64,000 nucleotides of DNA, from the NCBI GenBank assembly GCA_016748015.1, contig JAAOMT010000128.1, forward strand, positions 2,301,538 to 2,365,537, given 5' to 3'. The stretch comes from Geosiphon pyriformis uo1. Taxonomy: Eukaryota > Fungi > Glomeromycota. Below are positions 1 through 64,000 of this stretch, piece by piece (the stretch's first letter is position 1; every line of letters begins with the position of its first letter). The notes under the pieces were generated by a model. That model was not told the origin of the DNA. It did not search any database and saw only the letters and a list, made by a program, of their open reading frames with translations. A program made the position numbers and the translations under genes.

Positions 1-310
1 AAAGAAAAAAATATTAAAAAACTCCCAATATTATAGAAATGAAAATATTGGAAAGAAGAAAGTGTAAAGAGAGAAAGGAGAAAAGAAAAGAATTGAGAAA
101 AACCAAGCAAAAAAAAAAAAGATTTGAATAACGTTGCTAGGAGGCTGACAAGGTTAGCTGACCGTTTTAGGAGTGGGACGTGTTTTATTTGGGTCTACTA
201 TTTGTTTGTTGGATGATATCAAAGTAGTAATATTAGTAGAAGTTCATTTATATGGTTGCAGTCAAAAGTCTTTCTCTTTTAATTTTTCAAATGATTATTA
301 GAATTTGGAT

Positions 311-314
<4 letters not shown>

Positions 315-345
<31 letters not shown>
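315..345. repeat. (AAT)n microsatellite
   Basis: About 10 perfect TAA units. Confidence 0.95.
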
Positions 346-545
346 TAAAGAACACATATAAATTTTACAAAAAAAAATTACATTTCCTTTTTTTCTTGTA
401 TTACCATTAAAATTACAATTTTACACCAACAAAATACTAGTATTATAGTGTTAGTGGTAATTTTTTTTAATTATGTTGTGAATTTATGCAACCAATGTAT
501 CATGTAACGATGACGGGCGGTTTTTGATGATCGAAATTATGTGCA

Positions 546-546
<1 letters not shown>

Positions 547-579
<33 letters not shown>
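547..579. repeat. (AAT)n microsatellite
   Basis: About 11 perfect AAT units. Confidence 0.95.
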
Positions 580-2579
580 TTGAAAATATCAATTGGCAAT
601 TTCCCAAAGTTTCATCGAAACATTACTTGTATTTCAAAATTTGGTTTCACCAAGAATAATTATTTGCATTCCTAATTTTATATAGTCACAGGAAAAATTT
701 AAACCTCAAAAACCTATCAAACTTTCTTTTTCAATGTTAAAAGAACTCAGCCTTTTAATATTGATATATCATTAAGATCGCTTGAAGTAATAATAGTTTT
801 TTAATTGTAACAGAGTTTGAAAGCCTAATATCTAAAAAAAGAAGCCTGTCAAATGTTGTAAACCTTTTGTCCTACAAAAAACCGAACTCTCATCAAACAT
901 TTGTTGATAGTTGACAACATTAAAATCTCCTGTTAGTGGCGGCATCCTTATGAATGAGACCCAGTTCACGCTTTACCTAATTTAAGTTTCCAACTTAAAA
1001 TATTTCCATTGGCCACTGATGATCGATTTCACAATATGGGAACTAATATCTGGAAAAGGAAATATGCCATATGTAATAATTCAATTCACGTATCGACATT
1101 ACGATCAGATTCGAGTGTGGTAATAGTTTTAAAATGGGAATATTTGGAGCACGACTTGGAATCAAAGGGAGTTTGGACAAGGTGGCGGTGGTGGAGGATC
1201 CCTTGAATTCCCTCGTTGATTAACCAATCAACGAACCAAATTTTAATTAATAAACTTTTTTTAGCAGATCAATTCCAAAATTGAAATAACCTACCTACCC
1301 AGTTTCCTTGGAACTTTGAAAAATTTGAAATTTCGCATTACTATAAAGAATTTTTCACAACTAAATTGAATTAATTTTAAATTGATACATAAGCAAAGCT
1401 TTTTGTTTTCGAGATCAATATTTTATGAACAAGCCATCATATACTTCCTAGCGGCCATATGATTTTTCAAAAGAGAGAAACGCAGAATCAGGTTGTCCTC
1501 CAATTCACGACGGCAAATGAAACATGAAGGATAACAAATTATAGAAGAAATACCTATCAAATTTTCAGTACCACCAAATTATTTCATTAGTTTACGGGTG
1601 TGATGATTTCTAACATATTAAACTGTGGGCAATATTAATCTTGACTCTGTAAAATAAAAAGCCCAAAGCAAGTTCCAAATCTGAAAAGTAATTATTGTTT
1701 AGTAAATGGAAATACATGAAACATTAAAATCAAAAAAATACCCTGGAATTCCTTGACCATACCCGATATCGAAAAAAAAACACAGCCAAATCTTTACAAC
1801 TTTAGAATTTCCTAAATGATTATACTTTACCCGCGCCTCAAATTTTTGGTCCAAGCTTAGAAAAATTTTTTATTTATTTGCATTTTATTTAATGCGTGGG
1901 TGGATCTTCAATATCATAATAGAAAAATTCATTTCTATTGTATTTGAAGTTATGAACCATATCAACAAATGCTATTTTTGCTTTGTTTTGTTTATTTATT
2001 AGTATTCTACCATTCTTTACCTGACCGGCAGCCCAAGGAAAGAAGAGTATCATCGCGAATTTCCATATTTTGAACGGGGTAGGAACAGTCATGTTATCAT
2101 TTCTGGAGAAAGGATCTTTGAAAATTAATGCCACATAAATTTGGTGCTCCTCCTTTGATTCGGGAAAACCATTGATTTAATTACAAGGGTCGATGAGATG
2201 ATTGAGTTTCATCATTGATAGATATCGATGATGAGTAAAAAAGGACATGGCGAAAAAATCATCTTTGAATCAATCATTATTAATCTGGGACTTGACTCGT
2301 CTAATTCAGTTTTTGATTTGACAAGACGATAATCTTTCAACTGGCTACAGGTAAGTTCGAGTCACTCATGAAAATCAATACCAAATATGTTCATTCATCA
2401 CGCAACAAAGTACAAAATATAATCACCACAAAGGGTAAAAACTGTTCTTTATTGTCAATTGTCTAAAAACCAATTGTTGTTTGCCTATTGTTCACTTGCA
2501 TAACAGAACAAATTTTTTATTTAACACAAATTTATTGTGTAAAACGAGATTTGCACGTATAATATTCCTTTGACCATCG

Positions 2580-2610
<31 letters not shown>

Positions 2611-2648
2611 TTATAGATAAACATATACATATACATATATATATATAA
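2580..2648. repeat. (TA)n / (TACATA)n microsatellite
   Basis: Perfect TA run followed by degenerate TA/ACATAT units. Confidence 0.9.
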
Positions 2649-3280
2649 ATTAGCAATATATAATCAAACAGAGACAAGATTAAGTGTTAATTAAAAAAGC
2701 TTTATGGAAGGAAAAACTTTAGAAAGGAAAAGATCCAAGGAGAAGTTGATGATGACGAAAAGTGGCAATGCAATGTTGCTCTTTCTTTTTAACCGATTGT
2801 AAATAAGAAAGCAAGAAGCAAATAAGATGTCCATTGATGATTCTAAATTCTTAATTTACATGTATATATATATTTTTTTTTTGAAGTTAAACATTTTTAA
2901 TGTTAATATTTTAACACGCATATATTCGGATCATTTTATTATCATTATAGAATTTTCCCTAAACTCTCGGTTAAATGAGTGCAATGATTACCCGTTTCAA
3001 ATTTCAATGAAGAAATTTTACATTCGGTATTGGTAAGGATCCGATGTATGGAATAATGTTTATTTTTAGATTATATTAAGCATTTGAGTAACGATCAAAA
3101 TAATTTTGCTTTGTAAATTTTATTTGATCATAATTTTATTAATAATAGTAAAAAATGAGGTATATCAAATGTTCGTTGACTAAACTTCCAACAATTAGTG
3201 GAAGTAGATTATTTCTAATTGGTAAGTTTTTGAAAATCTCTTATGAAACTTTCAAAATCAAATCCACAAAATCAAATCCA

Positions 3281-3320
3281 CAAACCCAAACCCAAACCCA
3301 AACCCAAATCCCCCAAACCC
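3281..3320. repeat. (CAAACC)n hexamer microsatellite
   Basis: caaacccaaacccaaacccaaacccaaatcccccaaaccc. Confidence 0.85.
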
Positions 3321-6179
3321 GAACCATTTTAAAAGGCAAAAACTTAAGGTTTGTCACCTGTGATTAAAGATCACGATTTACTGGTATTTAGGGTCAACTA
3401 TTTTTTCTAGGGAAAGACAACTTAAACATCTTTTTTTGAACTTTTAATACCTAATCTACCTTGATGACAATTTGACAAAAAGGGTTAAAAAAATAGATGT
3501 TTCTTTTGAAATACGATAGACTATAAAAAGTATAGATTATTTTGGTATCTGAATCAAAAAAGTTACTTCGAAAAAAATCTTTGAATGTTCCATGAAAATA
3601 AAGGATGATAAAAAAAAAAATAACAGCGTCAAGAACAATAGCAGCAATAGAGAAAGTTTTAAAATTTCACGTTTTTACAGTCCCCAAAATCTTTCAACGA
3701 CTTTAAAATTTGATCAATATTATAGGTAAGGAAAAATTTTCTTTCGGGGCTTGAGAAAACCAACTGCAGGAATATACAATCCCTAAACCCCCACGCAAAA
3801 ATCAAGTTTCCAAACAAGTTTTGTTGGTTTTTTGTCATACAGAGAGAGTTAGATTTACCCTTTTGATGATGATCATTAAAGTTGTGGTAGTGTACAACAA
3901 CGAAGTTTTTTTTCTTTTTGTGTCAGAGTCTGGGAACTTTCAACGGTATGCTCTTCAAAAAAAAATTCTCTTATTGTTTCTAACAATCTCTCGTTTCTCT
4001 CTCTTTATAGCTTATCCTGACCACAGAATCCAGCTTAGTACACAATAATTCAATTGGTTCTTTTAAATAGAGTTTCCCCAAGCTTAATTTAAGCATTAAA
4101 GGTGTTTGTGCAAGTTGAGTTCCTGAAAATGAATTTTGAACATCAATTTGAAAAAATTAATTAACAATATCTCTCCCCATATTTTTATAATTATCAACAT
4201 CACTTTCTTGAAATTTGGTCCAAAAAATCGAGATTCACATCAAGTGATTCATTCCCAATCATTGTTTCATGATGCTACCAATCAAATAAAATAATCATCA
4301 TTGTCAAGGAGATCCTTTAAAACACGGCATCGTGAACTCAATTAATTCATTACAAATGCTTTTCAACTTGTCTTCCAAAAATACCCAAATTCTCGATAAA
4401 CTTATCATGATCAACCTATTTACATTAAACACCTTCCAAGAACTTTATATTTAACAAAGGAAATCATCATCAAGAGAGTCAATCAGGGTTATTTCTGCCG
4501 CTGCTGCTGCTGCTCTCTTTCTCAAATATCAAAAACTCGAGCATTGACCAACAACATGAAAAAATTAATATTAAATATTTAAAACCGCTGCGGAGATCAC
4601 GGATAATAATGCTATCAGATTATTCGATTGATTATTGTGAAAAAATGAAACTTTCCTTTTTTCCCTGGAAATTTTTTAGATTCTCAGTGAATTTCAGGGA
4701 ATTATCAGAATCCAACATTATCAATGAATGGCTAAACAATATCATCCAAATCTCAAACTTCTCTCGGAAAAATAAAAAAGCAAAACTCCCGATTCTGACG
4801 AAATAATTGAATAATAATAATTCCAAGTTCGAGATTTTTAAAACCAAGAATTTGAGGTACACAATTGTAGTTTGTGTACTCTGTGCTTTGTTGGAATTCA
4901 CATTCTACAACAGACTTCTGAATTAAATTTCGTTTCTTGCTACTGCCCGTTTTGTGGAACTCATACATCATTCCCAAAGATCTCGTCACGCGTATTAGAT
5001 CATCAAAGCCTTTGGTCTTCAAATGTAAGTAACAGCCAAGGTTGGTCATGCATAACTCCATGCAGACATACAAGTTTGCTTGCATTATTCTACTTACATA
5101 GTAGAAGAGAATTTCGATTTGAAGCAGATATGAAACATGAGATTGTCAAAATGATCTATTTACTCTTTTCTTAATTTTTAGAGGCTTTTCAAAAAAAAAA
5201 AAAGATCATGATTGGTCACTGCAGCAATACTCATCATCTTTTATCATCCCACAATACTTTTTCAAACGGGAAAAGGAGAAACAGGCGAATTTGGGCTTTA
5301 AATCCATTCATACAAAGAAATCATCTCGAAACTTTTATTGGTAATCAAGTGAACTGAAACTTTAAACTTATTTCGTCACGTCTGCCCATGCTCAATGAGT
5401 ATCAGCCCGGATTTGACTAAATGTTCTCATTCACAAACCTTTTAAACCTCAAAATTTGGAAATCAAGAGAAAAGATTTTTCAACGTATTTTTTAGTTTAG
5501 TTCTGCTGCTATCAGGGCCTGAGTCATCTCAAAAAAGGAATTTCAAGGCCAGCTGGTGGCTGTAAATCTAAATAAAAAAAGAATGCATTGATTTTTAAAT
5601 GAAAATACTTTTTTTAGTTCAAATATCCTTTTTTCGCATTGAAGATAGGAGTATTCAAACTATTAATTCCTTTATTCTTGCCTGAAAATGAAGTTTTTTC
5701 TTGGCTAATACTAAGTAGTTCGATAGGGCTAAGATGTATATCGTAATCTCTATGATATAAATTGAATGGAATTGACCGCTTTTAAATTGTTCTCGAAATA
5801 GTATTTGAGAATTCTGAGTATACCAAATGGTAATTATTGAGAGTTAAAAGAAATGATGTTCGATATTTGGATTTGTTGTTCGAACTTTAACAATTGAAAG
5901 TATATAGAAGAGATTATAATGTCAATTTTTACGGATCCATGACTCCGAAAAAATACGAATCTCGTCAAATAAAAACCTAAAAATATATCTGGATTTGTTA
6001 AACAGTTAAAAGTTATAGAGTTTTGATGGCATCTTGGCTAAAAATTGGTATTTACACATCAGAAAGCTCTTTCCTAAAAATCTTTAGTTAGGATGATTAC
6101 TCAGTTTCTTACGTAAGAGCATTTTCCTTGAAAGTTTGATTTTAATGCTCGCAAGTTTTTTTTAATAATTAATAATATT

Positions 6180-7150
6180 AAATTACTTTTTAAAATTTTA
6201 TCCTATCTTTAACCAAGCCCAATTGGGATAAATTTTTTTTGACTTTCTATCTTAACAGATTTTTATTAAGTATCAATAGCTAATTATTGATAGCGACAAC
6301 CGATGGCTTTTTAAAAAAAGTTTGTTTCTTAGTTGTTATTCTTAAATTGTGACAAAAATTTTATATAATATATAATAATCATTTAAAAAAATTGTAATAT
6401 ATCTTTACATTTATATAATATTTGTGTAAATAAAAAACTAAATATTTGTGTAAAAATTTGATATATTTATTTGTAAAGATTTATTATAAAAATTCTATTT
6501 ATTTAACTTATGACAATGATTATTATTAAATAAATCATAACTTTAATTATATTAATTTTTTTTATAAAAATATATAATTATGAATTAAAATGTTAAAATT
6601 ATTTAATATGAAAAGTTATTATTTCTTAATTTTATAAATTTATTTTTTTATTTCTGTTAATATAATTAAGAAAACAACAACTATAATTGTTTTTTAGTGA
6701 TAAAAACAGCTAAAGATATTTTTCTTAAATAATACCAATTTTTTTAAAATAATTTTGTGTTAGAATTTTTTTTTGACAATTTATAAATTATTACTATTAT
6801 TATATTTTAAATAACCAAAAAAAATTAAACCAATTATTATTATTATTATTATTAGCTATAATAAAAAAAACCATTTTAATTCAAAAACAAAACAAGTTAT
6901 GTTTTAACACATATTTTTATTTAATTAACAAATATTACTTATTTTAAAAAATTGAAATAATTTTGAATAAAATTTGTAATTTTTAAAATTTTTAAAAATT
7001 AAAAAAATTATTGTTTTAATAAATATTTTTAAGATTAAATTGGTTAACTTTTTTTGTTTATATAATTTATAAAATTAATATTATAATTAATTAAATTTAT
7101 AATTAAATTTGCAACATAAAATTAATCATTCTTTTTTTTCTATTTTTATA
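6180..7150. other. Extremely AT-rich relic, probably decayed TE (LINE ORF2-like traces)
   Basis: Abrupt loss of G/C after about 6300. Only a faint IKTAK (IETARK-like) trace near 6700. Confidence 0.3.
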
Positions 7151-7169
7151 ATTATAATTAAAGCAAAAA

Positions 7170-8620
7170 ACATTTTTTTTTATTGATTTTCTGGTCACAA
7201 TAAGAGCTAAAATATATTATAAAAATATTTTTTTTTATTCTCTTTTCTTTTTAGTTTTGCAATTATTATTTTTAACACACTTTTATTTATAACTATAAAA
7301 CTAACAAACTTTTCTACTAGTGAGTCAAGTTCTAGTTTTGCTAAATTAAGAACCTATTCTAACACAAAAAAAAAGTGAGTAAAAAATATTTATTTTTATA
7401 ATACTTTTTACAAAAATCTGAAGAAATCTGTTATAAAAGCTAGCTTAATCAAGTTATTTGCTAGTTTTCTTTGTTTTGTTAATTTGAAAATAAATAATAT
7501 TAAGTCTATTAAATTCTAAGACAATAAAGTTGCAAACAAAATAAGCAGTATTAGTGGAATTTCAGATGTAAAAAACATGAAAAATACAATTACAGAAAAA
7601 ATTAACTTTGTAAATTCAAATGCTTTAAAGATAAAAAATAAAATAGATAATGTCACACTTAAAAAAACATGTACCAAAACATATGTTCTGGATAGCTAAC
7701 TAAAAAAAATTTCTTTTAATAATATAAGTAATAATAACAAAAATAGTTTGACATTTCTGAATCTTAAGTTTTCTGGTTTTAAATATTTGTCACTAATCAA
7801 ATTACAGGCTTTGAAAAAACAAAGTTTTAATTCAATAAAATTTTTTGTTTTAAATATTAAATTGTCTGTTGTATCTGAAAAAACTTTTTATAATAAATTA
7901 ATGGTCATAAAAAAAAAATTTTATTGTGTTAATAGTTTTAGAAAAATCTTAATTTTGTTAAAATTTCTTAAAATTATTAAATTTACTTTTATATTAAAAT
8001 TAAGTTTAAAAAAAGCTAAAAATATAACAATCCATGAGAAAATTTTTGTTAATAATAATATTAGAAAATAAAAAATTATACAAATTGAAAATAATTATTA
8101 AAAAAATTCCAGTTAATTTTTTTAAATCAACTATAAAATCAGTTTTTTTTAAGTTTAATAAGATTGTATCTATCAAGATATAGCTTATTAGTCTTTGGCA
8201 AAAAACTTTAATAGAATTTGAATTTGTTAATATTGTTAATTTGGTTTTGGCTAAGTAATTAGTTCTTATAAAAAATAATTTTATATATGTAATTAAGACT
8301 ATTAATGATAAAAAAACATAAATGTTTAAGAATTAGTATTAAGCTTTACTATATATCTTATTGATTAATATTACTGTTTATAATTATTCTGATTTGTTAA
8401 TATTATATGATAAAAATACTTGTATTATTGATTGTAATTTAAGTATATATGAATATAACAGATATATTATTATTTGTTTTGTTAATAAAGTATTAAAAAA
8501 GACTGTAATTAGTTCTATTTTAGTTTTTAAGAATAGAAATTTGCATTAAACTAATTTGTTTTTGGCTGTTTGTGGTTAGTGTAAACAGTTTGGTTATGTT
8601 TCTGTTATATATATATTTAA
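7170..8620 (+). mobile_element. Hypermutated 5' fragment (5'UTR + ORF1) of LINE, same subfamily as 54488-61375
   Basis: ORF 7748-8071 SFNSIKFFVLNIKLSVVSEKT...EKIFVNNNIRK aligns to SFEPVKLYALDIELSSVSGKT...EKILVNNNVKK of ORF 60082-60804. The 5'UTR motif ctggtcacaataagagc matches ctggccataatgagagc at about 61330-61346 (minus). Confidence 0.85.
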
Positions 8621-8624
8621 TAAA

Positions 8625-9455
8625 AAATTAATCACTTTTTAAAATTATATTTAACTATAACTTAATACTCAATAGCTGTTAATGATAGTAATTTTTGAAA
8701 ATTTTAAAATCTAAAAGTTTTGGTTGAGTTTTTTGTATAATAAACAAAGATTTAATTGATGATTTTCTTTCATAAATTTTTTTTTTAGCATAATGGCTGG
8801 TTTATTTTGACAGTCATATTTTTTTGATAAGCTATCTTTAAGTTTTTATTTTTGTTTCATAGATTTTTTACCAGACTATTTTTAACATCAATTATTTAAT
8901 ACTTAATTACTTAATCAATTAATAAACAACAAACAAAACAAACAAAAAAAATAAAAAAATAAAATAAAAAATTAGTATTCTGTTAATAGTTATAATTAAG
9001 AGTTATTAGTTTAGTATAGTTAAGTATTAGATTTTATTAACTTAGATTATTAATAATATGAAATTGATTAATATTTCTTAATCAAGTAATGAGAACATGG
9101 ATTTAAATAATAATAAATATTTTTATTGATATAAGTATAATTTTATTTTAAGTTATAGAAAACTATCTTTTAAAAAAAGAGGTATTAGATAATTACTTGT
9201 TTTTAATTCTGTTTTTATTAACTGTTCTAAATACTTTTTCTGCTTTTAATACTTTTGCTATATATATATAATTCATATTATATGAGATTCCTTAAAATTT
9301 TTCAATTTTGCAATTTTTTAAGAAGAATTTTAAAATTTTAAAATTCTAAAATTTTGCAATTTTTTGAAAGAAATTCTGAATTTTTTTTTTATTAATCTTT
9401 TTTTTCATTGGCTATTTTTTATCTATTATGATTTTTATTTTTATGAATAATAACA
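8625..9455 (-). mobile_element. Degenerate solo LTR related to the Gypsy LTRs at 42384-43268 and 51592-52428
   Basis: Shared blocks ttggttgagttttttgtataataaacaaagatttaattgat, agcataatggctgg and ttagtattctgttaatagttataattaagag; ends in ataaca (decayed GTAACA). Confidence 0.7.
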
Positions 9456-9459
9456 CATA

Positions 9460-10500
9460 TTAAATCCTTATTTATTTAATTTGTTTTCTTATTATAAATT
9501 TTTTTTGATTAATTTTATCATCCTACAATTCTGTTTTTTTTTGCTATTTATTAGCTTATTACTCCAATCCATAATATTATTATTAAATCTAAAAAACATA
9601 TTAATAATATTCAAAAAAATTTACATAACAGTTTTGTTATTATTAATTTAAATAGTATTATTAACAAAAATACCAATAATTAAATATGATATAAAATCAG
9701 TTTAATTCTTAATTTTATCTGTTTTAATTATAAACTTAATATTTACTTAATATTTATATAAATATTTATGTTTTTTAACTTTATATAATAAAAAATTATA
9801 AAAAATTTTTTACAACAAAAATAAAAAAAATTTATTTTAATTTAAATTATTATGTATTTTGTAATTAGTTATAAACCAAAATTAGTTATTATATAATTAA
9901 TTTTATTGTTATAAATATTATTAAAAAATTCAATAAACTTATTATATATATTAATTTGTTTTTTAAATAAGATTAACTAATTAAATTATAAGCTTTATAT
10001 ATGTTTTACAATATTAATTACAGTTTATAATTTTTTTTAAACAAATTTTCACAATTAAGTTAATTATAAAAATATAAAAAATATAAAAATATTTTTTAAT
10101 ATTAAAAAATTGTTTCTATAAAAAACATTAAACTTGTTGTAAATAGCAAAAATACAGTTTAATAAAATTTTAAATAAAATTTTTTTTGCTGTTTTAATTA
10201 AAACAATAGATTAAATATTAATTAAAATATTTTTCTATTTATATAACTTAAAAATTATTAATACTTAAAACTTTTTTTTATTATGTAAAAATAGATTTTA
10301 ATACTAAATAAATATTAAACAAATTTAAAAACAAACCAATAATATATTTATTATAATGTTTTTATAATTTATTTAAAATATTAGATAAACTAAATACTTT
10401 ATTATTTAAAAAAGCTTTAATTATAACTAATAATATTTTTATTTATTTATTTAATAAGTATAAGCCAATTATTATATTGTACAAAAAATCAAATTAAGAG
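9460..10500 (-). mobile_element. Hypermutated LINE reverse transcriptase fragment
   Basis: Minus-strand traces in correct order: LIKTAKK (about 10190; LIETARK), NIYKAYN (about 10000; DMRKAYD), GIFVNNTI (about 9670; GAFVDDTI). Confidence 0.65.
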
Positions 10501-10544
10501 ATTTTAATTAAATATAACTTATATACTTTCTATATATAATCAAC

Positions 10545-11630
10545 AAAAAAACTTTTTTTTTTCCTTCTTCTCAAATTTCTCAAAGAGTGTTTTTTCAAAA
10601 AAGAAGTTTTTTTGTTTTTATCTTTTTCTGTTAATTTTTTATAATATTTCTCAAACAAATAATTCTTTTGTGATGGATTTGGTGGCTGCTTCAAATAACA
10701 GTATGTTAAAAAAGAAAGTACCTAAGAATATTTTACAAAGATCTGTTAAAAATTTTTTTTTCCAAAAAAAAGGTTTTGGTTGACAATATCAAACATTCTG
10801 ATAATAAAAAAGATATATCTTTAATCAAACTTATTGCTGGCAGTGACATATACTCAGATAATAATAGCATATCTAATGATAGTGAAGATAATAATATGGT
10901 TTTGGGTGTCAATAGTGGATTTTTTTTTGGTTAATAACAAACACCTTTAAAGCAAAAAGGATTAATATTAATCTAATTTGTAAATCTTTCCTTAGCTCTA
11001 TTAATTATAGCATAAATGATGATGATAAATTCTTCTCTCTTCTTCTTAGAAAAATTTCTCTAAACAGAAAGTAAATCAATCCAAAAATTATTAAGACTCA
11101 GATTGAAGTATTCATTAACAAGTCTTTTGCTCTTGATATCAATCTTGATGTGGTAAAAAAAAAATCTGTTATGGCAAAGATTTAAGTTATTAGAAAATTA
11201 TTCTCTTCAGTTAATAGTTTTGGAAGGACTACTATCTCTTCAAAATTTGAGGTGATTATCAGATTGACATTTATTTGTAAAATAAACATGGGAAAGACTG
11301 TATTATTGGTCAAGAAAAATAAGATCATTGTAAACAGTAATCTCATAAGACAAGAAATCTGTTTAGATTAGGCAGTAGTAATAAAAGAAATTTTTATAGA
11401 CACACCTAAGAAAATAATTGTCATTACAATAGTCAAGTTTGGTAAAATTAAGTTTATTAAAATTCAACTTATTAGTATATGGCAAAAAGCCTTAATGGAA
11501 TTTTTTGAATCAAATTAAGCTAAACAGTTGGCTTCAAGATGGCCATTCTTAATTAGAAAAAACTCAGTTTGTATGGCCATGGCTGTAAAAAATTACTGTA
11601 TTTGAATGTCTAAGAATTGGTTTAAAGCAT
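10545..11630 (+). mobile_element. LINE 5' fragment (5'UTR + disrupted ORF1, ATG 10673), same subfamily as 21642-28490
   Basis: Reads MDLVAASNNSMLKKKVPK vs MDLKTASSGDMSKKKAPK. Contains the IQLISIWQKALMEF RRM motif. Truncated at 11630 by an LTR. Confidence 0.85.
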
Positions 11631-12413
11631 TATTACAAATAATTATTTGAATAGATGAAATAAATAACAAACTCATAATTTGAGCTTAATTAATATAATA
11701 ATGTTGGTATCTGAAGGTTTTTATAATCTAAAAGTTTTGGTTTGAGTCTTTTGTATAATAGACAGAGATTCAAGTATTGTTTTATTCATAACTTTTCAAA
11801 TTCAACTTCAAGAAGTGAATTGAATAAGTATGAATTTAATGTACAAGATCAGTTTTATAAAATATTTTAGTCATTATTTTTTTCAAAAAATAATTGGGGA
11901 ATTTAAAAATTAAGAAATAGTTTGTACTGTCAACAAATAATAATATATTGGTATAATTCTATGTCTTATGTTGGCACTCTTAGAATTCAATATCAGATAT
12001 TAGATATATTTTTTAGTCATATTTTATTTAATAATCTTCAAATATTACAATTATATGAGTCAGAAAAAAGAATAAGTAAATACCAACAAATAATTTTTTA
12101 TTTTAAGATATTCAAATACTTAAAGATAAAGAAAAGAAAATTAGCAAGAAGAGAAGAATTGATATGAAGTTGTTATTTTATTTTTTTGCTTTATTTGATT
12201 TTTACATGCTTTTCTATAATTAAAAGATTTATTGCTTATATAGCTATTGAAAGTAGTTAATGGCTAGGTTAATAACTAAGTTAATGATTAGGTCAATAGT
12301 CAGGTCATTGATCAAGTCAATAATTACTATCTAAAAATACAGTGGCTAATTATATGACATCAATGACTAATACATATGATAACTAATAAAAAGTATGAGT
12401 TTCAACTGTAACA
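11631..12413 (-). mobile_element. Solo LTR (Gypsy-type)
   Basis: Starts tattacaaataattatttg (TGTTACAAGTGATTATTTG at 51592) and ends TGTAACA at 12413. First about 140 bp align to the Gypsy B LTR. Confidence 0.75.
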
Positions 12414-12560
12414 ATATTATAATGCATATACAGTCTTAATTGGTTTAAGTAGTTAGTCACATATAATAAGTATATAAGTTATATTTAATCGAAAATACTT
12501 AATTTGTTTTTGTATATTAAATAGTAATTAGACCATATTCATTAATCTATTTAATAACAA
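12414..12560 (+). mobile_element. Decayed LINE 3'UTR remnant
   Basis: gtcttaattggtttaagtagttagtcacat resembles the LINE 3'UTR gtcttgattggtctgagtggctggtcatgt (minus strand near 29545-29572). Confidence 0.5.
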
Positions 12561-12654
12561 TTTTAAAATTTATTAGTTTATAATATAATATAATAAAATA
12601 AACTTTAGTTTTTTTTAAATCATTAATTTAAGTTATACTATTATTATATTACGA

Positions 12655-14117
12655 CAGGTTGAAATCTGAGATAACAAATAGTAAAACCTGCGATGATCAG
12701 CCATGTAATGTAAAACCTGCGATAGATTGGATAGATTGGGTAAAACCTGCGATAAATTAGTAAAACCTGCAATAGGGTAAAAACCTGTAAACCCCGTGAT
12801 TGTATCAAGTGAGAAAATGAAATATATAAAATGTGTAAAGAAGGTAAAGATACATTATCTTTACTACCATAACATTATCACTAATGGGCGATTATGCTTT
12901 GTCTACTAGCTCTATTGAAACAAAAAAGGCCATTTGGCGCCCATTATTGCCAACTATTCGATGCATACAAGTGCCACTTATACAAGTACCCTCAGTGTTA
13001 GACTTATATATGTCTGATACGGTATCCCTAGGAGGTGGTAGTCTTATGCATAAGAAGTGGGTAAGAGATTATTATTTATATGAATTATACTTCTATACAA
13101 TAGTATTTTATTGAATATTAAGGTACGTGAAGGAGATGTAAAAGCCATTACACTTGTAAATGAAGATGCAAACAAAAATTCAAATTCAAATTTGGCATAC
13201 GTAGAATATCTTGGATGTTCCAATAGGGTATAAAATAAAGAATAATTTCTAATCAAAATTAAAAAGTATTAACTTTATCTTTATTTATAGAATGGGTGAT
13301 ACCGTATCAAAAAGACAAATCGACCAGCGACTGCCTCTGATCCTTGTCATCAATGTTACGGGAATTAGCACCATTAATGAAAAGAGGTCTCTTCAGAACA
13401 AAGATTTACCAGAAGAAATCAATTTTCCTAAAGGAAATCAAATTACAAAACAAAGGTAAATTTGAATTAAGTTTATCACTTACTGTATTTATTTATTAAT
13501 TTTTTAATATAGATATCGCCTGATGGGAGTTTCTTTTTGTAACGACATCCATCATATTGCCGATGTTCGTTTCGAAAATTTTAAAAATTCTGGCTGGTAT
13601 CAATACGATGGGTTGCAAAAAACCTACAAAGCAAGGGCAATGGCAATTGGAAGTCGCGTCCTCCTCCCAAAAGTGGTTATACAATGGATTTTGTCATCTA
13701 TGGAAAGATTTAAGTTTTTTGCAATAAAAACTGATCGTTATATGTAATAAAGAAGGACCTCTATTTTTAAGCTTACCTGTCTCAGTAATAACAGTATTAC
13801 TCGTTTGAATTTCCCATTCAAAGTTGTGCCACTTAGTTTGGTCGACTTTACAGTACCTTCAATTGGGTCTGCCCTCAAAAGGGGCCGTTGCTCTTAAAAA
13901 ATGTCTATTTATCGCAGATTTCACTTGATACAATCACGGGGTTTACAGGTTTTTACCCTATTGCAGGTTTTACTAATCTATCGCGGGTTTTACCCAATCT
14001 ATCCAATCTATCGCAGGTTTTACTAATCTATCGCAATCTATCCAATCTATCCAATCTATCACAGGTTTTACCAATCTATCGCAGGTTTTACTATTTGTTA
14101 TCTCAGATTTCACCCTG
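12655..14117. mobile_element. Non-autonomous long-TIR (foldback/hAT-like) DNA element carrying a gene fragment
   Basis: Left arm 12655-12812 (CAGGTTGAAATCTGAGATAACAAATAGTAAAACCTGCGAT...TGTATCAAGTGA) is the reverse complement of right arm 13921-14117 (...GTTATCTCAGATTTCACCCTG). Arms are built of GTAAAACCTGCGATAGATT sub-repeats. No transposase inside and no TSD found. Confidence 0.85.
12813..13713 (+). pseudogene. Intron-containing fragment of a ubiquitin-specific-protease-like (peptidase C19) gene, C-terminal half
   Basis: GT-AG introns 12844-12909, 13061-13122, 13228-13290 and 13456-13512. Spliced 3' part reads LPLILVIN...PEEINFP...RYRLMGVSFCNDIHHIADVRF...WYQYDG, then after a frameshift GYTMDFVIYGKI* (His-box-like layout). 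No Cys box, and phase conflicts upstream. Confidence 0.55.
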
Positions 14118-14208
14118 TTTATAAAAACTTGACCTTTCTACTTGTATATTTAACCCTGTCGTAATATTTTTATAAAAACTTGACCTTTCTACTTGTATAT
14201 TTAACCCT
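14118..14208 (+). repeat. 40-bp direct duplication with an 11-bp spacer
   Basis: tttataaaaacttgacctttctacttgtatatttaaccct at 14118-14157 and 14169-14208. Confidence 0.95.
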
Positions 14209-14218
14209 ATCCGTTACC

Positions 14219-16764
14219 ATGGCCAACTCATGGCACCCTTATTTTGACGAAACTGATGTAGAAGATTGGGATCTTTTACAATTTCATATAGAGTGGATCC
14301 TTGCTAATGAGGGGAATCCGGTAAACCTAGCTTACGATAAATCTTCAGACGCACTCACCAAAAGTCTCCGTGCGATTGTAAATAGTCTCTCAGACGATGA
14401 AAAAGTTACGAAACCAAAGAGCCTTTTGGCTGATATTAAAGCAAGTTTACGTTTAGTATGATTTTTTTTGAATGCTATATCATAATAAGAGTTTCTATAT
14501 GAAACAAATATTGGCTGTTATACGGACATAATTCAATGTTTCATCTATAACAAGGAGGCGTGGCTTTTAGCTCGTTGTAGTCTCTGGTTTCTATCAGTGA
14601 GAAGAAACTCTAAATGTCTGTTAGGCATCCATGGCTAGGAATTATGACTTTTAGCTGTTCTTCTGACGGGCTGTGGCTTGATATAACACTTGTTGCTATT
14701 GGTTCGCAGAAAATATTTTGTTCATTAAGATCAAACTAATAAAATTTTTTTAATGTTTGTTAGAATCAACGGAAAAAAGGCAACGATATAGATAAACTTT
14801 GGCTTACCATTGAAAACCAAATGTGTGCTCTTCAGATAGATAGAGAAAGAAAGAATTTGGAAATTCTTCAGGTAATAGTAATTAAGTGTATAAATATTTG
14901 AAATGAATTGTTCACAATTTTTATCTTATGATTGAATACAATGGATTAAGGTGATTACTCAAATTACAAGTCAAAGCCAATCATATGCATCTACATCGAA
15001 TGATAGTGCTCTTGCAAACTTGAAATTTACTGCAACTAAAGTAAATCAAGATCAAGAACTATTTGGGAGCAAGAAGGATGAAATCCAAACAGATTCTGAA
15101 AACAATCTGTTTTCAACATCTGAGGATGAGGTATGATAGTTCTCATTGAGAATATGTTTAATCATTAAAGTTCTACTTGTCCTAATGCTTTTTTCTGTAA
15201 ACAGTATGTATATTCACAGGAAATTTTAAACGAAGGTATAAAATTACCAGCTTCTAATAAACGAGGAAATGAAATTGAAAGAGACGATTCTGAACATAAA
15301 AAGGTAAACATTATAGGTGGTAAAAGTTACAAGAACGTAAAATCTCAAGTATATTTTCTATATTCAGGCAAGAGAGAGCCTCAAAAGTAATCTTCAACCA
15401 GAAAACAAAAGCTCTTCCTTCGAGTCTCTTCCCTCTGATGAGAATAACAAAGAACATGATGAAGACAATATGGAAATTAAATTTGATCTAACAAGTATTT
15501 CAACCGAATTACAACGTGAACCGATAGTCAAAGTATGACACATATTTAAATTTGATTCTTTTACTACATGTACCTTACAGTTTGCTGATATGGCGGTAGT
15601 ATCGTTTACAAGAACCTCTATCGATGAGACATTTACGATTAATTATTTTTTCCTTCTGTTTTTAGTGGGAAGTCGGCCACATCAATGTAACCAATCGGTT
15701 TCAGCAGTACCAGAAAGATACTGTTAAGAAGGCGGAAATAAAAGGGTTGAAATATAATAATATTTACGAACTCTTGTATGTATTCTGAAATATGTCACGT
15801 TTGACTGACAACAATTTTATTGAGCATTTTTTCTTATATTTAGAGCTTTATCGTCGATTATTGTCCTCTCCTCGCCATGTCCGTATCCTTCCTTGTTTAC
15901 AATTCAAGAGTGGAAGGAAGTTACAGAAGATAATCCTTATACTGTTCAAGAATCCTCACTTTCACCTGACATTTTGTCATCGCTTAATGAAGCATCGTTT
16001 AACCATTTTCTCGGCATGGACACATATATGGAAGGTGGAAAGTCAAAACTAAGTAGACTAGTTGCACGGTCGTTTAATGACTTGTAAGTAATATAATTTT
16101 ATAATATATACATGAGATTGTAGCCTATATAATTTTTTTTTACATCGTAGATATCACAATACTATGAATATTGCTCCGATAAAATTATCCGAAGAAGAAC
16201 ATTGTTTAAATTTTTTATATCCAATCGTTCGTCCATTTTTCGGTGGTGAAAAAGAATACGATTTAGTATTAAACCGTTCTAATGCGGGTTCCAAAAAAAG
16301 ACCGGACCTTTCATGTGTGGTAAATGGTATACCGATCTTGAATTCGGAATTTAAACCTTTNNNNNNNNNNNNNNNNNNNNTATATATATATATATTGATT
16401 TGTTTTCTGTGACAATTAGGCGATTTAATGGAATCTTACTCTATGGATCTTAAGTACGACGGTTTATACCGTTCCTGGCCATTCCTCACTACCAGGCTGG
16501 TAGTTGACAAGACTATGCTTCCGCTTGCAGGAGTTGCGATCCATCATTTGGTATCTTTAGAGGTATATGTCACATTTTCCTTGTTTATAATGAGAAATTT
16601 CACTTAATTTCATTTGCCCTTTACAATGACAGAAGCACGTTGAATCGATCGCAAAGGATTTTAAATATAGAAAAAGTTATAGTGGCAATACCACACCAAC
16701 CGAACAAATGTCTTTTATGCGTAAATTTCCAGACTCACCACAAGTAAGATTGTTACTTAAGTAA
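14219..16764 (+). CDS. Multi-exon Crinkler-like protein with N-terminal helical header and C-terminal PD-(D/E)xK restriction-endonuclease-fold domain
   Basis: Exons 14219-14440 (GC donor), 14764-14871, 14951-15130, 15205-15303, 15368-15532, 15666-15775, 15844-16083, 16151-gap, 16420-16562 and 16633-16764. All visible junctions are in phase with no stops. Motifs SEEEH...KRPDLS...NSEFKP and MDLKYDGLYR; ends PDSPQVRLLLK*. Part is hidden by the N gap. Confidence 0.85.
14488..14708 (+). ncRNA. Candidate structured intronic RNA element (four-way junction plus two hairpins), family unknown
   Basis: P1 14488-96/14603-11 (9 bp), P2 14499-506/14537-44, P3 14545-54/14571-80, P4 14581-602. Hairpin 14616-14671 and weaker hairpin 14672-14708. 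Helices abut and are rich in G-U pairs. Confidence 0.6.
16361..16380. other. Assembly gap next to a (TA)n run
   Basis: 20 N. Confidence 1.
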
Positions 16765-17621
16765 TAAAGGTCTGATATAGGCACTTCCTCTTGAGAAATA
16801 TAATTTCCATCAATCGCTATATCTCAATACACTTAATACGTTCAAATGGCTTGGACAAGTGCAGACCAATTAATTGCGAAAGTTTATAGTGTTTTATTTC
16901 GAATTTATATATAATGACATATTTTAATGTACCATGTTCGCATCACAATTATTTTCAAATGTGTATAAATCTGCATCGTTTTTATTGTAAGATATATTGA
17001 AAACGCGCGCGTGATTTTTTAACCCGCTACGAATGAATGTTTCCTTGAATAAACACAACTACTATCGCGAGGGACTTTTATTCCAATGTTCAGATAGGAT
17101 AATCGTCATTTTTTCGTCGCCACATTCGAAGAACAGATTATTCCAAAATAGTCGCCATGAACAAAATGAGATCAATTACGATATGCTATACCGCGGGGAG
17201 GGTTTGTTGTTGTCCCTCTAAGTGCTGGTTCTTTTATCGAGTTTTCTATCGCTTATTCGGGACCAAAGTCTAGATTTCTTATAATTTTTATTATAATCAT
17301 AATTGATCAGCATCAGAGAGAGCACAGACGATAGAAATTTTCGAGACCTTGTCCTCAAAAGATGACGTCTGTAACAAAGCAATAGTCCCAAGCGCTGCAC
17401 ATAGGTTTGTTACGTATCCAATGTGACAATAAATAGATTTACCAACGTGATAAAAACAAAGTAAAAAGCGCTCGAAGAAATGATAGAGGTAATGAAAAAA
17501 CATTGAAGACTAACTGTATGCTCTAAATTCAATGACTGAATTAATAAAACGCATACTGTAGGATTACATGCCTATGATAGAATTACAAAATGATAAAAAT
17601 CATATATAAGATTAACTGTAT

Positions 17622-17771
17622 ATGGAGAATGGTTCTACTGAATATGACAAAGCGATACGTTTCTTGGAGACAGGTTGCAATTGTGGTTGCTCAAAAAAGA
17701 TTCCGAGAGAAAAGTTTGCTGAATTACGTGAAGCGTTTCAAGCTCTCTCTAGATCCGAACAAGATATATTC
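17622..17771 (+). pseudogene. N-terminal fragment of a probable Sola-type DNA transposase, truncated
   Basis: MENGSTEYDKAIRFLETGCNCGCSKKIPREKFAELREAFQALSRSEQDIF resembles the GCxC..C...R..F..L...E.D N-terminus of Sola transposases. Breaks into LINE sequence at about 17772. Confidence 0.45.
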
Positions 17772-18520
17772 TTATTTAGATTACTACCAATTACAACAAA
17801 CTGACATTTATTCAAAGCTTTGGCCACTATTTCATTCACAGCTTTGGATTGAGCAAAATGTTCTTTTACAGATGTTTCAGCATAAATACCAATCACAGCC
17901 AAATGCAATTTATTTTTAAAACACAGATTTAGCACCAAACACCTCTCTTTTATCTTACACACTTTGTCCACATCCTTAACTAGATCAGAGTTTACAATAA
18001 TAGCCACCCTTACACTGACTATTTGAGATTTCTTGATTCAACTACCACTGCTTGGAGTAAGCTTGGTTTCTATAATAATTAAAATACTGTGCTTATTATA
18101 CTTGCATTAACAAACAAGATTTACTTTCTTATTAAACACATTCATATTTCTGATATTGCAAGTAGAAATATTTTACATGTAATTGGTTATTAAGAAAAAT
18201 GTAAAAAAAACCCCCCAAATTAGCAAAAACTTGATCTAATCTTATTAAAACCAAATTAATTAAGCTTTTTAAAACAATCAACTTTAATTTCAAACTGTTA
18301 ACTTTGGCAGTAAGGATTTTAGAACTGCTAAAACTTAAAAATAAAGAGTTATTAAAATTAATAACATAAAACACAAATAAATTCTTTGTATTATTTACAA
18401 TTATATTTAAATTCACATTAGAATTAAAAACAACTAAGACAATTAAAGATATAGAAAAAGTCAAAAGTATTGAAAAAAACAAATTTAATTGATAAAAAAT
18501 TCTTAATATTTAATCAAAAA
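17772..18520 (-). mobile_element. LINE fragment (APE endonuclease plus decayed ORF1 end), divergent family
   Basis: GVAIIVNSDL...LCFKNKLHLAVIGIYA...VAKALNKCQFVVIGSNLN is homologous to GVAIIMN...LFRNKLLVSVIGLYA...FVVFGGDFN. Confidence 0.75.
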
Positions 18521-18940
18521 TTTTTTTTAAAGATTATTTAAGAACAGACAAACAAAAATTTACAAATAAAATAGAAAAAACAGAAAGTATTTCTGTATTA
18601 TATGTGTTTAAATCAAATAAAAAATAATTTAAGTAGAATTTAATATACAATCATATCTGAAATAATTTATATTAAGATAATTTATAATCTGTAATAAGCC
18701 ATAGTATTTTGAATCTACCAATTTGGTAGTTAAAAAATTCTTATATTTATAATTTATATTTGTGATACTTAATAATCCATAAATTTTTATTATTAATATG
18801 AGTTATTTTAAGTGTTAAATTTAGTTTAAATTCTGCTAATTCTGATAAAATTGCAATAAAACAAACCAATATTTCTATGACTAAAAATGCTATATAATAA
18901 TATAATATCATTTATTTAATAGAATAATTATTAATCATAT

Positions 18941-19365
18941 AAGTAATTAAGTTAGAGTTTTAAATTATTCCAAGTTTTAAATTATTATCAATTATATAAG
19001 TAACCAAATTAAAGTTTTAAATTGTCCCAAGTTTTAAATTATTATTAATTTTGTAAGTAATTAAGTCAGAATTTCAAATTGTTCTAAGTTTTAAATTATT
19101 ATCAATTGTATAAGTAATCAAGTTAAAGTTTTGAATTGTTTTAAGTTCTAAATTATTATTAATTATATAAGTAATCAAGTTAAAATTTCGAATTGTTCTA
19201 AGTTTTAAATTATTACTAATCTTGTAAGTAATCAAGTTAGAGTTTTAAATTGTTTCAAGTTTTAAATTATTATTAATTGTGTGAGTAATTAAATTAAAAT
19301 TTCAAATTGTTTCAAGTTTTAAATTATTATTAATTATGTAAGTAATTAAATCAGATTTTTGAATT
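18941..19365. repeat. 57-bp minisatellite, about 7.4 copies
   Basis: Unit starts at 18941, 18998, 19055, 19112, 19169, 19226, 19283, 19340; units differ mainly by transitions. Confidence 0.95.
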
Positions 19366-19429
19366 AATTTTATATTAATTATACTTTTTTTTTGTCTTTT
19401 AATTCTATTATATCTAATAACAAAAAGCA

Positions 19430-20950
19430 TGTTATCTTTTTAGTTTATATTCTACAAAGTTGTAAAAATGCTATATTTTATAATAAGTTTATAATGCTTA
19501 ATTAATATTATACAAATAATAAAAACCAATTAAAAATTGCAAAACACTTTAAAAAAAATGGTTTTCTATACATAAAACAATCTCTAATTTTGGCTTGAAT
19601 CAAAGATAAATCAAATTTTTATGCACAAGTAAATATAATATATAAATTAACTAGCAAGTATATATGTACAATATATAATCTTGACTTTAATAAAGCATTT
19701 GTTATTTTTGTTTAAGAAACAAAATCATATAGAATAATATTTACTGAAAATATAATTCAAGTTGTTAACATAAAATTTTATGATTAATTAAATATTTCAG
19801 AAAATAAACACCAAAAACTATCTAATAGTTGACTTGAAAACTTTAAAAATCATGTTGAATTACATTTACTTTACTTTTATAATAATAGATTATTAGTCAA
19901 TATTGAGTATATTAAAAATAAACAAGTACATATAATGACATTTTTTGCTAATTAGAAGTTATATAATATTTTCAACATAAATAAAACTACCAAATTGAGA
20001 TCTTGCTACAATACTATATTATGGCATTAAACAATTAAAAATATAATTAACACTTGTTTTTATAACTAATGCTAATAGAATTAAGTATTTATTATTACTT
20101 ATTATTAATTATGCTAAATATTTATAATGTTTTCAAAAAAAACAAAAAGCAACTTGGTTTTCAATATTATTTAAATATTTATGTTTGAATAATTAATAAT
20201 ATTTTTTAACAGTAATTTGTTAATTGAGTGTAAAAAAAACTAAAACATATTGTTATTAATAAACAATTTTGCTAATCACAATTATAATATAAGATTTATT
20301 ACAAATATTTATATAGAACAGTTTGTATTTAACTAAACAGCACATATTTAACATATGAATACTAAAATTATTCATTGTTTTAAGGCATATTACTATTATT
20401 ATTATTTTTGTTATATATTAAATCTTTTTAATAATAATGCTAATAATATTTATGTAATTAATTAACTTTATATAATGTATTTAATTTATAGGGCATAAAA
20501 AAATGTTTTAAATAAAATAATTGTCTATTGTTAATACAAAGTTAGTATTTTTCTAATCAACACAAATGACAATTTTTAAAATAAAACTACAAACTTAAAA
20601 ATAATAATTAATTATAATTAAGAGATAATATTAAAAAATATTAAGAATTACTACAAAAAATTCAATTTTATACAGCCAAATTATACATACTTAAACTTAA
20701 AAAAACTCATAATTTGTAATAATCTATAATAATTTATATTTATTAAGGATATAGATTATTTCAAATTTGACTGTAATTTATCTTAAAAAAATTATTAATA
20801 CTATTTAAACTTAAAATCTGTTATCAAAAATAATTGGTTTTAAGATAAAAACATTTTTTTTAATATAAAACAAATTAATTATAAGTAATTATTATTTAAA
20901 AATAACTTTTTAAAATTTTTCTTAAAAATAAAAACAGTAGTTTTAAAAAA
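19430..20950 (+). mobile_element. Hypermutated pogo/Tigger (CENP-B HTH + DDE_1) transposase relic
   Basis: Motifs in order: LSNS*LENFK (SNGWL..FK, about 19820), FNINKT (FNMDET), ITNAN (TNADG), LLLINNFANH (LLLMDNFAGH), TAHI*HMNTKIIHCFKAYY (TAHIQPMDAGII..FKAHY). Confidence 0.8.
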
Positions 20951-21778
20951 ATATTTATATTACCAAAAACCAAAATTATGTAATAAACAAGATTTAAAAT
21001 TGTCTTAAAACTAAAATAAATAATTATATGTTTTTTTTACCAACTTTTTTCAAAAAAATACTCAAATTATATACAATTATATTTATAAATAAAATAAATA
21101 AAAGTGTTCTAAAGCAATTTTTAAATAATTAAGTATTCTAATTTTTAATAGTTTTAATTACTTATATTAAAATTTTTTTAATTAAAAAAAACTATTTTAA
21201 AATCAAAAAATTAGCTTAACTTAATTTAACAAATTTTATTACAGCTTTTTACTATACTCTAATAAGTTGTAATCAAATAAATATTATTTTATTAAATATT
21301 AATAAAGCTGTAAAAATCATTTTTTTTTAAATTTTTTTGATTATTACAATCTGATTTAAATAAAATTTTTGTTTTTTAAGACTAATATTTATAGTAATCT
21401 TCTTTTTTTAGCCAAAAATAATATTTGGTTTAAACTTTTCTATAAAATAAAAATAGATCAAATAATTTTTTCAAATTTTAAAAAAATAGTAATTTTTTTA
21501 AATTTATTTATTAACAAAAAAATTTGCTTAATAATTTATACTTTTGTTATAACCAACTTTTTTTTAATAACTAAGAAATTAATATTTAGAACATAAAATT
21601 TTTTGATAAAAACTTTTATATAAGTCTTTATAATTTTAAAATTTTTTTTTTTTTTTAGTATTTAATGAGTGAAGTCCAATTGCTATCTAGTACATAGAAC
21701 CAAACTAAGTGGCTCAAACTAAATGCGACTCACACAATGACTACATGTGACTAGCCACTCAGGCCAGACTAGGCAACA

Positions 21779-24700
21779 CTACACACCTACATAAACATGG
21801 GGGCAATTATCTAAACCCAAAAAAAAAAGGCAAGGCCTACAACAGCCAAAACTGACAGCAAAAGACTCAGCAATGCCAAGCAACCTCATCACACTATCTG
21901 AAAGCACAAAACACACCCTATGCGACAAACCTGAAACCAAACAATTATCACCAACCAAGCCAGCCTTCTCCATGTCCGCTCTGAATTTAGATCTAACCAA
22001 CCAGACCCTGGATCAATGCAGCTCAATTAAGAACCTTACAAACTCAACTACCACTCTAAAGGCTTTTTTAGCATTCTCAAAAACACCCGCAGCCTCAACA
22101 ACCTAACTCTTCATCACAAAACCCTTACACAAAACTGAATACCTGCCAACATCCAAGCGACAAGAATCAAGAACTTTAAGAACAGAAGAGGAAAATGGAT
22201 CACAATCGCCAATCAGAGATGCCCAGCACACAGAAGCCTTCAGCAAAATTTCCATCTGGGTGTGAATATCCTATAAACAAATAAAAACATGGTCCGGCAG
22301 TTCCACTTCCCCACACAACAAACACTGAATACCTGGATAACATTTATTATATAATCTTTTTCTGACAACCACTAACAACTTTTTGTGTACAGCCTTCATT
22401 AAATATGTTCAAAGAACAGCCAATTTCCAGCTAGTAAACCCAGCAAGCATGTGTGAGTCAAGATGCCAGACCTTTACTGAAGCAGCCCAATCAAAATTTC
22501 TTAGCATGTCAACTGAAACCACATCTCAGCCTAGACCAGCCTCCCAGCGAGCACGACAAACAGATCTAAACACATCCCTAACAAAGTGGTAAGCATTGCC
22601 CAAAATCACAGTGTCCTTAGCCATCAAACAACACTCTTATATCCTTATTGGCAAAACAAAAGAAGAGCCAACAGCTTCACTTGCAAACTTATCAGCTCTC
22701 ACATTGCCAAGAACACTGGCATGACCTTTGACTTTAACCCAACTTACACTGAGATCTTTATCTCTAATCAAGTTAAAAATATGCCTCCTTTCAATCCAGC
22801 AGCAATTATGAAAGTCCGGAATGAGGAACAACAACTCAGAGATACAAGCATCAATTGCAGCTTGGCTGTTGAGATGCAAAACCAAAGAACAAGATGACAG
22901 AACACACTCTAAAGCCAGAGCAACAGCCTGCAACTTAGCCATAGTAGAAGATAAAAGGCCAAAAACCCTGACACCAATACTCAAATTTAAAGCCAGGAAG
23001 TATGCAGCAGCACCACTCGACACATCAACAGAACCAGCACTCCTTAAGAACCCATCCATATACACCTCAAAACAGCCAGACCAAATCTCATGTAGACCAT
23101 CTTGTACAGAAGAAAACACATCAGAGCCCATAATACTCAAACCACTAGAAAGGACATTACTAGTAAAGCCTGGAGAAGAAAAACCCTGATCCAGAAAAAA
23201 CTTAGAAGTGACTGCAAACCAATAGGGCACAGGGCCCCGCAGATCTAAACGTTTCCAGCAATGAAAAGTCTTTTAATCCAACAACTCTCCTTTCTTATCG
23301 AAAAGCTGATTACCAAAAGCAACACCAAAGCATTTAAGAGACTGAACAGAACTAAAGTAAAGAGACTTCCCAAGAATCAAAGACATCGGAAAATGGCCAG
23401 GATGACAAAAAGCACTAGGAATGTTGTTTACCAAAGATAGATTATTGTCCAAAAAAATCTTCACAACACCTGCCAAAAAATTGTTCACCGAATTAACACA
23501 CAACTTGACAGGAAATTGAAAAGAATCCAAGAAAGCCCAACCCAGAACCTGCAAGTCCAGAAATCTATGCTCAAACAAGTGGCCAAGAATGCCAGAAACA
23601 TTAGCGAAAGAGACCAAAGAAGCCATCTTCCCCTCAAACTGCACCTGCTCAAAAGACTTCAAACCATATAGTAAAGGATGATACAAAACAGAATCAGGAA
23701 AATCACAAGGCAGATGCACTTTGAATTTGAGGCCCTTTCTGACTAAAACATCCCACTTGCGGCACACACCAGATGAAACAAAACTAAACTGTGTTCAATA
23801 ACTAACAATGGGCTATAAGACAGCCAAGACCAAATAGGAAAACTGCTTATCCATGATTGCTTTTCTGAGCACCACATTGATGAAAAACTGAACATCTGAG
23901 TGAGCCTTGGCCAGACTGGGTTTGGATAACCCTTCAGTTAACAAAAAAATCCCCAAATATCTGTAAGCCTCACCTTTTTTTGCAATAGAAATTGGCTAAC
24001 CACTTATATTTAAAGAAGCAATCTTAACACTCTGATTAATTGGTATGGCCACCATCTTCTTATTGTTTATAGAAATATTGTTAATAAAAAAGAACTCACT
24101 AGCAATGTTCAAAGCATATTGCATAGAAGCCTGGCAATCTCCAATCCAAATCGTATTATCCACAAAGGTGCCAGCTGCAAAAAAAGAAGTCATTCCACCA
24201 CTATTCTCAATCCTGCCAGTCTTCGCCATGAACTTAGTATCAACACAATAACCACACAAATGCTTATGTCTTTTAATTTCACATAAAAATGGATCATAAA
24301 AGATCTTCCAAAGAAGAGATGAAAAGACTTTACTCTGATCAAGGCCATCATGCACCCTATAACCACCTGAAAAACCAAAATCAGTCATCACTCTATTAAC
24401 CCTATCTGTATGGATACCACCAAAAAAGCCAATAAATCTTTCACACATTTTAATACAACACAAGTTAGCTCTTAAGTAATGCCAACCAACAGAATCATAT
24501 GCCTTGTGCATATCCTGCAAAACCAACCAAAGTTCCCTATTCTTCTCAAGAGCATCTTTGACTACTGATCCAACAGCAAACACAGGAGATTGAGTAGAAG
24601 TACCCTTCAGCACCAAAAAATTGTCACCATGGAGAACATTGAACTTGCTGTATGTGAAGGAGATCCTGTTTGAGAGAATTTTGAAGAGAATTTTTCTGGC

Positions 24701-26469
24701 TGTTTTAATCAGAGCAATAGGGCAAGTATTTGTCAAAATCCCATCCCAATCATAAGATTTTAGTATCATTGAGACCCAGGCTTTTTTCCATAAAGCAGAC
24801 ACAAAACCATCAGATAGACACGCATTCAACAACACCAAAAGACACTTTATCACCCTTTTACTACTATGTTTCCAAAGTTTATTAGGGATGCCGGATAAGC
24901 CAGCAGCTTTACCATTGGCAAATCACCAATGACCAAAAGCAACTCATTCAAACTGACTGCACTCATAATACCAGAAAAAGTATCATCCTTAATATGAGCC
25001 AAGGGAGTATACTGATGAGCCCAAAGGTTTGGCAGTACTGAAGGCACCACCCGTCTCCTCATTCAACCCTCCATAATTTTGTCAACCTTTAATTTTACTT
25101 TCTCCAGCTCCAAAACAAACTCATCATTAACAACCAAATAATCCAAAACAACCTTCTGAAAGGGCTGATCTAAAACACTCCTAATCATGCTACCTTTGTC
25201 AGAACAAAATTTTTCCATGCACTTTCCAATAGCATCTCTAATAGAGGCCTCCTGTAACAATTTTGATTCATACATTTTGGATTTCCTATACCCTCTCTTG
25301 ATAATTGATAAAAACTTGAGAATGTTGACCTTTTTCTGACTAGACTGAACCATATCCACCAAAACAAGAGCCTTATCAGCATTTAATGTAGACCATTTTC
25401 GCACAAGGCAATCAAAATCAGAGGTATTAGCTGAACCAAACTTCTTGACAATTTTGACAATTAGCAACTCCAAGCCCAGAAACTTAGAGGAATGTTTGTT
25501 TTTCGAACATTGAAACTCATTAAACCAACACCGAAAAAATGTTCTATTCGCAGAATTCACCAACATCTTTTTCAGCAATGACCACATAACATCCAGATTC
25601 AGCTCCGCAGCAGTGACATAAAATTCATCAATTATGTCCAAAATCATGGCAAAAGAGCAGTCTCTAAAACAAGACCATCCAGCATCATTAGCATTCTTGA
25701 TATTAAACTTTCAATGATCTTTGTTAGCCTGCTTACGCAAGCTATTCAAATGAACATTTAAGAGTCCACCCAAACCAATAGAAACCATAACAGCATTGTG
25801 ATTAGTGTTAAAAAAGTCTGAAATAGAGCCAACTCTATAGCCAGCAACAGCAGAAACCAAATTCTCATTAACAAAGATGAAATCAATGATCTTCTCAATC
25901 CCCCTAGAATTACCTTATATAGAAGCTCCAACCAAAGGTTGGCCAACAAATGAATTGACCAAACCCAAACCCAAGCAGAATTTTAAATTTGTACTCTTTC
26001 CTGATCTATTTTCATTGAAGTCACCACCAAAAACAACAAAGGTGCTGGAATTAATGGTCTTAGCAATAAGAGAGTTCACCACAGAAGCCTGACCAAAATG
26101 AATACCAGAAGAGGCACTAGCGTACAAACCAATAACAGAAACCAAAAGTTTATTTCTGAACAAAAGCCACACAACAATAACCCAGCCAGGAACCTCCTCA
26201 ACTTTAGAAACATGATGAGCCAAAAAATTGTTCATGATAATGGCAACACCAGCATTGAGAAAACTAACATCCAAACCAAAAGTAAAAGCTTGAACACCAT
26301 CAAATTTATCCTTGATCCAAGGACCAATAGAAGACCTTAATTTTGTTTCAGTAACAAAAGACACCATTAAACCAGATTCCACATGCCAATGGAGAACATC
26401 CACCTGCTTCACAGGAATATTGATACCTTGGACATTACACGCTGCAAATTTCCATATCAAAGCACTCAT
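21779..26469 (-). pseudogene. LINE ORF2: APE endonuclease - RT - RNase H - C-terminal zinc finger
   Basis: ACNVQG, ETK and GGDFN (APE); QDMHKAYDSV and FVDNT (RT); VYMDG, KLQAV and KVKGH..GN..AD (RNase H); CLLCG....H...C. Confidence 0.9.
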
Positions 26470-28353
26470 TGAGAAAAAAGAGGTAAGAGAGAACCTGAAC
26501 CAGAACACAAAAGATCCAACCTAGCCAAAACAGAATTGACAGAAGCCTCCAAAGCCAACATTTTAGACTCCAAACCACCCATCTTGATAGTTAGAACCTT
26601 CAAACTACTTGAACTAAAACCAGCACCCAAATCAGCACTCAGAGGATAGGGAGTAAACGACACTAACTCACCATCTAAAGCCATATCAGAATTCAAAACA
26701 GAGACCAAAGGTGCAGAGCCAACCAAAGGAGAAGCACCAGCAGATAGAACCAAGGGCACCAACTCAACAAAACTCAATTTCCTCACAATACCAGAGACCT
26801 GTTTAGCCAACAGCTCGAGAGAGTGTTCCAAAGACGCCAAATGAGCATTTAAAAAAGAATCATTAATAGTAGAAAATAGAGAACTGCCACCTAAACCCGA
26901 AGTCGCAAAGAGAAAGAGGCCAACACCAAGATCAGAACCAGAAGGAGAGCCACTAGAAGTGGAAGCAAAAAAAACTACCTGAGTCTATGATTTGCCACTA
27001 AAGGCAGTAGGGCGAGAGATAGGAACATTTTTCTTTGCATATAATTTGGCCAACTGAAAATGATCCACACCAGGAGCATGTTTTTTATTAAATAAACTCA
27101 AGAGCTCAGAAGGTGGCATGTCCGACATATCACACTCTAGAGCCAAATGACCAAGACGCCCACACTTTCTACACTGAACCAAATTCAACCTAGCCCATGA
27201 GAGACAAACACCACCAAGAACAGGCTCAGTGAGGAAAGCAGAATCCAGATCATTTTTGGATTCAAAGCCAACCACAGCACAATGAACTCTATTGCCAGTG
27301 TCCAAAAAATGATTAATAATGCAAGTTTTGCCACCAGTATTATCCAAAAGATTACTAAGATCATGCGCAGTTGTTCTCACTGACAAAGTAAACAAAAGTG
27401 CTCTAAAACAATCCCTAGAGACCCAGATATCATGATTACCCACAGCTTTTGCCACACGAACAGAATTTTTTCCAATTAGGAATGACCATTTCGAAACCAA
27501 TATATTAGCCTAACTTGATTTGGCAAACTCCACCACAGCCTTCTGCCACAACCCAATTAGTTGCACTTTGATCGACTTAATTTCACCAAATTCGGTGACT
27601 GCAGCAACTATCATATCCTTTGGCATGTCCATGAGAATTTCTTTGATCACCACAGCCTGATCTGAGCAAATTCCTTGTCTCTTAAGATCACTGTTTACTA
27701 TGATGTTATTTTCTCTGGCCAATGACGCGGTCTTTTCCATGCTCTTTAATGAAGTAAATGTCAATCTGATGATCCCTTCAAATTTTGAGGGGGTAGTGGG
27801 CCCCCCCAAAACCATTAACTTTCAAAAACAATTTTCTGATGACTTGAGTTTTGGCCGTAGCCAATTTGTCTTCTATAGCTGAAAGATTAATGTCCAGAGC
27901 AAAAAATTTTTTTACAAACACTTCAACCTGAGTTTTAACAATCTTAGGATCAATTCACTTTTTTTCTAGAGAGATAGATACACGAAAGGGAAGCACAATT
28001 TCATCATCATCCATAGTGAAGTCAGAAGAGCCAAGTGGAGAATCAAACATTGTGCCAGTATCAACATGTTTCACTTTGGGAGTAGTTGCAGCTAAACCCA
28101 GAAGAGACCCTCCATATACACCTGTTATGCCAACATTCTCATTATCACCAGACAGACTATTCACATTAGAGTACACACTATCACTAGGCTCAGATTTACT
28201 CAAAAAGATATCCCTCTCATTACCAGAGTGTTTAATATTGCCAAGAACCACCTTTTTTTTCTGAACAAAAGAACCACCAGCAGGACCATAGAAAGCACCT
28301 TTGGGCGCCTTTTTTTTTGACATATCACCACTCGAAGCAGTCTTCAAATCCAT
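26466..28353 (-). pseudogene. LINE ORF1: RRM domains, CCHC knuckle, coiled coil
   Basis: FGEIKSIKVQLIGLWQKAVVEF; CRKCGRLGHLALEC; ASLEHSLELL. Confidence 0.9.
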
Positions 28354-28504
28354 GATGAAGAGGTTATTGTTTAAGGAAATGTTGAAAGAAAACTAACAAA
28401 AAATAAAAAAAACTTCTTTTTCAGAAAATGCGCTTTTTGAGGATTTTTGGAGGTAAGAGAGAAAAGTTTTTTAATTTTAAAATTAACTTATTTTTTTTTT
28501 AAAA

Positions 28505-28544
<40 letters not shown>

Positions 28545-28599
28545 ATTTTTTTATTATTTAATATTAAAAACAAAAAAATTAACAAAAAATTCTATTAAT

Positions 28600-29421
28600 T
28601 TTTTAGTATTAATATATTATTATTTATAAAGTAAAAATAAAATAAAAACAAAAAACAAAAGATAATATAAATAACTAATAATATAGATTATTAAAATATA
28701 TAATATTAGAAATTCTGAAATTTTAATAATAATTTAAAGAAATTATAAAAATTATAAAAATTTTGTATTATAAAAATTTATATATATAACAAAAATATTA
28801 AAAACAAAAAAAACAGACAAGTTTATTAAAATTAAGTTCAGTTTTTATCTTATTAAATAAATTTTACTAATTAATAATTTAATATTTAAAATTATTTTAA
28901 TTTAAATAAAATCTATTAATTAAAACTATTTAAATTTTTAATTTTATAAGTTTATATTTATTTTGTTAAAACTTAATTATTTCTTTATTAATATTAATAA
29001 TATTAATACAATATTATTAACAATATTAAAACAATAATTTTTAATTATAATTATTAATAAGATATTAACTTTTTAATTTACTTTGTTTTATTTTATATTT
29101 ATTAATTAATTAAAAAAAACTTTTAAATTACAATATTAAAAATTGTTTAGTAAAAAACATTAAAAAAATGTAAAATATAATTAAAAAAACTAAAATTGTT
29201 TACTAAAAGAATAAAAAACATTAGAATAAACTAATTACTATATTAAAAAAATTAAATATTAAGTATTATTTATAATTAACATTAAATTTTTGCTTGTTAT
29301 TAAAAAACTCAACTATTAAACTCTTTAAAAAAATCTTCAGATAAAATTATTATATTAAAAAATTATTAATTTAAGCACTTTATTACATAAATTTAAATAA
29401 ATTTAAAAGTTATTTATAATA
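28600..29421 (+). mobile_element. Extremely decayed solo LTR, opposite orientation to 8625-9455
   Basis: Reverse complement shows gttgagttttttaataacaagcaaaaatttaat and aagttaatatcttattaataattataattaa blocks colinear with 8625-9455. Confidence 0.5.
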
Positions 29422-29444
29422 ATATTTTACTTTAAATATATTGG

Positions 29445-32400
29445 TTTTTTTTTTATCATTTAATGAGTGAAGTCCAAAAGCGGCCTAGTATTATACATTA
29501 CATCAATAATCTAAACTAGGTGTGAATCATCCATTTGCTACACATGACCAGCCACTCAGACCAATCAAGACAACACTAGACATCTATATGAACAGATACT
29601 ATGTCTCCAGTATTCAGAAAAAACAAACAAGATTTATAAAACTCAAAACTAATACCAAATACATCAGCAACACCCAATAATCTAACCACTCCAGCCAAGA
29701 GCACCACAGGAAGACCAGAAACCAAAACAGGCATGGAACTATCATACTGAATTAGGCCACCTTTTTTCATAATAGCCCAGTGTTTGATTCACACCAGCCA
29801 GATATTATCCCTAAATACAAAACAAAATTTACACACAAAAGACACAATATTCTGGGCCACAACTTTAGGGTTCTTAAAAACAGAAAGAGACTTTCGATAC
29901 CACTCATTGAAAATAAAGTCTTTACACAAAACTGTACCAACAACAACATTAGAAACACAAATAAACAACAACTATGAAACACAAGAAAAATAGTGAGATA
30001 AATCTGACCATGTTTCCCAAACAGATGCATGATTCTCCATCAGCCGAGAATGACCAGCAATATCAAAAAGACAAGAAAAAACATGGTCTGAGACCTCAAC
30101 ATTACCACAAAACAAGCAAATTACACTGGGGTAACACCTATTATAGAGTCACTTGTACATTGCAACAGAGAGACAATAATGTAATGCCTTTATAAAATAT
30201 GACCACAAGCCAGCAGTGGATGCATTAATAAAACCTGTAGCCAAGTGAGAATCAGAGTGCCACACCAACAAAGATTTGGACCAATCAATATTAGCATGCA
30301 GACTGTCCACCACAACCTGGAAACCAAAACCAATCTTCCAATGCACATGGTTAATAGATCAAAAAATATTACGAACAAAATGTCTAGAATTACCAGAAAC
30401 AATTATGCCTCCAGCCCTAAGGAAGCATTTTTTAATCATGTGAAGTAAGTGCCAATCAGAGAAGGCAGCAGCCCTAGTAAGAACATCAGCATACTTATTG
30501 TTAGAGACTTCAGAGTGTTCTTTAACTTTAACCCAATTAACATCCAAATTTTTGTGATGAATAACATCAAAAATATGGCAACATTTAACCCAATACTGAT
30601 TCCTGAAATCTGGATAAGCCAGCACAGACTTTGATTTGCAAGCATTCAAAGCAGTCTGGCTGTTCAAAAACAAATTAACAGAACAAGAAGAAGGAATACA
30701 CTTAAGAGCCAAAGCAATAGCTTGTAACTCTGCTATTATAAAAAAGACCAAACCAGAGACCCTCACACTTATACCCAGGTCAATGTCCTCAAAAAAGACA
30801 ACAGCACCAGCAATTATACCAGAAGTTCTCAGACTATTCAAAGATCTATCTGTGTACACAGAAAGATGAGCAGTATCAATACACAACAAATTGACTCCAA
30901 TAACATCAAAATTATGAGACCAAAAAATATTAAAAAAGAAGTAATCATTCAAAGATGAGAGACAAGCAGAAGGAGAAATCTCACCCCCAAAAAAACGAAC
31001 AGAAAGCTCAAACCAGATGGGAACAAGGCCACAAGAGTTCAACTGTTTCCACTACTTAAAGGTTGCCCAACCAAAAACAGTACCATGCTTATCATACAGC
31101 TGGTCCACAAAGGCAACCCCATAACACCAAAGGAAAGAAACATACTTAAAATAATCATGCTTGTCAAAAACAAGAGACATAGAAGTACCATCCCAAAAAT
31201 GAAATATACTGGTTAGAAATCCTCCCAAGGATAAATCACACCCAGAAAAAATGCAGACCATACCAGCCAGAAAACTGTTTGAGGAGTTGATCCTGACTTG
31301 AACTGAAAATTGTAAAGGGTGTTAAGGACACCAGCTAAGAATCTGAAGATCATGATATCTGTAAAAAAATAACTGACCCAAAATACCCAATGAATTCACA
31401 AAGAAAACAAGAGATGTTAACTTGCTCTCAGTCTAAGATTGTTCAAAAGTCTTTAAACCATATAAAAAAAGATGATAGATTGTATCAGTGGAGAAATCAA
31501 GTAGAAGACCAGATTTAGATCTCAAGCCTTTGTGAACCAGAGCATTCTATTTATTACAAATGCTAATAGAAACAAAACTGAATTGAGTTCTATAACTGAC
31601 AATAGGAAAAAAAACCACTGAAATCAAATATGCAAACTGTTTATTTGAGATTGCTTTTTTCAAGACAAGATTGACAAAAAACTGAACATCTGAATGTGCC
31701 TTAACCAAGCTAAGTTTCAAAAAACCTTTAGAAGATAAGAAAATATCCAAATAACAATAAGATTCCTCTTTTTTGGTAACAAAAATAGGCAAACCACTGA
31801 CAGTCAGATAAGGATTTGAAACCCAGCAATTAATAGGGATGGCCACAGTCTTGTTATTATTTATAAAAATGTCATTATAACTGAAGAATTTACTAGCTAC
31901 ATTGAGAATGTATTGTGTAGCAGCCTGACTACTACCAATCCAAATTGTATCATCAACAAAAACACCAACAGCAAAAAATGAAGTTAACCCAGCCTGAGAT
32001 TCTGTTTGACCAGACTTGAAGATGAAATAAGAATTCAATCTGTAACCACAAACACTCTCCTGTCTTTTAACCTCATATAAAAGCAAATCATAAAATATGC
32101 GCTAAAGAAAAGGCAAAAAAACTTCCTTTTAGTCCAATCTATTATGAACATAGTACTTATCAGTCAATCCAAAGTCTGTTATTACTCTGTTAACATGGTT
32201 ATTGTGAATGCTACCAAAAAATCCAATAAATTTGTCACACATCTTAATTCTAACCAAACTTCTCTTGAGATGTATTTAACTAACAAAATCATAAGCTTTA
32301 TGCATATTCTGCAAAACCAGCCACAGTTCACAGTTTTTTTTCAAGGCATCCTTAACTACTGAGCTGATGGCAAAAATAGATGATTATGTCAATGTATCTT

Positions 32401-33824
32401 TTAAAACAAAGAAATTGTCCCCATGCAAAATCTCATGAGTGTTGCAAGCTGAAGAAATTTTATTCAAAAGAATTTTGAAGAGGATTTTATAAGCCATTTC
32501 GATCAAAGCAATAGGATGGGTATTTGTGAGAACACTTTCTAATTTATATGGCTTAGGAATCATTGAAACTCAAGCTTCCCTCCAAGATCCAAGTACTGAT
32601 TCACAAGTCAGACACAGATTTAAGAGCACCAACAGCATATCCAAAACTGATTTGTTACAGTATTTTCACAATTCATTAGAGATGCCAAAGAAACCAGCTG
32701 TTTTTCTATCAGGCAGATTCGAAACTATAGCAAACATTTCATCAAAACCAATTAAACACATTACATCAGAAAATGCACCATCAAAAACATAATTCAAAAA
32801 TTAATATTGGTGAATCCAATCATCAGAAATATCAGACACACCACCTCACATTTCCTAGTCCACCTTTCCATAATCTCATCTACCTTAGACTTAACCAAAT
32901 TAGACTCTAAGACCAACTCCTCATCTACAACTAAATAATCCAACACTACCTTGCAAAAAAAACACTCCAACACACTTCTGATGGTATAACTCTTATCTAA
33001 TTCAAAACTTTCTATTCTACTGGTAATGGTCTACTTGATATGAGATTCCTCAGCACATTTGGATTCTAGCAATTTTAAAAAATGGTAAGACTTCCTCACT
33101 TTTACCAGCCCAGAGTGAATAGTACCAAAATTAAATCCTGAAAAAAAAAGAGACTTTACCTCTACTGCATCTTTAGAATCAAGCCTGTTTCATATACCTA
33201 GCAATAAAGCAAAATCCACATTTGAAACCAAACAAGAAGCCTTTACCAGTCTGAATACCAACAACTTCAGCTTATGAAACCTAAAAGATTCTTTGGTAAA
33301 AACACTGTCATAACCTTTAAACTATTTTTTTCTGAAAGTCCTATTGGCTGAGAAAACCATGACTTTATGAACAACATTCCACATCACATCTGGATCTAAA
33401 GACCTCTTAGCCTTCATAAATGCATCTAAAAACATAGCAGTATTAGCAACTGTGACATCTCAAAATTCACATCACTTCTTTTTATTAGCATTTTTGATGT
33501 CAAACTTCTAACAATTTCTGTTCACTTGCTTGTACAGCAAGAACAGCTAAACATCCAGCAAACCACCCAGATCTACAGAGACAGAAATAGCCATGTGATT
33601 GGTATCAAAATAATTCTCAACACTAGTCACATTGTGACTCACCATTGCATTGACCAAATTCAAAGAAATGAACATGTAATTAATTGTCTTAGCAACACCA
33701 TGAGAATTGTACCATGTTAATATCTTATTAAACAAGCTTTCAGCCAAAGCATTGACCAGGCCCAAATTAAAGCACTTCCTGAAACTAGCACACTTATGAA
33801 AATCATCTTTATTGAAGTCACTGC
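29445..33824 (-). mobile_element. LINE 2, 3' portion (most of ORF2, 3'UTR, poly A)
   Basis: FVDDT RT motif, VYTD RNase H, 3' end GGACTTCACTCATTAAATG. Interrupted inside the APE GDFN motif by Gypsy A. Confidence 0.95.
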
Positions 33825-34806
33825 TGTTACCGGAGGTTTTTGGTCTCTTCTTAGCTCTTGTATGTTTGTTGTAATGCTGTTAATTCATGACTATAGGAAG
33901 TATTTGAATCTCTGATAACTGAATTTTCTCTTCAAATTATTTCCTATAATTTGAACTGCTGGGCTTATAAGTGGAATGGCCAATTCCTTGCCAGTTACTT
34001 TATGTAGTTATGTTGTAGTAAATGTCAACTCTTTCCCAGGAATTGCTCGTCTGAAAGCTCACTAAAAAATGTGTAGTTACTTTGCTGTAAAAGTCAACTC
34101 TTCTACAAGAATCTTGTCTGTAGGCTACCCTAATAATTATAATAAAAAAATAAAAAAAATAAAAAAAATATAAAAGAAATAGGATTTTATCAAGGGAAAC
34201 GTTTTCTATCCAGGTCTGGAGTCACTAACAGTTTTACTGAAATTGGTAGCTAATCAATTTCAAAACATTAGTTGGGTTTTGAGAATTTTCCAAGTGCAAT
34301 AATTTAAAGAATTTGGTTTTTTCGAATTATTTGATATTTATTTCTTTTTGTGTGTGTAGAAATGGTTCTAAGTGATAAATTTAAAGTAAGATATATTTTC
34401 TCAAAGAGAGGAGCTCTTTTTTTATACAACTTGTTGTAACACTATTCCATGAACTTGAACTTTGCTCTTTTCTACAATTTCGCTGAACTAAAGATACATT
34501 TCGGTGAACTACAAGTTATTTTTGCAAACTATTAAATATTTCAGTAAACTATCAATTATTTCAGTAAATTTCTACAAATTTTGGTGAACTTTTGAATGTT
34601 ACATATTTTGGGGTATTGCATGATTGATCATTGCACTTAGGTTACATTTGTGTTATGTACAAATTAGGTTATTAATTAAATGATAATTTTGGACATTTTG
34701 CTAATGTAATAAGTGATAATTTGAAACAATAATATATGCTAATTAATGATAAAATTTATAAGAGTAATTTTATGCTAAACAATATCTCTAATTTTGTCTG
34801 GTAACA
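33825..34806 (-). repeat. 3' LTR of Gypsy A (982 bp)
   Basis: About 95.5% identical to 39002-39984; adjacent PPT GAGGAGAAAG at 34810-34819 (minus). Confidence 0.97.
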
Positions 34807-35196
34807 TAACTTTCTCCTCAAAACTGAGCTCTGTCAAAGTCCAAGTATTGTCTGTAATTTCCAGATAATAATTCAAAATTATTGAAAAAATTTGGTCTGA
34901 AAATTGTTGAAATTTCAGTTCTGTGAACTTTCCAATGTATTGAATCTTCAAGAGTTGTAAAAAACAACTCGGACTTTTTTTGTTCTTTCTGGGATGTAAA
35001 TATTTGGGATTGAGATATTATGTTTCAAGCAGATTTGTTCATTGGACTCAAAAATTTGTTAGGTGGTTGTTGGCTTTGAGCAGGTATAGATTTCAGGGTG
35101 TTCTCCAAAAGGTAAAATAGTGATTGATTGGGGAAGGCATAAAATCTGGTGAGACTCATTCTGTTCATTGAGAGCTATGTTTACTGAAACTGTAAA

Positions 35197-35600
35197 TTGT
35201 CCAGTTGAACCAAAATCTTGTATTCCTTTTTCACTTTTTCCTAATTGTTTTTTTTGATTGATTAACTATAAACTCGAAATGTTAATTAGGGGTAGATAAA
35301 TAGCTTGGGCAATTTTTTCAGCATGTTCAATCTTGAATGGTTTGTCAGTTTCATTTTAAAGCATCACTGTAATGTCTCCAGTATATCCAGCATCAATTAT
35401 TCCTCCTCTGACATTGATTTTTTTGCTTGCCAGAGAGGACCAGAAGGCAATTTGAACCATTGCTCTTGGCAGGATTTTGAGAACAATTTTGAGATTGATT
35501 TTTGTGAGAGATTTGGGTTTGAGAACAAGAGTATCCTTGTCTGGATATCTTAGGTCATATCCAGCATCAATTTCATGTGCTTTTTCAGGTTTTATTCCTT
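35197..35600 (-). pseudogene. Trimeric dUTPase domain of Gypsy A
   Basis: All five motifs: AGYDL, (R>W)SSLA, GIIDAGYTG, KIAQ, KGIQDFGSTG. Confidence 0.92.
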
Positions 35601-38600
35601 GTCCATTGTTGTTGAAGTATTTGAATTGTAAGGCAGGCTGATTTTCAATGAGATAGATGGGTGTTGCTTCAATTTCTTCTGTTGCTTTAGGTTCTCCAAA
35701 TTCAATTTCATTTTCATCATTTTCACTAGGCAGGGGAATGCTAAGAGCATAGCATTCAGGGCACCATTGCTCATCACAAGGCATTATGCATTCTTCATGC
35801 AATTTAACATTCATTTGCTCTAGCCGTTGAGCTTGAGCTTCTTTGGTCGGGTAAGTGTGACTGGCAATTTGGTGATATACTTCTACTTCATCTTTGTAGT
35901 TGTATCCAGTGATTTCAAAGGTGTATGCAATGTATTTTGATTCTTTCATTTGACGAACATTTTCTTGAGTGGCTCCATTGATTAAAGCCATTGCTAGATT
36001 GAAAATCATTTTGGCATCATGAGGGTAATGGTACAGTTTGTTGAGGGCACTGTTGTAAGCACCATCAAAAGGGGTTTCTCTTTTGACTTTTTCTGAAATT
36101 GATAAAGCATATTGGCAGGTTTGATCGCAGACTCCTCCTCTTATTGCTACATCAATCCAATTGCATTCTTCTGGTAGCATATCTCCACAAGTCAAACAAG
36201 AGATGTTGTCCCATTTTCCGCTTTTTTTTATTAGATAGCCCCATTGTTCTCTGTGACAAGTCTTACAGTAATAACAAATATGATTTTCATATTCTTCTTT
36301 AGGTAAAATGCAGGCTCCCATTGAGAAGAGTTTCTTGTGGCAGTCCTTGCATTTGAGTGGAATATAAGGGCATCATTTCTTTGGTTCTGGTTTAGAATAT
36401 GGGATGTTCCATCCAGGGGTTTCTGGTTCCTCTGAATATGAGTTTGTTGCAAAATATGTTTGCTTAGTTTCTTCAGCCCAGTTAGATGTTGATTCAAGTG
36501 CCATAAATATTTCAACTACAGGTTTTTCTTTCTCTTCTTCAAATTCGAAGACAGGGGCTTTCTCTGATCATTTGTTGAATATATCACAAGTAGTGGGTAC
36601 TTGGGCATGTTGTCCTTGATAGGAGAGTTGTAATTTTTGGGTTTCCCAGTCTAATTTTGCATTGGCTTTTTGGAGCCAATCATTTTCGACAAGGGCTTGA
36701 TACTAGGGCATGTCCATTATAAGAACTTTGACTGATATGGTGATTCCATCAAGAGTGAATGAAAAATTGTCAATTTCTCCTACTGGAGTCTTTTTCATGC
36801 CATCGGCAGTAACAATTACTGTTTGAGCTGGTCGGTCAACATTTTTTTTTAACTGTTGCATCAACTGGTAGGTGATAATGCTTTCGGCAGATCCACTGTC
36901 TAGGATCAAGCGAATTGCCTTTTCTTTGACTTCTGCTTTAGTGTACATAGCAGTGATTGCTTTTTGTTTGTTGGCGGCTGTATTGCTAAGCAGAAATAGT
37001 GACTCATTTGCTTCGAACTTAAAAGAGAATATATCTGAAAGGTTGGCATTTTCAGCAATTCTGGCTGGTGGGATTGTGGTAGGAGTATAGGAAGGGTTTT
37101 GTTGTTGTATTGCAGCTCTACCTTCTGAAAGTGCAGTATGATGAAAATCCTGTTCTTCTGGCATCATAAGATAATTAGGTTGAGTATAATAGTAGTTGGG
37201 TTTTGGTTGAGCTGAATTTTGGAGAACCAATTGGTTGTTTGAATTGATTCTATTGTTGTTTACTTGGTATTGGTTTTGTGGTGTGAACTGATTTTGCGAA
37301 CTCAATTTTCAAGCAGGTATTTGGTAATGTTGAATGGGTTGTCGATACTGTTGTTGTATTGGCTGTGGAGCAGGTTGATAGTAGTCAGTTTGATATTGTG
37401 GTTTCGGTAGATAGTAAGCTGGTGATAGTGGTGATTGGTAATAAGATTGTTGTGGCAAAGAGTAATGTTGATTACTTCTGTTTTGTTGGTCTCTTTGTAA
37501 TTTCCTACAATCTCATTTCCAGTGTCCTGGAATTTCACAATAATGACAATTTTGAGGTTGGTTGTTAGATGGTGATCCAAAATTGTTTTGATTGCATCGT
37601 TGTGGGGGTTAGTATCTTTGTGGTTGTTGTGATTGCTGTGGCTGCTGTTGTTGCTGTTGGTTGGTAAAGTAGTTTTCAACTTTCTTGGTTAATTGGTCAA
37701 TCTTTTTTTCAGCTGTTGAGCTGGTTTCTCCAATAGCCAGGTTAACAAGTTTGGTACGGTTGGCTTCTTCCATGGCTATTTCATAGTTTTTTGTCTGTTA
37801 AATAGCAGTGGCTAAATCTTCTGGCACATGTGGGCAAACTTTCTTGATAAGTTTGTCTTTTAGTCCAGCAATGAATTGATCCAAGATTTGTGCATTAAAG
37901 TAGTATTCATTTGTTTTCAATTGGCAAATCCTTCTAAGCAGTTTGTTAAACTTCTCAAGATAGGTTATAACTGATTCACTTGGTTCTTGCTTGATATTTC
38001 AGAACCAATTTCAAAGGGTAATGGAAGTGTTATTGTTAGTGAACTGTTCTAGAAAAGCAGTTTTGAATGCTTTCCAGTCTTCTAATGGAGCTTTTAAGTT
38101 TTCAAACCATTTACCAGCCATTTCTTATAAGAAGTATGGAATTGTTTTTAACATTCTGGCAGCATTCCAACCATTTGCATCTCCTGCTTTTGAGACTTTG
38201 TCAAGCCATTCTTGAGAACTGGTTTCACTGTCTTCTCCTGTGAACTCAGAGATTTTTGCGATATATGTGGAGGCCATTTTTTCTTCATTTTCTAAGTCTT
38301 TTGTTTCTTGTTCTGATTTGGTCTCTTCACTTTGATTTTCTGCTAAGTAGTTAATAAGGTTTGTGCTGGTTAATATTGGTTCCTGTTGTTGAATAGAGCT
38401 TTTGGGTGACTAAAAATCTTCTATTCTTAAAAACCAAATAAATGGTAAGTTTGGTGTTTGTGGTTGAGCAAGTGAAGCTAAAAATGGTGTAATTGAGAGT
38501 GGTAATTTAAAGCTGGTTTCTTGTTCTGGAGTTTGTAAATGTTTGGCAGTGGTTTTAGGTGTATTGGGAGTAGTTCTGAGTTTTTGTTTCCTTTTTTCTT

Positions 38601-38987
38601 TTCTTTTTTCTGTTTCCAATTCAAAACCAAGAGAAAATTTCTGTTCTACTGGGTAATTCTCTTCACAATACTGAATGATATTGAAGTTGAGTTCTTGGAA
38701 ATATGTTTCAAGTGTTTGACTGTTAAAATCCTGAGTGTTTAGATGAGAGTGATGTACTAAGCTTTCATATAAGTTGTATCTAACTTCTAAAATGTTGTAA
38801 TCTCCAAAAAGATAATTGTTGATACGATTTTTAATGTACTGGTAAAGTGTTTTTTTGAATGTTTCAATTTCTTTTGGGATGTCAAATCTTTGCTTGTAGT
38901 GGATGTAGATTGACTGATAATACTCTAGAGTTCTTGAATCTGTTTGAGTCGCCACTTTTGAAGTTGTTGTCACTGTGTTATTTCTAT

Positions 38988-38999
38988 GGAAGAGCACCA
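38988..38999 (-). promoter_or_regulatory. Primer-binding site of Gypsy A
   Basis: TGGTGCTCTTCC, 2 nt after the 5' LTR; complementary to a tRNA ending ...GAGCACCA. Confidence 0.85.
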
Positions 39000-39001
39000 A
39001 A

Positions 39002-39984
39002 TGTTACTAGAGGTTTTTGGTCTCTTCTTAGCTCTTGTATGTTTGTTGTAATGCTGTTAATTCACGACTATGGGAAGTGTTTGAACCTCTGATAACTGAA
39101 TTTTCTCTTCAAATTATTTCCTATAATTTGAACTGCTGGGTTTATAAGTGAAATGGCCAATTCCTTGCCAGTTACTTTATGTAGTTATGTTGTAGTAAAC
39201 ATCAACTCTTTTCCAGGAATTGCTTGTCTGGAAGCTCACTAAAAAATGTGTAATTACTTTGCTGTAAAAGTCAACTCTTTTACAGGAATCTTGTTTGTAG
39301 GCTACCCTAATAATTATAATAAGAAAATAAAAGAAAATAAAAAAAATGTAAAAGAAATAGGATTTTATTAAGGGAAACGTTTTCTATCCAGGCCTGGAGT
39401 CACTAACAGTTTTACTAAAATTGGTAGCTAATCAATTTCAAAATGTTAGTTGGGTTTTGAGGATTTTCCAAGTGCAATAATTTAAAGAATTTGATTTTTT
39501 CAAATTATTTGATATTTATTTCTTTTTGTGTGTGTAGAAATGGTTCTAAGTGATAAATCTAAAGTAAGATATATTTTCTCAAAGAGAGGAGCTCTTCTTT
39601 TATACAACTTGTTGTAACACTATTCCATGAACTTGAACTTTGCTTTTTTCTACAATTTCGCTGAACTAAAGATATATTTTGGCGAACTACAAGTTATTTC
39701 TGCAAACTATTAGATATTTCAGTGAACTATCAATTATTTCAGCAAATTTCTACAAATTTCGGTGAACTTTTGAATGTTACATATTTCGGGGTATTGCATG
39801 ATTGATCATTGCACTTAGATTACATTTGTGTTATGTACAAATTGGGTTATTAATTAAATGATAATTTTGGACATTTTGCTAATGTAATAAGTGATAATTT
39901 GAAACAATAATATATGCTAATTAATGATAAAATTTATAAGAGTAATTTCATGCTAAACAATATCTCTAATTTTGTCTGGTAACA
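39002..39984 (-). repeat. 5' LTR of Gypsy A (983 bp)
   Basis: TGTTAC...GTAACA termini; partner of 33825-34806. Confidence 0.97.
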
Positions 39985-41935
39985 CCACTAAGAATCACAA
40001 AAAAAGACTCATTCACAGCTTTTACAATAAGAGAATTAATGTTACCAGCTTAAGAGAACTAAACCACTGAAAAAACACCAGCATACAGCCCCAAAATCAT
40101 CACAGAAAGCTTATTCTTGAAAAGCAACTTAACAGAAAGGATCTGACCAAACACCTCAAAAACTTTGCACACATGACTAACCAAAGAATTGTTCATAATA
40201 ATAGCAATGCCTGAACCCAAGTAACCAGAATCTACACCAGAAGTGAAAACACAGATACCATCAAACTTGTTTATGATCCATGGATAGACTTTATCTTTTA
40301 ATTTAGTCTCAGTAATAATGAAAACCAAATTGTTTATTTCCTTATGCCAACAAATTATATCTCCCTGCTTTGCAGGATTGTTTATTTTTCTAATGTTGCA
40401 AGTGACAACTTTTCAGATTTTATCACTCATTAAGAAAAAAGAGAGGTAGAAACTGAACCAGCATTGTACATTTTAGCCAAAAGACTCATAACTGTGATTG
40501 AAAGATTGTTTAATGTTTTCTCCATTTTCAAGATAACTGAAGATTCAAAAACCACCACTTCTACAACAGTCTTATCACCAGTGACCACACCTGAACTCTC
40601 ACTCATTACTATATCTGCTTCTTGATTCTGTAATGAAGGAGTCACCAATGGCTGATGTCTAGAGCTAAGCTGGAAAACCATTGGTCCAGGTGTATCCCAC
40701 TTTTTAGCCAGCATATCAACACACTCTGTAAGGCTGATGAGACTGTGCTCAAGAGCAGCAAACTTATCATTTAATTCCAAAGACACCAGCAGAATAGACT
40801 TTATCTTTGAAGAAGAGCCAGCATTTAACAAAACATTCCAAACAGAGAAAAGAGAAAGAGAAGACCCACTAGCAATCCATGCTCACGAAATACTACTAAA
40901 GAAAACTGGACAAGCAACTACATGGCATCCTTTTCAATTAGGATGGACCACTTAGCTGTGACCAAATTAGCATAATCTGATTGCTCAAATTCCACCACTG
41001 CTTTCTGCCACAGCTCCACCAATTGCATCTTGATCGACTTAATTATGCCAAACTTAGATAGTGCAGTATGCACAGCCTTAGTTGATGTACCAATTAGAAT
41101 TTCCTTTAACACCACAGTCTGATCTGAATGTCCAGATGATTTTTTGAGATCAGAGTTTACTAAAATCTTCACTTTTTCAGCCTTTTTAGAAGTCTGCACC
41201 AAACTTGATTCAGAAATGAACATTGCTTTGATAATCCCAGCAAATTTTGAGGAGGTAGAGGCCTCTCCAAAACCATTGATCTTTGAAAACAACTTTCTGA
41301 CTACTTGAAGCTTTTTTTGAAAAGATTTTCCAACCACCTTGTTCAAACCAATATTCAAAGTGAAAGATTTATAAACAGAGATGTTGACCAGATTTTTTAA
41401 AGGTGGGGGGAGTTCCAATGAAGCATCTAAAAGAATATTATTTTCATTGTCATTTAAAGAAAAATTAATTTTGCCCAAAGGCTTGCCCAATGTTTTCTTG
41501 GTTTTAACTTTTGAGCCAGTAGATATTTGATCAGAATCACCAGCAATAGCACTACTTTCACCATAATTAAAACTGGTCTCTTCTATCAGACATTTTTTCT
41601 CCATATTAATGCTATTAGACTTAGTAGTGTTACCAGTCTCTAAACCTCATAAGTGACTAACCTAAATCTTAGGACCAACAATCTTACCACCAGAACCATT
41701 CTCTAAAACACCATCTCTTCTTTTTTTCTTTAAAAGAACAGATCTAAAGCCATTACTAGAACCAGAAACCTTAGCAGCCTTCTTCATAACAGCAATACTA
41801 CAGCCAATAGTGGTCTCGTAGTCAAGAATAAAGGATTTAGATTTATTATACTAAATTGTAAAAAACTTTTTTCAAAAAACTTTGACTCTTTTTTGGGAAT
41901 TTGGACAAAGGAGAAAAAAGAAGTTTTTTTTTTGT
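39985..41935 (-). mobile_element. LINE 2, 5' portion (APE start, ORF1 from ATG 41787, 5'UTR)
   Basis: Removing Gypsy A and one TSD restores in-frame FVILSGDFN; ORF1 contains IKSIKMQLVELWQKAVVEF. Confidence 0.93.
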
Positions 41936-42314
41936 TATATTGTATATTAAGTTTAAAAATATTTGACAAAACTATAACCAATATTAAAAACCAAAAAACT
42001 TTTTATAATATTATTTATATTAATATTTATATTTAAAACTATTTAAAAACACCCAAAAATAATTTAAAATTCAAATTTATTTTATTACTTAAATATTTAA
42101 TTTTATTAATAATTATTTTGTGTTTTTGTACAAAATTATTACTAAGTTAGAAACAATACTTTTAATTAATTTTTTTTATTCATATTATTAAATATATTTT
42201 GTTTTTAATTATTATTTATATAAAAATTATAATTTTTTTAAATTGTTTTTGTTTTTAATTTTTTTGTAAATTGTATTATTATTATTTTATTAATAATTTT
42301 TATTAATATTAAAA

Positions 42315-42383
42315 TATTGTTTTCAATTCTTAGAAAGACTCTGTATTTTAGTTTTGTTCATTTTTTGAAGCATTTTAAGATGG
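42315..42383 (+). mobile_element. LINE 3, left stub (5'-truncated ORF2)
   Basis: SILRKTLYFSFVHFLKHF continues in frame as VFGNRLFDKKG after 52428. Confidence 0.75.
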
Positions 42384-43268
42384 TGTTACAGATGATTATT
42401 TGGGATCTCAAAGCAAATAACAAACCCATAACTTAATGCTTAATTGATAGTTGATGATGTTGATTTCTAAAGATTTTTGTGATCTGAAAGATTTGGTTAA
42501 GTTCTTTGTATAATGAACAGATATTTAATTGATAGTTTTATCTATAGCTTTCCAAAACTGCAGTTTTGTTAATTTTTTTTCAGCATAATGGCTGGTAATT
42601 CTCCTGATAAGCTATCCTCAAATCTGAGTGTCTACTCTTATTCCTGGGTCTTTTACTAGTACTATATCTTGACATCAGTACCTCTATATGTAAATCCTTT
42701 TAATCAAGTTAACAAAACAACAAAAAAATAAAGCAAGAAAAGAAATAAGAAAATTAAGCCAAGACAATTTGCACATTAGTATCTCGTCAATAGCCATGAT
42801 CAAAAGCTATTATTCTAGTGTGGTTAAGTATTAATTACTATCAACACTTTATGTTGATAGTAGAGAGTAAATTTGAAATAGTGAATAATTATTTATTGAT
42901 ATTTGTGATGGGAAAGGTTGTTTAAATTAAATATAAACTAAGAAATCTGTTTTTTTTTTTTTTAATACTGCCATTATATATATATAATTGATGTTCTACA
43001 AGATTGTTCATATTCCTGAGCAATGTGCTATGATTTCTTAAGCAATGTGCTCTAATTTTCTAATATTGCTTCACATTGGTGAGCAATAAGTCATGATTTT
43101 TGACATTGCTGAATAATGTGCCATGATTTCTAATATTGCTCTATATTGCTGAGCAATATGCCATAATTTTTGACATTGCTTTATATTGCTAAGCAATATG
43201 CTTACATGCTAACTACTACTTCCTTATTAGTCTACTATTTTCTACATCTGTTTTTTTTATAAGTAACA
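42384..43268 (-). repeat. 3' LTR of Gypsy B (885 bp)
   Basis: TGTTACA...GTAACA; internal AGCAATGT/ACATTGCT array. Confidence 0.95.
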
Positions 43269-46200
43269 TTATTTTCTCCTTTTTTAATCTTGAGCTCCAT
43301 CGAAATTCTCATTTTAAATTATGTTGAATACTTCTTTTTCAAGTAGTGTTTGTTCTATCCTATTCTTTATTTCTTCAATTTGTAAGTTGTTCATTCTTCC
43401 CTATTGGTTGATGGTTATTGTTTCCATATTAGAGTGTAACAATACTTCTGGGTAGTTTTAAAATATAGTGTGTAGTCAATAAATGGTCTTGATATGTAAT
43501 GTCAAGTTTGTTTTCTTTCCAATAATATCTTCAATGTTCTGAATTATATCTTGATTGAAGATTCTCTTGGGATTTGTCAAGATATAATTTCTGAATATCT
43601 ACTTTTTGTTCCAATTAATAGTAGCAGTATGGTATTGGAAATTGGTCTATCCATTGTTTCTAATTTTTTTTTGTCAGTTCTTCTGTTGGAACCATGATGG
43701 TTATTTTTCTAAAAGTGTTCTTTACTTTCTCTACTATTTTATCTGACCAATTTATTGATTGTTTCTGTGGTCACTGGTATGATGTACTTTTCTTTTTTTG
43801 TTTGGTGTTTCAATAACAAATTGTTTGATTGTTGATAATAATTTCTATGTTTACTTACTGTTGACTTAAAGCTTAAAACAATTGTTGAGCTAATGTGTGA
43901 ATATGGTTTGGTATTTCTATTTTTTTTGTTGTTTTTGTTAAGTATACCATGTTTTTATATACTTTTTTGGTTGTTTAATTTGATGTGTTTGGTTTAATTA
44001 TTATGATTGGTTTCAGATTTCGTAAAATCTTATCTGATTGGATTAGTATTCTCTGTACTTCTAATTGTAAAATATTACTGGTAGATAGTAATACTATATG
44101 GTGATATGGTTTTAGTCAATCACCATGTGCTGCTTTGGCTAAGATTTTGTTGTTCTATCTTAATTTATAAGCTCTATTTTTTAGAATTTTTTCTATGTAA
44201 AATGGTCCATCTCATTTAGGGTCAAATTTTTTACTCTATTGTTTTTCCACTTTGGTACAATGTAGAAGTACTTTGTCTCCAATTCTGAATTTGACTAGTT
44301 TATCTGGTAGTTAATTATCATGTCTTTTTTTTTGTTTTTCTTGTAACTTTTGGATGTTATCAACTGCTTTTTGCCATTTGCTTTCTAGTGTTTCCATTAA
44401 GTCATATGTTCTTTTTAACAATATTTTTTGAAAATTTTCTTTTGTTATTAGTTCTGTTGGATATGTTTTAATTTCTATCTCAACTGATAATATTGCTGTT
44501 CTACCATATACTAATTCAAATGGTGTTGCTTGTGTAGTGTCTTGTTTCATTGTTCTGTAAGCAAATAATACTGATAGTATAAGCAAATCCTATTCATCCT
44601 GGTTTTTTTGGCTAATCTTGGCTATTGCTTTACACAATATTCTGTTGAACCTTTCAACTAACCCATTTGTTTGTAGATAGTATGGTAATGATAATGGTCT
44701 TTTTATCCATTGTAAAATAAGTTTCTTGATCTAATAGTAGTTTTTTTGGACATCTGTGTTAACAAATCAAATCTTAATAGATGAATTTGGCAACAAATTC
44801 TACATCTGCTCTTTGAATGGCTTTTGCTTCTGGCCATTTTGTGAGATAATTCATGGCTACTGCAATATATTTGTTGCCTCTACTGGTGATTGTTAATGGT
44901 CTAACTAAGTCAATTCCAATATAATCAAATGGTTGTCCTACTTTAATTGGTTTTAATGGTTTATTGGATTTTGTTCCACCTCTTCTTTAACAAGCATCAC
45001 AATTTTGAACATATTGGATGATTTTTGGATATATTGATGGCCAATAATATCTTTTCCTGGTTTTTTCCATGGTTGTTTCTTTATGAAAATGTCCTGCTGT
45101 TGGATTTGAATGCATGTTGAATAATATTGTCTCTTTTTTCAGTTCTGTAATTACTCTGGTTGGTTGATCTGGATTTTTTTTGTTCTTCAGGTAAAGTATA
45201 TTTTGATAGTTGATAAAATATTTTGATTGTTGTTTTATGTTGTTTTGTTTCTTTTGAGATAATTTCTCCTTGAACAGTTGGGTATTTATATAATGTTGGA
45301 GTTGTTAGTATTTTTGTATATTCATTTTTTTGTTATATTTTTGGGTTGAAATGTTTTTTTTTTAGATTTGTTTCATTCACAACAGACTATTAGCATTTCC
45401 ATTTTCTTTTCCTTTTTTATAATGTACTGTATAATTAAATGGTAAAAGTTCTATTTTTCATCTGGCATGGTGATTGTCTTCAAATTTTTACTTCTGGATT
45501 GAAGTCAATCTTTTATGATTAGTGTATACATCAAACTTTTGACCCAAGTATTTTTTCTATTTAATGACAGCCTAATAGATAGCTAAGTATTCTAGTACTG
45601 GAGTTCCATAGTTCTTTTCAGCTGGACTTAAGCTTTTACTGGTATAAGCTACCAGATGCTCTTGTCTATCTGGTCTTTTTTGAGATAGTACTGTTCTTAA
45701 AGCTTGACTTAATGCATCTGTTGTGATTATAAATAACTTGCTATGATCTGAATAGATTAATACTGGGGCTTGAATAAGTTTTCTCTTAATGTATCAAAAG
45801 CTTCTTACTGAGTTTCAGTCCATTCATATTTGATATTTTTTGTTTGAAGTTGGTGTAGTGGTTGAGCTATTTTGGAAAAGTCTTTAATAAAGCAACAATA
45901 GTATTCAGCAAATTTCAAGAATGCTCTTAATTCTATGAGATTATTTGGTACTGGAAAGTTCTTAACAATTTTAATCTTATCTGGATCCATTTTAATACCA
46001 TTTTTGCTCACAACATGTCCCAAAAACTTAAGTTCTATTTTGTCAAAGAAACATTTGTTGGCATTTAATTTCAATTCTGTTTGTTTGAGTCTTTCAAATA
46101 CTTGTTGGAAATAATACAGATAATCATCAAATGTTTTTCAGAATACATTAGTGTTATTCAAGTATATGACTACTGATTTCCATAGTAGTCTGGTATAGAC

Positions 46201-49200
46201 AATTTCCATAAGTTATTGAAATGTGGTGAAAGCATTTATCAAGCCAAATGGCATCACTTCAAATTCGAAATTTTCTTCTCATGTTGTAAAAACTGTTTTC
46301 TCTTTGTCTTCTGGTTTCATAGTTACTTGCCAGTAACCACTATCTAAGTTTAAAGTCAAGAACTATTTCTTTCCTTCAAAAGCATCAAACAGCTCTTGGA
46401 TCTTTGGGATTGGGTAACTATTTCTTTTTGTTACTCCATTTAGTTTCTAATAATCCACACAAAAGTGGATTTTTCCATTTTTCTTATAGACTAGTACCAC
46501 TGGTGATAACTATGGGCTTATTGATAACTGAATTAGCTCATTGTCAAGCATTTAATTGATTTCTTAACGAATGATCTTATGGCTGGCTAGTAGTACTCTG
46601 TATGCTCTTTGTTTGATTGGTATTATATCTCCAGTCTTGATCTGATGCTGGATTATGTTGGTTCTGCCAAATTCATTTTTGCTAACAAAGATATCATTAA
46701 AGTTGTTGAATAACATCTTAAGCTGCATATGTTGTAATGGGTCTAGATTCTCCAAGTTCATTTGTTCTAATTGTTTGGGTTGGAGCAAATAACATTCCTT
46801 TTGTCCATATATGGTTTAAGATATGATATCTACATATTCACACAGTTATAAAAAGTCTGGAATGGAGTTTGGCAGTTGGTCTTCAATTTTAGTGGTTAAG
46901 TATCCAATAATAGTTCCTTCTGGTATCTCAATGATATTTTTTGTGTTATTATAAATGGAAATTTTGATGTGTCTGTAGTTCTTAGCTAGTATATATAGAT
47001 TGACTAATTCAATCTTTTCTGATTCACAAAGTGTTGTTTCTGCCTCAAAAATCTGAACCTGGTCTTTTACTTTTCTTTCTATAACTACTATATACTGATC
47101 ATATAATGAAATAGAAATTAATTAACAAGTGGAGATAATTTCTTCCTTGTTAACAATTTCTTTTTCTGTCATATTAACTGGTATATTTATTCTACCCATA
47201 GATCTGAATCTCTGTATTCCTCTAGCTGTAATTTCTAATTTTTCCCTGTTTCCTACTGATACTAATTGAGCTACTTTAATCAGAAGCAAGAATATTGCCT
47301 ATGCTATCTTTTCATTTAACTCTATAATATAAGCTTTTTCTGAGTTATTTTGTAACATAGCAATAATATTTCTTATATATTCTGCATCAATTATTTCTTC
47401 TTTGATGTTGATTTTTTTTCTTGTTAAACTACTTCTGGATGCTAATTAAACCATTGTTGTTGCTAGAATTTTCAGTGTTATTTTAAGATCAATGCAGGTG
47501 TGTAAGTGTGGTTTCAATTTGATAGCATCTTTTCCCAGATATTTCAGATCAAATTCTGTATTGGTATCATGTGCACATTCTGACATAATACTCTTATCAT
47601 TGTTATTAAACCATTTTAGTTCCTGCTCCTTAGAAAGATTAAGAAGTGTAATGTATTGTTCAGGATTTGAATTAGAGTTTGCATCATTATAATTTTCATT
47701 CCCATTTTGAATGAAACTGGAACCATTATTTTTATTATTATCATGTTCAAAGTTTGAATCAAATTTGAACAGTAATTCCAATTCCACAGCTGCTGATTGG
47801 TTTTTTTTCCTCTGGGATCATATAGATCATACATGGTAGTAGATTGTAAATAAGGTCACACTCATTACAATATTGAAAGTCACAGAGAATTAAACAATGT
47901 TGACATAATTGAGTATTCAACTGCTCTAAATGCTGTTCTTGTTCTTTTTTAATGGGTGCTAGTTACTGGTAGTGTTTATAGAATTCTTCCAAATCATTTT
48001 TAATGTTGCCAAAGACATCAAAAGTTTGGACGTATTCGGGTTTAGGAAGAAATAGAGGGTTGTTTTTGATTTCCAGTAGTTCACTGGTTGTTAGGTTTTC
48101 TGTTTTTGCACTTGCTATTCTCCAGATTTCATGTTGGTTATGGAGATATTTTTCTAATTATTGCAACACTTGTTTTTAGACATTGTCAATTAGTGTTCTC
48201 TTGTGTATCTAGTCATTAATTAAAATTGTATACTGACATGTTTTATTGCACATTTTTTCACGCCCAGGAATGTTATTTCATATTTTTTTGTCAGGCAAAA
48301 TAGTTTTACATGCAAAGCACAGTTTATTGTCCCATTTTTTCTGCTATTTTGGTCATCTAAAGCATTCTATAATGCATGGGTGACAGTAAAATTGTGTTGC
48401 TGTAGAGTATTCTTTATTGTTACCATAGCATGTGCCTATTGATGACAATTTCTTGCCACAATCAATGCATATGAGTTTTGGTTGGCAATAGATGAATCAT
48501 TGTGATGTAGTATAAGTGTAGAAGTTATAAGTGATGGTGTTAGTAGATATTGTTTTTTCCTCTTTTTTTTTTTTTTTCCTCTTATTGCTTTCTTTTCCCT
48601 TTCAAGTTATTAGCTTTTTCTGGTTATTGTCAGTTTTTTAGGCTTGGTCAGAATTCCAAGTAAGTTCTTCTTTTTGCTTTCTTTTCCTATTGTCATCTCA
48701 AAAGAGTATTGGTGGTAACTTGTTGTGGTTTTTGTCGGCCCAGGAAATTTAATATACTTCCCAGGTAGGTTTTTCTTTTTCCTTCTCTAGTTTGATCAAT
48801 AATTGTTTTCTTGAAGGAGCTTTAAAGTGTTTACACATGGCTGGAACTTGCATGTGTTGACTATTTCAGCTGAGTTATAGTTTCTATATGATCTAGTCGA
48901 ATACAGCATTAGTTTTAAACAGCCAATCATTATCAACTAGAACTTAATACTGGGTGGCTTCTATTACCAAAACTTTAATGGGCATAATAAAACCATTAAT
49001 TTTGAATAGAAACTTGTCAATCTTACCAATAGACATTTTTGTGGCTCCATCAGCAGTAACGATTCTTGCACTGGCAGCATGGTCAACTCAGTGATCTAAT
49101 TGATCCATGAGTTGTCTAGTGATAATACTGTCTGCTGAATCACTATCTAGGATCAGTTTTATGGCCTAATTATTGACTTTAGTATTAGTGTACATAGCAG

Positions 49201-51591
49201 TGATGGGTTTTTCTTCGAGCATGGCTCTACTAAACAATAGTGTTTATAACAGTTCCTCAAATTTAAATGGGAAAATTGCTGCTAGTGATTTATTATTGGT
49301 TACAGTGGCTGGAGATATATTGCTGGTAGATGATTTGTTTTGGTTGGATTCCTGGTTGTTGGATAAGGTGTCTTCTGGGGTAACCAGAAGACTTAAATAA
49401 TATTAGACATTTGGGTTTTGAGTGTACCCAGTGCCCAAATTCTATTGTCAAGATTTTAATGTTTGGATTAAGGAACTGAGAATCAGTTGATGGACTATTA
49501 TCACTGATCTTTAACTTTGTTGTGTTGTTCTTAGCCTGTGAGTTCTATTTTGAGGTAAGTTTTGTGGTGGTGTTGAATTTTGTTGGAGTTGATAAATTAC
49601 TTGAGGCTGTAACTAATAGATAGGTTGAGGCTGTGGTTAATAAATGACAAATGTTATTGGCTAATAGATTGAAGCTTGATATATGGGTTGTTAATAAATT
49701 GGCTGTTGTATTATTTGGGTGTAATAAGGTGAGTATTAATTCTGATTTGGGTATTGATTCGGAATTTGAAACCTGTGATCAGAGTTTCAATATTAATTTT
49801 CTGATTGTGAGTTATTATTATAAAAATGACAGTTAACTCTTAAATGGCTTTGTTTACTACAATTGTGGCAGATCTGCATTTCTTGTTGTCATGGCTAATT
49901 GAATAATAATAAAGAACATAATTGATTTTGAGAGCAATTCATGTTTCCAAAATTATTGTGTTGTTGGAATGGTTGATAAATTGCATGATTGTCAGCTAAG
50001 TATTCTTTTAATTTCTGATTAATTGAATCACTGAGTTGCTTTAATTTGGAATTCAAGTTAAATGATCTGTTTATTACTAGATTTATGGCTTGGATGTGGT
50101 TGGCTTCTAATTCAGCAGCTTTAAAATCTCTGGCACTTATAACTGCGGCTTGAAGATCTACTGAATATATTGAACATACATATTAAAAGATACTATTGCA
50201 TAGACCTCTAATGAATTAATTTAAAATTTGTGGTGCTGTAAAATAGTCAGCTTGGATTGCCTAAATTTGGTGCAAATTTTTATGGAAGTGCTCTAGGTAA
50301 GTAGTAACTGCTTTATTTTTTTCTTGTTTGATGGTAGTAAAGGTATTTGCTAGATGATTAATACTATTATTATTGCTAAAGTATTGTAGGAATGCAAGCT
50401 TAAATGCATTGAAATCCTGAAGTTTGTTGGCCAAGCTTTGATACCAAAAGTCAGCAGTATTCTGGAGAAAATAGGGGATGGCTTGTATGGCTCTAGTGTC
50501 ATTCCATCTATTGGCTGTGATGGCTTTTTCTATATTATTTAGTCACACTTGGGTGTCATTCTCTTCACCAGTAAATTTTTCAATTTTGACAATAGATGTG
50601 TATACTATTGATACTAATGATAGTTGTTATTGTGGTTGTGGTTGTTGTTGTAATTGCTGCTGGGGTGGTGGTTGTGGCTGTTGCTATTACTGTTTGTCAA
50701 TTGGTGGGGCTGGTGGTCAATTAATTACAATTATTGAAGGTAAGTTTTTCTAATTAATAATGTTAGAGTTTGTATTGTTCTGGTTTTTTGGAGTTTGATT
50801 AACTGGAGTTTTAATTTCTAAATTTTTTAGGATTGGGTTTTGCTTGCTAATTTCTTGATCACTATTTTCTTTTTTTTTGGAGTCAGTTACTTTCCAAGGA
50901 CTAACAGCTCCGAAATTTGGTTGTGATGGTAGTGATCAAATTTTTGATGGCATTGGAGATCATGATTTAAATCCTTCAAAATAATCGCCATATGTTTCTA
51001 ATAACTCTGTTTTCTTTTGTTTACTTTGAAATAGGATTCTGTTTAGTGGTATTGTCACACTTGCTGTAGCTCTGCTTATTATATTGATAATACTACTGGG
51101 TGTATAGTGATATGATGGATTAGCAGATAAATCAAATCTTTGTTTCTTCTAAGTGAATAGTTGGATTTGTTTTAGTGTTCCTACTGGTATTTGTAACCTT
51201 CTTTTTTCTTTGTTGGCAAAAGTGATAGAAAATTTCTGCTTAGTGTATTTTTCAATTTTCTTGTTTATTTTTGTGATTAAAGATGCAAATAAGTAGTTTT
51301 GTGAAAGGGTAGTACTTTGGAGTAGTTCACTGAAAAAATTATTAAAGGCAAATTCTGGATCTCCTTGGCCTTCCAAATGATATACAATTTTTTTGTTGAC
51401 ATAGCAGTTGAAAGCTGATTTTGTTGGCCAATTATTATTTGTTAATCCAAGATAAATATAATAATATTGGAATAAAGATTTTGCAAATCCCAAATAGTTT
51501 GTTCCTGTTTTTTCAGATTCTGCCACTGTTTCAGATGGGTATTTATTGGTGCCAGTTTTCTGTAGAATTATACTTTACAGAAAGCACCAAA

Positions 51592-52428
51592 TGTTACAAG
51601 TGATTATTTGGGGTCTTAAAACAAATAACAAATCCATAACTTGGTGCTCAATTAATAGTTAATAATGTTGGTTTCTAAAGGTTTTCGTGATCTGAAGGGT
51701 TTGATTGAGTTCTTTGTATAATAAACAGAGATTTAATTGATAATTTTATCCATAGCTTTTTGAAACCACAGTTTTGTTAATTTCTTTCTTAGCATAATGA
51801 CTGGTAATCTTCCTGGTAAGCTATTCTCAAATCTGAGTGTCTACCTTTATTTCTGGGTTTTTTATCAGTGCTATATCCTGACATTAGTATCTTTATGTGT
51901 AAATCTTTTTAATCAAGTTAACAAAACAACAAAGAAAATAAAGCAAGAAAAAAAATAAAAAAATTAAGCCAAGATGATTTGCATGTTAGTATTCTGTCAA
52001 TAGCCATAATCAAGAGCTATTGTTCCAGTATAGTTAAGTATCAATTACTATCAACACTTTATGTTGATAGTAGAAAGTAGATTTGAGATAGTGAATAATT
52101 ATTTATTAATATTTGTGATAGGGAAGGTTGCTTAGATTAAATCTAAACTGAAAGATCTGTCTTTTTTTCTTCTAATACTACTGCTATATATACATAATTG
52201 ATGTTTTATGAGATTGCTCATATTCTCAAGCAATGTGCTATGATTTTTTGAGCAATATTCACATTGCTGAGCAATGTGCTCTAATTTTCTAACATTGCTC
52301 CATATTGTTGAACAATGTGCCATAATTTCTGACATTGCTCCACATTGCTGAGTAATATGCTTATATGCTAACTATTACTCTCTTATTGGTCTACTATTTT
52401 CTACATCTGTTTTCTTTTATGAGTAACA
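51592..52428 (-). repeat. 5' LTR of Gypsy B (837 bp)
   Basis: Partner of 42384-43268 with a shorter internal array. Confidence 0.95.
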
Positions 52429-54120
52429 GTGGTTTTTGGTAATAGACTTTTTGATAAAAAAGGCTGTGTGGTAGATTAAATAACTTTCTATTGGTGGAAA
52501 AAATTAGATCCTAAAGGTCCTGTTTTTTATTGATTTAAAGTTATATCAAAATTTTTGTGTAGTGGGAGTTCTTTGTTACCTGATTTATCTGTGTTTATTC
52601 AGTCAGCTAGTTTAAACATTTTAAATTCCAAAGTGTTTGCTAATGTGCGGGATGGTTTACATGAAATTTGGTCTAATTCATTTGAGATATACACAGATGG
52701 TTCATTAAAGAACACTGGCTTTGCTGATATTATTAGTGGTACTGCTACATATTTTTTAGCTTTGAATATAAGTGTTGGTATTAGAGTTTATGGTCTTGGA
52801 TCTTCTACTATGGCTGAGTTGCAGACTGTTGCTTTGTTTTTGGAGTGTGTTCTATTGTCTTGTACTTTGGTTCTGCATCTCAATAGCCAAGCTGTTATTG
52901 ATACATATATGTTTGAGATGTTACTTGTGATACTGAATTTTTGTAATCAATGCTGAATTGAAAAGAAATATATTGTTAATCTAATTAAGAATAAGGATCT
53001 TATAGTAAATTGGGTCAAGATTAAAGATTATTCTGGAGTTGGTAGTAATATAAAAGTAGATGCCACTACAAGCATGGCTGCTGGTTCTTCTTTTTTTTTA
53101 CCAGTAGAAGTGTGAAAATGTTTTTTGGTAGCTAAGAACACTGTTGTATTTAGCAATGTTTGCTATTTTATTAGGAACATTTTTAGATCTGTTTGTTGTG
53201 CTTGCTGGAAGGCTGGTTCTGGCCATAATATGGTTCTTAATGCACTAATTAGGAATATAGATTGGAACATTACTGCAAAGATCTGGCACTCTGACCCACA
53301 TATGCTCTTTGGTTTTACTAGTTAAATATCATCCAACTTTTGTACATACTTGATAAAAGCTGTGTACAGACAGTTACCAATAGTCATTAAGAAAAAATTA
53401 TATGATAAAAGATATCCTAATGTACTGTGTTTATTGTGTGGTAAAGTGGAGTTATTAGATCACATTTTTACTTATGCTCAGAATATTGGTATTTAGGAAG
53501 AAATTTTGGCTAAGACCTCTATACAATAAGTTGCTTTGGCAGATGCTTGTGGTTTGTTTTTTTCTGTTGTTTTACAAACACTCTCTTGTTGTTTATCAGA
53601 TGTTGGAACTTATGCAGTTGTATACAAAGAGTTTGTGCTAAAAGATTGGTGTGCAGAAGCTGTTGAAATTTTTGATAGTAAAAAGAAGATCACCTTTGCT
53701 GTTGTTAATTTTGTGATGTATTTAGTAGAATTACATCATTTTCAGGCCTGGCTAATGAGATCTAAGTTTAGAGTTGATATAGAAAAGGCTGGCTTGGTTG
53801 GAAATGGCAGTATAGTATTAGATTTATCATGTTGTTTGATGTTGATGCTGTTAAATAGTATGGTCAGGATGTTTGGCATTATTGAATTTTTTGCTATTAG
53901 CTTTGGTTATCATAGACCATGCCTTTTTTTTCTAGTTTAGATTGTAATATTAGTGTTAATATAAGTGTGTAGTATTGTTTTGTCTGGTCTAAATGGCTAG
54001 CCACATGTAGTAAATGCATGAGTTGTATTTAGTTTGAGCCATTTAGTCTGGTTCTATGTACTAGATAGTAGTTGGGCTTTACTTTATAAATGCTTTAATA
54101 AAAAAATAAAAAATAAAAAT
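52429..54120 (+). mobile_element. LINE 3, 3' portion (RNase H, zinc finger, 3'UTR, A-rich tail)
   Basis: EIYTDGSL...STMAELQ; YPNVLCLLCG...DH; closest to LINE 1. Confidence 0.92.
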
Positions 54121-54487
54121 ATTTTTAGCTTGTATTATAAAAACAATACTTTTAAAAAATTATTATTAAGTTAAATAATATATAAATTTAGTAATAAATA
54201 GTTTAATTATAACAATATTAAATTTAATATTAAAAATAAAAAATAAATTTTTTAAGTTTAAAATATAATAAGTTTTTCTATTAATAATTTAAATATGAAA
54301 TAAACTTGTATAAAAATTTGTTCAAATATCATAAAAATTGGTTTTACCAATTTATATTTATAAAAATATTAATAAAAAGACAAAAAAGTTTGTTTTTAAA
54401 ATTATAAATATGTTAAATTTTGGAATTTTTAAAATAGTCAAATTATAAAAACATAAAGTAAATAGTAAAGTTAATAATATTAATAAT

Positions 54488-57400
54488 ATTTTTTTTTTCA
54501 TTTAATGAGTGAAGTCCAAACACTACTTAGAACTATACATTAAAGAAATGATCTAAACTAAGTGCAAATTATGTACTTTCTACATGTAACCAGCCATTCG
54601 AGCCAGTCAGGACAACACTACACAATTATATTAACAGAAACTGGGTTACCAATACCTGAGAAAAAAGAACAGGATTTGCAAAAGCCAAAACAGACACCAA
54701 AAGCTTCAGCAATACCAAGCAATTTAACCATACCATCCGAGAACCTTAAAACCAAACCAAAAACCAAGATGGGAATTGAGCTATCCACCAAGATTAGACT
54801 ATTCTTTTCTATGTATACGTGATGCTTGGCACAAACCAACCAAATGTCATTCCTGAAAGTGACACAAAAAGAGCACATAAAATTAGCAATCTTAATGCCA
54901 GCAACTTTGGGATTATGGAAGATAAAAACAGCCTCTTGAATTCATCCTTTGAAAACAAAACTCTTATAAAAAGCCGAGGATATCAGGAAATTTGAAGCAC
55001 AAGTCGACAGCAGCTGCAATACACTTGAAGTAGAAAAGAAAAGACCAGAAAGCATCTTCCAAGAAGACATACAGGATTCCAAAACCCGACGATGAGCTGA
55101 ATCATCAATTACACAAGAAAACACATGATCAGACACCTCTATTTCACCACAATACAGACACAGAACACTAGAGTAACATCTATTATAAATGTGCTTTCGA
55201 ACAGCCATGGGAAGCTGACAGTGCAAAGCCTTCATAAGGTAAGTATGAGTGTTAGCAGTGTGCCTATTGGTGAAACCTGTTGCCATATGCGAATTAAGAT
55301 GTCAAATCCTAAAAGAACTAGGCCAATTAACATCCAAGTGCAACTCTTCAAGGAGAAACCCAGAGCTGAAACTGACCTCCCAATGTGCTTGACAAACAGC
55401 ATGAAAAACATCTCAAACAAAGTGTCTAGAATTACCAGAGACAATACCATTATCCACCAACAAAAAATGTTCATCAACACAAGGAGGAAGAAACCAATCA
55501 GAGAGAGTTGTAGCATCAGCAATGCTATTGGCTTGATTATTTCCCGATACACCAGAGTGACCCTTAACCTTGTGCCAGCTAACCCTTAAATTTTTACTGT
55601 ATATAACATTCCTAATATGCCAGCGCTCAATCCAACACTGATTGTGAAAGTCAGGATACACCAAGTCAACCTCTGACATGCAAGCATCCAAGGCCACCTG
55701 ACTATCTGAAAACAGATAAACAGAACGAGCTACAAGTATGCATTCCAGAGCCAACACTACAGCCTGCAATTCTGCCAAAGTAGATGACACCAAATCCTAA
55801 ACACTAATACCCAAACCCAAGTTAATGTCCTCAAAAAAGACAGCAGCCCCAGTCCTACAACCAGTCATGCCCAAATTTTTCAATGACCCATCTGTATACA
55901 CAGACAAACTATTAGCACCAACCCGAGAAAGATGATCACATACAGACACAAAATCATCAGACCCACAAATGTTTACAGGACTAACACCAACCAAGACTGA
56001 AGGAGAAGAATGGGAAGCCCCAAGAAACTTAACTGAATGTACAAACCACTCAGGGACTGGACCATAAGAATCCAGCCTCTTCTACCACTTAAAAGTGAGC
56101 CAGCTAAAGACATTACTATGATGATCTTGAAGCTGGTCCACGAAGGCAATGCCATAACGCCAAAGAGATGGCAAAAACTTAAAAAACAAAAATTCGCCAA
56201 GAATAATAGACATAAGAACCCCACTGCGAAACTGGAAAGCACTGGCCAGAGAACCACCCAAAGGCAGCTTGCAGTCAAGAAGGATGGAAACCATACCAGC
56301 CAAGAAATTATTAGAAACACTAACACGAATATGAATAGGAGAAATCAATGGATGGATCAGCTGCCAATACAGAACTTGCAAGTCATGAGACCTGTGACTG
56401 AACAAACACCCTAAAATCCCACTAGAGTTTGCGAAACTAATAAGCAAAGCAATCTTACTTTTAGACTGACACTGCGAAAAGGACTTTAAACCATAAAAAG
56501 AAGGATGGTGAATCGTATCACTAGAAAAATCCAGTAGGAGGCCAAATTTAAGTTTCAAGCCTTTGTGAATCAGAACATCCTATTTGTTGCACACACCAAC
56601 AGGAACAAAGCTGAACTGCATTCTATAGCTGATTATAGAATGGAGGACTGCTGACACCAGATACAAAAATTGCTTATTCAAAACTGCCTTCCTTAGAACC
56701 AGATTGGTAGAAAAATGAACATCTGAATTCACCTTAGCCAAACTAGACTTTAAAAGACCCTCAGTTGAGAAAAAAATACCCAAGTACTGATGAGATTTAC
56801 CCTTTTTGGCGATGAAGATCGGCGAGCCACTAATGGATAGAAAAAGATTGCTGACCTTGCTATTAATGAGAATGACCACTGTCTTGTCGTTATTGATTGA
56901 AATGTCATTAATTTGAAAAAATTCACTAGTTACATTGAAAATATGCTGGGTAGCAATTTGACTGCTACCAACTCAGATAGTATCATCAACAAAAGCACCA
57001 GCAGCAAAAAAAAAAGAGAGCCCAACTTGAGATTCAGTATGACCACTTTTGGAAACAAAATAAGAAATCAACCTATACTTACACATACTTTCCTAATGCT
57101 TGACTTCACACAACAGAGAATCATAAAATATATGCCACAGAAGGGGGGAAAAACCTCTTTTTGGTTCAGGCCATCATGCACATGATAGCCATTTATCAAA
57201 CTGAAATCTGTTATTACACGGTTGGTGTAATTCTTATGAATACTGCCAAAAAACCGAATAAATTTGCTGCACATCTTAATCTTAACCAAACTCTTCTCAA
57301 AATGCTCCCAGCCAACCAAATTGTAAGCTTTTTGCATGTCCTGCAAAACCAAACAAAGCTCTCGGTTTTTTTCCAAAGCATTTTTAATAACTAAACCAAT

Positions 57401-60400
57401 AGCAAAAATAGGTGATTGAGTCATCATACCCTTTAAAACTGAAAAATTGTTACCACGTAGGACATTATAAGAGCTGCAAGCCAGCAAGATCCTATCCAAA
57501 AGAATCTTGGAGAGAATTTTGCAAGCCGTTTTGATCAAAGCAATAGGATGAGTGTTTGTGAAAACACCCTCTCACTCATAGGACTTGGAAATCATTGAAA
57601 CCCAAGCCTCTTTCCAAGAACTGATTCACAAGACAGACAAAAATTCAACAGGACCAGAAGCAAACCCAAAACTAACTCATCACAATGTTTCCACAGCTCA
57701 TTAGAGATACCTAAGAGACTAGTGGCTTTACCATCAGGCAGGTCAGAGACCACATAATGCAACTCATCAAAATCAATTGCACACATCACCCCAGAGAATG
57801 CCTCATCAAAAATGTAGTCCAAAGATCAGTATTGATAAGACCAAGTATCAGAGACATCATTGACCACTACATGCTTCCTGGTCTATTCTTCCATAATATT
57901 ATCCACTTTGGATTTCACCAAATCAGGCTCAAGAACCAACTCATCACCCATGACCAAATGATTCAAAACCACCTTGCGAAAAGGTTATTCCAGCATGCTT
58001 CTGATCATGTGATCTTTATCCATCTCAAAACTCTCCATCCTTCTATCTATAACAGACCTGATGTTTGCTTTCTTAACTCTCAAAGACTTAGCAAGCTTGG
58101 ATGCACAATAAAACTTCTTAGCACTAAAGAGAGCAGAACAAACACCATCAGTGTCAGCACCAAAGTCTATCACACTCTGCACAACTGAAGCCCTATTATT
58201 GTCCAAAAAAATCTAATGTTCTATAAAAAACTCAAAATTTGCAACACATTCCTCATGTAAAGCCTTGACAATTTTGGAAACCAAAAGCTTCAATTTGTGA
58301 AATCTTGAAGATTTCTTGGTGAAAACATTATTGAAGCCCTTGAACCACTTTTTCTTGAACACTTCATTAGCTGAGAGAACCATTATCTTGCGAACAACAC
58401 TCCACATTGCATCCAAGTTCAAAAATCTCGCAGAAGTGACAAACTCATCTGAAAACATTATAGCATTGGCCAATGTGGCACCTTTAAAATTGTTCTATCT
58501 AATCTTATCAGTGCTCTTAAAATTGAACTTCCAATGATTCCTATTTGCCTGTTTGCAAAGAGAGTTCAACTGCACATCCAAAAGCCCACCCAAGCTTATG
58601 GACACAGAGACAGCCTGGTGATTCATATTATAATGTTTGCCAACTCCTAAAACATTACGATATACAATTGCACTGACCAGACTTGGGAAAACAAACACAT
58701 AATCAATTGTCTTCTTCACACTTCTTGAATTTTCCCAAGTAGGACTTTTCGCAACTAAACTACCTGACAGAGAGTTGACTAGCTCCAAATTAAGGCACTT
58801 CCTAAAACTCGTGCTTTTACACAAACCATCCTCATTGAAATCACTCCCAAGAATAATGAAAGAAGATTCATTAACAGCCTTAGTGATAAAAGAGTTAACT
58901 TCTCCAGCCTGAGAGAACCGAACCACTGAAGAAGCACCTGCATAAAGCCCTAAAATTGATACCAAAAGTTTATTCTTGAACAGCAACTTGATAGATAGGA
59001 GCCAACCAGGCACCTCAGAAACCTTGTATACATGTCTCGCCAAAGAAGAATTTACGACAATCACAACATTAGCACCCAAATAACCAGAATTCAAGCCAGA
59101 GGTAAACACTCTTATACCATCAAATTTGTTGATGATCCAGGAGCGAACCCTTCCCTTTAACTTTGTTTCTGTAAAAATTGAAATCAAATTGTTCATGTTA
59201 TTGTGCCAATAAATGATGTCATCCTGTTTTGTAGAATTGTTCATACCCTTGACATTGCAAGTAGCAATTTTCCAAACCAGACCATTTATTGAGATGAAAG
59301 GGCAGACAACAAACCCAACCCAGAGCACAAAAGATCCAATCTAGTCAAAACTGTACCAACCACTACATCTAAAGCCATCATTTTCGATTCTAAACCACCA
59401 ACTTTAGTGATCAGGATTTTTGAATTACTAGAACCAAAATCAGAAGCTGTATTGTCAATTGACTGTGACAGGAGGAGAAGAAAAAACCTAAGGAGCATTC
59501 AACACCATGTTCAAATCTGCACTCAAATCCAGAGGAGCAGAGATGACAGGAGAGGAAGCTAATGAAGCAAAGGGCAAAGACACCAATTCAACAAAGCCCA
59601 ACCTTTTCAAAATGCCAGAAACCTGGTCAGCCAAGAGTTCCAAAGAGCATTCCAAGAATGCCAAATGATCATTCAGACCTGCAACCACGAAAAAATTAGA
59701 ATTCATTGATAGAATTTTGACATTCGGAGATGACTTTACACCAGAAACAACCAAAGGAACCACATGAGAAAAAGATCTACCAGCTACCTGAGCCCAAGTT
59801 TTACCACCAAAAGAAACTGGACAAGCAATTGGCGCCCACCTCTTTTTATAAATGTCAGCCAAATGGGCCTGATCTTGAAGAGTAACCACATGTCTATCAT
59901 GCCTCCTAGAATTCCCATCCGCAGAGCACATATCCGAAACATGACTGAAATGTTTACATGTAGCACAACAGATTAGAGAAAGACCAGCCCAATACAAACT
60001 CACCCCCTTAAAGATTGGAACTGAACTAATTGCAGCCAACTTGAAAGCTTCATTAGCAAAACAGATGACAGTGCACCTATCTCAAACATATATAACCGAA
60101 TTATGGCCAATAACACAGGTCTTCCCACCATATGAATCCAACAGACCAGAAAGATCATAAGCAGTGGTGCCAACTGGAAGAGTATAAAGCAATGTCTGAT
60201 GCTGATCTCTCGATACCCATGTTTGTTTATTACCAATTGCCAAAGCCACACACACCAAATTCTTTTTCATGAGAACCGACCACTTGGATGCAACCAGGCT
60301 GGCTACTTCAGATGATTTGAATTCAACCAGGGCCTTTTGCCAAAGACCAATCAGCTGCATCTTGATGGACACAATCTTACCAAATTTAGAAAATACTGAT

Positions 60401-61375
60401 TCCACTGCCGATCTGGGAAGATCTACTGAGATCTCCTTAATGATTACCTCCCAATCTGAATGGCTGTTTGCTTTTTTAACATTATTATTAACCAAGATTT
60501 TCTCACTGACTGCCATTTCCTTTGCCTTTATCAAGCTTTTCTCAGAAGTAAATGAAGATCTAATGATCCCAGAAAATTTTGAGGGAGTCAATGCCCCCCC
60601 CTCCTCAAAACCATCAATTCGATAAAAAATTTTTTTAACAGAAACTAACTTATTACTATTGGTTTTTCCAGACACTGATGAAAGCTCAATATCCAAAGCA
60701 TACAATTTTACTGGCTCAAAACTTAACACATAACTCAGTAGACAATAGCCAATTGGATTCAACAAACTTAGGTACTGGAAGCACCAACTCAGTATTGTTG
60801 TCACTTAGAGAATAAAGAGAAGACATTTTAGGTGGCTGTCCTAAGATGTAAGACCTAGTTTGCATTTTCTTTGGAGTAGTGTTGTTTACCATATTGTCAG
60901 TCTCAGAAGCATTGAAGTTGACATAACTCATCTCTTCAGCTACTATGTTCTTTAAATTCTCAATATTTAACACTTTACTTATACTGGATTCCTCATTTTT
61001 AACTTCGCTTCCCCAAAACACCTTTCGATTGTCAACACCTGAATGTAACAGAACAGCAGGCAAAGAGCCAGCCAACAAATCCACAATGCTGACAGCAACT
61101 CCAGATTTTTTAGCCTTCTTATATGATGGACTGCGAGAATAGACACTCTCAACTTGTGCTTTCTTCTTGTTGTCTGACTGGGACCCCAACCCAGTTGATC
61201 CAAAACCAGAGCCACCAGCAGAGGAGCCAGCTGGTTTCATAGTGACAAATAAATCAGAAGGAAGAAAAATAACTGCGAAAACTGAAGATAAAAAAGAAAG
61301 GGAGAAATTATTTTTTTAACAAAGTTCATGCTCTCATTATGGCCAGGGGATCGACAAGAGAGAGATATTTTTACT
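54488..61375 (-). mobile_element. Full-length LINE 4, disabled (ORF1 59286-61240; ORF2 about 54618-59289)
   Basis: T run 54488-54498; 3'UTR; ATCNVKG/ETK/GSDFN APE; AFVDDT RT; VYTDGS RNase H; ORF1 RRM and CATCKHFSHVSDMC knuckle. Confidence 0.95.
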
Positions 61376-61392
61376 TTAATTTTAATAATATA

Positions 61393-63700
61393 TTTTTTTT
61401 TTATTAGAGTTTAACAAGCAAGGCCCAACCACTATTTAATGCAATATAATTACATAGGGTCTTAAATTAGATGTAGTTCACATATTTTTTACATGTAATC
61501 AGCTATTCGAACCAGTTTAGGCTATACTATGTTGATGCACCAGAAGAAAACTTACCCAAAAATGACATCTTTTGAATAACTAAAAACAGAGTCGCACTAT
61601 AAAGAACCAATCCAACCAGCCATTCAGCTGTTTTTAAGACATCAGCTTTAACATCAATAGGCTTATGTTCTCAAAGGGATAACAAATTAGAAAACACATC
61701 ATCATTCAAACCAACTGGATGCTCTGAATCACCAGACATATTGATATCCTCCATGCAGCATTCTTTTTTTAAAGAAACCACTTCCCTTCCCAACTTACCA
61801 ACAATCTTACTAAAAGAACCCATATGTACCATAACCTTATTGACCTTAAGGCCAAGTTTACTGCTTGAGACCAAATCCCCATTAATAAATTGCTCAAACA
61901 ATTTGACCAAGGAACCAACTGGTTTAACAATAGACTCAACCAAAGTAGAAAGCTTGACCAAATCAGATTCCAAAGAAGCCAACCAGAAAGACACTAAGGA
62001 ATCACCAACAACCATAGAAGAGGAAATAGAAGCCACCAAGGGAGGAAACTCAGAAGAATCCAGGAAAGCAGAAGCTTTTGCATAAGAAACACCATTCACA
62101 AAATGAGACTTGAAAACCTTGTGAACCTTGGGAGTAGGAGGTGGAGAAATCTTGCAATCCACAACCAGATGGCCCATTTCTTGACACCTAAAACAGCGCC
62201 AGCAGCCAGAAGTTTCTCACCAGATATAGCATTTCTTTAGAGTACCAGTCTTGACTACAGCAGAATCTAAATTGCCTTAAGAGTCAAATGTAACCAAAGC
62301 AAACTGGGAACGATGACCAGAATTAGGAGAATAAGGGATGAAACATGTTCAACCACCAATCTGAGAAATCATATTACTGATTTCAAAGGCAGTACAGCCA
62401 AGGAAAAGGTTAACCAATTTGGCCTTAAACTTATTACAAGACAAAATAGTCTCATTTTGATTCACTAGAGAGAAGATTCTAACACTATCCTTGCCCATTA
62501 AGACTGACTAATGCTTCAAGACAAACACAGCAGAGTCTAACTTTTCAAAATAAACCACCACATATTGCTAAATGCCAGCAGGCTTCAGCACAACACGAGT
62601 AACACTACCAAATACATTGAGAGCCAACTTAACATCAGCAGCAGACACAACCAAAGGTACATCACACAGCACAACAGCAGCAGGAAGGGAACCAGATTCA
62701 GAAACCACCAAAGACTTGGCAATTTTGAGAGTGGCCAAATGAACAGAGCTTGTAAGCTTAACCAGAAATACAGCTTTTAAAGACTGTTAAGAAGCAAACT
62801 CCACACAGAAAAGCTTTACATTGTCTTTTGAAACAGATTTAGTACCCAAGAAACCATGCACAGACTGAAAAATACTCTTAACATGAACCAATTTGATCTT
62901 AAAAGTAGCACCAGGCACCAGAGTGGAGGCTACCCACTCAGCAAATCTTTGACAACTAGTAATAGTTTTCCAAGCATCACCAGAAGTAGCACCAGTAACT
63001 AGAGAAGGAGATAAATCAGTTTCTATTTGATCAGTCCAGTTCCCAAGAACAGATGACCCAACAGGAAGAGATTGTTTTGCTTCCACTACCAGCGATGATT
63101 TGCCGGAAGACACCACATTTGGCAACACAGCCAGTAGTTGATCTTGGTCCATCTTGGATGATGTGCCAGATAATGCTATGGAGATCTTATCTAAGATCTC
63201 ATTGGAAACCACAAAGAGGTTCGGTGTAACAATAGCAGAGGCAAGCAACTGCCCCCACTTTTCTGAACTTCTGGTCTTTTTGACCATTTTTTTTAAAGAG
63301 GTGGTGCTAGAAGCACCAGGTGTTAAATCTATAGAAAGGAAGACCAGCTTATTTACTGGTCTATTATTAAAAACTTTTGGGCTCTTGGTTGGGGTGGAGG
63401 CAACACTGGGACTAACTCAGGTGTGTCTCTTTGAGAGGACTTTGACTGGTGAGAAACCAGCCAAAGATGAGGAAGTTACTTCAGTAACTATCAAAGACAG
63501 CTTATTATGATTACTGGATAAGAAAAAGGCTTCTAAAACGTTTTGTCTAGTTGCTTCTACAACAGAGAGAGCTCCTCTGGTTGAAATTTTATTAGATATT
63601 TCAGGACAGATATCAAGTGCAGCTTTTTTATTCTTTGTTCTGGTCGTGGTCATAAAATTAAGGAGACAAAGAGTTTTTTTTATAATATATTTAATATTAA
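61393..63700 (-). mobile_element. ORF1-only non-autonomous LINE-like element (HAL1/HeT-A-like organisation)
   Basis: One frame 63653-61527 (709 codons, only nonsense changes) with three RRM-like units, CFRCQEMGHLVVDC knuckle and coiled coil. The stop is followed directly by a LINE-type 3'UTR and poly(A). No ORF2. Confidence 0.8.
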
Positions 63701-64000
63701 AAACTTGGACAATTTTATTGTAAAAAAAACTTACTATGTTAATTTAGATAAATTAAACAACATTAAATATACAATTTAACAAAGTTATTATTACTATTTT
63801 TGTTAATAATATTGTTATAAATTAAAGTAATAAATTAATAAATAACAAAAAAAAAGACTATTAAAAATAATATAAATTAAAAAAAAAGATAATATATGAA
63901 TATTAACAAGTAATTTTTTATTTATAAATATTCAGATATTTAAAAATTAAAAATTAAAAAAAAATAAGCAATAAAAAAAATATTGAATATATAAATATTA

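Follow-up and report, generated by a model that had tools for sequence, protein, structure and literature searches.

Yeast RPL30, RPS14B and RPL22B are known cases of autoregulated splicing in which the structured element lies in the gene's own intron or in its first exon–intron region. Few structured RNAs conserved in spliceosomal introns are known to us beyond those of yeast ribosomal-protein genes and the TPP riboswitch (RF00059), which controls alternative splicing. Here we describe a structured RNA from the first intron of a Geosiphon pyriformis gene that encodes a nuclease-like protein, analysed within a 64,000-nucleotide stretch of contig JAAOMT010000128.1 (the window; positions are counted from its first letter and all features lie on the + strand). 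A literature search returned no description of such an element, and none for arbuscular-mycorrhizal fungi.

As in RPL30, RPS14B and RPL22B, structured RNA lies near a weak donor in a first intron whose retention truncates the reading frame, and the element is gene-specific and conserved with its gene. The RPL30 type differs in being bound by its own protein, which would here be a proposal by analogy, in having one kink-turn-like site rather than tandem three-way junctions with four identical mini-hairpins, and in residing in ribosomal-protein genes rather than in a gene for a nuclease-fold protein. With the TPP riboswitch the element shares conserved structure inside a fungal spliceosomal intron, but it gives no RF00059 match and no sign of a ligand pocket, and its architecture is repetitive with a variable unit number. 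Introner-like elements and MITE-derived introns also make introns longer than usual with strong predicted structure; they are multi-copy and lie in unrelated genes, whereas the window element is restricted to one gene and its copies, at an old intron position. Elements in the first intron of paralogues share the gene family, the intron and tandem modules of ~65 nt, but their primary sequence differs, and both modules of the window copy are cut short. The unusual signature of this gene-specific, modular element is a set of four mini-hairpins that stay identical amid diverging surroundings and change together. If the element gates a protein of restriction-endonuclease fold, it would be a new case in which a possibly harmful enzyme is controlled post-transcriptionally, and would offer a handle on the function of an unannotated, lineage-specific family.

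Intron 1 and its host gene

Exon 1 (14219–14440; 74 codons) has an open frame that is kept at 71–84% in P0001–P0005 and ends at a position homologous to the donor site of relatives. Intron 1 (14441–14763; GC-AG) and exon 2 (14764–14871) follow, the 3' end of exon 2 being taken from an RNA joint at 14869/14949. Both exons are homologous to those of the paralogues L008 and L009, placing the element in the first intron of family members, and the intron position is old, being common to paralogues of 41–46% protein identity. The donor GCAAGT is homologous to GTAAGT (as in L013), GTAAAT or GCGAGT of related contigs, with a GC donor common to the window clade, L023, L008 and L009, and the Rhizophagus irregularis gene model P0069 joins ...ADIK to DQRKK, which fits this boundary. 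A possible alternative donor, GTATGA, lies at 14456. The original prediction had singled out the intron for its length and placed a branch point near 14735, and both observations hold: intron 1 measures 323 nt, against 57–133 nt (mostly 64–79 nt) for the other introns with RNA joints, and a putative branch point ACTAAT, read from the sequence at 14735–14740, is kept in L013, L018, L023 and L024. U12-type signals (donor RTATCCTT, branch site TCCTTAAC) are absent from intron 1: GCAAGT or GTATGA serves as donor, and AAACTAATA occupies the branch region.

The host is a Glomeromycotina-specific protein with a predicted restriction-endonuclease (PD-(D/E)xK) fold, hence a putative nuclease, from a lineage-specific family of 149 clusters without annotation. 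Structure comparison by VIA-align of a model with pLDDT 89.6 gave BpuSI (Z 10.6), DrdV (8.4), HsdR (7.8) and EcoRI (7.0), followed by many restriction enzymes, NucC and Can2, and places the alpha-beta-beta-beta-alpha-beta core of this fold in the model. Foldseek, run with the model against the PDB, gave no match. The pattern RPD(L/F)SC ... LNSE(I/F/V)KP, located in window exon 8, is nearly invariant in 28 family members. The only Pfam match, HSDR_N, scored 19.0 and 16.9 bits and fell short of the 25.1 cut-off, and the nuclease identity proposed earlier is upheld as a fold, from the BpuSI match and the D...(D/E)-x-K motif, without Pfam membership. For the window gene the searches covered single exons, and the folded model is not that of its joined protein.

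Fold of the window copy and its ancestral layout

The minimum-energy fold of 14488–14708 agrees with the architecture first described. A closing helix P1, AGAGTTTCT/AGAAACTCT (14488–14496 with 14603–14611; inverted repeat I10, 9/9 complementary), encloses three hairpins, among them H1 (14499–14544; ATGAAAC...GTTTCAT, inverted repeat I4) and H3 (14581–14600), and is followed by a 56-nt hairpin (14616–14671; -18.1 kcal/mol), which is one fold of the region of module B described below, and by a weak third hairpin (14672–14708; -6.6 kcal/mol, z -0.83, not significant). Changes in P1 of related contigs (C>U, A>G) leave pairs that survive as G-U, and one pair of H1 goes from A-U through G-U to G-C in L020/L013. 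H3, of which 12 nt are deleted in L023, holds a cryptic donor, GTGAGA, at 14597, where relatives have GTGAGT. Folding the full intron brings the donor-proximal flank into pairing with sequence upstream of the branch point, so that the core is enclosed.

The fold is better than shuffled controls but less exceptional than had been described: it reaches -59 kcal/mol where shuffles average -50.5 +/- 4.3 (z -1.98), and 7 out of 200 shuffled sequences fold equally well; a separate shuffle set gives z -2.15. Sense-strand specificity stands for the 56-nt hairpin (z -3.0 sense versus +1.5 antisense) but only in part for the four-way junction, which is partly strand-symmetric (antisense z -1.98). An excess of G-U pairs over A-C mismatches had been taken as a mark of selection on the sense RNA. 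That argument is not borne out, for the 20 G-U pairs among 82 in the fold compare with 14.1 +/- 2.6 among 68 in same-strand shuffles, and since shuffled sense strands already reach -50 kcal/mol, compared with -33 for shuffled antisense strands, it reflects mostly composition and the pair-counting habit of folding programs. G+T-rich composition accounts for the greater part of both the G-U excess and the strand asymmetry.

Comparison with relatives recasts the architecture. Their layout consists of a closing helix, a hairpin and two tandem 65-nt three-way-junction modules, A and B, each ancestral module showing two copies of an 11-nt mini-hairpin, GGCUUUUAGCU (GGCU-UUU-AGCU). Both junctions are found in L018, L013, L023 and C600, and the window holds truncated versions of both. 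Because all related contigs and both paralogous copies carry an additional 23 nt at ~14565 and 11 nt at ~14669, the window copy is a double deletion derivative of the two-module structure. The window sequence does fold into the near-perfect four-way junction of the original prediction, but this arrangement is peculiar to the window copy and, judged from the aligned copies, is a deletion product, the window copy being a degraded instance. The remnant of module A (14542–14583), which lost its first hairpin to the 23-nt deletion, scores 32.7 bits (E 2.4e-6) with the covariance model R1, 27 model positions being replaced by 4 nt; the remnant of module B (14626–14679), which lost its second mini-hairpin to the 11-nt deletion, scores 51.3 bits (E 1.9e-11), 3 nt standing in for 14 model positions. 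Motif comparison locates one copy, GGCTTTTAGCT, with the mini-hairpin GGCU-UUU-AGCU intact, at 14562–14572 and another, GACTTTTAGCT, at 14646–14656, where a G>A change disrupts one stem pair. In L018 and L023 the region of the 56-nt hairpin folds as a three-way junction instead.

Ancestral-type copies fold at z -1.9 to -4.0, and sense always beats antisense. The number of units varies between genomes: in the R. irregularis assembly L036, whose gene model is intact, 23 nt of module B are gone. A pseudogene copy, L024, retains the element and folds it almost as well. As a deletion derivative the window copy is the less informative one, better-preserved elements being found elsewhere in this genome as well as in R. 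irregularis.

Distribution and constraint

An Rfam 15 cmscan of 13500–17500 with E up to 10 gave four chance-level matches, none within 14441–14763, in keeping with the expectation that no known RNA family would be recognized there. Across the 128-Mb assembly, DNA search, paired motif and covariance model found three matching loci, all copies of the window gene; those besides the window are two fragmentary duplicates of it. A MITE, or a known Rfam family also present outside the gene family, had been named as what would overturn the original prediction, and these searches reject an origin as MITE, introner or satellite. Marginal covariance-model matches at C640:238259, C554 and C729 are attributed to chance, with no family exons nearby. 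Tandem Repeats Finder reported no array within intron 1. A candidate for terminal inverted repeats, a 24-nt pair that is 75% complementary (I1; 14494–14517 with 14707–14730) has neither flanking duplication nor other copies.

Homologous introns are conserved, as the original prediction asked: related contigs, including those of R. irregularis, keep the intron, and the element core is 91–94% identical to L013 and L018, compared with 84–92% for introns 2–3 and differences of 14–21% at synonymous sites. Further out in the family, R1 matches both tandem units in intron 1 of L008 at full length (16.2 and 14.0 bits; E 0.012 and 0.048 in 13 kb), while a profile search by sequence alone (nhmmer) gives no significant homology to them; R1 fails to reach the elements of C637 or L009, and finds nothing convincing at the distant family loci L027 and L028. 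A layout of two modules and four identical loops recurs in paralogue C637 in a different sequence, with loops that read GUUGUCGGU against GGCUUUUAGCU in the window gene. Intron 1 of other paralogues carries unrelated tandem arrays (about 1 kb in L009, two units in L008) and folds there at z -1.1 in L009 and -1.4 in L008, neither significant, and C718b shows a tandem partial duplication. What survives of the original prediction is a structured sense-strand element outside Rfam in intron 1 that travels with its gene in other species and has a sister layout in a paralogue.

Constraint is visible between the two modules. The mini-hairpin motif shows 0 differences in 22 positions, versus 15 in 43 outside it (35% divergence; P about 8e-5). 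Where the loops do change, they change together: every one of the four L013 units has T>G at unit position 5, as does the single unit that can be seen in L020, and L023 has T>C at position 6 of its units 2 and 4. Modules A and B fold alike, with 97.4% of cells paired across L018, L013, L023, C600 and L024, and all 10 stem differences between them preserve pairing, three by double change (C-G/U-A, A-U/G-C and A-U/G-C; slid-partner controls give 0–2). Compensated pairs rise to 6 once the L008 units join, on a model-fitted alignment. The covariation that had been proposed as a check among orthologous copies did not exceed controls (2 double-sided pairs versus 1.0 +/- 0.7 in shuffles), and terminal substitutions break 19 pairs of the consensus fold versus 24.4 expected (p 0.058), with similar ratios in control regions. 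A pairwise test that had seemed to show selection (41 differences between sequence pairs breaking the reference fold, versus 103 under random placement) was rejected as proof, since mutations of the reference lineage hide in the reference's own loops when a structure is simply inherited, which inflates the result for any inherited structure.

These data bear on whether the fold is selected at all. Local duplication and slippage could have left inherited self-complementary units on a G+T-rich strand that supplies G-U pairs, and such a neutral by-product would sit well with a z of only about -2, a largely compositional G-U excess, recurring unit-sized deletions (in the window and in L036), the unrelated arrays of L009 and L008, the duplication in C718b, the non-significant terminal-substitution test and a pseudogene that still folds. 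We nevertheless consider this origin rather unlikely, because the motif has stayed free of differences while the rest of the old duplicate modules diverged, one lineage carries the same transversion in all four units, every stem difference between A and B keeps its pair, synonymous sites in this gene have diverged further than the core, and a paralogue has the same layout in a different sequence.

Transcripts and candidate roles of the element

The last 62 nt of intron 1 (14702–14763) are present in RNA and continuous into exon 2. They belong to a 1336-nt contig of run X1 that is 100% identical to the window, starts at 14702 and has introns 2–8 removed. No RNA contig of run X1 holds an exon 1–exon 2 joint, whereas eight other introns are spliced in them. 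These are assembled contigs from one run, and their coverage excludes 14503–14701 and the window's own exon 1; they reach the intron edges (to 14502 and from 14702), and the uncovered 199 nt match the structured core almost exactly. A second species gives a similar picture, with the 3' part of intron 1 kept in RNA and no exon 1–exon 2 joint; its cDNA contig L035 starts at the homologous TTTGCAG. A paralogue-derived contig runs from exon 1 into the intron.

We tentatively favour the reading that the structured intron 1 RNA is a cis-acting splicing or retention element, with the hairpin array a probable platform for a factor that sets splicing. The element would act in cis on the pre-mRNA of a first intron with a weak GC-AG donor, and removal or retention of that intron would decide production of the nuclease-like protein, since an unspliced intron brings a stop 7 codons beyond the donor in the window and about 5 in relatives. 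The factor that sets this choice would probably bind the array of identical hairpins, which may in addition act as a zipper for the long intron. Of the roles first envisaged, a splicing switch fits the lack of intron 1 splicing in a run where eight introns are removed; an antitoxin or a guide or scaffold RNA gained no support.

Other readings account for parts of the same evidence. The four 11-bp motifs could instead act in DNA, as transcription-factor sites of an internal promoter or enhancer that yields a shorter transcript, beginning immediately downstream of the structured core, and a protein without exon 1. The start of the window RNA contig at 14702 with its own exon 1 uncovered, the matching start of the second species' contig, motifs kept as sequence and changing in concert, and an in-frame ATG in exon 2 are all points in its favour; we still judge it improbable, as compensated stem pairs beside the motifs are unexpected for protein-binding DNA sites, exon 1 continues into the intron in the paralogue-derived contig, and the 14702 end adjoins a difference from an expressed paralogue at 14701, enough to break a de Bruijn contig. 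The gap in coverage over the core, and the recurrence of its 3' edge in a second species, might also be expected if the core were excised from the pre-mRNA as a separate stable RNA, whether a small-RNA precursor, a nuclease scaffold or guide, or an antitoxin-like restraint. That seems very improbable to us: contigs are unable to show ends or absence, and the core matches no known ribozyme, snoRNA, snRNA or miRNA family. We give still less credence to a purely architectural zipper, in which helices would shorten the distance from donor to branch point of a 323-nt intron amid introns of 60–130 nt, with no regulation involved. The pairing of the two flanks in the full-intron fold agrees with it, as does a P1 that tolerates only wobble-compatible changes in intact relatives; it leaves unexplained the four identical loops, their concerted change and the unspliced look of intron 1 in RNA.

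A more specific form of the splicing reading, which we regard as decidedly speculative and improbable, is that each gene has a private array of four identical loops co-evolving with the protein of the same gene, which would recognize its own pre-mRNA or DNA and shut off its own splicing. If true, this would amount to a self-addressed protein–RNA code restraining a potentially harmful nuclease, and the concerted loop change would be a trace of that co-evolution.

A coding or retained micro-exon within intron 1 was rejected, as stops occur in all three frames and indels among orthologues are not multiples of three. A database model that translates module A, P0018, looks like a prediction artefact via an internal GTGAGT.

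The nuclease-like gene and its first intron

The gene begins at 14219 on the + strand, where exon 1 (14219–14440) is followed by an intron of 323 nt (14441–14763, with GCAAGT as donor and TTAG as acceptor) and then by exon 2 (14764–14871). The GC donor is the correct one: the homologous position reads GTAAGT in related contig L013, GTAAAT in L018 and L019 and GCGAGT in L023, and P0069 (CAB4480388.1), a protein annotated in Rhizophagus irregularis, continues from ...ADIK straight into DQRKK...; the intron length originally predicted is thereby borne out. Intron 1 contains stop codons in every frame, and if it is left unspliced the exon-1 frame terminates 7 codons past the donor. Directly 5′ of the start codon, 13958–14199 is filled with dense tandem repeats (periods 9, 20, 30 and 48 nt), including 3.2 copies of a 25-nt unit, TATAAAAACTTGACCTTTCTACTTG, that terminate 20 nt upstream of the ATG; neither L013 nor L018 aligns with this repeat region (42% identity).

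The gene had been proposed to encode a PD-(D/E)xK nuclease. Pfam gave HSDR_N matches only, all sub-threshold, and a Foldseek search with the C-terminal domain model (pLDDT 89.6) gave no match; exhaustive structure alignment ranked BpuSI top (Z 10.6), followed by DrdV, HsdR, EcoRI, BbvCI, NucC and Can2. The D...E-x-K motif is nearly invariant in 28 members of the protein family, which forms 149 clusters at a 50% identity cut-off and is represented in R. irregularis and Cetraspora pellucida. At fold level 'nuclease-like' is justified; fold and motif agree with the proposal, and nuclease activity itself is putative.

A two-module element and its reduced copy in the window

The minimum-energy fold of 14488–14708 reproduces the structure drawn in the original prediction: three hairpins within a closing helix, followed by a 56-nt hairpin and a final, weak one. 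At −59.0 kcal/mol, versus −50.5 ± 4.3 in dinucleotide shuffles, the sense fold beats chance, but only moderately (z −1.98; 7 of 200 shuffles as good), and the antisense strand is at chance (−32.9 versus −33.0). Sense and antisense z values were −2.9 and −2.0 for the four-way junction and −3.0 and +1.5 for the 56-nt hairpin; the last hairpin reached −0.8. The argument that G-U pairs outnumbering A-C mismatches betray selection on the sense RNA did not hold up. It is mostly a matter of composition, because shuffles of the same G+T-rich strand give 14.1 ± 2.6 G-U pairs (20 of 82 pairs in the window fold) and already display the 17 kcal/mol sense–antisense gap, and it is further weakened by the folding program never scoring A-C as a pair. 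An Rfam search of intron 1 returned no match at E up to 10, in agreement with the view that the element fits no known RNA family.

Window-gene exons were searched singly, by reference. An exon 1 protein search found relatives in five clusters (71–84% identity), whose contigs, together with a metagenome scan, yielded L013, L018, L019, L020, L023 and L024; L013 equals L014–L017 over the stretch read, and records L015 and L014 recur as L021 and L022, respectively. A named R. irregularis assembly (GCA_903189815.1) supplied L036. All relatives and both paralogous copies carry 23 nt extra at ~14565 and 11 nt extra at ~14669. Because the window groups with the C600 and C718b copies of its own genome, it is the window copy that has lost both stretches by deletion. 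The ancestral core runs from closing helix P1 through hairpin H1, module A, hairpin H3 and module B to a weak hairpin. Modules A and B, 65 nt each, share one three-way-junction fold, in which a 7-bp stem closes off one two-tier and one short hairpin, and every module hairpin is tipped by the 11-mer GGCU-UUU-AGCU, four copies in total. The window copy has lost hairpin 1 of module A and hairpin 2 of module B, and a G>A change breaks the stem of module B's remaining motif. The 'near-perfect four-way junction' is thus reproduced in the window but is a by-product of these deletions, relatives having two modules; as a member of its class, the window copy is degraded. Ancestral-type copies gave sense z values of −3.97 (C600), −1.94 (L013), −2.81 (L018), −2.36 (L023) and −2.34 (L024), and antisense values of 0.0 to −1.7. 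A consensus-like internal donor lies in H3 (14597–14602; GTGAGA here versus GTGAGT in relatives); the database gene model P0018 splices there, reading module A in frame as ...GSVAFSYSSDGLLARCSLWFLS....

Duplicates and paralogues in the same genome

Besides its own locus, the intron DNA has matches at only two positions of the 128-Mb assembly, C600:5398–5761 and C718:2377072–2377525. Both loci are fragmentary duplicates of the window gene, with exon 1 interrupted by stops in each. The C718 locus (2376860–2377994; L003, L006), ~60 kb downstream of the gene and outside the window, is rearranged: an exon 1 with three stops precedes an intron 1 whose modules are intact and part of which is duplicated in tandem; an exon 8 copy at 100% follows near-immediately 3′, with exons 2–7 absent. 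The C600 fragment (5398–5898; L002, L007) comprises intron 1 flanked by the 3′ half of exon 1 and by 20 nt of exon 2, and is transcribed; k-mer depth in the public RNA run X1 was 152.6 for its contig and 58 for that of the parent gene. A repeat family was ruled out, as DNA, paired-motif and covariance-model searches of the assembly match only the window gene, C600 and C718 loci.

Two paralogue loci, L008 (C640) and L009 (C669), with exon 1 identity of 41–46%, share the exon 1–long intron–exon 2 arrangement and GC donors. Intron 1 of L008 contains two locus-specific tandem units of ~66 nt, and that of L009 (G000:C669:850069–853278, minus strand) a locus-specific tandem array of ~1 kb, in which two ~65-nt units alternate, which an N gap interrupts, and which occurs nowhere else in the genome. 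R1, a covariance model from modules A and B, matched both L008 units end to end and in repeat register (16.2 and 14.0 bits; E 0.012 and 0.048, 13 kb searched); adding them gave six pairs with double changes, in a model-fitted alignment that favours such an outcome. Homology of the L008 units to modules A and B is probable rather than proven, because a sequence-only profile falls below significance. At a third paralogue, C637:722601–722701 contains two modules whose four hairpins all have the loop UUGUCGG (within GUUGUCGGU), the same layout as the window class in different sequence, which confirms the shared two-module layout for this one paralogue.

Selection, transcripts and readings of the element

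Evidence for selection on the element is mixed. On the side of selection, core identity among the window, L013 and L018 pairs is 91.3%, 94.1% and 91.3%; the same pairs are 84–92% identical in introns 2 and 3 and 82–95% in exons 1–4, and differ at 14–21% of synonymous sites. Between modules A and B, 0 of 22 motif positions differ versus 15 of 43 in the remainder (P ~8e-5 at that rate). All four L013 units carry T>G at unit position 5, a change shared by the single visible unit of L020, and L023 has T>C at unit position 6 in units 2 and 4; the four identical transversions in the L013 loops cannot have arisen independently. Stem differences between the modules keep pairing in 10 of 10 cases, three of them double changes; 97.4% of cells are paired, and the covariation score exceeds all 500 shuffles, slid controls giving 0–2 double changes. 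On the other side, covariation across nine related introns was not above shuffles (two double-sided pairs versus 1.0 ± 0.7; 115 of 500 as high). A pairwise test counted 41 pair-breaking sense differences versus 103 under random placement (antisense 77 versus 101; control-region ratios ~1.0), and was rejected as proof of selection: inheritance of a structure is enough to bias it, because pairs disrupted on the reference lineage fall in the reference's own loops. Terminal events scored against the consensus fold gave 19 pair-breaking versus 24.4 (p 0.058; control regions 0.77–0.97).

One public RNA run contained the gene, and its contigs represent cDNA. One contig of 1336 nt matches the window at 100% and has introns 2–8 spliced out at GT..AG, yet upstream of exon 2 it continues without interruption into intron 1, up to 14702. 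A second, whose 10 differences match the C600 copy, begins in exon 1 and extends into the intron up to 14502, which leaves a coverage gap at 14503–14701. No exon 1–exon 2 joint was reported among the contigs of this run, in which the window's own exon 1 is uncovered. Because introns 2–8 are removed while contigs run into intron 1 without that joint, intron 1 is not handled like the other introns of the gene. The end at 14702 falls one base past a difference from the expressed paralogue, and such a difference alone can break an assembly graph. In another species, cDNA contig L035 likewise begins with the homologous TTTGCAG, within the 3′ end of intron 1. The cDNA contigs of two species thus start at TT(C/T)GCAG immediately 3′ of the structured core (window 14702; L035 position 1), which could reflect transcription initiation, RNA processing or a break in the assembly.

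The contigs fit full retention, an internal start or cutting at the core edges alike. We tentatively favour a cis-acting, gene-specific structure in a weak-donor intron, whose retention would leave no full-length protein and whose identical hairpins would form a putative binding platform; the original prediction is thus confirmed in part as an observation and supported in part as an interpretation. A neutral, duplication-prone intron is an unlikely account, though the likeliest of the alternatives. The unchanged motif and the pairing kept between modules speak against it, and unit numbers that vary between copies speak against selection: L036 (1923–1964), with an intact 530-aa gene model, has a module B short by 23 nt, exactly one unit fewer than L018, so that mini-hairpin count differs between two closely similar R. 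irregularis-type sequences, and L024, likewise counting against selection, retains the element although its exon 1 contains a stop and its donor is destroyed. An internal promoter with four sites, to which an internal start would correspond, seems less likely again; a processed stand-alone RNA, cut at the core edges, is improbable, and a simple intron zipper slightly more so.

Two further features lie towards the 3′ end of the gene. A run of 20 N (16362–16381) sits within exon 8, right after the E-x-K motif; there the gene's cDNA contig jumps from 16360 to 16418, which makes the exon 8 end and next intron start unreadable. At 16740–16956, a single RNA contig of low depth (10.8) omits 215 nt across the stop-codon region, with non-canonical ends (CA..TT).
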